A stretch of DNA of 17,456 nucleotides. Source: an archaeon. Lineage in GTDB: Archaea; EX4484-52; B79-G9. Below the pieces are notes generated by a model. It was not told the DNA's origin. It saw only the letters and a program-made list of their open reading frames with translations, and searched no databases. Position numbers and translations under genes: made by a program. Shown here piece after piece: positions 1 through 17,456 of the stretch (positions are counted from its first letter, which is position 1; each line of letters begins with the position of its first letter). The stretch is taken from positions 1 to 17,456 of the forward strand of contig JBDRKP010000007.1 in assembly GCA_043813875.1 (NCBI GenBank). The letters run 5' to 3'.

Positions 1-5
1 AAAGT

Positions 6-26
6 GCCTTCTGTGTATAAAGTCAG
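6..26 (+). repeat. Possible degenerate left terminal or subterminal inverted repeat of the IS5-like element
   Basis: TGTGTATAAAGTC (12-24) is the exact reverse complement of GACTTTA+TACACA. That sequence is obtained by removing the MITE (2625-2771) and one 4-bp flank from the right end. The outermost bases match poorly (GCCTTC vs GGCTT). Confidence 0.35.
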
Positions 27-210
27 TTATCAGGGAAAAAGTGACCCATATGAATAACATAATGCATTTTCAATCCACCCATAAACATCTAATAGGCGAT
101 TGGGCAATAACTATAATCGTCATCATCTGATACGATCATTATTTGTTACTTTCAGAGTGTATCAAAAAATGCAAAAGCTTTATTAAAAGTTAAATTTTGT
201 TTAAAAAGTC

Positions 211-849
211 TTATTCAAGAGCCGTAGAGAATAATTGATGTATGGTGCTATTTTTAATAAATTTCTTTACCTTCATTAACATCACGCTATCTTTATCCTT
301 CTTCTTGTCCATTCCTATTTCTTTTTCGAGTGTTCTATAAAATCCAATGATATAAATTTGTCCATAACAATTATTGTTTGTCTTGCAAAGTATGTTTGCT
401 ACCCACAGTTCTGCTTCTTTAGTTTTATCCACATAAACCTGTTTGATAACAAATTGTTGATTTTTGAAGCGCATTTCTATTTCACTTTTAAGATCTTTTA
501 TGAACGAATCTATCTTCTTTTTTAATGGCGTCACCATAGAATCATTATCGATATCTATAAGTATTACGGGCGTACATCTTTGTTTGCATAGATAGATTAA
601 TTGTGATGCTGTCACAGGAATAATTTTAGATTTCCCTCCTTCAGACTTTATTAGGATATCAAACGATTCATGCCCTGTCAATAATCTGTCAAAATATCTT
701 TGTTGAATGGCCTTTCTGCTTTTGTGTATCTCTCTCGTACCTTGATCAAAAGATAATATCTTCTCATCAGGGATTAACAATTTCGTAGTCAGCAATTCTC
801 TCAAAAAAAATGTGTCGTTCTGACCTTCGCTAAGTATTAATCTCTTCAT
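211..849 (-). CDS. TOPRIM-fold putative nuclease (DUF4435/DUF3226/RloB-like), partner of the upstream ABC ATPase
   Basis: N-terminal hydrophobic strand followed by EGQND, a later GGKS and a hydrophobic strand ending in IDID (DxD). This is the TOPRIM E...DxD pattern. Start overlaps the ATPase stop (TAATG at 851-847). Confidence 0.65.
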   Translation of the reverse strand: MKRLILSEGQNDTFFLRELLTTKLLIPDEKILSFDQGTREIHKSRKAIQQRYFDRLLTGHESFDILIKSEGGKSKIIPVTASQLIYLCKQRCTPVILIDIDNDSMVTPLKKKIDSFIKDLKSEIEMRFKNQQFVIKQVYVDKTKEAELWVANILCKTNNNCYGQIYIIGFYRTLEKEIGMDKKKDKDSVMLMKVKKFIKNSTIHQLFSTALE

Positions 850-2048
850 TATGATCCTCTTAGGTCTAATAAAAGTTCTTCTAAATCATTTTGCGCTGTT
901 TTGCGATCTAACTCTTGAACAATTGTCTGATTATTTAATGTATTCATATGAATAATACATAATTCTTTAGAGAGATACTTCTGATAATGTGGTTCTAATT
1001 TGTCTCCAACAACCGTATCCAGAATATCGCTACTGTGCGTTGTTATAAAAAATTGAGCATTATTGTTTTCAGAGAAAGCGAGTATTTGCCGCATTAGTTC
1101 GTTTATATATGCTGGGTGCATACGATTTTCTGGCTCTTCTACAAGTACTATTTCATTTTTTGATGTTGTCTGAGCAAACAAACCAATTAGTGCTTTAAAT
1201 CCATCACCCATAAAAGAAAAAGGTATTTGATATTCATGACCATCCTTTTTAAAAAGTAACATATCGACATCAAATCTTTCTAAGTCTTCTAGAATGTTCC
1301 TACTCTGCAAATATTTCTGTATATCATTTATCTTCGATTTATTGTTTGAAAGCTCTGAAAGCTTTGAACGATCTAAGATTAAATTAGTTATGATCTTTGC
1401 AGTTTTATTGCCGTGCTCTTTGGTTGAATATGGAAATGAACCTGTATTCAATAGCAAATATCTAATCATGCCCATATTATTTCTTTTATTATGAAATAAT
1501 TCTTTTTCAAGCAGATCGATAAGAGGTGTGATTAGCATCATTAAGGTAGGCGAATAAGAAAACAAGAATGTTTTATTCCCTCCAAATTCAATCGTTATTG
1601 CTTCTTTTTTTATCTCAAAAAGTAATTTCTCATCTGTCAATAAGTTGTTATCCAATAGTTCTGTAGTTTTTTTTAAAACATCTTTATTGCTCATACCTTC
1701 TTTATTGGTCATACGTTCAACAACCTTCAATTTTTCAAGTAAATTCCTCTTAAATTCTGGTATGATTTCATTTATCTCAGGTCTTCTCAAAAAAAGATAT
1801 TTATTTTCGCCTTTCATTTTAAGAAGTATCTTTGACTCTTTTGCGTTGATATTAATTAGACTTGATAAATGGGGTTCATATCTCATTTGTATCTCTAAAG
1901 GATTTACTTCCATGGTATAATATATTGCTTCTAGAATTGAAGTTTTGCCCGTATTGTTTTTACCAACGATGATATTGATTTTCTTCGGAAAAAAAGTCAT
2001 ATTAGAAATACCTTTAAAATTAGAAATTTGAACTTCTTTTATATCCAT
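849..2048 (-). CDS. ABC-superfamily ATPase (AAA_15/AAA_21-like, OLD/AriA-type)
   Basis: N-terminal ISNFKGI, Walker A GKNNTGKT, signature-like MGDG, Walker B IVLVEEPE followed by MHP, H-loop ITTHS. No transmembrane segments. Confidence 0.9.
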   Translation of the reverse strand: MDIKEVQISNFKGISNMTFFPKKINIIVGKNNTGKTSILEAIYYTMEVNPLEIQMRYEPHLSSLININAKESKILLKMKGENKYLFLRRPEINEIIPEFKRNLLEKLKVVERMTNKEGMSNKDVLKKTTELLDNNLLTDEKLLFEIKKEAITIEFGGNKTFLFSYSPTLMMLITPLIDLLEKELFHNKRNNMGMIRYLLLNTGSFPYSTKEHGNKTAKIITNLILDRSKLSELSNNKSKINDIQKYLQSRNILEDLERFDVDMLLFKKDGHEYQIPFSFMGDGFKALIGLFAQTTSKNEIVLVEEPENRMHPAYINELMRQILAFSENNNAQFFITTHSSDILDTVVGDKLEPHYQKYLSKELCIIHMNTLNNQTIVQELDRKTAQNDLEELLLDLRGS

Positions 2049-2093
2049 AAAATCCCCATAATTATATGTTTATTGTTTCTTTTGTTAGTTCTT

Positions 2094-2261
2094 TTATTTG
2101 TACTTTTTCTGTCTATCTTTATTCCAATAAGGACTTTTGCATTTTAGATTAGGACATACTTTTGGATGTTTTGTTCCTCTTTGCACCCATTCATGCCCAC
2201 ATCGTTTGCACTTCAATCGGGTTTGGGCAAAAACATGGTGACACATAGGACATTCTACCAT
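2094..2261 (-). CDS. Small Cys-rich zinc-finger protein, 55 aa (absent from the ORF track)
   Basis: Manual translation: MVECPMCHHVFAQTRLKCKRCGHEWVQRGTKHPKVCPNLKCKSPYWNKDRQKKYK*. It has three Cys pairs, including CxxCGHEW and CPxxxCKSPYWN. TATA-like TTTATATA (2292-2285) lies about 24 nt upstream of the ATG. Confidence 0.8.
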   Translation of the reverse strand: MVECPMCHHVFAQTRLKCKRCGHEWVQRGTKHPKVCPNLKCKSPYWNKDRQKKYK

Positions 2262-2270
2262 ATCAAATAA

Positions 2271-2325
2271 TATATACCAATAGGTATATAAATATTGACT
2301 TAAACCATATACTTATAGGTATATA
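2271..2325. promoter_or_regulatory. Twin 20-bp palindromic operator-like sites overlapping TATA-like boxes
   Basis: TATATACC-AATA-GGTATATA (2271-2290, perfect 8-bp arms) and CATATACT-TATA-GGTATATA (2306-2325), 35 bp start to start. Confidence 0.65.
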
Positions 2326-2380
2326 ATCCCGAGCTTTATTTAATCTGAATGTCCCTGTGTCTTGCTACAATTGGGAACTT

Positions 2381-2625
2381 CATTTTGAATTAAATATAGA
2401 TGATTTTACGGTTCACTACCACCAACGAAGCAATATCGAAATCGTTTTCAGCATATAAAGTCTAAATTCGGCAATTCTGTTAGAAGCAAAACATGTACTG
2501 ATCAGGTAAATGAAGTCTTATGCAAAATTATCCGTCATAATATCTGTGTGGTCATTCAGGAAACACACGAGTTGAGGATAACTCCCAATTTCTCTGTAAA
2601 AAGTAAGCGATTTTTCAGACTTTAG
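2381..2625 (+). pseudogene. C-terminal remnant of an IS5-family (IS903-like) DDE transposase, frameshifted and 5'-deleted
   Basis: HFELNIDDFTVHYHQRSNIEIVFS, then a frameshift at about 2453-2455, then IKSKFGNSVRSKTCTDQVNEVLCKIIRHNICVVIQETHELRI. Contains the Y-x2-R-x3-E-x6-K motif once the lost base is restored. No N-terminal part. Confidence 0.8.
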
Positions 2626-2771
2626 AGGCTGTCCAACAATTACGTCAAAATCCACAACATAGTGGCGAATGATACCGTTTCATGAAAGTTTATGATTTTT
2701 ACCATAAATTCAAAAAATCGCAATCCTGCGGGTGTTTCACAAAATTATGCATCTAATTGTCAGACAGCCTC
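2625..2771. mobile_element. MITE, 147 bp, non-coding, 18-bp terminal inverted repeats
   Basis: GAGGCTGTCCAACAATTA (2625-2642) and TAATTGTCAGACAGCCTC (2754-2771) are 16/18 complementary. Flanks TTTA / TTTT are a possible imperfect target duplication. Confidence 0.8.
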
Positions 2772-2772
2772 T

Positions 2773-2786
2773 TTTTACACAAAGCC
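2773..2786 (-). repeat. Right terminal inverted repeat of the IS903-like element
   Basis: Reverse complement GGCTTTGTGTAAAA resembles the GGCTTTGT start of IS903-group ends. It lies just downstream of the transposase remnant. Confidence 0.55.
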
Positions 2787-2803
2787 ACACGCAAGCATAA
2801 GTA

Positions 2804-2844
2804 TTTAAATATTTACATCATTATAGTGTAATACAAAGTATTAC
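2804..2844 (+). promoter_or_regulatory. TATA box plus palindromic operator upstream of the RHH fusion-pgk-gap operon
   Basis: TTTAAATA (2804-2811), then the perfect inverted repeat GTAATAC-AAA-GTATTAC (2828-2844) over the expected transcription start. Confidence 0.6.
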
Positions 2845-2875
2845 CTTTAGATAAAATGTTTTAGTGTGTGTTACT

Positions 2876-3718
2876 ATGGCAGGCAAAGACAGAATATCAA
2901 TAACTTTGGATGAAGACCTAGTCACACGCATAGACCGCATGGTGGATGGATATAATGTCAAGAACAGATCGCATGCAATCGAAAAAATACTGATGAAAAC
3001 GCTCAACGAACAGTCTATCACGCAAGCCATAATCCTTTGCGGCGGAATCGGCCAGAAACTGAAGCCGATCACCTACGAACTGCCGAAACCGATGATCCCT
3101 GTGTGCGATAAGCCGGTGCTCGAGTATATAATATGCCACCTGAAATCAGAGGGCATCACAGACATAATCCTTGTTGTCGATTACAAGCATGAGAAGATAA
3201 TATCATATTTCGGGAAAGGAAGAGCTCTCGGCGTGAATATCCGATATATCATCGAAGACAGACCGCATGGAACGGCAGGTTTCCTGAAATCGGCAAAAGA
3301 CATGATCAATGACACGTTCCTCCTCTTGTACGGAGATGTCTTATCAAAGATAGATATACATGATATGTTAACAACCCACAGGAGCAACAAAGTGCTTGCG
3401 ACAATGGCGCTTACTACTACTTCTGATACCACATCTTTCGGAGTGGCCAAGCTCAAGGGTGAAAAGGTCACGGGTTTCATAGAGAAGCCATCACCCAATG
3501 AATCGCCAAGCAACCTGATAAATGCAGGAGTGTTCATACTGGAACCGGAACTCATGGATAAGGTTCCGACAAGCGTAGATGATAAAATCATGATCGAGAA
3601 GGTATTTGAAGAGCTTGCGAAGCAGGGCAAGCTTGCCGGTTATGTCTATGACGGGAAATGGTTCCACCTGGACTCTCCCGAAGTATATGAAAGAGCTATA
3701 AAGGAGTGGGATAAATAA
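2876..3718 (+). CDS. Ribbon-helix-helix (CopG/NikR-like) domain fused to a sugar-phosphate nucleotidyltransferase domain
   Basis: N-terminal RISITLDEDLVTRIDRMV...NRSHAIEKIL (RHH), then AIILCGGIGQKLKPITYELPKPMIPV, GTAG, YGDVL, FIEKP, INAGVFIL. ATG at 2876 preferred over GTG at 2864. Confidence 0.85.
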   Translation: MAGKDRISITLDEDLVTRIDRMVDGYNVKNRSHAIEKILMKTLNEQSITQAIILCGGIGQKLKPITYELPKPMIPVCDKPVLEYIICHLKSEGITDIILVVDYKHEKIISYFGKGRALGVNIRYIIEDRPHGTAGFLKSAKDMINDTFLLLYGDVLSKIDIHDMLTTHRSNKVLATMALTTTSDTTSFGVAKLKGEKVTGFIEKPSPNESPSNLINAGVFILEPELMDKVPTSVDDKIMIEKVFEELAKQGKLAGYVYDGKWFHLDSPEVYERAIKEWDK

Positions 3719-4962
3719 TGCAGTTCCTTAAAATGGATGACTTCGAAGTTAGCGGAAAAACAATACTTGTAAGAACAGACCTGAATTCGCCCCTGGATGA
3801 AAACAATCAGATCATAGACAATATCAGGATTAAACGGCACTCTGAAACGATCCGTGAGCTATCAGATAAAGGCGCGAAAGTTGTTGTCATGGCGCACCAG
3901 GGCAGAGCGGGCGATTCTGACCTGACCAGGCTTGATGCGCACGCGAGGGCACTTTCAAAGCATGTAGGAAAGATGGTAACGTACATCGATGATATTTTCG
4001 GGACACATGCCAAGAATTCTATCAAAGGACTCAGGGACGGCGATATCATACTCCTTGAGAATGTGAGATTCAATGCAGAAGAGACAGGATTGAAAGAGAA
4101 TCACCATGAGGCGCATATGGTGCGCGAACTCAGGCCGCTTATTGATTATTATGTGAATGACGCATTCGCTGCTTCGCACAGGGCGCATGTATCACTTGTC
4201 GGATTCCCGGAGGTGATTCCCAGCTTTGCGGGCAGGGTGCTGCAAAAGGAACTCGAGATACTGTCAAAGGTCTCGAAAAACCCTGAGAGGCCTGCGATAC
4301 TTTCTGTCGGCGGCAGCAAGATAGACGACACGATGAAAGTGACGGAGCAGATTTTGAGCGCAGGGGCATGCGACAAGGTGCTGACATCCGGCCTTGTCGG
4401 GCTGGTGTTCCTGGTCGCAAGCGGAGAAGAACTCGGCGAGACCACATATAATCTCCTGGTCAAGAAAAAGGCGGATCTTGAGATTCCAAGGGCAAAAAGA
4501 CTGCTTGCCAAGTATGGAAATAAGATCGAGATGCCTGTCGATGTTGCAATATGCGTCAATGATAACAGGATCGAGATGCCGGTAAGGAATCTTCCGTCTG
4601 ACTTTCCCATCCTTGATATCGGCAAAGAGACGATTAAAAAATACAAATCAATACTTAATGAAGCGGCAACTATTGTCGGTAACGGACCTGCGGGGATGTT
4701 TGAGAAGAAGGGATTTGAGAAAGGCACATACGAGCTTCTGAAAGCGATGCATGAATGCAAGGCTTTCACGGTTCTTGGAGGAGGACATCTTGCGCTCGCT
4801 GCCGAGCAGATGGATCTTCTTGATAAACTGGCTCATGTCTCCACCGGAGGCGGGGCATACATACTGTTCATGGCAGGCGAGAGACTCCCGGCGGTGGATG
4901 CGCTTGTCAATGCTGCACAGAAGCAGACGCCATTGATTGTAAGGTCGCAGTATAATGGTTAA
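3718..4962 (+). CDS. pgk: Phosphoglycerate kinase
   Basis: GKTILVRTDLNSP, AHQGR, LLENVRF, NDAFAASHR, GPAGMFE, STGGGA. TAATG overlap with the upstream gene. Confidence 0.97.
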   Translation: MQFLKMDDFEVSGKTILVRTDLNSPLDENNQIIDNIRIKRHSETIRELSDKGAKVVVMAHQGRAGDSDLTRLDAHARALSKHVGKMVTYIDDIFGTHAKNSIKGLRDGDIILLENVRFNAEETGLKENHHEAHMVRELRPLIDYYVNDAFAASHRAHVSLVGFPEVIPSFAGRVLQKELEILSKVSKNPERPAILSVGGSKIDDTMKVTEQILSAGACDKVLTSGLVGLVFLVASGEELGETTYNLLVKKKADLEIPRAKRLLAKYGNKIEMPVDVAICVNDNRIEMPVRNLPSDFPILDIGKETIKKYKSILNEAATIVGNGPAGMFEKKGFEKGTYELLKAMHECKAFTVLGGGHLALAAEQMDLLDKLAHVSTGGGAYILFMAGERLPAVDALVNAAQKQTPLIVRSQYNG

Positions 4963-5003
4963 TTCTAGGGAGCATATAAGATAAGGAATAAGGAGTGATG
5001 AAG

Positions 5004-6026
5004 ATGATAGCGGTAGCTGTAAACGGATACGGGACCATAGGCAAGCGCGTCGCAGACGCGGTGTCAAAGCAGGATGATATGAAAATCGTCGGGGTCGTGA
5101 AGACAAGGCCTACGCAAGAAGCAAGGATGGCGATAGAGAATGGCTATCCTTTGTATGCGAATAGCGCAGAGAATAAGCAGGCATTCCTGGATGCGGGGCT
5201 CGCGGTCGAAGGCACGCTTGATGATCTTTTGGAAAAGGCAGATATTGTTGTAGATTGTACGCCAGGGAAGGTCGGCGCCATGAACAAGGCGATCTATGAG
5301 AAAGCGGGGGTAAAGGCCATATTCCAGGGCGGCGAGAAGGCAAAGACAGCACAGGCATCGTTTAATGCGCAGAGCAATTACGCAGAGAGCCTGGGCAAGG
5401 ATTTCGTGCGCGTGGTGTCGTGCAATACGACGGGATTGTGCAGGACTTTGAGTGCGATTGAGAAGAAGTTCGGGATTGCCAAGGTACGTGCGACTTTGAT
5501 CAGGCGAGGGCCGGACCCGGGAGATTCGAAGAAAGGGCCGGTGAATGCGATTGTTCCTGATCCGGCTACTGTTCCCAGCCATCACGGGCCGGATGTCAAT
5601 ACGATTTTCCCGAATATGGATATCATGACGAGCGCAGTCATTGTTCCGACAACGCTCATGCATCTTCATACTGTGAATGTGGAGCTCAAGGATGCTGCAA
5701 ATACCGAGCAGGTCAAGGAGGTTTTCCGCAACACTCCAAGAGTAATACTTGTCAAGGCAAGCGAGGGATTCACATCCACTGCAGAGATCATGGAATATGC
5801 GCGCGACAGAGGCACGAAGAGAGGGGATCTCAATGAGATTGCCGTGTGGGATGAGAGCATAAATGTGATCGGAAAAGAATTGTTCTATATCCAGGCAATC
5901 CATCAGGAGTCTGATGTGGTTCCCGAGAATGTCGACTGCATACGGGCCATGATGGGGACTATCACTGACGCGAAGGCTTCTATCAGGAAGACGGATGAGG
6001 CGCTTGGGCTTAAGATATGGTGGTAG
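5004..6026 (+). CDS. gap: Archaeal type II glyceraldehyde-3-phosphate dehydrogenase
   Basis: [17 protein letters not shown], catalytic [32 protein letters not shown]-like GGAGTGA at 4992-4998. Alternative starts at 4995 and 4998. Confidence 0.97.
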
Positions 6027-6039
6027 AAAAGGATTTTTG

Positions 6040-6054
6040 GGGCAGATTCTGCCC
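6040..6054. terminator. Short GC hairpin downstream of gap (possible terminator or stability element)
   Basis: GGGCAG-ATT-CTGCCC, preceded by a T5 run, about 14 nt after the gap stop codon. Confidence 0.3.
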
Positions 6055-6185
6055 TATAGACCTTAATTCTTCTGAGTTTATGAAAAGATTTAAAAAATGA
6101 ATACTCTTTAGTTGTAACATCTAGCGATTTCATTCAGTTGGCAGATAATCTGCTTATCAAATGTGTTTTTATCAAGGTTGTTAAG

Positions 6186-7682
6186 ATGCCGCGTTCAATG
6201 ACAAATATTTCCAGATGTGAATATATGATTGAGGGTATGGGAATAGGTGATGCAGCGGCAGCGCCTTATGAACATCTTTCACGAAACCAGATAGAAGATA
6301 TGCTTGATCTTACGGGATATCCCGAAAGGCCAGGTGACCGCTCGATGCGATTTCCAGGAAAATATACAGACGATACGCAAATGGCTGTTGCTGTAGCTGA
6401 ATTACTCTATTCTGGCAAAGAGTTTAACCGTGATAATCTTACATCTCATATATACAAAGCCTATCACAGGGACAAGCGACCCGGCTATTCCAAATATACT
6501 ACAGAGGCACTTGAATCTCCAACAACTGAAGAATATATGGCAAATATCAAGCACTCTGACAGAAACGGAGCGATTCCACGAAATGTCCCGATTGGGGTCC
6601 TAAGAAATACAGAAAATGTAATCAATTATGCTATAATAAACAGCGAACTGGATCACAATACTCCTCAGAGCATAACATCTTCTGTTTTTGTCGCACTTGC
6701 ATCCCATTATATGTTCCATGAACTGGGAAAGCCACAGAACATATACCGCTTTTGCATAGATAAGATGAGGGAGTATCATGCAGAGTCAGCGTTTGACGAA
6801 GATACGATTGAATATCTACGATGCGTCTCTTTGATGGATGAAGTGGATGAAAACCTGCTTTTTGGAGCTAACTCCATTAGTCACGGTGTGCCGGTAGATG
6901 CCAAAAGAACGGCTGGCGCCGTGCTGTACATACTTACAAATCACTCAGACGAGGCATATGAAACTCTTGAGGAATCAATACTTCTTGGGGGAGACACGGA
7001 TACTGTTGCTGCGACATGTCTTGGCATGGTTGCGAGCTGGAAAGGGCTTGAAGGATTACCGAAATCTCTGATAGATAATTTTGAAGATGGAGAATACGGC
7101 ATCAAGTATCTTCGCGATACTGGCAAGAAACTTGCCACGATCCTACCCATAGAACTAGAGAATTTTGAACGACGCGATCGTCCTGAACTGCGCAAGTATA
7201 AATTAACCCATGGACTTGACGGCATTATGCAACCAATAGATATGATTTATATGGTAGAATTGATGAAAAGACAGATGGAAATGGTGCCATACAAGCCAGG
7301 TGACTACATATTGGGAATAGAATCTACAGGATATTTTGCTGCTGCTGCTGCTGCCTTGGCAACGGGCCTTAAACTGGTCAGCGCAAAAAAAACAGATCTT
7401 GTAGTTCCTGAAGATATAAACGTAATAAGATTCGAAGAGCCCAGCAGCCCGCGCGAGAAGCTATTCATATATGGACTCTCTCCAGGCGATAGAGTCATAA
7501 TCATAGATGATGAGATAAGAACAGCAAAAACATCCGAGAACTTATATCATGCTTTAAGTGAGCAAGGCATTGAGGTTGTGGCTATTGTCAACCCAATAGA
7601 ATCTCTCAGATACGGCGCGAATGAAAAAATCAAGAATCTAGGTTTTGATCTAATCAGCCACACAAAGCATAATCTGCCATGA
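6186..7682 (+). CDS. ADP-ribosylglycohydrolase (ARH/DraG family) fused to a C-terminal type I phosphoribosyltransferase domain
   Basis: ARH motifs GIGDAAAAPYE, YTDDTQMA, NGAIPR, GGDTDTVAA. PRTase motifs ILGIESTG, SAKK, GDRVIIIDDEIRTAKT. Start uncertain (ATG 6186 or 6198; the track uses TTG 6138). Confidence 0.85.
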   Translation: MPRSMTNISRCEYMIEGMGIGDAAAAPYEHLSRNQIEDMLDLTGYPERPGDRSMRFPGKYTDDTQMAVAVAELLYSGKEFNRDNLTSHIYKAYHRDKRPGYSKYTTEALESPTTEEYMANIKHSDRNGAIPRNVPIGVLRNTENVINYAIINSELDHNTPQSITSSVFVALASHYMFHELGKPQNIYRFCIDKMREYHAESAFDEDTIEYLRCVSLMDEVDENLLFGANSISHGVPVDAKRTAGAVLYILTNHSDEAYETLEESILLGGDTDTVAATCLGMVASWKGLEGLPKSLIDNFEDGEYGIKYLRDTGKKLATILPIELENFERRDRPELRKYKLTHGLDGIMQPIDMIYMVELMKRQMEMVPYKPGDYILGIESTGYFAAAAAALATGLKLVSAKKTDLVVPEDINVIRFEEPSSPREKLFIYGLSPGDRVIIIDDEIRTAKTSENLYHALSEQGIEVVAIVNPIESLRYGANEKIKNLGFDLISHTKHNLP

Positions 7683-7725
7683 GACATACAGGAAAACAGA
7701 AAAAGGATTGTGTTCCAATAAGGTC

Positions 7726-8187
7726 ATGCACATAAATCAGCTGTCTTTAAAGGAAATAAGCACTTCTCTGTTTTTTGGTGCTTTGCTTTATTTTGTTAAT
7801 GTCAGTTTCATCTCGTGGATGTTTGCGGCTTATCCTGAGACGCAGGCGCTTGTTTTCGGGAAGGGGACGTGGTGGCTTGGTGCGGCTCTTTCAGTGAAAG
7901 TGGTCTATGTCGGACTGATCGGGCCGGTGTTTGAGGAGTTGGTTTTTCGGCGCGCGCTTTTGGGGTATTTTGCCGGCAGGGGGCAGCAGATCTTCGGGCT
8001 TGCTCTATCTACTATACTTTTCGGGGGATATCACCTGCTTTTCGGGTGGGGGATGCTCAAGGCAGTGCTCATGATAGTTCCGGGACTTGTGTTCGGGGTC
8101 ATGTTCCTTAAATACGGGTTCAAGGGATGCCTAACGTGTCATCTGTCGAATAATATCCTGGCGGTGTGGGCGCTTGCTAATAGTTAA
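7726..8187 (+). CDS. CPBP family (CAAX/Abi) intramembrane glutamic endopeptidase
   Basis: EELVFR (EExxxR), FGGYH (FxxxH) and HLSNN (HxxxN) within several hydrophobic helices. ATG 7726 preferred over TTG 7708. Confidence 0.9.
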   Translation: MHINQLSLKEISTSLFFGALLYFVNVSFISWMFAAYPETQALVFGKGTWWLGAALSVKVVYVGLIGPVFEELVFRRALLGYFAGRGQQIFGLALSTILFGGYHLLFGWGMLKAVLMIVPGLVFGVMFLKYGFKGCLTCHLSNNILAVWALANS

Positions 8188-8203
8188 ATGAGGGAGAGGA
8201 GAT

Positions 8204-9097
8204 CTATTTCAGATATCTTTTGTTCTCTATTACATATCTTCTCAAAAACCACTGCAAGAATATGAACTCATCTTTTTTTACCTGTGACCTTTCCAGCGCA
8301 TTGTAGTAGCTGCTTCTTTTTTCATAAGGAATATTAAGCAATGGATAATCTTTTTTCTTTAATACAAAGTTCATCATCAGCCTCGAAATTCTTCCATTGC
8401 CGTCTCCAAAGGGGTGTATTGTCACAAACTTATGGTGGACCAATGCCGCTAATTCAACTGCAGGAATATTGTCCCTATTCCTGGTGTACCAATTGAAGAA
8501 TTCGTTTATCAGGGGATAAATTTCAGCAGGAAATGGCGGAATGAATCTGCTGCCGAAAATTGCTACCTGATGCTGTCTCAGTTTTCCTGCTATTTCGGGT
8601 TTTGTGGCCCCAAAGAGGTTTTTGTGCCATCTCAGAACTATCTGTAGGGACAAATCTTTATTGTATTCCAACATCTCACTGAAAACTTTTTTATGCGCTT
8701 CAGTTTCTTTTATGTCGGAAAGAGGTCTCTTCCCGGGACTAGTGCCGTTTTCAAGCAAATCAGCGGTTTCCCTTAATGTCAGCTTGGAACCTTCGATTCT
8801 TTGAGTGTCAGAAGTAAATCTTATCGCAAAAATATGATCTTCTTTTTCTTTTAACGTGTCGGGCATCGATTCCTGTTCAAGAGAATAGTTGTTTTTAATT
8901 TTATTGAGCAATGAGCGCCATTTTTCTGTATAAATTTCAGTAAGAAATTCTTTTTTTAAAATGTCTATGGCTGAGGCAGCGGGCAAGATTTTTCCCAGAT
9001 ATTTCTCTTTCTTTTTTATGTTACCATCAACTCTTATTGAGTGTTCAAGATAATAATATTCCTGATTTCCAATAATTTTTTTCGTTATGATTACCAT
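8204..9097 (-). CDS. Fic family protein (class II, N-terminal inhibitory motif) with an extra basic N-terminal domain
   Basis: Canonical HPFGDGNGRISR and inhibitory TQRIEG (S/T-xxx-E-G/N). N-terminal KKIIGNQEYYYLEHSIRVDGNIKKKEKYLGK. ATG at 9097. Confidence 0.93.
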   Translation of the reverse strand: MVIITKKIIGNQEYYYLEHSIRVDGNIKKKEKYLGKILPAASAIDILKKEFLTEIYTEKWRSLLNKIKNNYSLEQESMPDTLKEKEDHIFAIRFTSDTQRIEGSKLTLRETADLLENGTSPGKRPLSDIKETEAHKKVFSEMLEYNKDLSLQIVLRWHKNLFGATKPEIAGKLRQHQVAIFGSRFIPPFPAEIYPLINEFFNWYTRNRDNIPAVELAALVHHKFVTIHPFGDGNGRISRLMMNFVLKKKDYPLLNIPYEKRSSYYNALERSQVKKDEFIFLQWFLRRYVIENKRYLK

Positions 9098-9102
9098 AAA
9101 CA

Positions 9103-9162
9103 ATCTTACCCATACAAATTTAAATATTTATCCGTTTTTTGTTAAAATGTAGGGGGTAAGAT
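9103..9162. promoter_or_regulatory. 9-bp inverted repeat bracketing the putative Fic promoter
   Basis: ATCTTACCC (9103-9111) and GGGTAAGAT (9154-9162), with a 42-bp AT-rich spacer containing TATA-like sequence (9116-9131). Confidence 0.45.
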
Positions 9163-9222
9163 GTGAAGAAGCAAAAGATTTAATAAAATGCAGTACATAT
9201 CTTAATGAAATCAATACTATGC

Positions 9223-9327
9223 GCCGAAGTCGCTTAGCCCGGTAGAGCGGCCGCCTCGAAAGCGGCTGTCCGAAAGGACCCGCAGGTTCGAATTCTCAAT
9301 GAGACGAAAATCCTGCCTTCGGCGCCA
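9223..9327 (+). tRNA. tRNA-Ser(CGA) with an 18-nt T-loop intron, CCA encoded
   Basis: Acceptor GCCGAAG/CTTCGGC, D stem GCTT/GAGC, anticodon arm GCCGC-CT-CGA-AA-GCGGC (anticodon 9257-9259), long variable arm GTCC-GAAA-GGAC, T stem GCAGG/CCTGC, discriminator G then CCA. Confidence 0.95.
9293..9310 (+). other. Bulge-helix-bulge tRNA intron at position 59/60
   Basis: GCAGG TTCG AA^T TCTC AAT GAGA CGAA AA^T CCTGC. Central 4-bp helix TTCG/CGAA with two 3-nt AAT bulges. Removal restores the T-loop TTCGAAT. Confidence 0.92.
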
Positions 9328-9394
9328 TTTTCTTTATTTTTATATGCCTTTTAAAGTCGTTAACTATATAATCTGGCGGCTTTACTATATTATT

Positions 9395-9730
9395 ATGACA
9401 AGAATGAGTTTTGATGCGAATAAACCTGCTGACTGGAATGGACTTGCATTGAAAATGATACCAGTGCTTATTTTCGCTATTCTTCTTTTAATGTACCTGT
9501 TCAACGCGAATTCAGATAAAGTATATAAGGCATATTACCATAACCTCAATCAGACGAATCCATATGATGACCCAAATGCAGGTGAACCGTCGCCAATAGT
9601 TCTGCCACACCACATACTGTTTGTTGTGATAACAATAGCGATATTTGTGGTCATCGCTTTTGCGCTCTATATATTAAGTTCTATCGATGATGAGAATCAG
9701 TATCATTCGGAGACATATTCGGATTTCTGA
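9395..9730 (+). CDS. Hypothetical membrane protein with two predicted TM helices, 111 aa
   Basis: Hydrophobic MIPVLIFAILLLMYLF and ILFVVITIAIFVVIAFALYIL. Start moved to ATG 9395 because the track start overlaps the tRNA. TATATAA at 9365-9371. Confidence 0.7.
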   Translation: MTRMSFDANKPADWNGLALKMIPVLIFAILLLMYLFNANSDKVYKAYYHNLNQTNPYDDPNAGEPSPIVLPHHILFVVITIAIFVVIAFALYILSSIDDENQYHSETYSDF

Positions 9731-9742
9731 GGGTAAATACGA

Positions 9743-10219
9743 TCATCCGGATTTTTCGTAAATCCAGCGGTCATGATTCCTGTCGTATTCCATTATCTCG
9801 TCGATGTCAAAGAACAAGCTTATCTCTTTTTCAGAGGATTTTTTTGAGTCTGAGGCGTGGATCAAATTCCGACCTGTGTGCATACCGAAGTCGTGCCTGA
9901 TTGTTCCCGGAGCGGCATCTAGAGGATTGGTTGCGCCGACCATCTTTCTTATGGTGGCTATCGCGTCATCGCCTTCAAGCACCAGGGCCACAACAGGACC
10001 GGATTTTATAAAATCGAGAAGAGAACCATAAAAGGGTTTCCCGGCGTGCTCTTTGTAATGTTTTTCTGCGAGCGCGTGGGATATCCACAACATCCTCAAT
10101 CCGGCGATTTTCAAACCTTTGTGTTCGAACCTGGAGAGGATATCACCGATAATACCCCGCTGCACTGCGTCTGGTTTCAGCAGGATCAGGGTTCGTTCCA
10201 GTTTCATCAGAATCAACAT
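9743..10219 (-). CDS. ndk: Nucleoside diphosphate kinase
   Basis: ERTLILLKPDAVQRG, HYKEH, PGTIR, NLIHASDS. Alternative start at 10207. Confidence 0.97.
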   Translation of the reverse strand: MLILMKLERTLILLKPDAVQRGIIGDILSRFEHKGLKIAGLRMLWISHALAEKHYKEHAGKPFYGSLLDFIKSGPVVALVLEGDDAIATIRKMVGATNPLDAAPGTIRHDFGMHTGRNLIHASDSKKSSEKEISLFFDIDEIMEYDRNHDRWIYEKSG

Positions 10220-10221
10220 AT

Positions 10222-10410
10222 CTATTTCTTGGCTACGGTTTCGGATTTGCGCTTATGGTAAAGCCCGGTCCACTTGACATTCTTCGCTTTCCTTATTTTT
10301 GAGTTCTTCTCGCATTTAGAACTGCAATAATAGCTGATAGTCCCGTCGGACTTTACGGAAATAAGACCCTTGCCGATACCGATAATTTTGTCACAAAAAG
10401 AACAATTCAT
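10222..10410 (-). CDS. rpl24e: 50S ribosomal protein L24e
   Basis: CSFC...GKG...DG...YCSSKC...VKWT in the conserved operon position. ATG 10410 is preceded by GGTG (alternative start 10422). Confidence 0.95.
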   Translation of the reverse strand: MNCSFCDKIIGIGKGLISVKSDGTISYYCSSKCEKNSKIRKAKNVKWTGLYHKRKSETVAKK

Positions 10411-10426
10411 AATATGCACCATACCG

Positions 10427-10621
10427 TTATTCTATTACTCCTGCGTCTTCCATGTCGGATTCTTTTACCATGAGTATGTCACCTACACGCACTGAGCCCA
10501 TCACGTTCCTTACAAGAACCTTGTTGCGCTGCATGTTGTCGACAAACGTGCATCTGACCCGTGAGACTCCTTTTGCGCCGCTACGGCCCATGACTTGTAT
10601 AACTTTTGCAGGTAATGCCAT
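10427..10621 (-). CDS. rps28e: 30S ribosomal protein S28e
   Basis: PAKVIQVMGRSG...RNVMGSVRVGDIL, located between rpl7ae and rpl24e. SD GAGGT upstream. Confidence 0.93.
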   Translation of the reverse strand: MALPAKVIQVMGRSGAKGVSRVRCTFVDNMQRNKVLVRNVMGSVRVGDILMVKESDMEDAGVIE

Positions 10622-10652
10622 TATAATCTACCTCATGATTTTCAATATTATC

Positions 10653-11018
10653 TTATTTTTTCAGTTCTGATATCTTCTTAATCAGTTCTTCTATCTGTTT
10701 CTTTCCTTTTCCCTCGTCAACTACAGCAACAGCACTTGTGGATACTTCGATACCGCATGCAGCACCTAGTTCCTGTTTGCTTGGAACTGTTATCAATGGA
10801 ACATTTTTCTCTTTGCAGATCATCGGGATATGCATGACAACCTCAATCGGCTCTGTGTCTTCTGCCACGACCACAATTTTCGCGAGACCGCGCTCGATTG
10901 CCTTGGTCGCTTCGTTTGTGCCTTTTCTTATGCTCCCTGAGCCTTTTACTGCTTCAAGAGATTCATATACTTTTTCTGCAATATCCTTGCTTACTTCAAA
11001 ATCAACTAGTTTTCCCAT
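10653..11018 (-). CDS. rpl7ae: 50S ribosomal protein L7Ae
   Basis: GSIRKGTNEATKAIERG, AEDTEPIEVVMHIP, SKQELGAACG. ATG 11018 is preceded by SD GAGGTG. Confidence 0.97.
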   Translation of the reverse strand: MGKLVDFEVSKDIAEKVYESLEAVKGSGSIRKGTNEATKAIERGLAKIVVVAEDTEPIEVVMHIPMICKEKNVPLITVPSKQELGAACGIEVSTSAVAVVDEGKGKKQIEELIKKISELKK

Positions 11019-11231
11019 ATATAACACCTCATATTAAATCTCGGCAAAGCCGTCATCAATTTAATGCATTCATTGGTATAGTAAAGCACCTGTATTTTTT
11101 AGTACATGCCTTTCCATATACACAAGGCAAATGGTTCTTTTGTTGATGTTTGGTCATCAATATTGTGCCTTGAGTATAGAATTATTAAATGATAATGATT
11201 CAACAGAATTATTCTATCAAATACTTTTAAA
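11019..11231 (-). promoter_or_regulatory. Promoter and long structured 5' leader of the rpl7ae operon, with a kink-turn-like hairpin
   Basis: TATA-like TTTAAAAG (11231-11224). 12/13 stem between 11178-11166 and 11129-11117. Hairpin AUUAAAUU-GAU-GA-CGGC-UUU-GCC-GA-GAUUUAAU (11065-11033) just 5' of the SD. Confidence 0.55.
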
Positions 11232-11270
11232 TAGTTTACGATTGTGAAGACAAATAACCGCCTGTGATTA

Positions 11271-11915
11271 TCAGGTTCTTAGAGTCGAATTGATGTTTTC
11301 AATGGCCTCTTCGATGTTCTCCAGTTTGCCTACACTTTTTGAGAGGAGTTCGGTGCCTTCTTTTTTGTTGCCCTTGAATTCCTCTACCATCGCCCTTAGG
11401 TCACGGGAATTTCCTTTCAATGCGGAAAGAAGATCTTTCACTTCCCTGTATCTTTCAAGGCTTATGAAGACAGGACCTTTTACCTGGGATATCCTTCTTC
11501 TCACTTCTTTTTGCAGCGGGGTCGGGGCTGCCGGAGCGTTCACTTCGACTGTGCCAAGGTCGGGTGCGTGAAATGTGTCTTCTGCAATCCCCGGTCTCCT
11601 GTCTGGGAGCGGAGGCAATGATGATCGTAATGGAGGCGGTACGGGGGGTGATGAAAGAGCAGATGCCTGCGGAGGGACATTTTTGTGGAATTCTTTTGGT
11701 TGCTGAAATGAGGGTTTCAGATCAGCCGGGAGTGGCGGCAGTTCCATATCTATGCTTCTTCTTGGATTGCTTTTTGGATCTACCCCTGGAGCTTGAGAAC
11801 GATACGGTGGTTTTGGAGGCAGGGGTATCTCAAAGGGATCGCTTTCTGACCTTAAGGTCTTACCTGTCGGAATATCTTTTCTAATCTCTATTTTTCTTGG
11901 CTGGATATCGGCCAT
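11271..11915 (-). CDS. Hypothetical protein with a Pro-rich disordered N-terminus and a C-terminal coiled coil
   Basis: Many PxxP/PPLP tracts, then PVFISLERYREVK and heptad repeats. ATG 11915 is preceded by SD AGGTGA. Confidence 0.8.
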   Translation of the reverse strand: MADIQPRKIEIRKDIPTGKTLRSESDPFEIPLPPKPPYRSQAPGVDPKSNPRRSIDMELPPLPADLKPSFQQPKEFHKNVPPQASALSSPPVPPPLRSSLPPLPDRRPGIAEDTFHAPDLGTVEVNAPAAPTPLQKEVRRRISQVKGPVFISLERYREVKDLLSALKGNSRDLRAMVEEFKGNKKEGTELLSKSVGKLENIEEAIENINSTLRT

Positions 11916-11961
11916 TAATATCACCTTATATCTATATTATTGAGTTCCTTGTTTATATTAG

Positions 11962-13635
11962 TTATGGATGTGCGAAGAATCCGGTTATCTTTTTGCTGCC
12001 TTTCTCTTTTACCAGATTTACGAATCCAACTCTTTCGAACTGGACTACCTGGTTATTGAGGCCTTGTATGCCCTGTTCTGCTTTGCCTTTAATGATCGTG
12101 CTGTCGGGCATCACAATGTTTAGGTCGATGCAATCGTCTTTTTCTACCCACTGTATGACCTGGACATTTGACCTGTCTTTATCGAATTCCGAGTCGTTCT
12201 CTGGCGTGAATGTCTTGTCCAGTATGCCGTAGGCGAATTCTTTCAGGCGCACTTTTTTGCCTTTGTATCTGTCGAAATCTTTTTTTGCGATATAGACCGA
12301 ATCCCTGACTTTTATGATGCGGTCTTCCTGGGCCGGTATCGCGCCTTTTATTGTCAAGGCGGTGTTTGCGCGTGGCGCTTTGCTGATGTCTATCCCGACA
12401 GGGTCCTCTGTGAAAAAATAACGCGGCGAGATGGAGTCTATTATCTTCCTGTTGTATGAGTACAGGTTTTTTTCAGATACCTTGATGTCGGATTTCTTGA
12501 CGCCGATATCGCTGATGAAGTTGATTATCGCCTGCGGGCTGAAGCCGCGTCTTTTTAGCGCCCGAAGGGTGCCGAGGCGCGGGTCGTCCCAGCCGGATAG
12601 TTTTCCTTCTGTGATGAGTTTACGGGACTCGCTTGTGCTTTTTATGCCAACGACCAGAAGCTTGCCGGTGACTAAGTCCTTTGGGTATTTCCAGTTGAAG
12701 TATTTGTAGAGATAGCCCTGTTTTTCTTTTGTGGCAAGAAAATCTATGCCTCTTATCAGGTGGGTTACGCCGAGAAGGTGATCGTCGAGGGCAGAGGCGT
12801 AGTCGTACAGGGGCCAGACGCGGTAGTTTACGAGGGGATGCTGTGGCTTTTCGACGATCCTGAATGCGGGCCAGTCCCTTATCGCCGGGTTCTTGTGCAA
12901 TATGTCTGTCTTTATGCGGAGGACTGCTTCGCCTTCCTTGTATCCTGAAAACATGTTTTTCCAGCGGGCGAGCTGTTCTTTCTGGCCCAAGTCCCTGCAG
13001 GGGCAGCAAATAGCTTTCTTTTTCAGGTCGCGGAAGGTCTCCTGGGGACAGGTGCAGACGTAGGCGCCGCCCAGTCCGATGAGCTTTTCTGCGTAGTCGT
13101 AATAGATGTCGAAGCGTGAGGATGCGCGGACTATGAGGTCCGGCTTTATACCCAGCCATGCGAGGTCTTCTACTATCCAATCGTATGCCTCTTTTATGGG
13201 GATCTTGATTTTCGGGTCCGTGTCGTCCAGGCGGAGGATGTATTTACCTTTGTATCGCTTCACGTAGAACCAGTTGAGGAGCGCCTGCCTTGAGTGGCCG
13301 AGCGATAGCGGGCCGTTGGGGTTGGGGGCGAATCGCATGACGACGGTCTTTCCTACGTCCGGAAGGTCTTTTAGGAGCTCTTTTTCTTTTTTTTGCGGGG
13401 CAGTGTCTATTTTGAGGGCATGTATCTCTTTTTGCTGCTCAACAAGTGTCATGCTGTTGATTTCTGAGATGATCTCTTCGATTATCTTCATTGTTGCCGG
13501 AACATCCTTTTTTGCCTCGGGAAGGCTTCCTAAGACACTCCCGAGGACTGCGCTACTGCTTGATTTGCCACCGTGCTGCGCTGCGTTCTGCAATGCGAAC
13601 CTGCGTGAGAGTTCTTCTATCTTTTTTTGCATCAT
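11962..13635 (-). CDS. gltX: Archaeal glutamyl-tRNA synthetase (probably non-discriminating)
   Basis: MRFAPNPNGPLSLGH (HIGH-equivalent), RLDDTDP, CTC...CPCR, RVWPLY, WDDPRLGTL, QFERVGF. Confidence 0.97.
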   Translation of the reverse strand: MMQKKIEELSRRFALQNAAQHGGKSSSSAVLGSVLGSLPEAKKDVPATMKIIEEIISEINSMTLVEQQKEIHALKIDTAPQKKEKELLKDLPDVGKTVVMRFAPNPNGPLSLGHSRQALLNWFYVKRYKGKYILRLDDTDPKIKIPIKEAYDWIVEDLAWLGIKPDLIVRASSRFDIYYDYAEKLIGLGGAYVCTCPQETFRDLKKKAICCPCRDLGQKEQLARWKNMFSGYKEGEAVLRIKTDILHKNPAIRDWPAFRIVEKPQHPLVNYRVWPLYDYASALDDHLLGVTHLIRGIDFLATKEKQGYLYKYFNWKYPKDLVTGKLLVVGIKSTSESRKLITEGKLSGWDDPRLGTLRALKRRGFSPQAIINFISDIGVKKSDIKVSEKNLYSYNRKIIDSISPRYFFTEDPVGIDISKAPRANTALTIKGAIPAQEDRIIKVRDSVYIAKKDFDRYKGKKVRLKEFAYGILDKTFTPENDSEFDKDRSNVQVIQWVEKDDCIDLNIVMPDSTIIKGKAEQGIQGLNNQVVQFERVGFVNLVKEKGSKKITGFFAHP

Positions 13636-13660
13636 AGTTCTTTTCTTTTCAATTATATAT

Positions 13661-16600
13661 TTATTTACTTTTTGAGCGGTTACGGCGTGTATGCGGTCTT
13701 ACTTTTCTTTGGGAGCCAGATGACTTCCCATATAAGAGAATTGCGGCGAGTGCAACTATCAATGCAATAGCTAAAAGCCTGAGGCCGGATGTGTTTGAAA
13801 ATAGAGATGCATCCCTGTTTATTATGATTACGGACATCTCATCATATTTATTCCCGTAGACATCGTCAGGACCTATTATAAGGTCGTAGCTCCCGGTCCT
13901 GCCGGCAAATACTTCTATCGGGACATATCTTTCCTCGCGGGGTCCAAGCTTTATGTCCATGTCACGACGGCCAGTGTTTTCAAACTGTATCAGGTTCCTG
14001 AATGTCTGGTCTGAACTGCCTATGTGGAGCGGCACTATGACGCTGTTGTCTTTCGGATTCTTGACGTATACGGTGATACGGCTTCTGGTGCCCATATTTA
14101 TCGTGCTCTTTTTACTGCTTGTGAAATAAACAACCGCGTCGGTGATTACTTCGGTTACAAGGGGCTGTTGAAGAACGAAATCCTGTGTCTTGGTCGCGGC
14201 TGATACTACCTGTGTGTTGGCAGAGCTTGCGATGTAGCCTATTTTTGAAGCTGTGACCTGGTATGTCGAGGGAGGGATGTTTAAGGTATACTGACCCGAA
14301 ATGCCGGTATAGTTGATATAGCTGTGCGTGGCGTTCGATGCGGTTATCAACACATTGTCCAGAGGGCCTGTGGCATTAGACACCGTCCCTTCTATTGTGC
14401 CGTTGCCTGCAGGGAGTGATGCAGGAAACCAGGTGATGTTCCAGAGGTATATCTCTGGCGTGACGGAGGAATCTGTTGTTGATAATACTGAATGAAGCCT
14501 GACTGATGGCGCGGTGGATGCGCAGGATGATATGTCGTCACCGTTACCGCTGATGAGCGGGCATAAGACGACGCTGTTGCTTGCGTTCAGTATCTCGTAG
14601 GTTATGGATGTGCCTGCTGGTGTCGTGTTCGATGCGTAGAACCGGTCCCAACCACTTATGCTTGCGGGAGTTATATCAACGGAGGTCAGTTCGCCGCGGG
14701 TTATGTCGCCGGAAGGAGATGAGATTGTTATTTCAGGTTCCGGGGAGACGTATTTTCGGACAATAGCAAGATCGTTGTAGAAGCCGGGTCTTGAATCCCA
14801 ATATGACACTATGCCTATCTCGCTCATGTTGAGCATATAGGGTGTTGAAAATATCTGCGCCCCGTCGATAAAGCCGTCTGTCTTACCGGCAAAGATGCGC
14901 CACATGAATTCATGCCAACCTATACTTCGCGGGATGCCTGTGTCCGAATAGAGCGAGCCGATATCAAGCCTTATCCTGTAGGTGTAAGTTGAAGGATAGG
15001 TGGAATAAACACCGATATATGTCTGAACAGGATTATTCCTAGTGATCAGGAAATGCCTGTATCCGACTATACTGGCGCCGTCATCGTAGAAATACATCCT
15101 GACTTCACGGTCTGTCTCTTCGGCGGGGAAACTTTTTAGCAAAGCTGTGTCTCCATCATCGAAGGTCTGGTAGACTTCCGCGGAATATGAACCGCTCTCT
15201 GCCTGGGCCATGACCCGGTTTATCTCTGATGTTGTGGAGGTTGCCGTTTGTGTCCATTTGCTAAGATCCACTTCAAAATCGTCAAAGAACTCGAATGTCG
15301 CGTATCCATCGCTGATGTTGGTTACAGCCGGGTTGCCGTAGTAGAGGTAAACCGGCGTGATTTCGCCGCTTTTTATGAGTGGGACTTTTACCCAGTCGAT
15401 GTTGTCGTTCTCGCTCCAGTGGCTTAAGACGCTGGTCGCGCTTGTGTTTATGTACCTGTAATCCTCGTCTGCGTAATGATTCGCGAGGCCTGCCTCGTAG
15501 TGGGCTCTTATCTCGTCGGGGCTCAAGGTCCGGTTGTAGATGCGGACTTCGTCGATTGTGCCGTTGGAAAAACCTTGATTGCCTTCTCTTGCTCCGATAA
15601 ACCAATTCAGGCCATTCTCACACTGAGATGACGGAACCGATGTTGTGTTTTCCTTAGCAATAGAACCGTCGACATAAAGTCTTATGTAACCAGAGGGTTC
15701 ATATACTCCTGCCAAATGAATCCACTCATCGGCAGGTACGACAAGTCCGCCGCTTGATTGAATGATATTACAGCTTGTACCCCCTACTCTGAATTCTACT
15801 GTTCCATCGACATTTCCACTAAGATCATAGGATCTGTGAGTTGAATCTCCTGTTTTCGTAACAAAGTAAGGGTTTTCTGTGCCGTTCCATTTTACCCATG
15901 CTTCAAGAGTGATCGCACCTGTCAGTTGTAATGAAGAAGGATTTCCGATATCAACGTAGTCATCAATACCGTCAAATTTCAGGGCGTTTCCAACAATACC
16001 ACCAGTCCATTGAGGCTGTGATGGCGCAGAGGGTAATACAGCATCATTTCCGTTGCCTGAACTGTCCTTTGCTGTCGTGCCCGCGTTCTCGCTGAAATGC
16101 CATGAGCCGACGAGATTTTTTTCTACCTTTATCTGGTAGTCGGTGAGGTCGCCAACAGGATTGCTTACAGCATATATTGCCTGAATCTCTGATGCTGACA
16201 GGGCGTAGTTGTAGATACGGACCTCGTCGATTGTGCCATCGAGATAGCTCTGCAGAGGATAGATTATCAGATTGTCACTTCGAACGGTCTTGGCTCCGAG
16301 TGCTATTGGCTCATAGTTACCTGTAAGACCTCCGGTATAGGAATCGGTGTCGACTTCTGTCCCGTCGATATAAAGTTTCATGCCGTCGCTGCCGAAGGTA
16401 TATGCTACATGATACCATGTGTCTGCAAGGATTGTTGAGGTTGATGAGTCCAGAATATATTCGGTGACTGTGTTTTGTTGACGCACGTAAACATATGAGG
16501 CAGGATCAATACTTATTGTGAGATGACCGCCGGTGTCGAGACCCTCTGAATCTTTTGAGATGAGACCCTGATCTTTTGTTGGATCGTCTGTCTTAAACCA

Positions 16601-17456
16601 GAATTCTACTGTTCCATCGCTTATCAAAAAGTCGTCTGAATGAGGTATCTCTACAAAATCACCGCCGTCAAATTCTAATGCTTGTCCTATCTTGCCTGTG
16701 GTCCAGGTAGGACGTGTGGATAATGTCGAGTTGCCTAGTGTCCCATCGTTTCCCATGCCTGAGCTGTCTGCTGCGGTTGTGCCTGAGCCTTCGGAAAAAC
16801 TCCATGAGCCTGCAAGATTATTGCTTAAACCTTTTTTATAGAGAGCCATTACCTCTGACGGAGTCAGAGTCCTGTTCCAGATGCCGATCTCGTCGATTGT
16901 GCCGTTGAAATAATCACCGGCGTATGTCTCACTTGAATGTCTTCTTCCTATTGACCACATATCCGAAGAACTCACAAGATAACTGGTTCCTGCAGACCAT
17001 TCGTCTATTTTTACTCCATTATGATAGATTTTTGCTATTCCTGACGGACGGTCCCAAGTCAGTACGCCATGATACCAAACCCCTTTATTTAGCGTCTCAC
17101 CGATAGGCCGATCCCAAACGCCATTATCATGTAATTGGACGAAATAGTTTCCAGAATCTGCGATTCCAAAAGCAGGTCTTCCCCAATGCTGATCAAAAAA
17201 TCTTGCTTTATTCAAACCAACTGGAAAACTGTCTGGCTTGAACCATACAGAAATAGTCAATCCGTCCCATGTATCTGTCGGAAGGATTGCACTGCCTTTT
17301 ATAACGTCACCCACGCCGTCAAAATGGATTGCAGTGCCTATTTTTCCTGTTGTCCATGTAGGACAGTAGGTATTGAAACATGTCGCTGTCCCGTTCTTCA
17401 GTGTACCTTCATTGTTATTGGCTGAACTGTCCTGTGCTGTCACGCCTACGTTTTCG
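13661..17456 (-). CDS. Large cell-surface protein, 5'-truncated: at least 3 LamG-like domains, a DUF2341-like domain, a carboxypeptidase-regulatory-like domain, a C-terminal TM helix and basic tail
   Basis: Repeated LxGSWxFSExxGTTAxDSSG...FDG...GTIDEVRIYN units; LTDYQIKV, WVKVP, YLYYGNP, FFDDFE; GTIEGTV...YQVTASKIGY; LLAIALIVALAAILLY then a K/R tail. The frame is open to the window edge (ENVGVTAQDSS is itself part of a repeat unit). Confidence 0.9.
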   Translation of the reverse strand, partial: ENVGVTAQDSSANNNEGTLKNGTATCFNTYCPTWTTGKIGTAIHFDGVGDVIKGSAILPTDTWDGLTISVWFKPDSFPVGLNKARFFDQHWGRPAFGIADSGNYFVQLHDNGVWDRPIGETLNKGVWYHGVLTWDRPSGIAKIYHNGVKIDEWSAGTSYLVSSSDMWSIGRRHSSETYAGDYFNGTIDEIGIWNRTLTPSEVMALYKKGLSNNLAGSWSFSEGSGTTAADSSGMGNDGTLGNSTLSTRPTWTTGKIGQALEFDGGDFVEIPHSDDFLISDGTVEFWFKTDDPTKDQGLISKDSEGLDTGGHLTISIDPASYVYVRQQNTVTEYILDSSTSTILADTWYHVAYTFGSDGMKLYIDGTEVDTDSYTGGLTGNYEPIALGAKTVRSDNLIIYPLQSYLDGTIDEVRIYNYALSASEIQAIYAVSNPVGDLTDYQIKVEKNLVGSWHFSENAGTTAKDSSGNGNDAVLPSAPSQPQWTGGIVGNALKFDGIDDYVDIGNPSSLQLTGAITLEAWVKWNGTENPYFVTKTGDSTHRSYDLSGNVDGTVEFRVGGTSCNIIQSSGGLVVPADEWIHLAGVYEPSGYIRLYVDGSIAKENTTSVPSSQCENGLNWFIGAREGNQGFSNGTIDEVRIYNRTLSPDEIRAHYEAGLANHYADEDYRYINTSATSVLSHWSENDNIDWVKVPLIKSGEITPVYLYYGNPAVTNISDGYATFEFFDDFEVDLSKWTQTATSTTSEINRVMAQAESGSYSAEVYQTFDDGDTALLKSFPAEETDREVRMYFYDDGASIVGYRHFLITRNNPVQTYIGVYSTYPSTYTYRIRLDIGSLYSDTGIPRSIGWHEFMWRIFAGKTDGFIDGAQIFSTPYMLNMSEIGIVSYWDSRPGFYNDLAIVRKYVSPEPEITISSPSGDITRGELTSVDITPASISGWDRFYASNTTPAGTSITYEILNASNSVVLCPLISGNGDDISSCASTAPSVRLHSVLSTTDSSVTPEIYLWNITWFPASLPAGNGTIEGTVSNATGPLDNVLITASNATHSYINYTGISGQYTLNIPPSTYQVTASKIGYIASSANTQVVSAATKTQDFVLQQPLVTEVITDAVVYFTSSKKSTINMGTRSRITVYVKNPKDNSVIVPLHIGSSDQTFRNLIQFENTGRRDMDIKLGPREERYVPIEVFAGRTGSYDLIIGPDDVYGNKYDEMSVIIINRDASLFSNTSGLRLLAIALIVALAAILLYGKSSGSQRKVRPHTRRNRSKSK

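Follow-up and report, generated by a model that had tools for sequence, protein, structure and literature searches.

A ribbon-helix-helix protein with a degenerate sugar nucleotidyltransferase domain is a candidate ligand-sensing regulator of an archaeal pgk-gap operon

PutA carries a domain of the ribbon-helix-helix (RHH) type at the N-terminus of a proline-catabolic enzyme and autoregulates its own operon. In Bacillus, CggR of the SorC family heads the cggR-gapA-pgk operon as an autorepressor and contains an enzyme-related sugar-phosphate sensor domain. NikR is described as a nickel-responsive, ligand-dependent repressor that binds GTATGA-N16-TCATAC (PMC7055735). GfcR of Haloferax volcanii, which evolved from a phosphoribosyltransferase (PRT) and binds intermediates of the pathway, is reported to regulate central sugar metabolism with GAPDH among its targets (PMC10838023). 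GMPPA, a protein with nucleotidyltransferase (NTase) fold, is termed catalytically inactive in the paper on VTC1 and is described to bind GDP-mannose and to regulate GMPPB (PMC11228364).

In the window, i.e. the whole stretch of 17,456 nucleotides that was analysed, an RHH domain is fused to an NTase-fold domain in one protein, here called P0003 (Table 1), which is named in databases as a sugar nucleotidyltransferase only. The stop codon TAA of its gene overlaps the start codon ATG of pgk in a TAATG at positions 3716–3720, and gap follows. This coupling had been read from the sequence in the original prediction, and the Pfam and NCBIfam assignments agree with it. For gap, an alternative ATG is present at 4998. 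An Rfam scan of the window gave no family at gathering score. Since a literature search found no paper on the RHH-NTase architecture, the earlier statement that no characterised regulator of this build is known can be maintained. As argued below, it appears rather likely that P0003 is a ligand-sensing one-component autorepressor of a gluconeogenic regulon.

Table 1. Coordinates of genes, protein domains, motifs and promoter elements in the window.
Feature	Position	Strand	Basis
Candidate regulator gene, RHH-nucleotidyltransferase (P0003), 280 aa	2876..3718	+	ORF translation, profile matches
pgk (phosphoglycerate kinase, 414 aa)	3718..4962	+	Pfam PGK, E 3.3e-119
gap (archaeal type II phosphorylating GAPDH, 340 aa)	5004..6026	+	NCBIfam NF003251, E 1.9e-160; TIGR01546
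RHH domain, residues 1-48, recognition strand K4-D-R-I-S-I-T-L11	2876..3019	+	Pfam RHH_1, NikR alignment, AF2 helices
Proposed ligand-sensor domain with sugar-1-phosphate nucleotidyltransferase fold, residues 50-280	3023..3715	+	Pfam PF00483, Foldseek
Signature loop at residues 56-62, GGIGQKL, degenerate relative to GGxGTRL	3041..3061	+	Homolog and VTC1 alignments
WFHLD, residues 262-266 (canonical WFDTG)	3659..3673	+	Homolog and VTC1 alignments
TATA-like box TATTTAAATA of operon promoter	2803..2812	+	Read directly
Putative operator, perfect palindrome GTAATAC-AAA-GTATTAC	2828..2844	.	Half-sites TAATAC / GTATTA, 9 bp centre to centre

The N-terminal domain of P0003 is of the NikR/CopG type, as had been suggested. 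Pfam RHH_1 matches residues 6–41 with 23.4 bits (cutoff 20.5), and the sole PDB sequence match of the N-terminal 50 amino acids is E. coli NikR (E 0.0021, residues 5–47 aligned to NikR residues 2–44). The AF2 model of P0003 (mean pLDDT 89.3, 78–96 across the first 40 residues) has helices at residues 13–22 and 31–45 after an extended N-terminus formed by residues 1–12, which corresponds to a beta-alpha-alpha topology; the RHH strand pairs only in the dimer, and this pairing cannot be displayed by a monomer model. Asp20, Arg31, Ser32 and Glu36 are the same in all 120 homologs of the alignment. Judged by its fold class, the RHH domain presumably mediates dimerisation; a homodimer prediction with two copies of P0003 scored 0.36, with the mark at 0.42. 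In a word-indexed database, residues 1–48 have only six close homologs, which is uninformative. When the 50-residue RHH segment was compared with 1.84 billion representatives by phmmer, the top matches were giant Cna_B-repeat adhesins, which were rejected as spurious repeat matches. What remained were RHH proteins standing alone and RHH-NTase proteins or pieces of them, and no alternative sensor domain was among them.

As originally noted, a perfect palindrome, GTAATACAAAGTATTAC, lies downstream of the TATA-like box TATTTAAATA and begins 16–18 bp past it. Perfect palindromes of the 7-N3-7 type occur three times in the window and 246 times in the genome (0.15 per kb), so the symmetry by itself is unremarkable and its significance rests on conservation. 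Both the conservation among relatives and a genome scan had been proposed as checks. Of 15 orthologous loci, 12 have the 15-nt core TAATACAAAGTATTA without any change and two with a single mismatch, while one (L096) is devoid of it. This core, TAATAC-AAA-GTATTA, is kept at protein identities down to 49%. In the genome of 1.64 Mb it is found exactly at two places only, and nowhere in the reversed control. Of the 14 orthologous loci having the site, 13 show a TATA-like box at a distance of 2–19 bp on its upstream side. The palindrome is, judging from these loci, an element of the promoter that has been conserved.

At least 557 confirmed stretches with an RHH-NTase fusion were found among species genomes, and they belong to DPANN archaea and Altiarchaeota. 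Most members have intact GxGTR and WxDxG motifs and are located ahead of PGM/PMM. The recognition strand of these canonical members, (E/K)R(V/I)T(L/I)TL, resembles QRVTITL of NikR. The 150-bp regions upstream of their own genes, 11.4 kb altogether, contain 45 T[CA]ATAC pairs (36 of 76 loci), compared to five pairs in the 620 kb that were covered in other parts of these loci, and TCATAC pairs are enriched approximately 400-fold upstream of the canonical members' own genes. TCATAC is the half-site hexamer of NikR, from which the TAATAC of the window is one base off. Similar paired sites precede RHH-NTase genes whether PGM/PMM, a second NTase or pgk comes next. Hence, the motif goes with the RHH gene and not with its cargo. 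Conserved hexamer pairs are the footprint expected of RHH dimers on repeated short sites. The type of half-site also follows residue 8 of the strand: with Ser, 15 loci are of the TAATAC type and none of the TCATAC type, while with Thr 43 loci are of the TCATAC type and five of the TAATAC type, although this co-variation comprises just two independent contrasts, which are too few for statistics.

The C-terminal domain was assigned by Pfam PF00483 (NTP_transferase, residues 51–263, E 8.6e-40). Foldseek yielded TMq values of 0.72–0.76 to 8x7s, VTC1 and GMPPB, and the human GMPPA/GMPPB complex is among the top structural matches. No NCBIfam equivalog reached its cutoff for P0003, the best being TIGR03992 with 167 bits against 292. 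A toxin-antitoxin reading of the combination of RHH and "nucleotidyltransferase" was discarded, since the domain has the sugar-NTase fold and not the MNT/Pol-beta fold.

The alterations of GGxGTRL to GGIGQKL and of WxDxG to WFHLD, on which the original prediction was built, are found in the alignments, as is the predicted retention of YGD (residues 152–154), PKP (70–72) and EKP (203–205). P0003 is thus devoid of the signature G-x-G-T-R, its loop being G-I-G-Q-K. In the alignment with Arabidopsis VTC1, Gln60 and Lys61 occupy the positions of Thr12 and Arg13, which bind PPi according to the VTC1 paper. The same paper calls Asp111 and Asp219 "catalytically critical"; from this acid pair the equivalent of Asp111, Asp154, is kept and that of Asp219 is His264. 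Among 120 fused homologs, position 60 is Thr in 92 and Gln in seven, position 61 is Arg in 100, Lys in eight and a gap in six, and position 264 is Asp in 93, His in 13 and Asn in eight. Equivalents of residues contacting the base, the sugar or the phosphate are kept in P0003 (Glu127, Gly132, Gly189, Glu203-Lys204, Asn216, Lys71 and Asp154), and Glu203-Lys204-Pro205, Asn216, Gly189, Glu127 and Gly132 are invariant or nearly so across the family. These substitutions suggest that P0003 has lost pyrophosphorylase catalysis. Since the fold and the contacts to base, sugar and sugar-phosphate are kept, but the PPi-loop pair Thr/Arg as well as one Mg-ligand Asp are gone, a non-catalytic pocket is most likely.

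Loss of Thr and Arg in the pyrophosphate loop marks one derived clade of the family, and in a part of this clade, P0003 included, the Asp of WxDxG is missing too. In the tree, the degenerate clade is a single group inside a clade of 19 rows (SH-aLRT 98). All 15 pgk-linked genes fall within it; in each of them the signature loop reads GQK, GQR, GAD, GTT or GIG or has a 7-residue deletion, and EKP, YGD and NAG are invariant across them. The next gene downstream is pgk in 4 of 4 degenerate loci versus 0 of 76 canonical loci. The conservation of the neighbourhood, another proposed check, is borne out by pgk lying downstream of the ortholog in 13 of 14 relatives. A comparison of fused and unfused homologs at the Arg and Asp positions had also been proposed. 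In this case the degeneracy is real, but it does not separate fused from unfused proteins, because fused proteins abound and the motifs are intact in most of them. The GAD, GTT and GIG loops and the 7-residue deletions in sister lineages point to relaxed selection on catalysis throughout the clade, and members with the deleted loop may bind no nucleotide.

The decay of the motifs could also be compatible with a bifunctional "trigger enzyme", i.e. an active NTase with Lys61 for Arg which autoregulates via its RHH domain like PutA, the linkage to pgk-gap then being a matter of enzyme co-expression. Residual pyrophosphorylase activity of P0003 is possible, since Lys can replace Arg at the phosphate, the close homolog P0005 has Gln-Arg in the signature loop, and Asp154 and the Glu-Lys dyads, such as Glu203-Lys204, are kept. 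Lys71, G-G, GTAG and NAG are kept as well, and the ancestral canonical members look catalytically competent and bear putative operators. However, the PPi-loop Thr and Arg and the Asp219 equivalent are all altered in P0003, and sister pgk-linked lineages have gone further, to GAD, GTT, GIG or the deletion. Moreover, unfused canonical NTases are encoded at C60 and C73 of the same genome, which indicates that the enzyme function is supplied by other genes. We consider an active enzyme unlikely for these reasons. It is still less probable that the domain senses the NTP/NDP energy status or an unrelated small molecule, or that the protein is an activator or a dual regulator. In most canonical members the paired sites are located upstream of the TATA box and not downstream, so their placement is not uniformly repressor-like; in the pgk-linked clade, however, a TATA-like box comes shortly before the operator in 13 of the 14 loci with the site. 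A sugar-phosphate ligand also fits better than NTP, since the sugar and sugar-phosphate contacts Asn216, Gly189 and Glu203-Lys204 are invariant, whereas the nucleotide/PPi loop decays or is deleted.

Co-occurrence by itself cannot prove which protein binds the palindrome. It might be the site of another factor or a structural promoter element, with P0003 not controlling pgk-gap. The genome also encodes TrmB-type regulators with an HTH, for which these promoters would be possible targets; the supposed absence of TrmB was dropped as an argument for this reason. Against another factor stand the hexamer pairs in front of RHH-NTase genes regardless of cargo, the identity of the family hexamer with the half-site of NikR as the closest solved RHH, and the half-site variant that tracks the strand residue. 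In addition, the second and more degenerate paralog comes with its own, distinct repeat, ATCCTAC-N3-ATCCTAC, which occurs nowhere else in the genome. Of two genomes from two other families, G019 contains TCCTAC repeats as well, and G037 contains a near-repeat of TCCTAC followed by TCTTAC. A different binder is therefore very improbable.

For P0003 as autorepressor, further target genes were sought in the same genome. Related paired sites overlap the ATG of PPDK, lie 33 bp upstream of aminotransferase-PEPCK and are found upstream of enolase, while pyruvate kinase and TIM have no paired site. G002 and G003 have retained the site at PPDK. For enolase, there are near-sites in G005 and G020, weak sites in G002 and G003 and nothing in other genera, and its membership in the regulon is tentative. 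PPDK was found in only 6 of 41 genomes, all from one genus, and PEPCK in 2 of 41. G020, from another genus, has GDH and then, divergently, regulator-pgk-gap-aminotransferase::PEPCK. The original prediction of a regulator of lower glycolysis has to be revised with regard to direction: with sites at PPDK, aminotransferase-PEPCK and enolase, and with PEPCK within the operon of G020, the controlled flux looks gluconeogenic. Loosely defined paired sites occur 12 times in the genome compared to a Markov-2 mean of 3.2 (range 0–6) and eight in the reversed sequence, and five of the 12 fall in coding sequence or IS ends. Because this enrichment is weak, the regulon claim leans on the locations of the sites and not on their number.

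In the proposed mechanism, each NikR-like RHH dimer of P0003 would read one hexamer TAATAC. Two dimers would be placed on the 17-bp palindrome, just past the TATA box, and would cover the point at which transcription is expected to start. Recruitment of RNA polymerase would be blocked by this arrangement and P0003 would repress regulator-pgk-gap. The C-terminal domain would provide a non-catalytic pocket for a hexose-derived metabolite (NDP-sugar or sugar-1-phosphate), and the ligand would alter the DNA affinity or the formation of a tetramer. The regulon would comprise the gluconeogenic branch from pyruvate/oxaloacetate to triose-phosphate. A sugar ligand acting as co-repressor, in the sense of end-product feedback, is slightly favoured over an inducer model.

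DPANN archaea have not been cultured or are difficult to grow, and their sets of regulators are very small. To our knowledge, little is known about their gene regulation, and a widespread candidate regulator with a NikR-type domain and a conserved predicted operator on central carbon genes is of interest in this respect. The defined 17-bp site and the small number of candidate ligands make experiments with recombinant protein feasible. The family may extend from enzyme-plus-regulator to pseudoenzyme sensor, with catalytic loss mapped onto a change of the regulated genes. The strand residue that tracks one operator base is a possible example of a recognition code and could be useful for RHH engineering. 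With respect to annotation, metabolic reconstructions should leave the degenerate clade aside when the capacity for NDP-sugar biosynthesis is counted. A wider picture is conceivable, although we regard it as somewhat doubtful at present. The RHH-NTase family might be the principal transcriptional control of sugar-phosphate metabolism in the reduced DPANN archaea and Altiarchaeota. Ancestral trigger enzymes, with an active NTase, would repress their own NTase-PGM/PMM operons via TCATAC pairs, and at least one lineage would have become a pure sensor. This lineage would have been rewired by a one-base change of the half-site together with a Thr-to-Ser exchange in the strand, so that NDP-sugar or hexose-1-phosphate exerts end-product feedback on the gluconeogenic genes pgk, gap, eno, PPDK and PEPCK.

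Compared with the known systems, P0003 shares with E. coli NikR (1q5v, 2hzv) the N-terminal RHH domain with a nearly identical strand and, by prediction, the presence of a C-terminal ligand domain. The hexamer GTATGA/TCATAC is common to NikR and the canonical members, one base from that of the window. The similarity is confined to the RHH domain, since the alignment covers only residues 5–47 and the C-terminal domain is PF00483 instead of the tetrameric nickel-binding domain of NikR. The half-sites are 16 bp apart in NikR versus 3–4 bp in the RHH-NTase family, for which an organic metabolite is the presumed ligand. The motif-intact canonical members have their best analogue in PutA, but its enzyme folds and its signal (flavin redox state, membrane binding) are unrelated, and P0003 is apparently without catalysis. 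CggR resembles P0003 in operon position and logic only. There is no homology, and P0003 has no Pfam or NCBIfam match to the winged helix or the SorC sensor of CggR. Furthermore, CggR controls glycolytic expression via FBP, whereas the candidates for co-regulation with P0003, PPDK and PEPCK, point to gluconeogenesis. GfcR differs by an HTH instead of an RHH domain, by a PRT instead of an NTase fold, by activating catabolism and by its origin from haloarchaea and not DPANN. GMPPA exerts an allosteric effect on a partner enzyme, includes a beta-helix domain and is without a DNA-binding domain, but it has the NTase fold in common with P0003 and is an earlier example of a dead NTase used for product sensing.

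P0003, the 280-residue product of the first gene of the regulator-pgk-gap operon, joins an RHH domain to an NTP-transferase domain. Its TAA stop codon shares bases with the pgk start codon (TAATG), and gap is next. The open reading frame and the Pfam and NF003251 matches bear out this arrangement as given in the original prediction, and the translated sequence contains all the motif readings made there (GGIGQKL, WFHLD, YGD, PKP and EKP). The perfect palindrome noticed near the promoter, here called the predicted operator, was also found, 16–18 bp 3' of TATTTAAATA. Palindromes of the 7-N3-7 type are in themselves commonplace; there are three in the window, and the genome density is 0.15 per kb.

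The operon is preceded by 827 gene-poor bp (2049–2875) that are single-copy in the genome, with, on the + strand, a 73-aa open frame that lacks a start and, on the - strand, a zinc-ribbon-like frame with two CxxC pairs (about 55 aa from ATG). A 399-aa AAA_15/AAA_21 (AbiEii-like) ATPase (849–2048, - strand) and, next after it, a 212-aa protein without a Pfam match (211–849, - strand) could be a defence gene pair. Directly 3' of gap, at 6138–9103, a 514-aa ADP-ribosylglycohydrolase-domain protein is clustered with an Rce1-like CAAX protease-family protein and a Fic-domain protein (- strand). The 1260-aa protein at 13661–17443 (- strand), with three Laminin_G_3/ConA-like domains, DUF2341 and CarboxypepD_reg, is probably a surface protein.

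Features of the operon, P0003 residues, the second paralog and intergenic paired sites of its genome (G000). Residue equivalences are from a phmmer alignment of P0003 to Arabidopsis VTC1 (7x8j), with roles as given in PMC9168903.
Feature	Position	Strand	Description
P0003 gene	2876–3718	+	ORF, 280 aa
RHH_1 domain of P0003	residues 6–41		Pfam, 23.4 bits (cutoff 20.5)
NTP_transferase (PF00483) domain of P0003	residues 51–263		Pfam, E 8.6e-40
pgk	3718–4962		Pfam PGK, E 3e-119
gap, type II	5004–6026		3' of pgk; NF003251, E 2e-160
Predicted operator	2828–2844		GTAATAC-AAA-GTATTAC, perfect palindrome
Second RHH-NTase paralog	G000:C73:18813–19577 (L085 1459–2289)	-	276 aa, outside the window
Residue, changed	Q60		VTC1 Thr12, contacts PPi/citrate
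Residue, changed	K61		VTC1 Arg13, contacts PPi/citrate
Residue, changed	H264		VTC1 Asp219, 'catalytically critical'
Residue, kept	D154		VTC1 Asp111, 'catalytically critical'
Residue, kept	K71		VTC1 Lys23, alternative PPi contact
Residue, kept	G132		VTC1 Gly85, guanine contact
Residue, kept	E127		VTC1 residue 80, guanine contact
Residue, kept	N216		VTC1 Asn173, mannose contact
Residue, kept	G189		VTC1 Gly146, mannose contact
Intergenic paired site 1 of 7			regulator-pgk-gap operon itself
Intergenic paired site 2 of 7			GTATGAC-AAA-GTATGAC, overlaps PPDK ATG
Intergenic paired site 3 of 7			ATAATAC-AAA-GTATGAT, 33 bp 5' of aminotransferase-PEPCK(ATP) operon
Intergenic paired site 4 of 7			GTATGA/TAATAC cluster upstream of enolase
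Intergenic paired site 5 of 7	G000:C30:15444 (L111)		perfect ATCATAC-AAA-GTATGAT, adjoins TATA box
Intergenic paired site 6 of 7	G000:C11:2868 (L002)		exact TAATAC-TTT-GTATTA
Intergenic paired site 7 of 7			ahead of MNT-HEPN pair

The AF2 model of P0003 is confident (pLDDT 89.3) and matches nucleotidyltransferase structures with TMq values of 0.72–0.76; residues 1–43 are covered by none of the 60 solved chains listed by phmmer. P0003 reaches no NCBIfam equivalog. Since the contacts are kept and the equivalents of the PPi loop and of Asp219 are changed, the pocket looks plausible for ligand binding and compromised for chemistry. The E-K-P motif is retained, and the counterparts of VTC1 Glu195-Lys196 are probably E241-K242, in a region where the alignment is ambiguous. 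For P0003 alone the predicted loss of chemistry is moderately supported, because Lys could partly stand in for Arg, but for its degenerate clade it is strongly supported because of loop deletions.

At E <= 0.001, a word-indexed search with P0003 gave 908 homologs from 1839 candidates; the best 120 of these all have 261–318 residues and at least 95% query coverage including the RHH domain. Their source names suggest Aenigmarchaeota, Woesearchaeota, Altiarchaeota and Nanoarchaeota, and the homologs are labelled in the database only as sugar nucleotidyltransferase or hypothetical. Scanning a single genome for each species gave at least 588 pattern matches, at least 557 of which encode a relative; 80 loci were kept for analysis from the matches listed. 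The fusion defines a large family whose members are mostly non-degenerate. In the alignment of the best 120 homologs, the RHH residues D20, R31, S32 and E36 do not vary. Position 60 has T in 92 sequences and Q in seven, position 61 has R in 100 and K in eight with a gap in six, and position 264 has D in 93, H in 13 and N in eight. The degenerate motifs originally ascribed to the RHH fusion are thus present in P0003 and its near kin but not in most fused members of this alignment. Among these nearest relatives the loop reads GQK, GQR or GQS together with WFH (P0003–P0009) or G-A-K/D (P0010–P0012), carries a 7-residue deletion (P0013–P0017) or has other substitutions (P0018, P0019 and P0056). 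Four shorter proteins of about 200–212 aa (P0194, P0200, P0222 and P0251) have the same RHH type, and their remaining ~160 residues, without a Pfam domain, may be an extremely diverged nucleotidyltransferase sensor or a different sensor domain.

Linkage to pgk follows the degenerate proteins. Among the 80 loci kept from the matches listed, tblastn with PGK found matches only in the four degenerate-motif loci (L003–L006) and none within 5 kb at the other 76. In all four pgk is directly downstream, followed by gap in the three loci long enough to show it; L003 stops within pgk. For the 78 listed loci with a placeable gene, the gene next downstream on the same strand encodes PGM/PMM in 36 (38 ORFs), a second, unfused nucleotidyltransferase in seven and a small MGMT-like protein in seven. 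Divergent upstream neighbours of these 78 include glpX FBPase, class II and DeoC-type aldolases, PGI, a GHMP kinase and a polysaccharide flippase; at L009, L026, L045 and L056 the opposite strand carries gap upstream. Orthologs of P0003 with at least 49% identity occur in 14 of 40 relatives' genomes, all within two taxonomic families. The neighbourhood is conserved, with a PGK match immediately 3' of the ortholog in 13 of the 14 relatives; the exception (L094) has no adjacent match and belongs to a genus with a very divergent PGK.

A quick IQ-TREE phylogeny of 94 rows (91 family members and three labelled outgroup) was rooted on two unfused nucleotidyltransferases, the third outgroup-labelled row being the second paralog of P0003's own genome. 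The 15 pgk-linked genes are all found together in one group, which requires a single label change and is nested in a 19-row clade (SH-aLRT 98) that also contains three other loop-degenerate sequences (the loop Arg is lost in two and is Lys in the third) and the second paralog, placed on a long branch. Most of the other rows are canonical, that is, with GxGTR and WxDxG intact, and PGM-linked. With a single pgk-linked group inside a loop-degenerate clade, motif decay and pgk linkage therefore had a joint origin and are both derived. A separate seven-row subclade (L025, L033, L039, L054, L055, L066 and L074) has a canonical loop, and WxPTD or WLPAG replaces WxDTG, so that the Asp is lost. An unfused nucleotidyltransferase lies directly downstream in four of the seven and two genes upstream in two (L033 and L054); L074 has PGM downstream. 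This subclade may represent a second, independent enzyme-to-sensor step.

The predicted operator is conserved among the orthologs. Its core TAATACAAAGTATTA is exact at 12 of the 15 orthologous loci (own and 14 relatives), has one mismatch at two (L092 and L095) and is absent from one (L096), in intergenic DNA too different between genera to be aligned. At 13 of the 14 loci that bear the site, it starts 2–19 bp past a TATA-like box; it ends 14–52 bp before the ATG and lies over the expected start site. Upstream of canonical members, TCATAC-N4-TCATAC direct repeats recur, and there are some inverted pairs of the form TCATAC-N3-GTATGA. This enrichment is family-wide: pairs of T[CA]ATAC number 45 in the 150-bp upstream regions (11,447 bp in total), at 36 of the 76 canonical loci listed, and five in the remaining 620,183 bp of the same loci, two of them at -192 and -197. 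The feature shared by all repeats is the RHH gene and not its cargo, an observation in favour of each protein binding its own promoter. In the PDB, the N-terminal 50 residues of P0003 match solely E. coli NikR (E 0.0021), pairing DRISITLDEDL with QRVTITLDDDL. According to PMC7055735, the NikR operator is GTATGA-N16-TCATAC, and the TCATAC of the canonical members is this same half-site hexamer. Where strand residue 8 is Ser, 15 loci are of TAATAC type and none of TCATAC type (two ties, three without either); for Thr the numbers are five and 43 (five ties, 17 without either). As there are just two phylogenetically independent contrasts, both in the same direction, the link between residue 8 and half-site base 2 is suggestive.

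The second paralog is more degenerate than P0003, with the loop CGGDEDKQ and EKP gone; Pfam recognizes NTP_transferase (E 2e-12). A canonical nucleotidyltransferase and an epimerase-like gene run divergently from it, and a carbamoyltransferase lies downstream. An ATCCTAC-N3-ATCCTAC direct repeat, present nowhere else in the genome, separates the two TATA boxes. Six genus-mates keep this layout, and members of two other families have TCCTAC repeats (G019) or a near-repeat, TCCTAC then TCTTAC (G037).

A genome scan for the exact core found two copies in G000, in the operon and in an intergenic region of contig C11, and none in the reversed control. Loosely defined pairs number 12, compared with a Markov-2 mean of 3.2 and eight in the reversed sequence, a weak genome-wide enrichment; five fall within coding sequence or at IS ends and seven are intergenic. 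Just downstream of the C30 and C11 sites no gene was identified, and small ORFs or RNAs could be under the same control there. A two-mismatch site lies just 5' of an unfused nucleotidyltransferase on C60, and a second PGM has a single upstream half-site; upstream of pyruvate kinase, TIM and one PGM this genome has no such paired site. PPDK was found in six of 41 genomes, all of one genus; G002 and G003 carry its site in the form GTATTA-N4-GTATGA past the TATA box, and G006 and G007 have only a half-site. The enolase site is conserved in part only. PEPCK was found in two of 41 genomes. In the second, G020, GDH is followed by the divergently oriented operon, in which a loop-deleted regulator precedes pgk, gap and, last, aminotransferase and ATP-dependent PEPCK fused in one 962-aa frame (G020:C57:65–2953, L154), with genes 2–33 bp apart. 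An operator in one genus and a shared operon in another are the usual signature of a regulon. The candidate regulon genes, PPDK, PEPCK, eno, pgk and gap, lead from pyruvate/oxaloacetate to triose phosphate.

Occluding the start site is an established mode of action of archaeal repressors. For P0003, two RHH dimers would each occupy one hexamer, 9–10 bp apart, and the bound protein would occlude the start site and repress transcription. A hexose-derived ligand in the former active site would modulate DNA binding; we mildly prefer a co-repressor, i.e. end-product feedback. The feature itself is real. The original prediction of a metabolite-sensing autorepressor of pgk-gap is supported at the sequence level and is extended.

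No paper on an RHH-sugar-nucleotidyltransferase regulator was found in the full-text literature, in a search whose coverage excludes most subscription journals, and this is not proof that none exists. P0003 would join a known class, the one-component regulators with enzyme-derived sensor domains, as a new variant. PutA, an RHH-enzyme trigger enzyme, likewise has an RHH domain joined to an enzyme fold, and CggR has the same operon position as the regulator of pgk-gap and the logic proposed for it. NikR has a homologous DNA-binding domain and the same half-site but differs in sensor domain and spacing. GfcR, as described in PMC10838023, is an archaeal, enzyme-derived sugar regulator and in these respects resembles our proposal for P0003. 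GMPPA shares the nucleotidyltransferase fold; it is described as inactive (PMC9168903) and said to bind GDP-mannose (PMC11228364), and P0003 is predicted to be compromised for chemistry.
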